This document shows, one piece after another, positions 1 to 64,000 of a stretch of DNA of 64,000 nucleotides. The stretch comes from the human T2T-CHM13v2.0 reference genome, Homo sapiens, in assembly GCF_009914755.1 (NCBI RefSeq), contig NC_060925.1. One strand, given 5' to 3'. The notes under the pieces are model-generated. The model saw nothing but the letters and a program-made list of their open reading frames with translations. It made no database searches and had not been told where the DNA came from. Position 1 is the first letter of the stretch, and every line of letters starts with the position of its first letter. Made by a program: the position numbers and the translations under genes.

Positions 1-59
1 TGTCCAACATAAACTGCATTGTTTATGCAGTTAGGCTTTTTGTCACCATAGATTAGGTT

Positions 60-725
60 TCCTTTATCTAGAATTTCATGAGTAGAATTATATAGTATTT
101 ATTCTTTTGTGCCTGGCTTTTTATTAAGCATAATGCTTTTGAAATTCATCCATGTTGTTGCATGTATCAGTTGTCTGTTCCTTTTTATTGCTGAGTAGTA
201 TTCCATTGAAATAATACGGCAGAATTTGTTTATCCATTCACCCGTTGATAGACATTTGGCTTATTTCCAATTTGGAGATATTATGAATAAAGCTGCAGTT
301 AACATTCAAGTAGAAGTCTTTCTGTGGACATTTACTTTCTTAAGGTAAATATATAGGAGTGGAATTTCTTAGTCATATGGAAAGTGTATGTTTAAGGTTA
401 AGAAAAACTGCCAAACTGTTTTCCAAAAGTACCTTTTTACATTTTTACTTGCAGTGTGTGAGAGTCCCAGGTTCTCCACATCCTAATCAACACTTTGTAT
501 TGTCAGTCTTTTTAATTTGAGCCATTATTGTGGATTTTAATGGTTCAGTGATTTTAATTGTGGCTTTAACTGCATTTTTCTGATGATTAATAATATTAAG
601 CATCGTTTCCTGTACTTAATGACCGTTTGTATATTTTCTTTTGAGAAGTGTCTCTGTAAATCATTTGCCCTTTTTAATGAGGTTGTCATCCTGTTACTTA
701 TTTGTAAATGTTTTTTACATATTCT
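60..725 (-). mobile_element. Old L1M-type LINE-1 3' fragment
   Basis: Typical antisense L1 3'UTR text (ttcatccatgttgttgcatgtatcagt...ttttgagaagtgtct). Confidence 0.75.
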
Positions 726-1661
726 AGATTTGTGTTTCACAACCAAGGAAATCTTATCCACCAAAGGATATTTGAAAATGTCTAGAGACATTTTTGGTTG
801 ACACAGTTGAGGGAGGCCTGTACCTGTCTCCCTTCCTCTTTTCTCCATCTCTCCCTTGCTCGCTCCCTCTTCCTCCTTTTGAGCTTTCTAGATCACTTTA
901 TATTAACCTGGGGTTGTGGGAGCCCTGATTTTTTATTTCATTTTTTTCTCCATTCTTCAGTTTAGATATCTTTTATTGATCTACCTTTAATGTCTTTTAT
1001 ACTTCTACAGTATTCAATCTGCAGTTAAGTTCATCTAGTGAATTTTCATCTGAAATGTTGGACTTTTTAGCTCTAGTATTACTTTTTGATTCCATTTTCT
1101 AGTTTGTTTCTTCTGCTAAGATTTCTTGTCTTTTTGTTCATTATGTTCAGCTGTTTAATTTGTTAAAGTATTTGTCTGCTAATATCAATATCTGGTTACC
1201 ATGTTTTTATTTTGGGTCACATTTTCCTGTTTCACATGTCTAGAGAGTTTTGATTATGTGCTGTACTTGTGTGTGATACATTTTGTAGGGTTATGAATTA
1301 TGTTACCTTTCTTTAAAAGTTATGAGCTTTGTTCTGGCAGGCAATTAAATTACTAAAGGATCTTGAACCTGTTAGGCTTGTTTCAGTACTTTGTTAGGAG
1401 TAGGTATCCTCTTCTAGCTTTATTTGTAATTTTAGGGCAGGGCTCCTTTTCAAGGCTGTAGTTCTTATTTTTAAGATGTTGCTTTTCTGGAATCTTATTT
1501 AACTGAATGCCAGAGGGGCTCAGCAAGAACTCTCTACTTTTATTGAGTTGGAACTACTCCATCTACCCACATATGACCTCTGATATCTGATATCTCCAGT
1601 TACCTTAGTCCTAAAGCAGCTATCTCCCGTTACCTCTTAGTCCTAAAGCAGCCTTTCTTTC

Positions 1662-2055
<394 letters not shown>

Positions 2056-2251
2056 AGCAGCCTTTCTTTCCTTGAGGATTCTTGCCCTGCCCAGGTGCAG
2101 TTAGGCCTTAGCCAAGGTCTTAGGGAAACGCTTATGCAACTTTTATGCCACCCCTCTGGCACAGTTCCCTTCCTTCTTGTACTGTATCTACTAACTCTAG
2201 CCTCAAGTTCTTCGCCTCCTCAGTTCAGGGAAATCATCTGTCTTTATTTGG

Positions 2252-2615
2252 TATATTAGTCCGTTTTCACACTGCTGATAAAGACATACTCAAAACTGGG
2301 AAATTCACAAAAGAAAGAGGTTTAATTGGACTTACAGTTCCACATGGCTGGGGAGGCCTCACAATCATGGCAGAAGGCAAGGAGGAGCAAGTCACATCTT
2401 ATGTGGATGGCAGCAGGCAAAGAGAGCTTGTGCAGAGAAACTCCTGTTTTTAAAACCAGATCTTGTGAGACAATCCATTCCCTATCACAAGAACGACAAA
2501 GGAAAGACCTGTCCCCATGATTCAGTCATTTCCCATGGGGTTCCTCTCACAACACCTGGGAACTACAGGAGCTACAAGATGAGATTTGGGTGGGGCACAG
2601 AACCAAACTGTATCA
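2252..2615 (-). mobile_element. THE1-family MaLR solo LTR
   Basis: tattagtccgttttcacactgctgataaagacatac ... gagatttgggtggggcacagaaccaaactgtatca. Confidence 0.88.
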
Positions 2616-4259
2616 CTTAGGTCTCACCTTTCTATGCTGTGATAGAAAGTACTCTTATGCAGCAAGCCAGGGGGAATGTGGGGCTTGTCAGTGTGTTTCT
2701 GTCTCTCAGGTCCTCTGCTGCCTGTTGTCCAATACCTAAAAACAGTTGTTTCATATATTTTGTCCATTTTTTTTTTTGTTGTTACTGCTGTTTTAAAGTG
2801 GAGAATAATCGGGTGCCATTTATTCTATCGTGATCGACAGCTTAAGTCCTCCCAAACAACTTTAAGAAAAGAAAATTTAACATAAAAAATTTTGAAATTA
2901 TAATACACTGGTAATTAAACAGAAGGTAAATCAGTTGTGATTTCTTTTTCCTTTTTCAAGTAGCTATTTGTAACATACCAATAAGTGAAAGAAATTTTAT
3001 TACTTGCTTGGTGTTCAAAGGCTAATGTGATAGGTAGCTATGTTATGAGCTGGTACAATAGTAATTTGTTCATGCCCTGTAAAAGGAGCCATTTGTTGTT
3101 AACAAATATTCTTCAGAACATGACAACACTATCCAAAGAAAATTGTTAGGGCTGGTATATCCATGATAAAGCTCTCCCAGAGGCTGAACTCCCTTCATTA
3201 TAACTTAGATAAGACGAGAGTTACTGGGTTTCTGCTATAAGCAATATTTTACCAAGAGGGCCCCTTAAGACAGGAACTGGTCATTACTTCTGTTGTCTTC
3301 CCTGTCACTGGTGCTCAGGATTGTTTAGCCTAAGCAGGAGTGACACTTTAAATTTCGTGAGACCATTCAGAGTGTCTTTGTTGATTTCCTAGAACCTCAT
3401 CCTCCTCTGGAGTAATCGATGTTAGTTGGTTTTCCTGTTTTCATTTCTGCCTTTCACATAGCCCATAATACTGAATATAGTTGGCTTCACATGTTCTAAA
3501 AAGACATGTTCACATTGTTTGTTATCATCATTAAAGTACTATTATGTAGAATCCCTAAAATTGTATACAACGTAAAATAATGACTTTATGCTTTGAAGTG
3601 GCAGGTTCATTTCTTAACCAATTCTGGGCAACGGACTTAGCTTTGTGTGTGTGTGTTGTACTTTATTTTGTTCTAGTTTTTTGGGCTGAGATAATGTGTT
3701 TCATGCACATGCTTGTATAAATATGGATTTTATACATATAATTAAAAATGTTTATATAGAAGATACTTCTAACAATACTTAGCAGGTTTTTTGTTTTGGT
3801 TTCTTTTTGTCATGTATCGTCTTCTTGCTAGATGCCTTGCTTTTACAAGACTGATTAAAAGTTTTCAAGGTGTTGTTTGTCACTGGTCTTGAGTATAGTA
3901 CAGTTCTGAACAAAAAGAGAATACCTAGCACCAGTATAAGATTCAAAAGAAATCAGTAATCTTTCTGGCTTATGCTTTTAAAGCATGTTATATTTGCATT
4001 TAGTTGCTTTGTTTTTCCCATGAGTTCTTCAAGGTTTCATGCATTTTTTTTCTCAGCTAAATGCTGACGAAGTTGTCTGTATTGGCACAGGTACTTTTTA
4101 AAAATAAACTGATACTTGAAGCAGCCAAAGATCTACATAAAACAGTATTGTAGAGGTGAGACTTATTTCCCAGCATTATTAGATAAAAATATATTTCCCA
4201 TAAAGTGTTTTTCAAATGATTAAGATAATGCTATTTAAGTGCTAGAATTGGAATACAAC

Positions 4260-4592
<333 letters not shown>

Positions 4593-5757
4593 TGAAACAT
4601 TTAGCTTAGACCCTATTTCGTAGTTGAGATAAGAACCAAAAAAGTGGCAAACAAAGGTACTCTGAGAGCCAGGATCCCAACCCTGGTTCTCCTGACTCCT
4701 AGTGCAGTACTCTGCTAAAGAGAGACAAGTGTATAAGGCCAATATGCCGCACCAAGGTGAGCCTAGAATTCTCTGCTTAGGCATTGCTGGGTCTTTTGCT
4801 ACTGATGTGTGATAGGTGCTGCTTACAACCTCTCTCACCTACACTTACTCTTCTGTTTGCTCTGATTCCCTGAGCTTGCCCATATTCAGTCTCCCAATTT
4901 GATGGACTCCTATTAACCTTTAAAAACTCCAACTCAGATGGCTTCTTTTCTAAGATATATTTTCAACCCCCTTTCCATACCCTTTTTACCCCATAGATAC
5001 TATTATACCCTGTGCATCCTTCTGTTATTATTGTATCAAATTATAATTGGTTGCAGTTTTTTCTCTACTAAAGTGTAAGTTCTTAGTAATGTCTTGTCTT
5101 CTCGTGTTTTTTAATCCTAAAGCCTGATATAGTGTCTTTTGAATTAATTAAATGGAGATTGCAGTGCTGGAACACATGGGGTTTAAAAATAAGCTCTGAG
5201 TAAAAGGCCCGAATGTTTGTTTTTAGTATCATGTGACTTCTTGCTGCTTTTTTCTCCTTTTTGCTTATTTCCAGAATTTAGACACATTCTAGATAGTTAA
5301 GGCTGCCAAGTCTGTGTGTTCAGATCACTAGTTCTTAAATATCGGGTCCATGAGCAAGCTGCATATAACTCACCTATGGATTTTGTAACAATACAGTGGG
5401 TTTTCTGATTTAGTGAGTCTGGCATGGATCCCAGGATCCTTTTTGTTTTGTTTTGTTTATTTTAAATCTATCAATCAGGTTATTTTGATGATCAGCTGAG
5501 GTTAGGAACCAAGCTTCAGGATAAGGTGTTATACAGCAGTATGAGATGGCTTGGAGCAGACTCTTCCTTGCTTTAGTAGTTCTGTAAGCTGCTTAAGAGC
5601 TTGTGAGTTTCTTATTTCTAGTCCCCAACACGTATAGCACATAGTTTGTAGTAATGAGAATATAAATTAGTCACCTTTAAGATGTTTTTAATCCAGGTTT
5701 TGATTAATTCTAAAAATGGTGACTGATTAACCTTTTTATTTTTTATTGTCATTTAAG

Positions 5758-5873
5758 GAGTGTTCAGCCTGGGTGTTCCTGTAGATGCTCTCTTCTTTAT
5801 TGGTAACCAGTTGGTGGCCACGAGTCATACAGGGAAAGTGGGAGTGTGGAATGCTGTCACTCAGCACTGGCAG
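5758..5873 (+). CDS. KCTD3: KCTD3 internal coding exon (probably exon 10): (G)[38 protein letters not shown]
   Basis: tttaAG acceptor and CAG|GTTAGT donor; 116 nt; WD40-like peptide joining in frame to the next exon. Confidence 0.93.
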
Positions 5874-6299
5874 GTTAGTTTAAAGCATATTACAGAAGTG
5901 AAAATATTTCTGAAATGTATGCTGATTATGTATTTTTTTTTTCCTTGTAGAATTCGTACTGTTTCTGGTTTTGGTTATACAAATATTGAATAAATGTAGT
6001 GGTAAATTTTTTTGCTAGATGCATATTTGAGCATATTTTCAAGAGTTTAAGTTACTTTGGAAAATAAGTGAGTTTTTTAAACTGTGGTTTTGCATTTCTC
6101 CATTTATTTTAAATGTTCGAAGTTCTATGCCTTGAGCATGGTAGTCCAGGCAAATTTTATTTCCAGAATAGGAGCACAGATCTGTGTGAAAACCCATAAT
6201 CTGTTCAGAGATGATAGCATGCTAAATACTCTCAAGTACTTGAGAGGAATAAGAAAGAGATAAGACTTTAAAAAGGTTAATACCTGATTCTTAAAGGAA

Positions 6300-7400
6300 A
6301 GAGGAAAAAATTAAGGACTTTAAGCAGGGAGTGACATAATCAGATCCATGTTTTAGAAAGATAACAGTGGTTGCTAAAATGAAAAGTGGACTGGAGGTCA
6401 GGAGGGAATTTACTACAGCAATCCAGCAATCAAGAAGCAGAGCACCTCAACTAATGGCAGTGGTGGTCGAGGTGGCAAAGATGAGTACATTTGAAGAATA
6501 TTTCATAGACCTTCCTAAAATGACAGGTCTGCTGTCTGATTGATGTGAGAAATTAAAGGAAGAGAAATGTATTTCTAATTTTGGGTTTCTAGTTTGACAA
6601 TCCAGTAGCTAGTAGTATTTTGAATTGATAGGAAACATAGGAAGAGAAGCAGAGAGGCTGGTGGGTAGGGTGAAGAATTATTAGATTGATTAATATGTTT
6701 ACTTTGAGATCCCTATGGTTGTTCAAGTGTAGATGTTAAGTATATAGTTGGAAGTACTCCTTTGGAATTTGGGAAAGAAGAAAGGGTGAGAAATATTTGG
6801 AGTCCATAATATTTATGTGATAAAAAATTAATAAGATTTTCCATTGAGTGGGTATATAGAAAGAAACAAAAGTCAAAATTAGAACTCTGGGGGAACATTA
6901 GCATTTAAGGGGACAGGATAGACAACCAAGAGCCAAAGGGACACATTATATGATGGAGAAATGACATTAATTTTGGCAGTAGATATCATTTGCAAATATA
7001 TATTAGTTAGGTGTTGGTGGAAGAAAGCTAGGTTGCAGGAAATGAGGAAGTAAAAGATCAGAGAAGAGAGACAGCAAATTCAAATACCTTTCAAGAAGTT
7101 TGGTGGTGAAGGAAAGCAGAGAATCCAAGTGATAGCTTAAGGATCAAGGCTGGTTTGAAAAAAAAGATAATTGGTGCTTTATTTTTCCTCTAGGTTAGGA
7201 CAGGCTTGAGCACACTTGTAGCTAGAGAGGAGAGTTGCCAGAAGGACCTGAAGACTGAAAGAATGGAGATTATTTCCGGTCCCATAAAAGTCAAGAGTGT
7301 ATATGGGATCTACAGCACAGCTAGAAAGGTTTGACCCAACAGGGAGTAGAGACATTTCTTTCTCTGTGACAGAAGGGTAAGGAAGGAGTAAAGAGAAAGA
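6300..7400 (-). mobile_element. Degraded L2 fragments
   Basis: L2-like purine-rich text (gactttaagcagggagtgacataatcagat...). Confidence 0.5.
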
Positions 7401-8499
7401 CGTTGAAGAATATTATCAAATACTGCAGAGATTAATCGTACATTTGCAGTAGACCTGGGATCCCATGTAGTTCTTTAGTTACATAATCAAGGTAGATTTT
7501 AAGTATTTGAGTCAAATGAACCAGGTTTGTATGTAATCTTAAAAGTTTTTTGCAAAATCATCAGGACAGTTTCAATAAAATATTAATGAAAATGTTATAA
7601 AAGCGTTGACTCTGATTTGGGTAAGAAAAGTAAAAAAAAAAAAAAAGAAATGTTTCAGTTTCTTGTTTCCTTTTTTTGTTTAATTCCACCCCCTCGCCCA
7701 CACACACAGAATTACGTTACAAAAGAATATTAATAAGGAATTAATTGGTATTGTCAAATAGGTAGCCTAGGCTGTTACATAGCCTAATAGCAATTTTTAG
7801 GCACTGCTTCCCAAGTTGATATTTTAAATTTAGATTTATATTGGAAACATAGGTTATACATGTTTCATTCTCATATCAACGTAGACAGCTTTGGAAGTTG
7901 GCTCTAGAAAGGCATTATGTACTTTACTTCCTAAAGAATCAGATAACTCTGTGTGTATTCTGAGAAATAAGAGATCTTCAGCCATAGTACCATCTGAGTG
8001 ATAGCCTAGCCTCTAAATACACAGTGGAGGCTGAGTTTGGGGAGGAAATATTGGTTCTGGGAACAAGAATTCAAAGTGAATTTCTGTGGTCTGATGGGCT
8101 AGGCTGGACAAGAATTTGGGAGACTTGTTTGATTTAGCTTCTCTCTTTCCTGTTGTGAGGCACCTGTAGCACTGATGTTAGAAGCACACTTTTTCTGTGT
8201 GTGTGATAGGTTTACAGACCTCTGCATATTAGGAATAGGAATAAGGCAGGCATCCTAGGAATCCTAGGCCCACATTTTGTTGGGGAGAGAGGGGATTGAC
8301 TTTTCAGTATTGTCTTGACTGCTGTCTTAACTGTGGTCTGTTTGCTTACTTACAGAATTTATAGTAAGAAATATGAGATACTTACTTAGATTTAGACTTT
8401 CTAAATTTATATATAGAAATACTAGATACAAATATTGAAACAATGTATATTGTTTATACTAAGTATTAAGTTAATTGACTAGTTTGTTTATACACACTT

Positions 8500-9900
8500 T
8501 CATACCACATACCAAAGTAAAGGCTCTGGGATCTGGGATTTTAGCAAAAGTAGGAGGCATGATTTCATGGGACAGTAGAAATTGAGCCTCCTACAAAAAT
8601 CTGAAGTTTTAAGTTTCTCAGTCCCTGAGAAGACTGGGAAAAGTTTGCCCAGTAATCTTGGAACAAGAAAGTTTGATGTGTGTTTGGTGTCTTGGAATGG
8701 GAAAAGGAGATGCAAGAGGAAACCATTAGAAATTGAAACCAACATATTCAAATTAGGAGTGAATTGAAGCACAAAGACTTGCCTTTGTTCTATGAGAACT
8801 CCAATTTGAGAAACTGATCTAGGACTATTGACATTTCTAGATACAGATATGACACCAGTTAGAACACTTTCTCAGAAGAGAGCACACAAGAATCCTGTAG
8901 AAAGAGTAATTTCTGCTAAAATAACCTCCCAAAACTTATAAACTTCACATGGAAACAAATAACGAAAAGTCATTAAACAAGAAAAAATTTGCAATCCCCA
9001 AATTGGAAATAATGGAACAATTAGAAAGCTGCTGTATTGAAGGAATAGGACAAATCAGAAAATGGAGGGAAATAAAATACTGAAAATTAAAAGGTCATTG
9101 AAAAAAAATTTTTAATTTTATTTAATGGTTAAATAGAAGCGCAGCTAAAAGAAAATTAGTAAATTGACAGACACGTCTGAGAAAATCATTTCCAGTTGAG
9201 CCAAGAGTGAGATAGAAAATATGAAAAAGAAGGAAAAAGTGAGAAAGCATTTCAGATAGGAACAGACTAGAGGAGCCATATTGAAAAAGATAACAACTGC
9301 TAACATTTTGGAGAAATGAAAATGGGCATGAATTTATTGATTAAAGAAATGTACCAAGTCTTGGCAGCCTGAATGTTTAAATGTGCTATAATAAAAGATA
9401 AATTATGATAAAAAGTATTCATAGAATAGTGACAGTTTGCCTGTCATTAGACTTTGATCAGATTTCTCATCACCAGTAGTAGACACCAGAAGACGACAAC
9501 GGGCATTCTCCAAATGGTAGAGAAAGTAACTTTCAGCCTAGGTTTTCATACACAGCAAAACTATCATTCAAACCTGAATGAGAAGGGTTTTTTTTCAGAG
9601 AGAATTTTTGAAAGGACTACTAAAGAAAAATGCCTTTTGAGAAGAACGTTATATTTGAAGGGGAAGAAATGGAATGCATTAAGCAGTGATTAGGAAAGAT
9701 GTTGGTAAATACGATGGTAAATTTAGATAAGTGATTATTTAAAAAGTAATGGACGAAGGTTAAAACATCCTGTAAAAAATAATGATAAGTTTACAGGTAT
9801 AGAGATTGTAGTTAAAAGATTCTAGGGGCCTTATATGGGAAGATAGACTGGTATTTTAAAACTGTAAATTTAAATTTACATGTAGAAATTAGTGGTAATC
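8500..9900 (+). mobile_element. Highly degraded old L1 (ORF1-region-like)
   Basis: A-rich with L1 ORF1-like phrases (atcagatttctcatca, cagcaaaactatcattcaa). Confidence 0.45.
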
Positions 9901-11316
9901 ACTGTGTGCTACCTTATAAGAGAAAAATCCACTTCCATTTTATATTTGTGACCACATGACTGAACCATGCATACTAATCAGTATGGTTTCTTGGATTCTT
10001 GCCATGAAGTTGTTAGGACGAAGAAGAGGAGGCCACACAGTGGCTGCTTCCTTGCTTGTGCTGGGAGAGAAGAACTCAGCAGTTGTAACTCACTGTAACT
10101 CTGCTTATCCTCTGCTTTCTCTGTTTTCCCGTATGGAGGGGTAGACATGGAAAGAAAGGCAGATCATGATTAAAGGTTACAGAAGGAGAAGTAGCAAGGC
10201 TTTAATCCTAGAGCCCATCCTCCCAGAGAATAAATGGTAAAAATGTTTGCCTTTGTGCCTTGGGAAGCGCTAGGCTCCTGCTGCTCTTTCATTGAAAAAA
10301 AAAAAAAAAAAAGAATGTATCCAAAGGGAGAAGAATCTCATGGCCTTATCTGTCCCCATTTTCCTGCCATGAAGAATCTGGGGCAGGAGTTGAAGCCCTT
10401 TCCTTTAGTGCTAGAACTAAAATGATTTAGCTAACTTGAGTAAGAAAATTGGTTAGTGGTGTGTAAAGCAGTCTCCCCTCCATCCTTTAGACATCTTTAC
10501 TGATATCACTGAAAAGTACTCAATGTTTTCCTGGTATAAAATGTTTTGGCATTGGCTTTAATTAAAAGCCTGACCTCAGGATAGGGCATGATGATTGAGT
10601 TCTTTGAGATATTTCTTGTGTAACTCATAACTGCATGACATTGAGAGGGTACAGAAATTAGGATTATATACAGGAAGAGCTTAGAGGAATGATTATTTCC
10701 AAGTTTTAGTTATTTCTGTTTTTAATTAGAATGAACCTAGATTCTGTGCTTTTTTTACTTGCTCTTCAGATATTCCCTTTCCCCTTGCCCTACCTAACTC
10801 ATAGTTGACTTCAGTCTTCAAGCTTCACTTCCTCTGTGAACCTTCCTTGATCTTTGCTCTTCACCCACCAGCACTGAGATGGCAGTTCTTCCCCTCTCTC
10901 CTGTGATTGTATTGTAGTCTATTTTAGTGCCTGTCACACTATAATTGTCTGTTATTTTTCTTTCTCACAAGTTACCAGCTCCTAGAGAGCAAGGGGATAC
11001 CTCACATCCCTTATCTCTAGTTCATTGTTTGTTTTCTTGGATAATATGTGGTACATAAAAAGTACTTAAATGTTAAGCAGATAATGTTTAGATTTTAACT
11101 TTTCAAATGAAAGCCAGGTATAGTATATGAAAAGTAAAAGTCCCTTAACATTTTTAACTTTTAAATTATTGGAAATCTTTTAGACTTGTATGCAAAACTT
11201 GGTGTCTTAGTAATTCAAATGTCATCTGTGAAGAAGCTTAACAGGCTTGTCTGGCCTGGCTGTAAACAGGGAAGATTCATTTTGATGAATAGTAGAATAT
11301 CACTCTAGTAAAATAG

Positions 11317-11592
<276 letters not shown>

Positions 11593-12268
11593 CAGGTTTC
11601 TTTTAGCACAAATATGGGAAGGTATTAATTTGTAAACTAGATTGATTTTCCTGGAAAAACTAATTTTTTTATTCCTATACTTTAAAAAAATAAATACAAA
11701 TGAGACTTTGTTTCCCTTGCCATTTCCTAGAAAAGAAGTAACCTTTAGCAAGGAGAATGAAAAATAGAGAATACCACCTTTTCAGAGAAATAATAAATTA
11801 TCAAGGGAGCAAGTACTTTCTGGAAATCAGTTGCTTTGTTTACTAGTTCTGATTCTGTCACTTGCTTACTGTGTAACTTTGGACAGGTCATTTAATCTCT
11901 TGTATGAGAAAGGGAAAAGAGAGGGACCTGGTCAGACTCGGCCTTCCAGTTCTAGTGGGCTGCAATCTAGTGATCACATGCAAAAAAAGAGGAGACAACC
12001 AATCGAAATTGAGAAAGGAAAGTACTGCTGTGGGAAATACAATTTAAAAAAAATATTTTGAAGGAAGTATATTGATGGTTCTCCTCTGTAGCATGTTTGT
12101 GTATATGTGTGTGCACGCGTGCACCTAAAGAAAGTTTATTTCCTAAGCCCTACTAAAATTGGATATTGGTTGCCTCTTTACCAGAAGAATCAAAGTTTTG
12201 AGGAAATTGACCAGAAAATAGAAATTATAATTACTATCTAACATCTGATAATACTCTCACTACATCAG

Positions 12269-12356
12269 GTTCAAGATGTTGTTCCTATAACTAGTTATGA
12301 CACTGCTGGATCATTCCTTCTGCTTGGATGTAACAATGGATCAATATATTACATAG
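12269..12356 (+). CDS. KCTD3: KCTD3 exon (~11): [29 protein letters not shown]
   Basis: catCAG acceptor, TAG|GTAAGT donor, 88 nt, phase 0 to 1, open frame. Confidence 0.93.
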
Positions 12357-12486
12357 GTAAGTGTTCAGTCACTTAAAATGCTCCTGCTTAATGTAATTTT
12401 TTAAATGAGAACAAGAAAACATTACCTTTCAGTTTTAAATAGATATGCTATTTATTTTAATGCTGTTTAAAATTTTTATGTTTTAG

Positions 12487-12603
12487 ATATGCAGAAGTTC
12501 CCCTTGCGAATGAAAGATAATGATCTTCTTGTAACTGAACTGTATCATGATCCTTCAAATGATGCTATTACTGCTCTGAGTGTTTACCTCACACCCAAAA
12601 CAA
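12487..12603 (+). CDS. KCTD3: KCTD3 exon (~12): [39 protein letters not shown]
   Basis: ttttAG acceptor, CAA|GTTAGT donor, 117 nt, phase 1 to 1. Confidence 0.93.
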
Positions 12604-14533
12604 GTTAGTACATGGCCAATTATATACATTCTTGACTTTTTATCTTTTTATTCATTAGTTTATTATGTGACTAGGTCAAATTAAACTGGTTTATTTCTTT
12701 TTGAGAACTGCAGTGCCTAAGGATTTCATCTCTACTAAGTCTAAAATTTGTATTCAGTTTTATACTGAAGTCAAACATGACCAGTAAACAAACATAATTT
12801 GAGGTGGAAAATTGGAACTCCCCTTACGCTGAATTGCATTTGTTGAGCCATATTATTATAATGTTAGCTGAAATTTCAAAAAAAAAAAAAATTCTGCACA
12901 TTTGTCTTCCTATTAAAATAACTAATTTTTCACTTAAAAATTAGGAGCTTTTTAAAAAATAAAAAGTTCTTAGACTACTGCTGGAAACTAAGCTTATTTT
13001 CTTGGGAATTTAAAAATTTAAGCTGTAGAAAAAAGGCATTTTATAACTTTCAGTGCATTTTAGAGGCCATTGCAATAAAAGTAACAGACTAGTTCTGTAA
13101 AGTAGTAAGAATTTTTGTATTCTGGAGTAAAAGATAAGCACAAATGGGAAATTTAAAATTTATCTGTAATGAAAGGAGTTCTAAGAAACAATTTGTATTC
13201 AGTAATACTAATAGGTTTGGATGTGCTACTTATATAAGTCATCATTTCATTTAAGTTATTAAAAGAAACCATAATTTTTAGTATGAAAGAAATATTCAAG
13301 AGTATACCTATGAATTTGACTGAAACCATAGTAGGACTTAAATTGTATTGCTCTAGAAATAGGGTTTAGTAAACCACGGATTTCTAGCCAAGCTGGCTCT
13401 TTTTGATACCACTGTCTTTGGATGTTTTTATGCCACAATGACAGAATTGAGAGGTTGTGACAGAGACAGTGTGGCATGCAGAGTTTAAAATGTTTACTAC
13501 TTGGCCCCTTACGGAAAGTGTACCAACCCCTGCTCTAGAATGAGCTGTGGATTTTTTTTTTAAATCTAGTTAAAAGGCAGGCATAAAACTGGGAAAGTTT
13601 TACAAATCAAAGCACTTCTTTTGTAGTGGCAGGGGGATTTTAAGGCATGAAAAATGGAGTCATCTTTCTGGTTCTAGGAGGTGTTTTTCATGACATGCTT
13701 TTTTTCCTTTGATTCAAGTATTTTCAGATGAATCAGTTAGTAAAACTAGAACAGCCAGTAAAGCTAAGATGTTCTCTATCCATGAAGCTTTTAAGAGTAT
13801 AGGTCACTGAATTTTTTCCTATCTAAATTTGCAATGGGGTCTGGGCACTTTTTGAAAAAAAGAAAACAAAAGACACAGCTGAACCTTAGATGATTAGAAG
13901 AAACAACATATTTTAAGTATGATGTAAGCAATGTAATGGGTATGTTTATTCCCTAGCACAGTGTTTTGAAACTTAAATAGTATATTTAATGCTTGATTAT
14001 TTGAGAATGATTTAGTATTGTAGTTTAAGTAAAGCAGATGGTAATTCTAGGCTAGACATAATAAGGAATATTGCTTTTGGAATACTATGCTGTTTCAGTA
14101 GTGTTCTTGGCATGGCAGATTTATGAATTCTTTAAACTATGTTGAGTACCTGCGGTGTCTCAGGCACTCTGTGAGGTGACAGATAAAAAGATGATTATGA
14201 TTCAGTCTTTGTCAATAAGGAATAGAAGTAGCTAGACATAGAAATAAGTACAGAATTAGTGTGTTATAATTACTGTGATAGAACCTAATAGTGCAAGGCA
14301 GGAGGTGAATAGTTACGTCTTGGAGTGAGGGTTAGGAAAAGATTTATCAAGGAAATAATGATTTTAAGATGACCGGAGAAGTCTTAAGATTTTTTTTTTT
14401 ACTGAACTGGATTTGGGGCTGATATAAACAGTGAATCCAGCTCTGCCTATTTTATCATAGGGAAGCTTTGCGAGGGTAGCTTTTTTATTATCGTTCCATA
14501 ATGTATCACCTGTCAACTCTTGACTTTATATAG

Positions 14534-14704
14534 GTGTCAGTGGTAACTGGATCGAGATCGCCTATGGTACGAGCTCTGGAGCAGTACGAGTGATTGTACA
14601 ACACCCAGAGACAGTTGGGTCAGGTCCTCAGCTTTTTCAGACTTTCACAGTTCACCGAAGTCCCGTAACAAAAATCATGCTATCAGAGAAGCATCTTGTA
14701 TCAG
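14534..14704 (+). CDS. KCTD3: KCTD3 exon (~13): [57 protein letters not shown]
   Basis: tatAG acceptor, CAG|GTAAAA donor, 171 nt, open frame. Confidence 0.93.
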
Positions 14705-14865
14705 GTAAAATGATTTCATTATACTGGTAAGGAACTTGGCTCTGTGTGTTATTTTCATTAAAAGAATGAAAACGCAGTGTTTATGTGAGAAAAATATACT
14801 AAAAGAAGTACTAGAAAAGTTTAATGACTGAAGAAATTATGATTGTCTTTTAAAGATTTCTTTGA

Positions 14866-15008
14866 GCTGGTCGTGGTGGCTCATGCCTATAAATCCTAGC
14901 AGTTTAGGAGGCCAAGGCAGGTGGATTGGTTTAGCCCAGGAGTTGAAGACTAGCCTGGGCAACATGGTGAAACCCCACCTCTACCAAAAAAGAGGAAAAC
15001 AAAAAAAA
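14866..15008 (+). mobile_element. Alu monomer (FLAM/left-arm-like)
   Basis: Single arm followed by an A-rich tail. Confidence 0.8.
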
Positions 15009-15739
15009 GATGTTTTTTATTTTACCTGGTTTTAATATACTTAAATTTAGGAGATGTGATTTTTTTTTTTTTTTTTGCTCTCTTGGCATATCTTATTGCA
15101 AAATATTTATTATGACCCTGCTAAGAGGAATTTTTATTAAATTTTTCAAGTTTTACTTTTAATATAAATTGGGTTGATTATATTATGGTTTAATGCTAAA
15201 ACTGTAGATTTAAATGTGTATTTTGATATTTTGTCATCTCAAAAATAATAAAAATTACAATTGTAGAGATTATTTGAAGAAAATAAGCTTTTCTTGGGTT
15301 TGTAGTTCTTCATAATATAAAATTTTTAATTAAATATTAATTGGATACATAAAAAATTAAATACTAATTTTCAAGTTTAACGAATAGTACTTTCTGATTA
15401 CAAAGTAAAATTCTATTGAAGAAATTCATTGTGTATGGAAGATGATTTCTAAAAGGCTTTGTGAAAATTGCATTGTGAGTTGGGTGTGTCAGTAAAGCTT
15501 GCTTTCTAGAGGAGTCTTACATTAACTCCTTTTGTAGAGCAGTTCTTGCCCAACTTAAAATTTTTACAAACATGGTTTTCATGTGTCAGATTTGTTTTTG
15601 TGAAGGCTGGCTAGAAGATAATGCATCTTTTGTGAAAGATGTAGTGAAAGTTTCTCAATCTAATTAAACACCATGTGGAGCTGAAATTCAGTCCATAGCT
15701 GAATGATTATGCTTTTATTGAATGTGTAATTGTTTGTGG

Positions 15740-16895
15740 TATAAGTATGCCTTGCTAAAACAGTCTCTGTTAGGTTTTCATAAAACATTACTCCCCTGCC
15801 CCACTGAGGAGTTTCTAACTCTTGCTGGTTCCTCATCTTTTGCCCAGTTGCTGAGTGTTGGATTGCCCTTGAGCTCTTTCCTGGACTCTGTATTCTTTAT
15901 CTGCACTTTCCTAGTTATTTGAATAGTAATTATATGTCAGTGGTTCCCAAACTTTCCTCCACCTGTGACCATCCAAAGAGTTCCAAACCCTGTATATCCA
16001 GTGTCTGGATCTCTGGTTGTATGTTTAATAGGCATCTCAAATTTAAGTTGGACAAAATAAAACTTAATGATTTCTCCCTCAAAAGCCATCTTAGTATACA
16101 GTATCACCATCTACTTATCTACTCAAGCTGAAAATCTAGGAATCACCCTTGATTTCTCCCTTTCTTTCACCTCCCACATAGTACAATTCATCAGTAAGTC
16201 CTGTTGGTTTTGCTGCCACATTATGTCACAAATCCAGTCACTTTTCATTGCTGTCAGTCTAGTGTCTCACGTCATCATCCTTTCTCCCCTAGATGACTGT
16301 AGTAACTTCTCAACTTTTCCCTCTCTATGGTACATGTTCCACACAGCAGCCAGAAGCATCTTTTAGAAACACAAACGAAGTTTGATTCCTGATGGCTTCT
16401 AATTGTATTTAGAATAAATTTAAATTTCTACCATAGCCTGTATGGCTTTTCTTGTTCTAGATTCTACCTACCTTTAAAATTTCTTCCCAATCCCATGTCA
16501 CTTTTCTCATTGCTGATAACACTCTAACCTGTTGGCTTTTCTATTTCTTAAAAATGCCTTCGAACTTTTGTGTTTGTTCTTTTTATTTGAAATGGTTTGC
16601 CCATAGGTATTTGTTTGACTGCATTCTTGTCATTCTGGTGCCGTTTCAAAGCCCTTCTCAATGAGTGCCCCTTGGCCACCTGCTTTAAATTAAATTAGCC
16701 AAACCTCTGTCCAACAATAACTTTCTCTAACGGTACCTTGCTTTGTGTTCTTCATAGCTTTATCACTTATTCATTTATTTGCTTGTTTATTATCTCTATC
16801 TCTTCTAGAAAATTCTCCAATAGCAGAAACTTTGTTGTGTTCTCAGCACTTAGCATAATTCTGACACGTAAAAGATGCTGAATAAATGTTATGAA
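15740..16895 (+). mobile_element. L2 element
   Basis: L2 ORF2/3' text ending gctgaataaatgttatgaa. Confidence 0.7.
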
Positions 16896-17167
16896 ATAAG
16901 GCAATTCAGTTCTCTGAGAAAATGGGCCGTTTTGAAGGGTTATTGTGATGTTTAGATGATAATGTATAGAGATACTCTGTAATAATTGCTATTATTTTGG
17001 TGGTTATAATGTTATTGTGGGATGTGATACCAAGGAACTACTTTGTAAAACTTGCATTTTAACATCAGATATTTCATGTAGGTTTGAAACTTTTGTAAGT
17101 TTGTCAAGAGAAATATCCTTTTTAACAAAAAATCTGGAGTATTTTGTGTATACTCAGTTATGTTATT

Positions 17168-17181
17168 CTGCCACCTGGTGG
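17168..17181 (-). promoter_or_regulatory. Candidate CTCF binding site, CCACCAGGTGGCAG
   Basis: Exact fit to the CTCF core consensus CCASYAGRKGGCRS within an AT-rich intron. Confidence 0.55.
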
Positions 17182-18418
17182 ATATTAACACATATGTAAT
17201 GACATTGTTTTCCCTATAGTGCATTTTAATCCCTTAAAGAAAAACTTTGGATAATGACTAATATTAGCAAAATTGACGTAATTGTCCAATTGAATCAACT
17301 AAAAATATTTAAATTATTTTTCTGAATCCTAGTAAGCTTAGTAGTGAAATCAGGAAATGATTTCCCGTGAAACTAAATAGCCTAGAACAAAATGTCCCCT
17401 TTTCACCAGAAAACTGACAGTCTAATAATTGAGAATTTTGTTATATAAGAATAGAAAGTACACAGATGTTACTTATTGCTGTTTGCCAAAATTAAATTTC
17501 TTTCTAAAGTTTTGTTTAAAATATGTGTAACTGTAGAATATGTAACACATTTTTACCCAGTAGTAAATATTATGTATGTGTGTATATAAGAAATTTTAGA
17601 TACTTTCCTAATATTTACTGATGAGTTCATAGTTCATTGCTAATAATAACATATTTTCTAAAATCATAAATGGCAAAATCAGTATATTTTTTATTAAAGC
17701 ATGCCAAAAAAAGTAGTTTTTGCATTAGTGATACACTTTATGGTGTATATTTTCAAATAGAGTATCTACTCAGACAAAAAAAAGTACAGCTAGACGAGGA
17801 GACATTTCAGTATATGCTCAGTTAATATTCTATTCACAAAATAAATAAAACTAATTGGAGTATGTTTTTTAAATACAGACTTTATATAAAAATAATGCTC
17901 AGCTTTAGTACAGAATCTTAATTTTCCTTAATGTAACTATGAGTTGGCAATAAATAGCTGATTGCTCAAGATGTTTGACAAATGTCATTTGTGCCAATAA
18001 TTTTTCGGTAAGTTCTGATCTAGGTTAATAGTTGAGTAGCATAAGCAGAAACAGTTTCTATAGTTAGGAAAAATAAACTAGGAAACTGTTTACTATGTAG
18101 TTTGGCCACAGAACAGGATAATATTCAGCATCTTTTTTCTTACACACACATTATTTTTAACCTTTACTACATTTATAACCTACAAGCTATTTTTATGAGG
18201 ATCTGTAGGTTTACTTAATGTACCTTATATTTTGCAGCAAGGTAAAACATCCAGTTTTCTCACTTTTGTTAAGTAGTCACAAATCAAGTATAGTTTTAAG
18301 ATAAATATGTCATTTGCCACTTATACTCTGATCTGTGTAATATAGATGATAGTGAAAAAAGTTAAAATGAGTTTTTAAAAGTAATTTTGTATTCTTTTGT
18401 GTTCTCTTTCTCTGCTAG

Positions 18419-18574
18419 TCTGTGCAGATAATAATCATGTCCGGACGTGGACAGTAACACGATTCAGAGGAATGATCTCTACTCAGCCAGGTTCTACTCC
18501 TTTAGCGTCATTCAAGATACTATCCCTGGAGGAGACAGAAAGTCATGGTAGCTATTCCTCTGGAAATGACATAG
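18419..18574 (+). CDS. KCTD3: KCTD3 exon (~14): [52 protein letters not shown]
   Basis: Long pyrimidine tract plus ctAG, TAG|GTGGGT donor, 156 nt; overlaps ORF 18397..18642. Confidence 0.93.
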
Positions 18575-19339
18575 GTGGGTTAGGTTATTTTAGGGCATTT
18601 TTAGGTACTATATTAACTGTTCAGAAGAAGCATATCAACTAATAAAACCACAAAAATGAGTTTTAAATACAAATTTTCCATTTTAATTTTGAAATTCTAA
18701 ACAGAATTTTAGTGTGTTTTTCTGATTAAATTCTATAAATTCACAAAATTATTTTATTGCAGCGTTTTTCCTTAAAATGTTAGAGCAAATTTTTCCTCTT
18801 ATTAATGTTTCATCATTTAAAGAATGTCATCTTCACATGTTAACTACTTTTATTTATTATTAAAACTATGATAACTGTGTACATTTGACATTTGAAATTT
18901 TTTTTGTTAATCTACTGAAAATAAAATTTGAAGCTAGAAAAACGTTGGTCCCTATAAATGAGAGTCATTTTGATGACATCGTAATATTCATTAGGAAACA
19001 ATGTAGTATGTCTCCTTTGATATTCTCTGATTTCAGCAAAAGGTGTATAAGTTTAGTTTAGGTTTTCTCTCTATACACCATACATACGTGTGCACATGGG
19101 CACTCACACATCCACACATGTGTGCATACACATATACAGTCTTCATAGAGATAGATCATTCCACCCCCGGCCCCATTTGAAAGAATCTCACTGTCCTTAT
19201 AAGCTACTTAAGAGAATTCTACTACCACAGCCTTACTATTTTTAGAAAGAGAAATATGCAGTGTTACCAGTTTTAACAGTTGTTATATAATCCCAGTTCT
19301 CTGCATGATTCTAGGCACTGGAAGTTTATATTGTTATTT

Positions 19340-20430
19340 ATTCAACAAATATTTATCGAGTACTTGTGTTCTAGATATTAGAAATTTTAAAAAGTGCGGT
19401 GAACATCAACTTACAATGTAGTGAGCAGTGGGAATTAAAATAAAACAGTTGCATTTTGCAACTTTGCTTAAAGGCATAGGTCAAAAAGAACCCGGAGGAG
19501 ATAGTGCCAGGATCTATGTTAGAGGTTGTAATATATGCTCTCGTTTAATCTTGACAATTTAGGAGGTAGATACCCCACTTAATGTTGACAGAAGCTGACA
19601 TTCAGACAGAGAACACACAGAGGTTTTAATGTTTGAACTGATACATGAAGGATAGACATTTGTTGGGTGTGGAAGGTTCTAAGGTTGGAACATTCCTGGC
19701 AGAGAAAACAGCAAGTTAAAAGGGTAGAGGCCAAGGGAACTTGACAAGTTTAGAAAATGTCAAGAAGGTCATTAATTGTTGGATTATAGGATATGTGGGT
19801 AAGAATAGTAAGACATACTGAGTGAATAGGCCAGTGCCGGATCGTGGAAGGCATCTATACATCAAACTAAGAAATTTAGATTTTATCTTGTAAGTAATGG
19901 AGACCTTTTGAAGAATTTTGAGAATGATACTAGATTTGTGATATATATAATTCATCTTTCAAGAGCATGCAAGAAGACTTGACAGTGAAGACATGAGAGA
20001 GTGAAGCAAGGAAACCAGAAAGGAGGAATTTATTAACCAAAGTGCATGGTGGTCATTGACTAGATGTGGCAGGCATGAGAGAGGAAGGAGTCTAAAGTGA
20101 CCCTAAGGATTCTTGAGAAATGGAGTAGCTGAGTATTATTTACTAAATAAAGAAATATAGGAAGAAGAACTTATTTTGAAAACAAAGATGAATTCAGACT
20201 TGTATATTTTGAGTGATGATGCATATGGATACTATTCTGTGGTATGAAGATATACCTGGTTCTGTGGTATGAAGATATACCTGGTTTCTGGAGAAAGAAC
20301 TTAACTAGAAGTTATGTTTATGAGTATTCAGCATATAAGAAGCACCTGAAAGCCCCAGGAGTAGATGTATTGTTCAGGGAGAGCATGTGTATTGTGAATA
20401 AAAAGATATTTATAAACAGCCCTGTAAATT
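19340..20430 (-). mobile_element. L2 element(s) with a MIR-like insert
   Basis: Starts ttcaacaaatatttatcgagtac (L2 3' end antisense). Confidence 0.6.
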
Positions 20431-21079
20431 AATTATAAAACCCAGTAAGATAAAGGGGACAGGGAGGCTTTTCATTCCTCTTTATAGTGGTATTTAAAAT
20501 ATATATATCTTCATAGACAAATGGACATACAGATTAGTGGAACAGAGTAGAGTCCAGATTCAGTAGAGTGGTAAAGGTGAAATCTACATTGTAATGGGTA
20601 ATGGGGTAATAGATATTGGAGGTGACCATGAAATAAAGAAGTAATGGAGCTAGTTGGAAGGCAGGGAAGTTCAAAGGTCATATTTTTACACATGATCTTA
20701 GCCAAAAGGCCAAGAAGCGATCAAAGGTCATTTTTTTTTATTCCTCCAACTTTCTCCCTCATTAAAGTTAAGAAAGACCTAGGAATATTTTGTATTCCAA
20801 GGAAAGGAGCCAGTTTGGGAAGGGAAACTATAAATGGGAGGTGGGGGAAGCGAGGGCAAAGAAGGTATGAAGAATAGGTTATGGGTCAGTCTCATGTCAA
20901 CATGAAGTTCAAAGGGAGAGAAGATACAGTTCTATAGTCTTCTCATTCCTAGTTATTTTATTCTGAGTTATTCATTGTCAATATTTTGACTTTGTTTATG
21001 AGTTATTGAATGAGGATTGTCATTTCATTTTAATAAAATTAGAGATCAGAAGGTTCCAGTAATTGAGCAACTGCATAAT

Positions 21080-21305
21080 ATACTGAAGAGCCAGACAGGT
21101 TTGTTTGAATTCCACTTCCATCATATAGGACCTATGAGAACTTTGGTTAACTAATCTCTTGGTGCCTTATTTTTTTCATCTGTAAAATGGAGATGGTAAA
21201 TAATAGTACCTCCCTTATGTGGTTATTATGGTGATTAAAATGAGTATATATTTGGAAAGCATTTACGGTGGCACATAGTAAGTACAGTATAAGTATTAGC
21301 TAATA
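21080..21305 (+). mobile_element. MIR
   Basis: MIR core tcatctgtaaaatggagat. Confidence 0.7.
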
Positions 21306-22226
21306 ATAAAGATGACATTGGTTCATTTAATAAGTACATGTATGATTCATGTAACATAACGGGATATATTGTCTTTAAAATTTTTATTGTAAATCTTTTT
21401 ACAATACTTTTTATGAATTGTAAGTTGATATTATTTTAGCTACTAAGTGTAATGGGAAAAGAGAATTATTAAAATTTTATGTTTAAGTTTTAAACAAAAA
21501 CTTTTTTTCTTTACATTGTTGTTCAGGATCTTTCTAAAATATAATGGGCTATTTATCTGTCTTGCCAAATACAATAAAGTGAAAATAATTGAATCTTTCC
21601 TTTTAGATTGAAAAGCTTCAGGGTGCAACTCAGTAGTACATTTTATACTGTACTTTAATCTTCATACTGTGTTTTTCTCTTGGTTTACCAATTACCTTAT
21701 ATAAAATTGTGTGTGTGTTTTTTTAATTTGCATCTTTAAAAAGAAGAAATGTGGTTAACAGAAGCTTCAACTAATTACATTCCATCTGATGAAGTTTCAC
21801 TTTATATTTTAAGATTTTGTGTGTTGTCTTCTAAAAAGTAAAATCACTACATGAAATGACTTAATGTATACGTCTCTTTTAAGTTATAAGAATCTAAGCA
21901 CATCCCCAAAGATAGTAAATATCTTAACAGGTCTCCTGCTAGTACTGTTAATGTGGCACCTTAGGAAATTTTTTCTTTTAGCTTTTACAGCCTTAGTTAT
22001 ATATAAAATATAATTTAGAAATAATTGTGTATTTCTTTAAAAATGTTCTAATGCAAATTGAAGTACTTGTATACATTTATTGCATGTCTGATGTTGAGCT
22101 GAAATGTGATACCATATTGGTACGTATAAGAAATTCTTTTCTTATATTAATATTAATGTTCCTTTTGTAAAATGAGAAAAAATAAAATTTTAATTAATTT
22201 TTTGACATTTTTGTTTTCTGATCAAG

Positions 22227-22323
22227 GACCTTTTGGAGAGCGAGACGATCAACAGGTGTTTATCCAGAAAGTTGTTCCCATCACCAACAAACTATTTGTA
22301 AGACTCTCATCGACTGGAAAAAG
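22227..22323 (+). CDS. KCTD3: KCTD3 exon (~15): [33 protein letters not shown]
   Basis: tcAAG acceptor, AAG|GTAACA donor, 97 nt, phase 1 to 2. Confidence 0.92.
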
Positions 22324-23329
22324 GTAACACTTTATTGTAAAAATATTTGTATTCAGAAGCCACCTTTTGTCTTACAAAACATATGGCATAATTTGACATA
22401 TTGACCAAAGAGTGCTACTAGAAACAAATTGTTGGGACAGAAGTCTGTTATCTCATAATCATAACTCAAAATTAAGACAGTAGACTTTATGCTTACTTTC
22501 TGGGATTTAAGAGTTTCACTGATGCTGTGGACAGTTAGGAGGGACTAGTGATAGAATAAGAACACAGTGAACTTTTTTTCATGGCCAAACATAAATACTT
22601 ATTAATTTTGTTATTATAAACAGTTTCTATCTTTAAAAAACCTGGAACTTAAATATTTTCCATCCCATATAAATCTGTATACATTATTGATGTTTCTCAA
22701 ATAAAACATTACAGATTTCCTGATTCAGTATCCCCTTTTAAAATAAAAATGATATTAATAACACTAATTTGCATAATCTTGGCACAGCTTACAACATAGC
22801 ACACATTTTTTTTTTCTATTTTAGACCTATTTCCATCTACTTTAACATGGAGAGAAATTGTCTGTCTCCGTGAGAGTAGGATTCCTGTCTTTATGCAGTC
22901 TCCTCAGTATTTGTTTGTGAATGCTGCACTTATGCTTCCATTATATGGCACTGGCAGTATTCCTCTGCTTTTGTCTTCAGAAATGATTTCTATTCAAACT
23001 TAAAGAACATAGTGAATTTGCTGGCAGACGGCTGAACTAATTCTGGCACTTCCTGTTACTAGCTATGTAAATACAACTCAAGTTATTTTATTTCCCTTAT
23101 CCCAGTTTCTTTATAAAATAAGGTTCAACGACTTTGGCAGGATTTCATAGGATAAAATAAATTTCAAAAATGAAATATCTCTCATAGTACCTAACCATAA
23201 TAGATGTACAGTAGAAGTTAATTTCCTCTTCCTTTTCTATTGACTGAAATTTTACTTCTTTTAAAATTATTATTTATAACCTCAGATTTTGCTTCAACAT
23301 TCCTCTGCATTAAACAAATTTTTTTGACG

Positions 23330-23550
23330 ATGAGAACACATGGACACATGGAAGGGAACAACACACAACAAGGAGCCTGTTGGGGGTGAGCGGGGCCGGG
23401 GAGAGAGAGAGCATCAGGAAGAATAGCTAATGGATGCTGGGTTTAATACCTAGGTGATGGGTTGATCTATGCAGCAAACCACTATGGCACATGTGTAACA
23501 GACCTGCACATCCCGCACATGTACCCCAGAACTTAAAAGTTACAGGGAAA
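23330..23550 (+). mobile_element. Short L1PA 3'-end insertion
   Basis: tgagaacacatggacac...gcagcaaaccactatggcac...gaacttaaaagt. Confidence 0.85.
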
Positions 23551-23629
23551 AAGTTTTTTGCATGTCAAACAAATGAAAAAAGTAACTTTCCTGTTAATAG
23601 TCCATTAGGAAGGTTATTGTTTTCATTTT

Positions 23630-23710
23630 ATTTATTTATGAATGAGACGGAGTCTTGCTCTTTTGCCAGGCTAGAGTGCTGTGGTGTGATCTCAGCTCAC
23701 TGCAACCTCC
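23630..23710 (-). mobile_element. Alu 3' fragment
   Basis: gagacggagtcttgctc...ctgcaacctcc. Confidence 0.8.
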
Positions 23711-23711
23711 A

Positions 23712-24418
23712 GACATGTGTCTGTTCGTGTCGTTTGCCCACTTTCTAATGGAGTCATGTTTTACTTGTTGATTTGAGTTCCTTATAGATGCTGGATATTA
23801 GACCTTTGTCAGATGCTTAGTTTGCAGATATTTTCTCCTATCCTGTAGGTTGTCTGTTTACTCTGTTGATAGTTTCTTTTGTGGTGCAAGTGCTCTTTAC
23901 TTTAATAAGGTCCCACTTGTCAATTTTTGTTTTTGTTGCAGTTGCTTTTGGAGTCTTTGTCATGAGATCTTTGCCAGGGCTGATGTCCAGGTTGATATTT
24001 CCTAGGTTTCCTTCTAGGGTTTTTACAGTTTTAGGTTTTACATTTAAGTCTTTACTGCATCTTCTGTTGATTTTTGTATGTAGTAAGAGGAAGGGGTTGA
24101 GTTTGAATCTTCTGCAAATGGCTAGCCAGTAATCCCAGCACCATTTATTGAATAGGGAGTCTTTTCCCCATTGTTTATTATCAGCTTTGTTGAAGATCAG
24201 GTGGTTTTAAGTATATGGCTTTGTTTTCTGGGTTCTGCATCCTGTTGCTTTGGTCTATGTGTTTGTTTTTGTACCGGTACCATGCTGTTTTGGTTATTGT
24301 AGCCTTGTAGAATAGTTTAAAGTTGGGTAGTGTGACGTCTCTGGCTTTGTTCATTTGCTTAGGATTGCTTTGTCTATTTTATTTGGGCTCTTTTTTGGTT
24401 TCATAGGAACTTTAGAAT

Positions 24419-24454
<36 letters not shown>

Positions 24455-25150
24455 GACAGAGTCTCACTCTGTCACCCAGGCTGGAGTGCAGTGGTGTAAT
24501 ATCAGCTTACTGCAAGCTCTGCCTCCCGGGTTCACACTATTCTCCTGCGTCAGTTCCTGAGTAGCTGGGATTACAAATGCATGCCACCACGCCTGGCTAA
24601 TTTTTTGCATCTTTAGTAGAGACGGGGTTTCACTGTGTTAGCCAGGATGGTCTCGATCTCCTGACCTCATGATCCGCTCACCTCCGCCTCCCAAAGTGCT
24701 GGGATTACAGGCGTGAGCCACTGCATCCGGCCTAGAAATAGTTTTTTCTAATTCTGTGAAAAATGTCATTGGTAGTTTGATAAGAATAGCATTGATGTAA
24801 TTACTTTGTGTAGCATGGCCATTTTAACAATATTAATTCTTTCTATCCATGGTCATGGAATGTTGTTCCACTTGTTTGTGTTGTCTGCTTTCTTCGAGCA
24901 GTGTTTTTGTAATTCTTGTCTTAAAGATCTTTCACCTCTGTGGTTTGCTGTATTTCTAGGTATTTTATTCTTTTTGTGGCTTTTGTGAATGGGATTGCAT
25001 TCTTGATTTGGCTCTCAGTTTTAATGTTAATTGGTGTATAGAAATGCTACTGATTTTTGTACATTGATTTTGTTTTTTAAAACTTTGCTGAAGTTGTTTA
25101 TTAGATGTAGGAGCCTTTGGCAGAGACTGTGGGGTTTTCTAGGTATAGAA
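23712..25150 (-). mobile_element. L1 (L1PB/L1MA-like) ORF2 fragment interrupted by an Alu
   Basis: Antisense L1 ORF2 text continuous on both sides of the 24421-24732 Alu. Confidence 0.85.
24421..24732 (-). mobile_element. AluY-like, nested in L1
   Basis: Long poly-T, ctgcaagctc diagnostic, TSD-like tagaatagtttttt / tagaaatagtttttt. Confidence 0.92.
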
Positions 25151-25740
25151 TCATTTTATTTTCATTTTAATGTTACTAATCCTGTTCATTTTAAAATTTT
25201 ATGGCTGCATTTTCAACATATCTGTTAATATTTTGATGAATAAATTCTTTGAGATGAATTTTTTACATCAAAGTTCATTATCAAATTGCATAAATGACTG
25301 TGATGTAGTGTTCTCTGCATAGTGAAGAAACTGCCAAATGTTATTAAAACTGGTATCATAACATTCTCTAACAATGTAGTATATCATATTTACTTATTCA
25401 ATTCTAATATCCCCTCTTCTGTTATTTCTGATATCCCCCTTTCTGTTATTTCTAACAGTAACACTGTGCAATTTCTGCATAATAAAACAAATTTTATAAT
25501 TTTTAAGTTTATGATTCCAAAGGAAAAGCTATAGTTACAAAAATAACATGCAGAAATTACTCTGTAGAATTGAATAGAAAATTAGCCCTTTATAAAGCTA
25601 TAGTGAACCAAAGATTTTGTTTAAGGACAGTTCAGGCTCTTAATAGTGAGAAGTGAAATGAAAGGGTTTTATTTAAAGGAAGCAAGAAAAAACCTTGTAG
25701 AAAATTTTAAATAAAGGAGTAGTTTTAAGAAATCTATCCC

Positions 25741-26590
<850 letters not shown>

Positions 26591-26870
26591 GTTTTCATAT
26601 GCATACAAATGTTGATTTGTTTTATTTGAAACATAAACAGGACTCTGAGGAGGGAGTTGTTGAACATTTTAAATCAATTTACAGATATTATTTAAAAATA
26701 AATGTAATTCACTAAATTATGATCATCTTGATAAATACAGGAATAAAATCTGATAATTTGTCACCTATTTATGATTTAAAAAAACCCTAGCAACTAAAAA
26801 AAGGGAAATTTTAAAATCTGATAATGCCCATGAAAATAATTCTTTCAAACTTTATATTGGCGAAATATTA

Positions 26871-27920
<1,050 letters not shown>

Positions 27921-27934
27921 CCTTTTTTTTGCCA

Positions 27935-28570
27935 AGGAGTGAAGGACATTCTGCCCCAAAATAGGCCAAATTGGTATATTGATTATTTTGAGGTGAAAAC
28001 ATTAGAGAAATTGTCATTTCAGAAGGGGATAGCTGACCTCTCTCTTCCTACATGCAGCAAGCCAGAAGATTTTCTCGGAGTTTTATCCTCCCTGTACCAG
28101 GACAGGAGAGTGGGAACTGGGGGCTGCAGTGGACCTGAGTGAATATGCTTACCTTCCACTAGTTTTACATTGTCCCACTATATATATATATAATGTATAT
28201 ATATAATACATATTTAATATATATTAAATATATATTACATATATTTAGTATATACGTAATATATATTAAATATATATAATATATATGTATATCTTCTAGT
28301 GACTCCCTTAGAAATTTACTGCCTCTAGTCAGATTTTCTTTATCCTGTCATTTGTTCTACAGTTTATCATTCTTTGTCTGAATTGTATAAAAGCATCTTG
28401 CTGTGGCCACTTCTTTGGACCTCACTCTCTTGTGAAGATTCCCATGTACATGTAAAACTAATAAAATGTATATGCTTCTCTCTTGTCAGTCTGTGTGGTG
28501 TCAGTTTGGTTTCTAGATCCAGCCAAGAGCCCACATAACTAAAAGGGCATTTGGAGGTAAACTTTCACTT
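27935..28570 (+). mobile_element. MER34/MER39-like LTR containing a TA-rich tract
   Basis: gccccaaaataggccaaattggtatattgattattttgag...; AATAAA-containing LTR 3' part. Confidence 0.6.
28178..28292. repeat. (TA)n-rich quasi-palindromic tract
   Basis: Seen directly. Confidence 0.9.
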
Positions 28571-29287
28571 TCCTTAGAGTTGATTGTTGCATGAGAGTAC
28601 AGGAAAAATACTTTGGTTTGTTTATTCCTGTATTCACAAACCTTGAGCTCAAGAATGAGACTAGGATAGTCTTTATCACTACATGTGGGCATGTAGGAAT
28701 TATCTTTTTCCCTCCTTTTTGTCCGGCCTACTAGGAAGCTCATCTAAGCTTCATATTCTATTCCTGTATGCTTCTCAAATTCATGTGGATTGTATTTTTT
28801 TTTGTCTATTTTTTTGACCTTGCGTTTGCCTATACTGATTTTTCTTTTTTAATAAACTCCCTCAACTCTTTTGAAGTAGGCTGGGATAACTAATTCAGTC
28901 AAGTACAATTCAGTTAGCCCTTACGTGACTTTGGAACAATCATTTGCTGATGTTATCCCATTGTTTCCTGATCCGTCAATGTGGATAAAAATTGTTCTCT
29001 CTCAGGTTCTTTTATCTTTTATGAAAATCAACTAAAAAGTCATAAAAATCTTTTTTTGAAGTTGAGTATTATCCTAATGATGGATACAATATGGGCCATC
29101 TCCATAGAGCTGTATATTTTTTCTGGTTTCAGATTTTAAAGATTTACACATAAATTTTAAATGATTTTTTAAAAGTCTTTTCTAGTATAACATGTTTGCT
29201 TTCTTTCTTTCTGTCTTTTTAGTTTCATAGCTTCTTTTTAAATAATTGCTCATTCCCATCAGGGCTCTTTCTGCTTTTCTTTTGCAG

Positions 29288-29472
29288 AATATGTGAGATC
29301 CAGGCTGTTGACTGTACTACAATATCCTCATTTACAGTGAGGGAATGTGAGGGATCCAGTAGGATGGGCTCAAGACCAAGGCGCTACTTGTTCACAGGCC
29401 ATACAAATGGCAGTATTCAAATGTGGGATCTGACCACTGCTATGGATATGGTTAACAAAAGTGAAGATAAGG
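29288..29472 (+). CDS. KCTD3: KCTD3 exon (~16): [61 protein letters not shown]
   Basis: ttttgCAG acceptor, AGG|GTAGGT donor, 185 nt; contains the WD40 signature [14 protein letters not shown]. Confidence 0.94.
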
Positions 29473-29554
29473 GTAGGTTCTCATACAGAAAGATGTTTGT
29501 CACAAGGTTAAGCTTTTCACTTAAGTGATTTTAATGACTATTTGTTCTCCTAAG

Positions 29555-29693
29555 ATGTAGGTGGTCCAACCGAAGAAGAGCTACTCAAATTACTCGATCA
29601 ATGTGATTTGAGCACATCTCGCTGTGCTACTCCTAACATCAGTCCAGCAACTTCCGTAGTTCAGCATAGCCACTTACGAGAATCAAATTCTAG
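29555..29693 (+). CDS. KCTD3: KCTD3 exon (~17): [47 protein letters not shown]
   Basis: cctAAG acceptor (alternative TAG 6 nt downstream), TAG|GTAGGT donor, 139 nt. Confidence 0.9.
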
Positions 29694-30458
29694 GTAGGTT
29701 AAAGAGTTGGGTATTATAAACAAAATTTATTTCTTTTGGGGAAATTGACTGAAATATTGTAATCACATAGTTGTTCTAGAAAGCCATACTTCTCAAGGTA
29801 CATTTTAAATTCAGACATTATGTTAACTTTTTAACAGTTTTACCAAATTTCTTGATAGGCATATCTGGTTCTTTTCATAGAAAAACATTTTTACCTTTTA
29901 ACTTATTTTGTGAATTGCTGCCCAATTGGAAGCCTATTATGTGATCAAGAATTTATTCAAAGGAAATTAGGAAAATTACATGTCACCTTGGTTAGTATGT
30001 GAAGCTTTAATTATTGTCCTGTCTCAGGGACAATATTTATCTGTGGTTCTATTATGTTGTCTAGTCTTACATTTAAGCATTATGTAATTTTAATACAAAG
30101 TTCCATAATGTCTTTTTAGTTATCATATTGATAAATTCCAAAGTCTGAAGAACCAAGGGCTAAATACTGAATTATGATGGTTTCACATTGGTTTCAAGGA
30201 TTTTTCCTCCCATCTTTTTTTTAGCTGTTCAAAAATTCAGCATGTCTGTGAATATATGATGGTATTATTTGCATTGGTAATTTTATATACCATCTATATA
30301 ATAAAGAGTACTTGATAAGTATATTTTTACAAAGAGAAATATGGATATAATACACTTTATGTATTTATATAGTGTGTTTTATTGGTTGTATAATTAATAT
30401 GTTCCTGAGAAATCACAGAGTGAAATCTGAACTGTCATTTTTAAAAACTGTATTTCAG

Positions 30459-31020
30459 CCTTCAGCTTCAGCACCATGATACCACCCATGAAGCAGCTAC
30501 TTACGGTTCCATGAGGCCTTACAGAGAAAGTCCTTTATTAGCAAGGGCAAGAAGGACTGAGAGCTTTCACAGTTATAGGGACTTCCAGACTATTAATTTG
30601 AACAGAAATGTAGAAAGAGCTGTCCCTGAAAATGGTAACTTGGGTCCAATACAAGCTGAAGTGAAAGGGGCAACAGGGGAATGTAATATATCTGAGAGAA
30701 AGTCTCCTGGAGTAGAAATAAAAAGTTTGAGAGAATTGGATAGTGGATTGGAAGTGCATAAAATAGCTGAAGGTTTTTCAGAATCCAAGAAAAGGTCATC
30801 AGAAGATGAAAATGAAAATAAAATAGAGTTTAGGAAGAAAGGAGGATTTGAAGGGGGAGGATTCCTTGGAAGAAAGAAAGTTCCCTATCTGGCATCATCA
30901 CCAAGTACTTCCGATGGAGGAACTGACTCACCTGGTACTGCGTCCCCATCTCCTACAAAGACTACTCCATCTCCTCGGCATAAAAAAAGTGATTCTTCAG
31001 GTCAGGAGTACAGCTTGTGA
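30459..31020 (+). CDS. KCTD3: KCTD3 last exon coding part: [24 protein letters not shown]...DSSGQEYSL*
   Basis: tttCAG acceptor at 30458, in frame with ORF 30511..31020; TGA stop; low-complexity S/P/T-rich tail. Confidence 0.95.
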
Positions 31021-32210
31021 AAACTCACCAAAATGAATAGTTGTTTCGTTACATTTAGATGAAAGTTAAACTTTACTGAATTTCAGTACATTAGTTTTTA
31101 CACTAAAACTTTACAAGATAAAATTGGACTTCATTTAGTATCTTTTTAACAGAATTACTTGGAATAATGAGATACAATAATCATATCTCTTTTGACATTT
31201 TGGAAATTTTTTTAATTTTACAAGTACATTTAACAGATCATTTATAAAGCAGGAGTCCATTTTAACACTTACCGACTTTTTTTGGTTTGGAAACATATTA
31301 CCACGTCTTAATAGGATGGTGCCCATATAGGTGAGCATCCCTTTAGATCATGGGAACCAGCAGACTGCATTCCTAATCTTCATTATGCCTGAGACTTGTC
31401 TTACAATGTTACCTTTAAGTGAATCACATAATTGTCTTTGGAACTTGGTCTCCCAACACTTATTGTGATTGCAAAGTGTTTACCAGATATTTGATGAGGT
31501 GCTATGTTTGTGAAAAACATATCATGTAATTCAAAAACACTATTGATATTGAATACCAGATACCACTATGTAGTAAGTCTTTTAGGATGATTTTAATTTA
31601 GTCGTGCGTCATTTTCTGATTCTCATCATTGGGAGATCTTAAATCTTAGCAAGCATTAGCAATATTAAATGCCAAAATTCCATTGAAACTTTCAAGTTGG
31701 AGCAATTGTCTGTGTTTGAAAAGATGAAATAAAAATAATAATCAAGGGCAAAGCTTTGAGTGCCCAGAAGGGAAAGCTGTACCAGTTGCTAACCTGTCTT
31801 GTTTCAGGAGCCACCATGTTTTTTTTTCAGTGTTAACAACAATCATGATAATTAAATTAAAACACTAGTTTGTTCACTTGTAGGACTGCAGTTCTGAATT
31901 TTGGGTTAAAGGTTTTGGCTGCTGTAAGAATGTGAATTTGAATGTATTTTGAATTGTAAGAGCAAAAGAACGTTTTTGTACAATTTTTTTTCATTTAATT
32001 GGAATGATCTTCAGGTTTCTACAAATAGGGTAATTGTAAATTTAAAGCATTAGCATTTATTGGTGAATAATGTATATATCCCCATTCCAAGAAATATAAG
32101 TGAGTGAAGTTGAAATAAAATCTTTAAAATTTACTATATTGCCAGTGGTTTCACAACAGTTCTCTTGTATTTATTTATCAATTAAATCAAATAAAAATGA
32201 TTATGTCAAT
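31021..32210 (+). other. KCTD3: KCTD3 3'UTR (3' end approximate)
   Basis: Repeat-free AT-rich sequence after the stop; AATAAA at 31728, 32114 and 32190, ATTAAA at 32181. Confidence 0.75.
32181..32195 (+). terminator. KCTD3: KCTD3 distal polyadenylation signals (ATTAAA and AATAAA)
   Basis: ATTAAAtcaAATAAA with U-rich upstream and U/GU-rich downstream sequence. Confidence 0.7.
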
Positions 32211-32639
32211 GCGTTTTCAGTTATTTAAGTAACAGTTCTGTTTAAAGTGTGCTATATATGTTTGTTCATTTCTTTGCTTCTTCCCATAATTTAAAAAAAA
32301 TGGGGGGAGGGAGAACTTAATATATGTGGAAAATAAGTTATTATCAATGAAAGAAAATATTAGGCAAAGCATAATTTCAAAATTACTAAGATTGTAATTA
32401 TCTTACACCCTTCTTCCTCTTTATGACAGTTATGTGAAAGTTGGGTGGGCAAGTAAGAAAATGAAAGAAAAAACTAGACTCTAGTGACCAGGAATAAAAG
32501 GCCATTAAAAAGAAGATAGTAACTATTATGTAATAGAATCGCATAAAAAGGAAACTGACTATACTAGATTGCATTACAGTACAAGTCAAATCGTTTCTTT
32601 CTTTTGCTTACAGGAGATTGAACCTTGATGCAGTGGTTT

Positions 32640-32975
32640 ATGTCTGTCTACTCTGACACTAATTTCTCAGATTGCCCCCATTATGCCTTAATTTTTTCAT
32701 TATACCTACCTCATTAGGGTCGCTGTGGTGGGAAGAAAAAAAATTGAAATGAGTCTGTGTACTTTGTGTGATTGATGATGAAAAATGAAAACAATTGTAA
32801 TTATTTTCATGGAAAGAAGTATTTTCATACCAATAGGGTAAGTAAGTAAATGTTGTTGTTATCCTCATTTCACAGATGGGATCACTGAGACCCACAGGGG
32901 TTAAATAACTAACTTAGTGACAAGGCTTATTACCTACTGAGCCAACTTCTGAACCCAAATCTTTCTATTTCAAGA
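32640..32975. mobile_element. MIR fragments in the KCTD3-USH2A intergenic gap
   Basis: atcctcatttcacagatgggatcactgagaccca. Confidence 0.65.
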
Positions 32976-33308
32976 GTCTATGGTCCTGTTCCTGGCTCTT
33001 ATGCAGGCTTATGTATCAGAAATGGCTGAGGTTAGACACATGGTTGCCCAGGCCTCACTCCCACTCCAGTCCTGCTGAATTTGAATCTCTGCTGGTTGAG
33101 ACATAATAATAGTATATTTTGGAAAAAAAAATAACAGTTTTCATTCTAATAATGTACATTGTTGGTTGAGAAATTATCCAGAACATCCTACTTACTTTCT
33201 TAAATAGGTATAGCTTTATCATCATTTATGTGTAACTCAGAGCTGTTAAGAGTATTATTTTTTAATAATAAATAGATGATTAAGCCAGAATTAGGTCACA
33301 TTCAAATA

Positions 33309-33314
33309 TTTATT
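33309..33314 (-). terminator. USH2A: USH2A distal polyadenylation signal AATAAA
   Basis: TTTATT on the + strand about 2.9 kb past the USH2A stop; A-rich on + just below it (U-rich downstream on -). Confidence 0.6.
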
Positions 33315-33769
33315 AAGCAAACCATCTTTAGATTAGTTTACATGATATTTGTGCATTGGAAACCAACTATTCATTTGTGACATAATTAAAAGTTCCTTAT
33401 TAATGAATTCTTCCACTTGGACTATGTTTTATTTACCGGTGTGTTCATGGATGCCAGCATGATTTTTACATCAGTATATGGTACCATAACATTAATATTT
33501 GGGTTCCATTTAGTGGAAATTACAGTAGATTATAAACACATTTCTTAGAGTGTATAAAAACAACTGTACTCTTACCAAACAGTTGATATTAAGAATAACA
33601 AAACATGGTAGTTCGTAAGCTGAGAATGTGGCATGTACAATTGGTAAAATGTGAGTCAGGAGATTTAAATTTAAAGAGGTTCATCAAGAACTGCTCATTG
33701 TTTATAAGGGAGAAGGGGTGAGCCAAGGAGCATAGTCCCTGTGCATAGCATATTATTCCTGTACATGAT

Positions 33770-33910
33770 TTCTTCCAGATTGTGGAACATCAGTGGGTCT
33801 CAACATTAGAACACCTGGAAGCTTTAAAAAGTACTGATGCCTCAGCCACACACCCCAGATCAACCGAATCAGAATCTCTAGAGGCGAGTCTGCATGGTTT
33901 GTATAATAGA
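33770..33910. mobile_element. MER5A DNA transposon in the USH2A 3'UTR
   Basis: cacctggaagctttaaaaagtactgatgcc...gaatcagaatctct. Confidence 0.65.
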
Positions 33911-35549
33911 GGCTTGGCACGCAATACCACTTAAAGTAGCAAAGCAACATCTTAGAGTTCTTCTCTGAAATAAATACAAGTAAACTTAGACATGTAGCAG
34001 GGGACAGAGTTCTGGGCAGAAGCCATACAGGCTTCTGTCTGCCCTAAGCTATGGAGTCAAAATGTAAATGATTCAGCTAACTGAGTTCATGTCTAATTAG
34101 ATGATTAAATGGATAATGATCCAAGATAAAATCCCCTGCAGTTCTGTATTTTTTTGTGCGTTGTTAAAATTTTATACTGTGCTTGGAAAAATACACAGTG
34201 ATAAAGATACCTGGTTAATTTTTCAAAAATCAGGATAAACTCAATCTTCTGAACCTAGCAAAGCATATTTGTAGACTATTCTTTGTGACTAGCAAACTGT
34301 ATTCTTAGAAGAGTCCACCAAGGATTAGGATGCAAGTTTGTGACCACTCCTTTCCTATATACCTTAAGTAGCTCACAGAAGGTGGACACAGCCTTGGTTA
34401 ATGCTTATTTGTGCCAGCTTTAAACAACTTTATTGTCCCAGAATCGGCATATGGGAATAAAAACCAGTAAACTAGTCAATCCTATGTTTTCATTTCAGAA
34501 AGTATAAAAACTTGGCGAGAAATATATATTTCGTATTTTCTACAGTCACTGCCAGATGTGCACAATTATTTCAGATGCTTTTGTTTATAGCAGTTCTAAT
34601 AAGGTGGTAGAACTTCTGCTTAATACTGGCCTGTGCTTTTGACACTTATGGTTGGCAAACTTTGTCTAGGAGTTGGTCAGTCTGAGGAGCTGCTCTCTCA
34701 CAGAGCTAGATGAAATCTCAATACCCAAAAAGTCCACAATCTTTTACTGTTGGGCCCTGGGGTAATACATTGTTTTCAGGCAGAATAAGTAAGACTATCC
34801 CTTACTTTACAAGTTTTTGCCTGTCTCTGGTTGTAGATTCACAAAAAGTATTGTGACTATTGTGTGTTAGACAGAGTCAATATTTTCCTGGGGTCACAAA
34901 GACCTTTAAGGATGAAGGAAGACAAGAGGTTTTCTTACTCTGTTTTCCATGAAGAACAAATTTAAATATCTGATTTTATGTGGATGATTTGCAAGAAAAT
35001 TTTTCTTGCCATAGGACTTTCACCAATGACTTTGTAATCCAACTAGAGCAGGTGACAGACATTTTTGAACCATAATTGGTACTGTTGCATATCATCTGTT
35101 CTTACTGATTCTGTGGCTAAAATAATGGCTAGTTCTCCAAAAAGAAGGGATATAGTGCAGAGTAATATATACATGATATACATATATATACACATAGGTA
35201 TAGTCTTGTCTCTACATGTATATATGTTAATGCTAGAAGGAACAGATACATTTTTCCTTTTAAAATTTCACGCAGCCTAATATTGCAAATAGAACAGTAG
35301 TTTCCATTTGAAATGTGCTAGGTTGAAGATGTCAGTATTCTCTGATATTCAGTGAATTGACAGAATTTTATGAGAAACTAGTTTCAAAACTATAAAATAT
35401 ATGAAATAAAAACATTGGTTCAAGTAGAGGTGTTCCTAGTGAAACACTTTGTTTTCTCCTCAAAATGTATAAATAAGCTGTTTACTCCTTAGATTTTTGG
35501 AAAATTCATAAATGCAAGAACAGAGACATTTATGTGTAAGTTATGTGTT

Positions 35550-35663
35550 GCCTTGTCAAAAAGTTTGGTGAGTAACCCTATGTATTGTAAATAAATAGAA
35601 CCTTCAGCCTTGTCAAAAAGTTTGGTAAGTAACCCTATGTATGGTAAATAAATAGAACCTTCA
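35550..35663. repeat. 57-bp tandem duplication in the USH2A 3'UTR
   Basis: Units 35550-35606 and 35607-35663 differ at 2 positions. Confidence 0.92.
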
Positions 35664-36180
35664 GAAAAGTTTGTCGACCTGGTGCAAAGTTTGGGATTCA
35701 TTTAGCAGCTGTGATCATTAGAATAACTATTCTTGCAGGATTGTGTCAACCCTGACAGAAATGGCAGATAGAAATGAACAGCAGTGACATCCTTTCAACA
35801 GAATCATTTTTGAGCCAGTAACTAACTTACTACTTCTAACAACTGTGAGCCATCTTGAAATTGCCACTGATTATTCAGTTAACCAGGAGCATCACTGCCA
35901 AACAGAACCAAGTGACAATTACATACTTCTTTGTCTTCTACAAAATAAGAGCAAATCAAGTATTTTCATATGAATATTCTCTCTCATTTAAGATGAGAAA
36001 AATATCATTTCTTAGACCTCTATTAGGAAGGAACACTTTCAAAAACAGTCATCATTTCTTTAAAGAATTATAGGATAATAAACAATGGCTTTTCAGCATT
36101 TATGATGTGTGAGTGATAACCCAGGAGGAAATGGGTGCAGACCTTGCATTCCAGGGTTACGTCTTCTGGGTTTCCATCCT

Positions 36181-36270
36181 TTACAGGTGGGTGTCTGTGA
36201 ATGTGGTGCGTTCCTTAGTCACTGAGCTGAAATCCTTGATGGCGTTCATCAGGTCCTCTTCATCCACATA
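36181..36270 (-). CDS. USH2A: USH2A last exon (72) coding part: YVDEEDLMNAIKDFSSVTKERTTFTDTHL*
   Basis: Manual translation of the - strand; tttttCAG acceptor; TAA stop; class I PDZ-binding motif DTHL. Confidence 0.96.
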   Translation of the reverse strand, partial: YVDEEDLMNAIKDFSSVTKERTTFTDTHL

Positions 36271-36568
36271 CTGAAAAATAAGCCAATCATCATTGGCTAC
36301 ATACTTGCTATCAATAGTATTTGCTATCAATTTATAGTTATATCAATTAAGTGTAAAAAGTAATAAGTATTAAAGGCTTTTTTATTCTCAACACCATGGT
36401 GGGGTCTAAAACAGACCTTGCCTTAAATTTCTCTTATTGAAAGGATCACATCACATGCACACATGAACTATAGACTAATTCAAAATGTATATGTGATTTG
36501 AGGGTTATATTGTGTCATATTTTAACCTAAGCCTCAGAAGCCTCAGTCTACTCATCTGTAGAGTGGGA

Positions 36569-36838
36569 TGTGTGTGTGTGTACATATATACTTGATAAAA
36601 ATAAATTAGCTGGGGGTATATATATATATTTTTAGTATATATATACACACTATATAGACACTACATATATATACTATATATTTTAGTGTATATATACACT
36701 ATATATATATATGTATGTATGTATGTATGTATATAGTATTTTTAGTAGAGATGGGGTTTCACCATGTTGGCCAGTCTGGTCTTGAACTCCTGACCTCTGG
36801 TGATCTGTATATATACATATATATACACACATATATAT
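36569..36838. repeat. (TG)n/(TA)n/(TATG)n microsatellites enclosing an Alu fragment (36735-36808)
   Basis: Seen directly. Confidence 0.85.
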
Positions 36839-37692
36839 GGATTTAGTTCAAACGGTAAATGGAAGAGGCAGAATGCTAGCTATTTGTGCTCCATTTCTTC
36901 CCACTCTTGTGCTGTATTTTGTATTTATCAAATAGGGTTAGTAATGTTGGTTATAATGTTATAATAAACAGATAACTTGCCAAGTACTGGCACCTTCAAA
37001 AGCTTGTTATTGAGTCCCTTTGCACATTGCCCATTATTAGTACCGTAAAAAGCAAGCAAAAATGACAATACAGTATAATAGTTACAAATAGGAGCTCTGT
37101 AGTCAGATGATGTTTTTAAGAACCCAAACCCATAAAAATAATTGCTAGCTGTGTAATCTCTCATTAAATCACTCATCTCTCTAAACCTCAGTTCTTTTTG
37201 TAAAAAATGAGGATGATAATAGAACCTACTTCCTACAGTTTGTGAAGATTAGATGTAATAATTCATCTGAACTTTCAATGTATTATGTTGAATGTATAGC
37301 AATTGCTGTTTTGCATGTCAAAAATGATCAGTTAGCAATTCATTGTTTCAACCAAATATAATTATCCCTGCCTTTTAAAAACTTTAGATCTGAAATGGAC
37401 TCATGTAGTTGAGGTTACAACAACATCAAACAGCCTGTGATTTTAAAATGCATATTATATATATGTATATATTATACAATCATTCTGAACAGGCCAGAAG
37501 GATGGTACATTTTTTTATATAGTGTTAGGGAACCTGGGTCCAGCGAACTCCCTTTATTATTTGCTATTAGTCAAGAAAGGCTTCATGGAAGTCATCAACT
37601 TTTCAGTGAAGGAAAAGTGAGAACTTGGAGGAGAAAGATGAGAGCAAATCCAAAAACAGAAGCAGATGATTGAAAGAAGTGGAGGTGAATAA

Positions 37693-38282
<590 letters not shown>

Positions 38283-38593
38283 TAGGAAGTTAGCACAATG
38301 AAATTTGATAGTTGGCAAAAATTCTAGGATTTTTGTTATTGTAGCCGCTCAGAGACTGATAATAAATGTTATATCACGAAGAGGTTACCTTTCAAAGAGC
38401 CAATGATTTGTACCCACTGGACTGAAATTATGAAAGATGAAGCTTATAAATAGTAACACCCTCATTTGTCATCATTTCCTAAGGTTTTGGAAAGCAACCA
38501 TGTTCACCTGTTGATACAAAATATTCTTTTTGCGTCTACCCATACACCAATAGGAAAAGGCAAAACAAAAAAAGTACCTTTTTGTTTTAGTAA

Positions 38594-38982
<389 letters not shown>

Positions 38983-39213
38983 AATAAGCATTTATTTTTA
39001 AGCATCTATTGCATACCAGAAGAACAAGACAAAGTTTCTACCCTGCTTATCAAACAACTGAAGTAACATTAGTAAACCGGTTGTTACTACCTCACTGGCT
39101 AAGTGCTCAGAGGCGAGTGCCATGGGGCAGCATTCGGTGAAGTACAGGCAGCTCTGTACCAATATTTTTTCTGGGATATTTAGCAAAGGCCCTGTATGAG
39201 GAAACCAACTCAC

Positions 39214-39435
39214 CAGTCCACTGTTGTGGCCCATGATGGCTTCCCACAGTGAGTTGTCCATCAAGACTTTCTTGTCTTGAATGTCCATGAGCTGGCTGAC
39301 GCTGCGGTGAAGAGAACCCTGGGAGTAGGTTAGGCTGGTTTGGTTTTGACTCGGGATGCGCAGGACACATGCACTCCGGTTGCTGCGGATACTCACAGGT
39401 GTCCCAGACCGGGGAATTTTGGTATCGGCTAACCC
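39214..39435 (-). CDS. USH2A: USH2A exon 71, cytoplasmic tail: GLADTKIPRSG...WEAIMGHNSGL
   Basis: cttctCAG acceptor, CTG|GTGAGT donor, 222 nt, phase 0 to 0; inside ORF 38998..39465. Confidence 0.95.
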
Positions 39436-40130
39436 CTGAGAAGGAAGTTGCTGTGAGTATTTCACATATAAAGAATATGGGCTTGAAATATGACAGAGAA
39501 TTGTGTCTCACACATTGTCAGTGAAGGGAATGACTGTCTCCTGACAATTGTCACATTGTCAATGAAGGGAACAACTGTCACCTACAGAATTTAGCAGCTA
39601 TGAGCACCCACAACACGGTGACCCTGGGTTTCTTGGTAAGAAGGATGAGATGATGAGCTAATACTCAAGTTAGGTGGCCAGTGTTTTCGGCACCTAGAGA
39701 GCTCATGCACTGGTGCTCTGGCTGTTGTTCCCTGTGGGGCAAGGGCTTGCTGCATTGCAAAGTGGTGGGGCAAGGCAGACGGATGATGGGTGAACAAGGT
39801 ATCTTCTTCATACATGTCAGCACAGAGCCTCCCTCTTGAGAACACTCCTCCCCCAGAACAGCCAAAGATAACAATATTATTTCATGGTGGTCCACTATGT
39901 GAGCTCCGTTTGTCTTTCACTTTAAAAGTCCTGGATTTGTGTAGGGAAATTGACTCCTCCCTCCCTCATTTCTCATTCCATATTCCTCCATTTCTTATAG
40001 GATTCCAGCCTCCAAATTACATCAGGTCTGATATTAACATCAGAGAGAAAAAGTCACTACATAATTTAGACCTAGAACGCGCCGTAAGATAAACTATAGT
40101 TGCTCTAAATATCTGAGGGCTCTGATTTAG

Positions 40131-40434
<304 letters not shown>

Positions 40435-40548
40435 ATTTCTTTTCTTTTTTCAGTAGAGTTTTCACTCATGTTGTTCAGCTTTCCAAGGAATGGATATATG
40501 GAAGTCATCAATGATCTGTTCCTGCTTTTCACTGTGCAGTCAACACAC

Positions 40549-40574
40549 CATGCAAAAGATCATGCATTCATGCA
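40549..40574 (-). promoter_or_regulatory. Cluster of three RBFOX elements (UGCAUG) downstream of the USH2A 72-nt cassette exon
   Basis: CATGCA on the + strand at 40549, 40561 and 40569. Confidence 0.75.
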
Positions 40575-40588
40575 GCACACAGAGGTAC

Positions 40589-40660
40589 CTCAAAGTGCAT
40601 GGTGTAACTTTTTAGGGTGACATTGCTTGACACATCAGATATATCAGCCACAGAGTCAAA
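40589..40660 (-). CDS. USH2A: USH2A alternative 72-nt cassette exon (inner-ear-type): FDSVADISDVSSNVTLKSYTMHFE
   Basis: ttgttctCAG acceptor, GAG|GTACCT donor, 24 open codons, phase 0 to 0 matching the exon 70/71 junction; peptide recalled from the mouse usherin tail. Confidence 0.88.
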
Positions 40661-40704
40661 CTGAGAACAAATGGCAGCATCAGTCCATGTTTGGAACAGT
40701 TTTA

Positions 40705-41443
<739 letters not shown>

Positions 41444-41611
41444 TCATTCCTTGGCACCTCTGCCTATTTCTCTCCATTCAGAGTATAGCCTAAAATCCTT
41501 TTGCCAGTTTGGGTCTGATGTTCAAAGGGTATCTTACCTGTTCACAAGACGGGTGCTTGGAAGAGGGTCACAGCAGCACTGAAACCAGAGCTTGTCACAT
41601 GAGGGGGAGAA

Positions 41612-41642
<31 letters not shown>

Positions 41643-42434
41643 GCAGGGGCATAGCTCATTGACCTACTCAAGTGAAAAGACAGTCAATCTGGAAAACTGA
41701 GCAGGTGAATCTGGCTTGTTCCTATTCAGATTCTTCCCCTTGACTGGATTCTTTCCCACCTGAGTAGATGAGGAGCCCACAGTCACCAACAGGGACTTCA
41801 TTTTGCTCTACTAATACAAATTGTACTCTCTTTAGTTTGGCTAATTTTTGACAATGTCTCTCATGGTCTCCAACTTTGTGAGAGCAGTTTGGTTTAAAAA
41901 TATTTGTAAAAAGCAACAGAAGAAGACTTGCAAATACACTGTCAACTGGATAGGATTAAATTATGATTCAACAGGCTCAGGGGAATTCCACCCGGTGCCC
42001 TGGTGTATCCCAGATTTCACTTCTGCTGAGACCTGCCTGCAATGAATGGCTTCCCTGCTGAGGATGAGCCAGTTCCCTGGGCCCAGAGCCCCTGGCAGCC
42101 AGCCAGTCCCTCTATGCCTTCCCATCCTCACACCTGACTCAGTCTTGGCCACTCAGTGAAAGAATCAGTTGGGTGCCACTGTGCATTTCCCCGATGGTAA
42201 AGGGTGTGCAGGAACAGGGTGTTTACATTCTTTTGTCCGCTTTTCTCAGCTGAAGCCTAAGTCTGTCCCCAGAGGCGGCTTAGCCTGTGTGGTGTCAGGA
42301 CAGCAAGGTCTAACCAGCACCCTCCCACCACCTGTTTCTACTGGTTATCAAACAGTACACTGCATACAGGTTTTGTATTATATTATTATTTCATTTTCAG
42401 CTGTTCTCAAATCTTGCTGTGCATCAGACTTCTT

Positions 42435-42611
42435 TTTTTGTTTTGTTTTGTTTTGTTTTGTTTTGTGACGGAGTCTCGCTCTGTTGTCCAGGCTGGAGTA
42501 CAGTGGCGTGATCTCGGTTCACTGCAAGCTCTGCCTCCTGGGTTCACACCATTCTCCTGCCTCAACCTCCCAAAGTGCTGGGATTACAGGTGTGAGCCAC
42601 CGAGCCTGGCC
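42435..42611 (-). mobile_element. Internally deleted AluY-like element nested in a MER5A-like transposon
   Basis: TSD CAGACTTCTT at 42425-42434 and 42612-42621. Confidence 0.85.
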
Positions 42612-43289
42612 CAGACTTCTTGAGGTTCTGGTTAAAATGGCAGATTATTGAGTTTCTCCCTCAGAACTTCAGGTCCTGCTCCTCCTATGTGATGCTGATG
42701 CAGATAGTTCATGGTCCTCACTTTGACAAAACGAAGCTTAACAAGACTCATTAAAACCCTGAGCAATGGGGTTATATCCAGAGTAACATAACATCTCCAC
42801 AAGAATGATGGGAGTGTCTTCTGGTCACTAAGTTAACCAAGTAAGGAAGACAGTATTCTTCCTCATGGAGGATTCTGACACAGAGGTGCCTGCCTATAGG
42901 GACTGGGTCAAAGGACAGGAGAAAGTATCACTGAAATGACTTCTGGACATTGCTGGTATGTGGGTACACTTTCCTGTAACCGCACCTCACATTATACAGT
43001 AGATGTGCCTAGCAGTGCTTGGGAACCTCCCTTTCACCACTCCATGCACTCCATAGACCCTAGTTTCAGTTTAGCTCATCTCCCAGGCTAAACAGATCTC
43101 TCCTGCCTTCTTTTCTCTCTTCCACTGCCTTCCTCCAGCAGCAGTGCACCTTCTAGGAACATGGGCTCCTTAAAGAAAGTTATTCTTTAACAAGGAAAAA
43201 TTTTGAAATATCTGCTCTTCAGTGAGAATCTCCTAATGACTATTCACTGAACAGGAGCAAACAGCCCATGGTTCGAAGTGATCACTCGA

Positions 43290-43700
43290 CATTCATTCAT
43301 TCAACAAACATTCGTGGAGTGCCTATGATATGCCAGGCACCGTTCTGGGTCCCGGGGCACATACAACAGGAAGAGGCCCACAAGATCATTGATCCTGGGA
43401 GCTTACCTTCTATTTCAGGAGTCAGACAAACATATCTGACTTAGTGTTATGTGGTAAATGCTATAGAAAAGAAAAGAAGTGGGTTAAGGGGCTAGGAAAT
43501 TTTACATAGAATGGGAGGTGACATTTGTGCAGAGATGTGAATGAAGCAAGAGTGTGAGCCACCCAAGGAGCAGCAGCAGTAATGGCCCTGTGGTTAGAGC
43601 TTGTCTGATGGGCTCAGGGAGGAAGGAGGCTCCGAGGAGGATGAGTGAGTAGAGGAGTGGGACAGATGTGAGTAGAGAGCCAAGGCCCTGATGGTGTTGG
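43290..43700 (-). mobile_element. L2 3' fragment
   Basis: attcattcattcaacaaacatt...tgccaggcacc. Confidence 0.75.
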
Positions 43701-44842
43701 GCAGTGCCTTCTTTGCTTCTCCACCACCACGTCATTGTCCCATTGCTACTTCCCACAAAAACCACAAACCGTGGACCTCGGAGGGCCCACTGCCCTTTTG
43801 TGCTCCCAACACTCCTGCTACTTAGGTCTGATCCAGCTATGTTGGGGCTTAACCAGTGGTCATTCATTGCTGAGTGCTGGAAAAGTGAAGAGATCTGGAA
43901 GGCAGATGGTGCTGCTGTGTTCACTCACTGCTGTTTTTTTAAATGTTGAAGTGTAAGCAGCTTGACCAGGCTTCTGTGCTTAATTTTAGTACTGCCTAGG
44001 GTAGCCACTAGCTAATATAGAACCTTAGTGCAAACTGGAAAAAAGGCACCTCCTCAGGGAGACGTAGCCCTGTGGGCGCCCAGCTTTGGTGAACAGATGG
44101 GTACCTGATGAGGATTAGAAAACGCAGCCTTTCCTCCTCCAGGTAGACATAGCCCCACACCAGACTGCACCATGGAATTAAATCACCTTTTACCCTTCAA
44201 TGAGTGCTCTGGGCAATGACTGTCCTGTAATACCAAGTGATGGGGCCCTCTCCCACTAGACCTTTACTGGACCTCCTATTTTGGGAGTGAGTGGTCTATA
44301 GCTAAGAGGAGCCATCCATCCTCTGTGGCACAGGGTGTCAGGACCAGAGGACAGACCGAGCACCACTAGCACTGTAGCCCCTTCCTCCCCATCTCCGCCT
44401 TTTAATGTTCATTCCCCGCCACCAAATTACACAGTAATACAACCTATAATTTCCCCAGGTAATCTCAACATACAACTCTTCTCCACCAGGCCCTGGCTTA
44501 CAATTACAGGGCAGAGATACTCATCCCTAGTTACACATTAAAATCAGTTTTGGAGTGAAGAAAAGAATACCAATCTTCAGGCCCTACTCAAGACCAAGGA
44601 TATGAGAATTTCTCGGATGAAGTCCAGGCAGTGATATTTTTTAAAGCTTTCCAGGTGATTCTAATGTGCAGCCAAAGTTGAGAAAGCTGTTCTAGGGTTA
44701 GCCTCTCTTGGTCCCCACACTTAGTGAAACATAACTTACATCTAATTCCTTGTTACCATGGCTATGACACATTTTTCTCAGAAGGAAAACAAGTATTCTA
44801 GTCCAGTGATAGGGAAATGGGGCCACACCTCTACAAACATAC

Positions 44843-45087
44843 CATATGGTTTTCCCCCGGTGGGTAAACATTCAATGGAGACATCCTCTTCTGAAGAGGT
44901 ACCAAGGGAGGTCTTTCTCTGATATATGGCTCTTTGTGGATTTTTCTTTGTAGTATCAGGGACAGAAAAATGGCCAACAAGATCAAGCCCAGCATCGCCA
45001 TTAACACTATGAACCACAGCTCGCTGTAGAACTCTGTGCTTTTGCTCCGCGATCCCTTCTTTTTCTCAGGAGTTGTTAGGACCAAGC
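44843..45087 (-). CDS. USH2A: USH2A exon 70: juxtamembrane region, TM helix WFIVLMAMLGLILLAIFLSLIL and start of the cytoplasmic tail
   Basis: ttttgCAG acceptor, ATG|GTATGT donor, 245 nt; ORF 44831..45085. Confidence 0.96.
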
Positions 45088-45847
45088 CTGCAAAACCCAG
45101 AGAAAGAAAGGGGAAATGTTATTTCAGAAAGCATTTTTGTCATCTCTGGCCCTGCTATTTGATAGTAAATTAGAGAGGAGTTGAAAGCAGAAAGCAGTTT
45201 GTCTCTTACTGCTTGTTTGCACTTGTGTGCAGCCTGGGGTAATGGTTCAGCAGGTTGCTGGGTTATAACGAGATGCTTACAGCCCTTGAGAGGCCTTGCT
45301 GACACTTCTGGCGCTGCTGCTCAGGTTGGAAATCACCACTGTCTTGACAAATCCCTGGGAAAGATGGGAGTGTGGGGAGCAATTTTTAAAAGAGGTTACC
45401 AAAGTAACCTTGAGGGTCACCTGTTTCATAGCTGTGTGTCTTGGGAGCAAAGTCCTTGCTTGGATTCTCATGAGGGACTGGGACCCTTACTATTATTGCT
45501 GCAGAGTCACAAACAAAATCACTCCTTGGAGATCTGAGGTGTACTTGCTTCATGCAACAGTCCAATTCCTGATACTTCGTGCAAACTGGATTTTGAAGCA
45601 TCAGATTCCATTTTCCATTATGATATTAACAGCCTGTGTTTGCTACCATGTTGTCTTTACATGGCCTCTCTGTTAAAGAGCAAAGCTCAGCAAACCATCA
45701 CCCAAATGCACTGGGAAAGCTTCCTATGGAAAGAAATCTTTTAGCACTGGAGCCACTTACCTTTGCTTGGCGTTCACACATTGAGAGTTCAGTTGGTGTG
45801 AGTCTCTGCACATGAAGTTAGTATTAATAAAAGTAGCTCACATTTAA

Positions 45848-46252
<405 letters not shown>

Positions 46253-48699
46253 CAGGTTTATTAAGTCTTGTGGGGAAGATAGGAGAGAGGCTGACAAGAA
46301 TCATGCAGGATAGGCGAAGGCAGTGAAATTATGTTGTCAGCTTGGCAAGCTAAGCAGGGGTGCGGCAGGGGTGGGGGTGGGGTGGCCAGAGATCTGCTCC
46401 CATCCAGCCACTGCTGGGGCCAGCACAGAAACCTGTGGATCTGATGCAGCGGCCACACAGGCTGGTGTGGAGATGTGAGCCAGAGAGCTGCTCATCTAAA
46501 TCTAATACCCACAGCCAGGTCAGAAGAACAAGCAGACACAACTGCAAAGCCCACTCACTCACTGGACAAATCTCCCCCTTTTCAACACCTCTAGAACTCC
46601 ATGGGCCTGCGTGGTACTTCACACTCACACTAGCAGGGAAAGACTTAAAGGAAAAAAGTTCAGAACTGGGGTGAAACTATTAAAGGCAGGAACAGATGGT
46701 GACTAAAACTAAACTTTGAACTCCGTAAGAGGAGGGATATTACTTTGCCAACCCTAACTCTGCTGCCGATCAGCTCTGTGATTAAATGTTGGACTCTGAC
46801 CTTTGCTTCTCATCTCTAAAATAAAGGGTTGAGTCAACACTCCAATCAAGCTCCAGCAGGTCGAAATTCCCCTAATTAGGAACCAATGTGTGTTGTTTGA
46901 TTAAAAACAAACCAGCCTAGGTTGCACACTAAAAGAGTTGTTTCCTCTGTGTGTGGCACAGAGAGAAAATAACTTGTTGGCTGTAACTCCAGAAACTGAT
47001 CTGATGGGCCCAGTGGGCCCCTTGCTCCACAGCACGCAGGGGAAGGGAGGGCAGCCTGCCCGAGGGAAGCCTCAAAAGGGAAATAGCCCTTAGAACAGTC
47101 AGAGGAAAATGAGGTCTCTGCCACTCTCCTGCTTGGAGGCTGCCTTCAGGCAAGGGAACAGGAATGTTTTTAAAAAAGTTACATCATGAAAATTAGAACT
47201 GACGATGGATATTAGTTGGGCAGCACATCTTGGAATCTGCCAGAGCATTGCACAATCCTCAGAGTTCTTCCCCTCTGCTCTACCCAAAGCCCGGCCTCCA
47301 GACACAGTGGAAACCTCAATTCGTATTCATGAGCCAACGGGGGATTTCTCCTTTTTATGAAGACCTCGAGATCAGGATGGTGTCCCTTTATCCCTTCCCT
47401 TCTGTCTTTTTGAAGTACCCCTTCACCTTAAGGGACTCTACCTGTGCATCACATGGGAGGTTCACTGTCAGGGTTTGAAACTCTGGTGGCTGGGCCTCAG
47501 ATCCAAAGAAAACCGAAACCACAGCCAGTGTCAGAGTAAATCCGTCTCTGTTGATGGCCTGCCTCCAGGAACAACACACTTCCCATTCACCAAGGAAACT
47601 AGACTGGCAGGGCTTAGAAGGCGAGCAACCTTGGTTTTCCGGCATCACTCAACACGTGGTTCTGAGCCCTGTGTCAGAATCACTGGACAGGACTTATTTA
47701 AAGAGCAGATTCTGAGCCTCCTTGAGTCTGAATCTCTGCCAGAGGCCCGGGAAACTACAATAAACAAGCACATGAGGTGATTCCTATGCGTACTTAACTT
47801 GGCAAACCATTGCAAAGAAAAAGTCCCAGGCCAGAAGTCAATAGAAAATCTGTGTTGGTGTTCTCATCCCAGTAACAAGCTAGCAGAGCATTCCTGGATA
47901 AATTCCTGTGTCCCTTATACCTCCACTTGTCCACTTGGGGAAATATTGGAGTTGCTAACAGAATACTAAATGAGATCTGTTCTATCCTACCACTGCTATT
48001 AAATGAAATAAGCCGTATGAGAAGAATTAAGTGTTGTAGGAAATTTTATATGACATCCAGACATGTAAAGTTTGGAAACATAGAATAATACGTTATTTTT
48101 ACAAATTGAAACTATCCTTGACAATAATATACATGTTTCATCATGTATGAGACTCTGTCTCAAAAAAATTAAAAAAAATTTTTTTTTTAAATTGTGTTTC
48201 AGAAATTTTGGACATGTTTATTTTTCAAAAAAAAACTCTATACATGCAAATTTGATATATCATTAATTACTGGAATTTAAAATAGGATATCAATCCCGAA
48301 TCTGTTTTAGTGGAAAAGATTTGGCATTTCTCTAATTTGCTTTTATAAAGTATCACAAATTTAGATTCAGAGACTATGAGTAAAACTCAGTTTAAAAGAT
48401 GCTCCTTAAAAATTAAAATTGTACCCGTTGAGCTAAATTACCCGATATCAACAGTCAATCATAATCTTTTATGGAGAATAAAAGACACTTTCCAAATTTA
48501 TCATTCTAGGCTTTGAATCTAGAATATTAACATTATGATCAACATGAATTGGCTGAATATTTTCTTTCTTCTTCTGATCTCTCCTCTAACTTCCTCTGTA
48601 AATCACCTTTATGCACGCGAAGTCATACAATTCTTTATTGACAGGGTTTGTGGTTAGGAGAAAAATTTAGTTTGAGCTCTCTGGTCTTTTCCATATTTA

Positions 48700-49033
<334 letters not shown>

Positions 49034-49093
49034 AGAGTGTATTGTAACTCCTTGCCTGATATAAGTTCCATGAGGACTTTTTAAAAAATTTCT

Positions 49094-49461
<368 letters not shown>

Positions 49462-49551
49462 TTAGGACTCCAAGTATGTATAAACAAACATATGTGTGTT
49501 TCTTGAGGAAGATGAATAGGTGCTACGCCAAGTATAATATGAGTTGTTTAC

Positions 49552-49635
49552 CAAGTCCAGTAGAGGTATCATATTGGATCAACGGCGTCTTAACACTTCC
49601 TTCGTCAGTCGTGCAGATGACCTGGAAAAAGAAGG
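49552..49635 (-). CDS. USH2A: USH2A exon 69: TFFFQVICTTDEGSVKTPLIQYDTSTGL
   Basis: ttgtcTAG acceptor, TTG|GTAAAC donor, 84 nt, phase 1 to 1. Confidence 0.93.
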
Positions 49636-50954
49636 CTAGACAAAAGGAAGAACTGGTAAATGACTTGTTCATTCAACACCTACAAATAGGGCACATGCTT
49701 TTAAAAGAGCAATGCATCATAGCATGAAAAATAGGATTCCAAAGCAAGTTATGACGTTTTATATAATATTCAAAATTACTTCTAATTTTAAAATGTTTAA
49801 GAAAAAAAGCTATCATTAGTGTAATAATAGCCTATCCATAAGTAATAGAGCTAAGGAAAATTAGAGCTTATACAGCAAAGGAAAAGAACATCAGACGAGT
49901 AAAGGGTAATACACAAAGCGCATCTTGTTCTGCACACGGTTTAAATCCTTCCTTTAAAATTTACAGGTGTACTTTCCACTAAATGACCTAGAGTTTCTTA
50001 CTGAACAGGAGAGCTCAAAAGGGATCCTAGAAATCACATGGTCTAAATTGCTCTTCCAATGGCCAGGAACCTGAGGGAAGTGACCCTTGCAAGGTCACAC
50101 AGATGGTTATAGGCCTGGCCAGGTAGAACCTGTGTCTCCCAACCATCAGGCCACCTTCCTTTCCCAAAGAGCTGCCCAGGTGACCATGAACTGTAACAAT
50201 GAACATGTGTAGCTGAATCTTTGTAAAAATGTTATTAAGTTTCTATTACTATACATGCAATGCTGGAGCTCACTGTTTACCTCTACCTTACAGCCAAAAT
50301 AAAATACTCATTAATCAATTCATTATATAGTGAACATTGGTCCTGTGAGCATGCTGATCACTATAAAATACTTAGCACCTTGTAAAGCATTTTCTCATTT
50401 CAATTTAAAAACAAGGCAAGGAGAAAAGGGACATGTAAGTAAACAGGAAGAAGGAACTCCATTTTAGAGGGTCAAGATTGTTCTTTCAGGGGCTGATATC
50501 AAGGAAGGTTAAGGAAACCCCTTATTCAGGTCCTCATGAGTTGGAGATAGTTATTTCCTGATAGGGCTCTGTTTGGAGACTGGAGATACAGCAAGAAAAT
50601 CTATGAAGTTGCTAGAAGTGTATTATTTTAGGGTAGTCATTGACTATGTATGGGTGCTATTTCTTTTGTGAACCCAACTGGCCCTTGGGTCTTATCCCTT
50701 CCTGGGGACCCTCCAGTCCTGTGGAGGCAGCGCTGTCCCCTTGAACTGCATTATAACTGCAGTGCTGTCAAGCTGCAAATGGGAAGGAAAGAAAACCTTA
50801 TTTATCCTGAGCAGTAACTTTTTCACAAGAAGGGGGCACTTAAACCAAGACATTTTAATGGTGAGCATCTGCTGGTCAGCTTTCAGATTTAGCATCCCGT
50901 AAAGCTGGGGAACAGAGCGCCTTCCACACTGAGAAACAGGAGTCAGAAACTAAC

Positions 50955-51131
50955 TTTTGTCCGCCGTTCTCGGTATGTAGAGGGTGGTGTCCAAGCCGCT
51001 GTACACGCGTCGCCCTCCGTCGGTTAACACGTACTCCTTCAGTTGGCCGTTCAGGAGGAAGGTGTCACTCCAGTTCACACACACCACAGACAAATTGCTG
51101 TCCACCGAAAATGGGGCTCGGTACTGAGGCA
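50955..51131 (-). CDS. USH2A: USH2A exon 68: LPQYRAPFSVDSNLSVVCVNWSDTFLLNGQLKEYVLTDGGRRVYSGLDTTLYIPRTADK
   Basis: ccccaCAG acceptor, AAA|GTTAGT donor, 177 nt; ORF 50950..51132. Confidence 0.94.
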
Positions 51132-52863
51132 CTGTGGGGAGAAAGTTGTATGTTCTAAAAAGGGTAACCTCTTTGAAGGAGTGCAGGTGTGCACTTTAAA
51201 AAAAAAAAATATGAGCAAAATCAAACCGAACCAATCCAAACAAAAAAAAAAAAAAAAAGAAAACCAACATTGCTAGAATCCTTCACTTTTTCCTCAGTAT
51301 TACGAAACAACCAGTATCAGGGGTGAAAAGAAAACCAATGGGAACATGTGTGAAATGCTTTCTCAGCAACTTTATGCCTGCTTTAAAAAAAATCGATAGA
51401 GAGTGGTGTTTTATAAATAAAACTATTAACATACAATGGATCTGCTCACCAGCATAACCCTGGAGCTCATATTTTGTTGCATTTTCCCTCTTTTTAACAG
51501 GTAAAGTATCCTTAATACTATTAAGTACAGTAGATAGCTATTTTTCATATCAAATCAATATTTATTGCCACAAAGCCCCAAGGACTAGATGAAGTTAATA
51601 TATTTTTTTCTCCAAACCAAACTGCTTAGATGGTGAATTACGTCCTTTTGGCACCCATTTATTGTTAAAGCTTTTTCTCAAACTGTTAGTTTGTTTTCTA
51701 AGATAGTTAAAAAGCCTTGCAAACAGTAATTCAAGTATAATAACTCATGGCCCTGACTAATCAATCAATAGCATAGTACATTAGTATATAATCAAGCTCA
51801 GGTGTCCTAAGTATTATATCACATATAGAAGCAACTTTGTGTGCATTTCACAGGCACATTCTCTTGATTTTTCAGTTCCTTACTAAAACAAAAAGAAAAT
51901 CCTTAACTGGGGCTCACCTTTTAAATGAATAATTTTTGTGGAAACAAATGAAGGGATACCATGTCATCTTGTCAAGTCAGAAGAGATTTATTTCATGAGA
52001 TCTTATTTTCTACAAAATAATCAATATATTTGTAAAAACATTAAGATTCACCTATATACCAAATTGGCTTTTAAGAAAAGAAAGGAGTGAGTAGTGAGAC
52101 TAAATTGAATCTGATTCTTTTTCTTTAAAAATCAATCCATCTATTTCTGATGTTAGGAAATATAACAAAATAAGGAATAATTATGCTTTTGTAATTGTAA
52201 TATTCAACCGTAAAGACACAGTTGATTGTTATCTTTCAAAATAAGATATTTTCATAAAGCCATAAGAAAAATTTTCTGCAAACACCAAAACAAGAGTTAT
52301 CAAGCCCTCTTTAAATCTCAATGCTTTTCCAACATTGATTCTGCCTGATATCACAAGGAATACTCTATTGTTATTTGTCTATGACTTCTCTCCATCACCT
52401 TAGTTCAGTAGATTTTCACTTTTTCCCTATATCATAACAGCACAGATAAAGAAACAGCTTGTAACTAGCAAGAAAATAGAAAGATAGGAGTCTTATTTGT
52501 CCTGTAGGGTTTGGAGACCTTCCTGAGGAAAAAGAGTAAGCAATTAAAATAATCGAGAATAATGAGTTTACAAATCCTCCCCAAGGAAGACTGAAAAAGC
52601 TGTAAGTACCACTACGCTCCTAGCTTTTGACATACTTTATCTCATTTAATCCTCAAAATAATCCTGTAAAGATTGATTCCTAATTTTTGGGGTGAGAAAA
52701 CTCAGGTTCAGAGAGGTCAAATATCTTGCTCTATGTCAGTGGCTGGTAGGAGACCAAGGAGCTGAACCTAGGCTTGCTTAAATAAGGCCCATGCTACTTT
52801 GTTATCATCGGTACACATTTGTTGAAAAGAACAGAATTTACCAATTCACCCTATGGGTGCTCT

Positions 52864-53260
52864 CCAGTGGTGTGCTGAAGTTGGCTCACCCCAACTGTTA
52901 AATATTCAGGAATTTTGTGAGTCATTGTTAAATCCGGCCACTACTAAAAATTAAATTATATAAACTTAAATAAATTATATTAAAACAAAGCTTATAAATA
53001 CTCCAAATTCATAACTTTTTATTTGTTTCACTACATTTTACTACCGTCTGTGTGCTCGAGGTCATTTACATCCACTCTATCTGGCTGGTGGAAATATTAT
53101 ATAATGATACGCTACAACCCATCCCTTCCTAACTCTGTTCAGTGCTGTCATGTTGGTCACTTGAGAGCAGTAATGGGGGTATTCACACCATGGAAACTGA
53201 TAAGCACTTCAAATCAGGCCATTTTTCCCTCAAGCAGGCCAGCTGTTAAACATTTACACC
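52864..53260. mobile_element. MER63-like hAT DNA transposon
   Basis: cagtggtgtgctg...tgttaaatattcaggaattttg...ctgttaaacattt. Confidence 0.6.
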
Positions 53261-53389
53261 TCACCTCTCTCTCCACTGAAGGGGGATTCAAGCAGAGGGA
53301 ACTAAATGTGTTGTTAGGCTTCTTCTCCAGACCCGTTGCTGAGTGTACATGTGATCACATCTATATAAAACTGCATATTCTATTTTTAA

Positions 53390-53693
<304 letters not shown>

Positions 53694-53922
53694 CCAAATT
53701 ATTTTCTGGTTTGTATTCTCTGGTGCATGTTTTCGTGCTCCAAGTATTTATAATGAGTTAAAAGTAGCATAAGTGGTATTTTAGAACCTGTATCATAGTC
53801 ATTTCTTGTATTTTTCCGTAACTATTGACCCAGTAGTGGATTAAGGGAACCTCTTCTCCTATGGTGCTAGTCCAGGTTTAAGCTGCTTCTCCAATATAAA
53901 AAAACACAAATAGATAAAATCC

Positions 53923-54225
53923 TTTTTTTTTTTTTCTTAAAGACCAAGTCTTGCTCTGTTGCCAAGGTTGGAGTGCAGTGACGTGATCACAGCTCACTGC
54001 AGCCTTGACTTCCAGGACTCAAGCAATCCTCCTGCCTCAGTCTTCTGAGTAGCTGGGACTACAGGCGCATGTCACCATACCTGGCTATTTAAAAAAAAAA
54101 TTTTTGTAGAGATAGGTGTCTTGATATGTTGCCCAGGCTGGTCGTGAACTCTTAGCCTCAAGCAATCCTCCCCCATTGGCTTCCCAAAGCGCTGGGATTA
54201 CAAGTGTGAGCCAGTGTGCCTGGCC
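53923..54225 (-). mobile_element. AluJ-like
   Basis: gatcacagctcactgcagccttgac diagnostic. Confidence 0.88.
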
Positions 54226-54549
54226 ACAGGAAGAAAATCTTAAATCAGTTCACTTTGTTCTTCCAAGCATAAGAAAAAAAAAATTCTGGCAAAAGCTAAG
54301 CTTCATGACTCAAAAGGGAATTGGTTATAAATTACAAAGCTCACCTAGCTGTTCTCTGGCTTTCTGGCCACATCAACCAAAAAACTGCAACATTTAGCAA
54401 AATTGGCTTCTGGATGTAGTGCAAAGGAGATTACAAAATCAGACAGCACACATTAAGAATCATTACAGTTTGCTTTGAATATAGTATGGGTGACAAAAAA
54501 TGCTGATTGAGCAGTGTCAACAATAAACATGCAGTGTTAGGTGCACTCG

Positions 54550-55720
54550 CTTATTCATTAAACAACATTGATTGGAATCTAAGATACTGTGCCCAGTGCT
54601 GGAGATGAAAATGGAGAAAGTGAGGACTAAAGGAAGCATAGCTTGAAGGGGAAAGTTGCAAGCTCTGTCTGGGGCCTGTCCAATGTAAGCTGGTTATGAG
54701 AAATTCAGAGGGAGATGTCTGTGAGGAATCTGGGTGGAGGGGTATACACTTCAAAACAGAGCACTTGACTAGGAGGTGACCACTGGAGTTTGGCTTTTGG
54801 AACCAAAGCCTTGGAGCAGATGAACTCACCTGATGAGGGAGGAGGAAAGGAGGGAGTAGAGAAACGGCAAGGGGACAAAGTTAAAATGTTTAGGATTAAG
54901 ATTTGGGCAGCGGAAGAAGATCAACCAACAAAGTTGACTAAAAATGAAAATCCAAAGAAGTAGAGGAGAAACCAGGAGAGGGTGGTAATGAAAATGAGGG
55001 TAAACCACTTTTTAAAAAAGGATTGAACATTGAAAGTTCAGTTGCGTTGAATGCTACTGGAAAGTCAGTGAAGGTGACTCCTGGAGAAACATGCCTTCTG
55101 GATATATCAGTATGGAGGCCAAAGGCAAACTTAGAAAGGGATTTTCATCCAGTGCTGAGGAAGTTAAAGAGTAAGTGGAAGAGAGGATATGGGCAAAGCA
55201 TCTGCAGACCGTTCCTCAGGAAAGTTTTGCTGTCAGAGAGAGTAGAGTCCACATCACTGCAGGGGAAGAGGAGCTTGTTTGCTTTAACATTAGAAGGGTA
55301 GAAGGAACTTTGAATCAAAGTGAGATACACAGAAAGATTAAGGAGAGAGAAGGGATGGTGAGTAATGAAGTGGATGAAGTTCACTGCATGGAAGGCAGGT
55401 TTATTTCAGACAGAAGAAGGACCACCCTTTCCTTGTCACTGACAGCAATGGGGTATATGCAGGTAGCTTTGTCTGCAGTGGGAAGTGGAGCAAATTACTG
55501 ACTGAAGACATCTCTTTTCCTGGAAAATTACAAGACAAGGAGTTCTGCAGAGAATAAAGGGAGAAATGGGTGAGCTGGGTTGTGGGCATGAAGGGAGAAA
55601 GGGTGAGCGGCAGAGGGAGGTTTGGCGAAGGTGGAGATGGTTTGAAGTCTTGATTACAGAGAGTAGGAAATGAATTGATCAGGGAAAGAGTAGTACTGAG
55701 ACAGCAGCTGAGCTCAGTGA
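54550..55720 (-). mobile_element. L2 element
   Basis: L2 3' end antisense followed by purine-rich ORF2 text. Confidence 0.6.
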
Positions 55721-56827
55721 CCATGAGTTCAGAGTAATTACTGCACTTACTAGATGTGGAAACTGGCCAGGTTACTTAAGCTCTGGCCTTAGTTTAGGGC
55801 CACGTCACTGTCTAACTCCAAGAGCCTCAGTTCAGATCATAGTCTATATGAATGGCATCCTGGAATCGCAGTACACAGTTTATAGTTCTGCCTCAGTTTT
55901 TTCATCTGTAAATTTGGATAATAATAGGTCTGTTGTAAGAATTATTTGTAAAATGCTAAAATACTGCCAGGAACAAACAAGTCCTCTGTAAATGTGATCT
56001 GTTACTAACATCCTACCATGTTGTTGCTCAGACACATTAAGCTCCTTGTGTGAGACATTGGTCTTTATGAATGCGTAATTCTTGCTTTTAAAATTGGCAT
56101 CATATTCAATGCCAGATAGAGTATTTTAGGTAAGATTTATAATCTGACATAATCTTTCTTGAAAGCAAACATGAAACTAGTATCCAAAGCCTTAAAATAT
56201 TAAAATACTTGATGTATTAATAGCAAATTCTATTTGTCAAAATTTAATTTAAGAAGATAACCAGACATTCAAAGATCTGTTCACAAAGATTTTTTCATCA
56301 TATTTATTAATGGGAAATTAAAAAAAAAACAAAATGTCCCAATTAATTTATATATGGAATATTGTATAGCCATTAAAATTGGTGGCTAAAGAGTTTTTTT
56401 AATGCCACGGGAAATGCAAATACAATAACGTCAAGTATAAAAAGCTGACTATGAAATTTTAGTTATAGTATTTCAGCCATATAGTAAAAATTACCCATAG
56501 AAAGGAGATTAAAAGAATTGATTATGCCAAAATATTAGTAGTGGTTGCCTCTGGGTTGGGGTATAATAAGCTGGACCAGCTTCCTTGGCATGTGACCTGT
56601 GCTGTTGCAAGGGCCTGTGACATAGAAGAGTCTTGGACTTAGCCTGATGCTCTACTGTTACTGTCTTGGAATTCTTAAAGATTTTTCAGCAAAGGATTCC
56701 ATATTTTCATTTTCCACTGGACTCCATAAATTATGCAGTTGGTTCTGATAAGCACTTATTATTCTTAATACTTTTTGTGTTTGCCATTATTAAACAATGA
56801 AAGCATATACCTTATAAAATCTAAGTT

Positions 56828-57450
56828 ATAGTCATATATCTCATAATGACATTTTGAGCAAGACTGCAGAAATGATGGTGGTTCCATAAGATTATAATGG
56901 AGCTGCCCTGTACCATCTCTTACATTTTTTGTTTTTTTTTGAGAAGGAGTCTTGCTCTGTTGCCCAGGCTGGAGTACAGTGGCGTGATCTCGGCTCACTA
57001 CAACCTCTGCCTCCTGGGTTAAAGTGATTCTCCTGCTTAAGCCTCCTGAGTAGCTGGGATTACAGGTATGTGTCACCATGCCTGGCTAATTTTTGTATTT
57101 TTAGTAGAGATGGGGTTTCACCATGTTGGTCAGGCTGGTCTCGAACTCCTGACCTGAGGTGATTCACCCGCCTTGGCCTCCCAAAGTGCTGGGATTACAG
57201 GCGTGAGCCACTGTGCCTGGCCCTCTTATCTTTTATATCAGATTTTTTCTGTGCCTTTTCTATGTTTAGATACACAAATAACCATTGTGTTACAATTGCC
57301 TGCAGTATTCAGCACAGTCACATGCCTATGGGGCAGAGTAGGTTATAACATGTAGGTCTGTGCAAGTACATTCTATGATATTTTCACGACACTCGCCTAA
57401 CGATGCATTTCTCAGAACATATTTCCATCGTTAAGCGATGCGTGACTGTA
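56828..57450. mobile_element. Tigger3/MER7 DNA transposon interrupted by an Alu
   Basis: Termini tagtcat...ataatgac and cgttaagcgatgcgtgactgta; internal ccataagattataat. Confidence 0.75.
56924..57222 (-). mobile_element. Alu nested in Tigger3
   Basis: Alu consensus. Confidence 0.92.
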
Positions 57451-57917
57451 TTATATAAAAATGTAAGGAAGCCCCCAATTAATTAGTTGATTGCTCTTTC
57501 CTTCACTCACTTGCCCTTTTGCTTTTCCTAATAGTGCTATGTCTCAATGCTCTCTGGACATACTAGAGATTATGCCATGTAATTTACAAAGAAAAGGAGT
57601 AGCAAAACTTCTTATAAAAATGGTCTACCAGTGTTTGTTCATTTTCTTTCTTCCCATTGATCGTTTAACTTCCCCTAAATTTATTTTTACCCTATCCCCA
57701 CAAGAAAATCCTTCTTAAATTTTCCCTTGACTTCCATATTATTAAATCCAGTAGGCATTTTTCCTCAGTAGTCATCCTCATCAATGCTTCAGTAACATTC
57801 AGTGTTATTGAGCCCACTCAATCTGTTTTTAAAAGTGGCTTCTCCGAGTTTCAGGGCAAGCTTCTCCTGACCACATTCCAATCTCTCTGGCTTATGGTAG
57901 CAGCCACTTATACTCAC

Positions 57918-58126
57918 ATTCTTTTTGGGTGGTGAAACTGATCCACTCGGAAGCCGTACTGCCCACCTCGTTGTGTGCCACCACTCTCAGCTTGTATGTG
58001 GTGTAGGGCTGGAGACCCCCAAGGCTGGCTTTCTGCCCCAGCCCCGTGTACTTTGTTTCTATTTGGCTGGGAGTACAGGGGAGGGCTGAGTCAGGAGGGC
58101 AAGCCACGTGGAATTGGAGTTCATAG
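57918..58126 (-). CDS. USH2A: USH2A exon 67 (FN3): SYELQFHVACPP...LQPYTTYKLRVVAHNEVGSTASEWISFTTQKE
   Basis: attTTAG acceptor, AAT|GTGAGT donor, 209 nt; FN3 motif L-x-P-x-T-x-Y. Confidence 0.95.
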
Positions 58127-58923
58127 CTAAAATGAGAATGGATACGTAGAGTCAAGACGGGTAATGGAATTAGTTTAACTCTCTCTTTTAAAACCAGTTC
58201 TATTTTGTGAGGAGACATTTTGTTTTCACAGAGCTACAGGCTCTTTAAAATTTCCATTTGCAGGAAACTGCTCTCAGAAACACCTTATGTAATGCTATTG
58301 GAAACGAGCAGCAGATGTAACCAGAGAAATGATAAGAGAAGTCACCATCTACACACACATTGCTGTTTACCCAGCAACTAGTGATCCTTTTTGGTAGAGA
58401 TAAGACATTTCCCTCTTTTAAGAGGAGAGACATAAATGGTTCTTCTCTTTTTAGAGTAAATAATTTTTTTTCTAAATGATTTTGAGTCAAGTGTCTTCTT
58501 TTTCCTTTCAAACAGTGGTTTATGACAATATTTTAAATTAGATCAGGGCAATTCTGATTTAACTGTGGAGGTATCTTATGTTCCAGTGAAGGCTGGTAGA
58601 AGGAATGCTTCCAGATAACCATTAGGAAGAGCATATTGAATACGAACACATTGCATTGTCTTTTTAATGTAAAACATTTCGTTGTTCTCCTTTCTATCAT
58701 TAGTTGCTTTTATGATTTAAATACATCGCAGGTAACATTACCACTCAAATCAATTTGTTTGTCTACTTTGCTATAGATATCTGTTCAATAAGCAAGTCCT
58801 CCCTGGGGAGTGCCAGGTAGCTATACAGGTTTGTAGCCTAGGTGCAGAGTAGGCTATACCATGAGTTCATATGTCTGTACACATGCCTTGTTAGTTTCTT
58901 CATCCTTCTGCCTGACCCATTAC

Positions 58924-59162
58924 CTGTGAATGACACCATTGGGGAACATGGGGGGACTCCACCGGAAGGAGGCCGTCCTTGAGGCCAGCGTCCCGATTTG
59001 TGGAGAGGACAGTCCTGAGGGTGGGGCAGGATGGGTTCTCAGTTCAGCTGTCGGTCCTTTGCTGCAACAGTTGAAGCAGGTGCAGGCCTCTACTCCAATA
59101 GAGTAGTTAGTGAAGGCTTGAAGGCCATGGAGAGTCTGCTGGGTGGCCATGCCTTCGGATAG
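58924..59162 (-). CDS. USH2A: USH2A exon 66 (FN3): LSEGMATQQTLHGLQAFTNYSIGVEACT...WSPPMFPNGVIH
   Basis: ccttccaCAG acceptor, CAG|GTAATG donor, 239 nt. Confidence 0.95.
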
Positions 59163-60987
59163 CTGTGGAAGGAAGGAAGGCTAGATAAAGGCAGTGTCAA
59201 ACATTAAAGGTGTTTGATGAATGTTATCCAAGATCCCACCTCCTACAAATGGAGTACCATGCCAGGCACTCTGGGAGACACAACATGGCATTTAGCATGA
59301 CATTTATCCTCAAAAAATTACCAACTCAGTTAGAGAGGTATGACAAATAGGTGAAAAATCTGATAATGTAACCGTTAAATAGACGTTTGAGGTAGCAGGA
59401 TGGAAATCACAAGGCATAATATTATCGATTATCTATTACCTTAGAAAGGTATTAGAAAATGGCACGGAACACACAAAGTGTTGATCAAAGTCTATGACCC
59501 TCAGAGTGATGTCTTTTCAAAAAACAAAATCTGCCTTCCAATTATATGTCTAGTCAGCATTCACCAAGGTCCATATTCTGCCATGGTTACTTGCATGCAA
59601 TTTCTCAGTCAAAAAATCTTTTCAGATCTACATTAAAATCAGGTATAAGTATTGGAGGGCTTGAAAGTCTATCTCTTCCTCTGAGGGTGTTGGTTTTTAC
59701 AAAATATCATAGTCTTCTCTCAATCATCTTTGTAGGATTATAAAGTTTTGGTTTATTTTGAGCAAATTTTTAACCTCATTGTGGTTTTAATAAGTACTCT
59801 TCGGAACAAGAGTTCAGAAACTGAAATTAATGTTCATGTTGACATAAAGAACATATGATTAAGAAGAGCTGTTAAAAAATGCATACAATGCCCTCCAAAT
59901 ATAAATTATTTTAGTTTATTATCATTTTATAAGCATGGATAATCAAGGGTTGATTGTATTTACATCATCTATATTTATTGAGTACGAAGCCCTATAGAAA
60001 ATATGCTAATATTCCTTTAACATTCAATCCAAGCCTCCCTGTATGTAAGTTATCTGTTGAAATTGTGTTTCAATACCTGACACTCTGGTCTCAGAGGAAT
60101 TCTCCACACTTGCCCAAATTGTTCCCTAAATTGGCCTAAATAATGCATAGTGTAATACCAGGATCTGCACAATCTCTATACAATGTTTGTGTGAACAAAG
60201 TATTATAATCTCCACTTATTCATGAGAAACTTGAGAGTGACACAAGCTATACCACAGAGACAAGAGTCTTCATCGTGCTGGCTGCTGGTATCTTCATTTA
60301 AATAATGCAGGAACTGGTCTAGTTGATTCTTAGCATCGCTTCCGGGAAGTGGCTTGGCTAACGCACAATGTGAAAGATGATTTCCCTGAGCAATCTCTCC
60401 TGTCTCCCAGTGTGCCTCAAACGTGTTAACGAACAAACAGTGGAGCTAGGGCTATGCTGATGGAGCTGCTCTGCTCTCTCTTCTAAAGGGTTAGAACTTT
60501 CTTGAAATCACCAGAGGAATGAGAGTTTTCCATGTATTATTAGAGATTTGTGCATGTCAAAATAGAGATTCCAAGGATATTCTTTGCTCTATTTTGTTTT
60601 CATACTAACATTTACACCACCAATAATTACCATTTGCCAACTTCTTACTATGTGCCACCACTCTAAGTGGTTGATCTGTTTTCTAATTAAATTAAATTAA
60701 ATTAAATTAGTGTGATTGCCTTTAAAGTCTTAGTTTCTTACGTTTGTGGAGTCTTTAATACCACCTTTAGCATCCCTCTCCCTAAGAGTTTACATACTTT
60801 CTGTATGTTTCCTCAGGGTTCACTTTTTCTTCTCTGAGGGATATTTGTGCTACTAAGTTCACCGTAGAGCAACTGAGAACAGAAGGATAAGAAAGATGGA
60901 GGGAAAAACAAAAACATAAAAACAAAGGTTTCATAGTAATGATTTTTAAAAGTCAACCAGTCCTGGATTTTTAGCTCTGCTGCTCAC

Positions 60988-61197
60988 CACTGTCTCAGCC
61001 CCATGGGCGCTGCTGGAGAACAGCCTGTAGAGACTGACGATCCCGTTGGGCTTCCCAGGGGCACTGATGTTGACCACTGCTTGGGTAGAAGAGATCACAT
61101 GGAACGTGGGGGCTCTGAGACCTTCTGGTGGGGCTGGCCCGGTTCTGCACCATGTCCAGCTACTGGGGGCTTTTCCTGCAGAATTCACTGCCCAGAC
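60988..61197 (-). CDS. USH2A: USH2A exon 65 (FN3): VWAVNSAGKAPSSWTWCRTGPAPPEG...SSAHGAETV
   Basis: ttctctttgGAG acceptor, GTG|GTGAGC donor, 210 nt, phase 0 to 0. Confidence 0.9.
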
Positions 61198-64000
61198 CTC
61201 CAAAGAGAAATCAACAAGACTGTCAAAAGCAAGATACCCTAAGGCTGGGAAAAAAAAAAAAAAAAGAAAGGAAAAAAAACGAAATTGGCAACCAAAAGCA
61301 ACTAAACACAACAGGAAGAGATAAACTTTGATCTTGCAACCTTGTAATCACACAGGAGAGCAAGGAGAGCAGGCTGTTCCTTTTTTATTTTTATTTTTTG
61401 CCTTTTGCCTTTGACCATGTGAACACAAAGGGGGCCGTTTAGGATTTCAGAATGCAGCACGTTGATTTAAGCCTAATGAAAAAACTGCTCATCTCTGTGT
61501 GGGAAGTGGAGTGATTTTGTCAGCTTCTGCAGACTGGATGGATCTGCAGACTACAAAAAACTCAGCAATTCTTAAACATTGTCCCCACCAAATCTGCATG
61601 AAAATTAAATTTCCTTTCATCAAGGAGGGAATAAACATATGGAACGATGTATAATCTTATTTATCAAGAACCATTTGTATAATTAAACACGAATATCCTA
61701 AAAGGTTGCCTTAGGTCGTCATTTGCATGAGTAAGTAATTTGTAGAATGTCAGGTACAATAGACAGAGTAGATGGATGTGTGAGTGTATAGGGTTAAATT
61801 AGGCCCAATAATAGCCAACTACACAGTGATCAATCAGAATGATAGATCTAAATGGCAATACAAGAAGACTGTCTGCGTGTTTAGGAGTAGTAGTATTCCT
61901 TAGTAAGCTTTCATGTGAAAGCCTAACTTCAGGAAATTTTTTTCTCATTGTGTTTCTTCTACATTATATATTTTCTAAAAATTTGCCCCCGAGCTTTTAA
62001 AGACAAATCTGAAAAACTTGTTTGATTCTACAGTACACACATTCCAGGCATGCAGTATTGAAAAAAAAAAAAAGCATGCAGAATGTTCAAAATAGGAGAT
62101 ATTTGTGGGGGAAAAAAAGAAAAAACCTATGAGAATATTTTGCAGTGAGAGTTTAGTTTCATTTTTGTTTACTTTGCTTTTGCATCAATAATATCTTCAA
62201 GAGAAGAAACATTAGACAGAGTTTTAGTAGTTAGGTCAACTCCTATCAGTGGTTTTCATACTTTTCTTTTTTTCCGGATTCCTTTGTGAAAGTAAATTTT
62301 CTGATGTTGAATTGTTTTCAGGTTGCTGTCAAATGCAAATCTCCAGCCCCTTGCTGATAGGATTGCCAGGAGCCTCATTTTTTAAAAGAGACAACTAACC
62401 TACTTACATAGATACACCTGCTCTTTTTAGAGCTCGGATACATCCTCTCATCATTTGCATAATAATCACTCACATTTGTATAAACTCTACATTTCACAAA
62501 GCACTTTAACTTATGTCAGCTTATTTAGTCCTTCCAATGGAAACCTTGTAAGGTGAGCCGAGAATGTATTACTAGTCCCCTTTTAAAGGTGAGGAAATTG
62601 AGCCTCAGAAAATTTCACTATCTTGTTCAAGGTGACAAAAGTTACAAGTGCTGAAACAAGAATTCTGCTCTCCAGTGCCTGTTTCAATGAGCAGGGTTTT
62701 TGATTCTGTATGCCATCCATATGCATAAATAAAATAGTCAGAATCATGAAAATTAAACGACTTGTCCATAGACGAATACCTGCAATTCTAGATTAGGTTA
62801 AGGTGTCTTAGCTTGCAAGGATGGATAGACATGTACAAGTTGTCTTAGGTGAGGGAGGTTTGTTTTGGTAAGCACAGGGAAGTAAGGAGCTAGCAATGGG
62901 AGAGCCAGATTTCATGGAAGTTAGAGTCCATCCATCAGAATACAACTGCAGCTGCTCTCAGAGTCCCCTCAGAAATAGGTGAGGTCAGACTTACACTAGG
63001 GAGGGGAGGTGGAGGTTATTCATGAAGAAGTCAGACTTCAGGGCTGATGAGGAGGGTTCCTGTCTCCTCACTGTGCCCCAGAACAACCTCTTTTACTGCA
63101 AATATCTTTCTGGGAAGTGGTGGGGGGGACACCTATTATTACACAATGAATGACAAGATTTAAAACAATATTCTTGACAAAGGAATGCAAAGTAAGGTGC
63201 AAATATTGATATGACGTTTTTTGCCAAGAGCAGAACTTTGGTTGGTGATTTGAGCGCAGGCAGAATTTAAATTCAGGCTACAATGGATGGGGAGGAAAAT
63301 GAGGAAGAAAGTGCAACTAGGTATAATAAAAGAAAAATTCAACAACTTGCCAATTAATTACTGTGCACCAATAGGAGATGGAAGTAGTGCAGGCATAGGG
63401 TGTTGAAAGAAAATGAGATGAAATAAGCATAATTCATAGCAAGTGCTCAGCACAGTTCTGGCTCTGGCTTATGAACATTAACTTTTCTTTCATTTTCAAT
63501 GTAGATATAGAATCATAAATACTATTAAGGCTTTTTAATGGTAGTGTCGTAGATTGTACTAAATCTCAGCCTTCCTGTGTTACGTGAACTTCTACTAGGT
63601 GGAGTTCTAGTTCCAAAATGTGATTTAATCCCTGGATTTTAAAAACACTTGGGCCTCAGTATTATAGTGTTTTGCTATATTTCCTTGGAAATATTCTCTT
63701 TGAAAACCAGGCAATTCAAAATTCCCCATCACTAATAGGGAATGTATGCAGGCTATTTTGTCTTTGGCAGGAGTCCTTCATAATACATTACTCTTTTTCC
63801 TAGACTTTCTTTTTAGTATTCAATCAATTTGAGATCAAAATAGCATTCATATAAATCAACATGCTTATGCAAAGCAGGATCAACCTATTTACATGAGCTA
63901 CTGTGAAAATGAAAACAGAATGAAGAGAAAGCTGACTGAGATAATGAAGCATTATGAATTTCACAAAACTTGTATGATGAGGCAGTGTCTCTGTTATATC

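What the first reader, a model, noticed from the sequence alone, without database searches (positions are those of the whole stretch)
40540..40588. Triple UGCAUG (RBFOX) plus GU-rich enhancer directly behind the cassette exon's weak donor
Seen: the intron after the exon reads GUACCUCUGUGUGC-UGCAUG-AA-UGCAUG-AUCUUU-UGCAUG-GUGUGUUG, three perfect hexamers within 26 nt starting 15 nt from a poor donor (GUACCU). Knowledge: downstream RBFOX sites promote inclusion; GUGUG and UGGUG motifs are bound by RBM24/RBM38 and ESRP1, factors linked to inner-ear splicing. Inference: this is the tissue switch for the usherin tail isoform.
Basis: partly seen in the sequence, partly recalled or inferred. Interest (0 to 1): 0.78.

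Follow-up and report, generated by a model that had tools for sequence, protein, structure and literature searches.

The report
Splicing enhancer behind usherin's ear exon
Right behind the small exon that the Usher-syndrome gene USH2A is reported to use only in the inner ear lies a tight cluster of binding motifs for known splicing activators, which probably helps switch that exon on but has not been tested.

Summary
A 72-nt in-frame exon at 40589-40660 is absent from the hub's gene table. It matches the published "cochlea-specific exon 71" (24 aa). It is followed by GAG|GUACCU and by three UGCAUG at +15, +23 and +35. GUGUG sits at +9 and +41.

This is the only such cluster in the window. It arose in 2 of 2000 shuffles, and 0 of 15 annotated exons have a UGCAUG within 100 nt.

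The best reading is a composite downstream splicing enhancer of the RBFOX type plus the RBM24/RBM38 type. [quoted passage not shown] Photoreceptors are reported to lack Rbfox1/3, and Rbfox2 is listed as an outer-hair-cell gene.

Several points remain unshown:
- Motif conservation could not be tested, because no vertebrate genomes were available.
- Protein binding and factor dependence were not tested.
- The donor is only moderately weak, ranking 12 of 16.
- The claim that this is "the tissue switch" is inference.

None of my 10 literature searches linked this exon to a regulator. I rate it a new member of a known kind, of moderate interest.

The parts
40589..40660 (-). 72-nt alternative exon of USH2A, the published cochlea-specific 'exon 71' (24 aa). 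It is not in the hub's gene table for the selected RefSeq transcript.
   Evidence: Open in frame 0 and in frame with the flanking annotated coding exons. Flanked by AG and GU. Size and position match literature passages.
40583..40591 (-). Donor site GAG|GUACCU, with C at +4 and +5.
   Evidence: U1 duplex energy is -5.7 kcal/mol, rank 12 of 16 exons in the window. Of the 15 annotated donors printed there, 11 have G at +5, by my count.
40575..40581 (-). GU element 1, UGUGUGC (+8..+14). GUGUG starts at +9, one base before UGCAUG no. 1.
40569..40574 (-). UGCAUG no. 1 (+15..+20).
   Evidence: Predicted unpaired probability 0.46.
40561..40566 (-). UGCAUG no. 2 (+23..+28).
   Evidence: Predicted unpaired probability 0.36.
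40549..40554 (-). UGCAUG no. 3 (+35..+40), directly abutted by GUGUG.
   Evidence: Predicted unpaired probability 0.07, because it pairs with the exon's 3' end.
40541..40548 (-). GU element 2, GUGUGUUG (+41..+48). UGGUG overlaps at +39.
40596..40606 (-). Exonic arm (UACACCAUGCA) of a predicted 11-bp helix. The other arm is 40544-40554. The helix loops out the donor and UGCAUG no. 1 and no. 2.
   Evidence: Minimum-free-energy and centroid structures. Pair probabilities are 0.78-1.0 for the 9 inner pairs and 0.39-0.76 for the two end pairs, in 5 sequence contexts. It is not better than chance once the motifs are given: 1033 of 5000 shuffles were as good.
40661..40679 (-). Acceptor region: UGCUGC at -19..-14, then CCAUUUGUUCUC, then AG.
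   Evidence: The UGC motifs lie 5' of the pyrimidine tract.

Best explanation
The 49 nt after the donor of the inner-ear USH2A exon form a composite intronic splicing enhancer. Three RBFOX-type UGCAUG sites (+15, +23, +35) are bracketed by two RBM24/RBM38-type GUGUG sites (+9, +41).

Proposed mechanism (inferred):
- In hair cells an RBFOX protein, most likely RBFOX2, binds this platform, with or without RBM24.
- Binding helps U1 snRNP use the sub-optimal GAG|GUACCU donor, so the 72-nt exon is included.
- In photoreceptors, the other main site of USH2A expression, RBFOX is scarce. RBM24 there is unchecked. The exon is skipped, giving the canonical 5202-aa tail.

Shown here: the motifs, their position, their local rarity, the exon's frame, and the match to the published exon. 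Inferred: binding, activation, and which factor sets tissue specificity.
For: 1. Exact motif architecture.
2. It is the only UGCAUG cluster in 64 kb. 2 of 2000 shuffles match it. 0 of 15 annotated exons have a UGCAUG within 100 nt.
3. The position, +15 to +45 downstream, is where RBFOX enhances inclusion (PMC10987577 passage).
4. Direct inner-ear precedent for the GU part: Cdh23 exon 68 inclusion by RBM24/RBM38 is abolished by deleting a TGTGTG 30 bp downstream, and is reduced in Rbm24 conditional knockout ears (PMC7397384 passages).
5. Rods and cones have no Rbfox1/3 and only low Rbfox2 (PMC5989265 passage). Rbfox2 is listed among outer-hair-cell-defining genes (PMC10337857 passage citing Ranum 2019). 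RBM24 protein is seen in cochlear and vestibular hair cells (PMC10018040 passage).
6. The donor lacks the usual +4A and +5G, so it could need help.
7. The stretch is single-copy in the genome and is not a tandem array.
Against: - No cross-species conservation, CLIP or knockout evidence could be obtained.
- A review states that hair cells have limited RBFOX, NOVA and ELAVL expression (PMC10987577). Its cited source does not mention hair cells.
- A 2022 review of RNA-binding proteins in hair cells has 0 mentions of Rbfox.
- Ush2a has 0 occurrences in the 4 supplementary files of a 2026 Rbm24 paper. It is not in the RBM24-dependent gene list quoted by PMC10018040.
- The donor is no weaker than 4 of 15 constitutive donors nearby.
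- Triple-UGCAUG clusters occur 3367 times genome-wide, mostly in TG-rich low-complexity DNA.
- UGCAUG no. 3 is predicted to be base-paired.
Confidence: 0.5

Rival explanations
1. RBM24/RBM38 alone drives inclusion through the GUGUG elements, as at Cdh23 exon 68. The UGCAUG copies are bystanders or serve some other cell type.
For: Two GUGUG lie at +9 and +41, against a background of 0.09 per 100 nt. The Cdh23 exon 68 precedent has one TGTGTG at +30. RBM24 is an established hair-cell protein, whereas RBFOX is not discussed in two inner-ear reviews.
Against: Three perfect UGCAUG within 26 nt are far rarer locally than the GU motifs. Ush2a is absent from the Rbm24 data I could search. RBM24 was reported as mainly cytoplasmic in head sensory epithelia.
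Confidence: 0.15
2. The cluster is a non-functional chance product of local TG/CA-rich low-complexity sequence. The exon is controlled from elsewhere.
For: Genome-wide there are 3367 triple clusters against 130 for the reversed control, and those listed are mostly degenerate TG-rich repeats. A long AT/CA microsatellite lies 140 nt upstream of the exon. Conservation is untested.
Against: Tandem Repeats Finder finds no array here at score 30. The spacers (AA, AUCUUU) are not TG repeats. The cluster begins 15 nt behind a documented tissue-specific exon. 0 of 15 other exons in the window have even one site.
Confidence: 0.15
3. SRRM4 (or SRRM3) is the main activator, acting through the UGCUGC upstream of the acceptor. 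The downstream cluster is only auxiliary.
For: UGC lies at -19 and -16. SRRM4-dependent hair-cell exons need a UGC/GC motif by the pyrimidine tract (PMC3464207 passages).
Against: Here the UGCs lie 5' of the pyrimidine tract, not near its 3' end as in that paper's logo. Ush2a has 0 occurrences in supplement file 13, which I take to be the table of exons skipped in bv mice, and in files 2-12. Files 14-18 were not searched, and the exon may not have been assayed at all.
Confidence: 0.08
4. The active element is an RNA helix between the exon's last codons and UGCAUG no. 3 plus GUGUG. It constrains the donor in a loop and favours skipping unless opened.
For: An 11-bp helix appears in the minimum-free-energy and centroid folds. 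Its 9 inner pairs have probability 0.78-1.0 in 5 contexts, and its two end pairs 0.39-0.76.
Against: The whole region folds no better than shuffles (z = +0.35). An equally good duplex arose in 1033 of 5000 shuffles that keep the three motifs, in 161 of 5000 that keep only the donor, and in 139 of 1727 genomic pieces. No covariation data exist.
Confidence: 0.05

Closest known systems
RBFOX-dependent downstream intronic splicing enhancers (UGCAUG clusters behind neuronal and muscle alternative exons)
   Same: Perfect UGCAUG hexamers in multiple copies, within 50 nt downstream of a tissue-specific cassette exon with a sub-optimal donor.
   Different: The host gene is expressed in hair cells and photoreceptors, where RBFOX activity is poorly documented. 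No binding, dependence or conservation is shown.
RBM24/RBM38-dependent enhancer of Cdh23 exon 68 (PMC7397384)
   Same: An inner-ear-specific, in-frame exon that adds a short peptide to the cytoplasmic tail of a hair-bundle link protein. A UGUGUG-type motif lies a few tens of nt downstream.
   Different: USH2A has two GU elements plus three UGCAUG. In one search, 'rbfox' had 0 occurrences in the Cdh23 paper. RBM24 dependence of the USH2A exon is untested.
Fox-1 family / SUP-12 juxtaposed elements in C. elegans egl-15
   Same: A UGCAUG directly abutted by a GUGUG-type element (site no. 3, +35..+45). SUP-12 is the worm homologue of RBM24. It forms a ternary complex with its cofactors on juxtaposed cis-elements (PMC7463526 passage and reference titles).
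   Different: The worm element is a repressor-type switch between mutually exclusive exons in muscle; this detail and the exact worm sequence are recalled, not checked here. Cooperative binding by the mammalian proteins at this site is not shown.

Membership tests
RBFOX-type downstream intronic splicing enhancer | One or more (U)GCAUG motifs on the sense strand | tested here: met
   Three perfect UGCAUG on the USH2A sense strand.
RBFOX-type downstream intronic splicing enhancer | Located in the intron downstream of, and close to, an alternative exon | tested here: met
   +15, +23 and +35 from the donor of the 72-nt exon. The exon's alternative, inner-ear use comes from literature passages.
RBFOX-type downstream intronic splicing enhancer | Motifs conserved across vertebrates | not testable with these tools
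   No vertebrate genome other than the window's own is held. Only the exon is reported as conserved (PMC3207874 passage).
RBFOX-type downstream intronic splicing enhancer | RBFOX binds the site and exon inclusion depends on RBFOX | not testable with these tools
   No CLIP or knockout data were found. The search for USH2A plus RBFOX gave 35 papers, of which 20 were listed. None of those listed appears relevant by title or abstract.
RBFOX-type downstream intronic splicing enhancer | An RBFOX protein is present where the exon is included and scarce where it is skipped | tested here: inconclusive
   Rods and cones have no Rbfox1/3 and low Rbfox2. Rbfox2 is listed as an outer-hair-cell-defining gene. 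One review says hair cells have low RBFOX.
RBM24/RBM38-dependent intronic enhancer | GUGUG motif in the downstream intron near the exon | tested here: met
   GUGUG at +9 and +41. The functional Cdh23 motif lies at +30.
RBM24/RBM38-dependent intronic enhancer | Inclusion depends on RBM24/RBM38 | not testable with these tools
   Ush2a was not found in the supplements of PMC13099659 or in the list quoted in PMC10018040. Zheng 2021 is not held.
SRRM4-dependent exon | [quoted passage not shown] | tested here: inconclusive
   UGC lies at -19 and -16 but on the 5' side of the pyrimidine tract.
SRRM4-dependent exon | Skipped in Srrm4-mutant (bv) hair-cell tissue | tested here: inconclusive
   Ush2a has 0 occurrences in supplement files 2-12 and 13 of PMC3464207. 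Files 14-18 are unsearched, and the exon may not have been assayed.

The most novel reading that the evidence does not exclude
The site is a vertebrate counterpart of the worm Fox-1/SUP-12 composite element. An RBFOX protein and RBM24 would bind the abutting UGCAUG-GUGUG (+35..+45), and the GUGUG-C-UGCAUG at +9..+20, cooperatively. Only cells that hold both proteins, namely hair cells, would then include the exon. The predicted helix with the exon's 3' end would keep the composite site closed elsewhere. That would give a two-factor AND gate for an ear-versus-eye isoform of a deaf-blindness gene, and would give RBFOX a role in hair cells.
Probability: 0.25. Interest if true: 0.7.

Novelty: new member of a known kind. 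Interest (0 to 1): 0.5.

Why it matters
[quoted passage not shown] The usherin tail binds the PDZ scaffolds harmonin and whirlin, and the ear isoform carries 24 extra residues there.

What decides ear versus eye splicing is not described in anything my 10 searches reached. A defined 49-nt candidate element makes that question directly testable with minigenes, antisense oligonucleotides, and Rbfox2 or Rbm24 conditional knockouts.

It also marks a short non-coding stretch where patient variants could impair hearing without touching the retinal isoform. Routine exon screens would miss such variants. The same stretch should be considered when designing mini-gene or splice-modulating therapies.

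Tried and rejected
- **Cross-species conservation.** It cannot be tested. Only the window's own genome is held for this lineage.
- **Literature link between this exon and a regulator.**
  - The 10 searches found none.
  - The 14-nt sequence search hit one preprint on genome language models. I saw it only as a listing and did not open it.
  - Zheng 2021 on Rbm24 inner-ear splicing is not held.
  - Adato 2005 was not read. It is known to me only through citing passages.
- **RNA helix as the real element.** Rejected as unsupported. It is no better than chance once the motifs are fixed, and the region has z = +0.35.
- **Tandem-repeat origin of the cluster.** Tandem Repeats Finder found no array there. 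A `repeat finder` call failed because I gave it the wrong strand, and I did not repeat it.
- **ESRP1.** There is only one UGGUG, so I did not pursue it.
- **MSI1.** No UAG occurs within 100 nt on either side, against a background of 1.23 per 100 nt. This fits skipping in photoreceptors but is weak evidence.
- **A plus-strand reading.** Per the hub's gene table, KCTD3 ends at 32209 and no plus-strand gene covers the site.
- **The SNORD116-like copy as part of the element.** I found no link to it.

Full report
**What is there**

Read on the minus strand, which is the sense strand of USH2A, window 40300-40900 shows a 72-nt open segment at 40589-40660. An AG precedes it (...UUGUUCUCAG|) and GAG|GUACCU follows. 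In frame 0 it has no stop codon. When placed between the annotated coding exons 44843-45087 and 39214-39435 it adds 24 residues in frame to the cytoplasmic tail of usherin.

The hub's table does not list this exon, but the literature does:
[quoted passage not shown] It places the exon's last nucleotide at c.15298-1153.
- With c.15298 at window 39435, that maps to 40588, one base from my exon end at 40589. I attribute the one-base difference to an indel between assemblies in the A-rich or Alu part of the intron. That is inference.

I did not read Adato 2005 itself.

**The observation**

UGCAUG lies at +15, +23 and +35 (window 40569-40574, 40561-40566 and 40549-40554). GUGUG lies at +9 and +41, and UGGUG at +39.

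- The window as a whole is not enriched for TGCATG: 40 found against 36.3 expected.
- This is the only place with two sites in <=30 nt or three in <=100 nt.
- Three sites in <=26 nt arose in 2 of 2000 dinucleotide-preserving shuffles.
- None of the 15 annotated KCTD3 and USH2A exons in the window has a UGCAUG within 100 nt on either side.
- The 183-nt stretch is single-copy in the genome and is not a tandem array.
- Against over-reading: the human genome holds 3367 matches to a triple-UGCAUG pattern, against 130 for the reversed control. The listed ones are mostly TG-rich low-complexity DNA.

**The donor**

GAG|GUACCU matches 6 of 9 consensus positions and lacks the usual A at +4 and G at +5. 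Its U1 duplex energy of -5.7 kcal/mol ranks 12th of 16 exons in the window, and four annotated exons are weaker. "Weak" is fair, but "poor" overstates it. No MaxEnt-type score was available.

**The acceptor side**

A plausible branch site (CUGAU) lies about 22 nt upstream. UGCUGC follows at -19..-14, then a modest pyrimidine tract that is 64% pyrimidine. [quoted passage not shown] Here the motif is on the 5' side. Ush2a does not occur in that paper's supplement file 13, which I take to be the table of exons skipped in bv mice, or in files 2-12. Files 14-18 were not searched.

**Which factors**

The RBFOX positional rule, that a downstream site enhances inclusion, is stated in PMC10987577.

For the GU part there is a close inner-ear precedent in PMC7397384 (passages):
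- Cdh23 exon 68 is also an inner-ear-specific in-frame insert in the tail of a hair-bundle link protein.
- It is activated by RBM24/RBM38, and this activation needs a TGTGTG 30 bp downstream.
- Its inclusion falls in Rbm24 conditional knockout ears.

RBM24 is a hair-cell protein, although it has been reported as mainly cytoplasmic.

For RBFOX the expression evidence is mixed:
- Rods and cones have no Rbfox1/3 and only low Rbfox2 (PMC5989265). This fits skipping in the retina.
- Rbfox2 is listed among outer-hair-cell-defining genes (PMC10337857, citing Ranum 2019).
- A review says hair cells have limited RBFOX, but its cited source contains no mention of hair cells.
- Two inner-ear reviews never mention Rbfox.
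- RBFOX3 appears only as a spiral-ganglion marker.

**A composite site**

UGCAUG no. 3 is directly followed by GUGUG. UGCAUG no. 1 is preceded by GUGUG plus one base. In C. elegans, SUP-12 is the RBM24 homologue. It forms a ternary complex with its cofactors on juxtaposed cis-elements. [quoted passage not shown]" (PMC7463526 passage and reference list). That the worm element has this same abutting order is my recollection and was not checked. It makes cooperative RBFOX and RBM24 binding the boldest reading the data allow.

**RNA structure**

Folding predicts an 11-bp helix between the exon's last codons (40596-40606) and UGCAUG no. 3 plus GUGUG (40544-40554). Its 9 inner pairs have probability 0.78-1.0 in five contexts, and its two end pairs 0.39-0.76. 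The donor and sites no. 1 and no. 2 lie in the loop.

The region as a whole is no more stable than shuffles (z = +0.35). An equally good exon-intron duplex arose in:
- 161 of 5000 shuffles that keep only the donor;
- 1033 of 5000 shuffles that keep the three motifs;
- 139 of 1727 genomic pieces.

Any UGCAUG can pair with the exon's Met-His codons, so the helix is not evidence by itself.

**Verdict**

The most likely reading (about 0.5) is a composite RBFOX plus RBM24/38 downstream enhancer of a known inner-ear exon.

Which factor, if any, sets ear-versus-eye specificity is open. Conservation, binding and dependence were all untestable here.

My searches found no description of this element or of any regulator of this exon. 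Zheng 2021 and Adato 2005 could not be read.

It is a new member of a known kind, of moderate interest, with clear medical relevance.

Noticed in passing
window 40426-40517 (-): A SNORD116-like copy lies in the USH2A sense orientation, 71 nt behind the cassette exon's donor (Rfam RF00108, 61.2 bits, gathering score 35). The match is good over model positions 1 to about 66 (C box UGAUGA present). The sequence then runs into CUGA plus an A-rich tail and an Alu, so the family's 3' part and terminal stem are missing. It is probably a truncated retrocopy, although RefSeq lists it as a snoRNA gene.
   Followed up: partly
window 40596-40606 with 40544-40554 (-): A predicted 11-bp helix joins the exon's last codons to the third UGCAUG plus GUGUG and loops out the donor. 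Pair probability is high (0.78-1.0 for the 9 inner pairs), but the helix is not better than chance once the motifs are fixed.
   Followed up: yes
window 40798-40911: A long AT/CA dinucleotide microsatellite (57 copies of period 2) lies about 140 nt upstream of the cassette exon. It also draws weak, sub-threshold Rfam microRNA hits.
   Followed up: no
window 40192-40341 (-): An Alu element gives sub-threshold Rfam hits to SRP RNA, mir-1268 and mir-3135. These are repeat-derived and not genes.
   Followed up: no
window 40561-40760 (-), +-100 nt around the exon: No UAG triplet (the Musashi-type motif) occurs within 100 nt on either side of the exon, against a background of 1.23 per 100 nt. This is compatible with the exon not being used in photoreceptors, but it is weak evidence.
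   Followed up: no
literature, not the window: The review PMC10987577 cites Weyn-Vanhentenryck 2018 for low RBFOX, NOVA and ELAVL in hair cells. The main text of that paper has 0 occurrences of 'hair cell'.
   Followed up: partly
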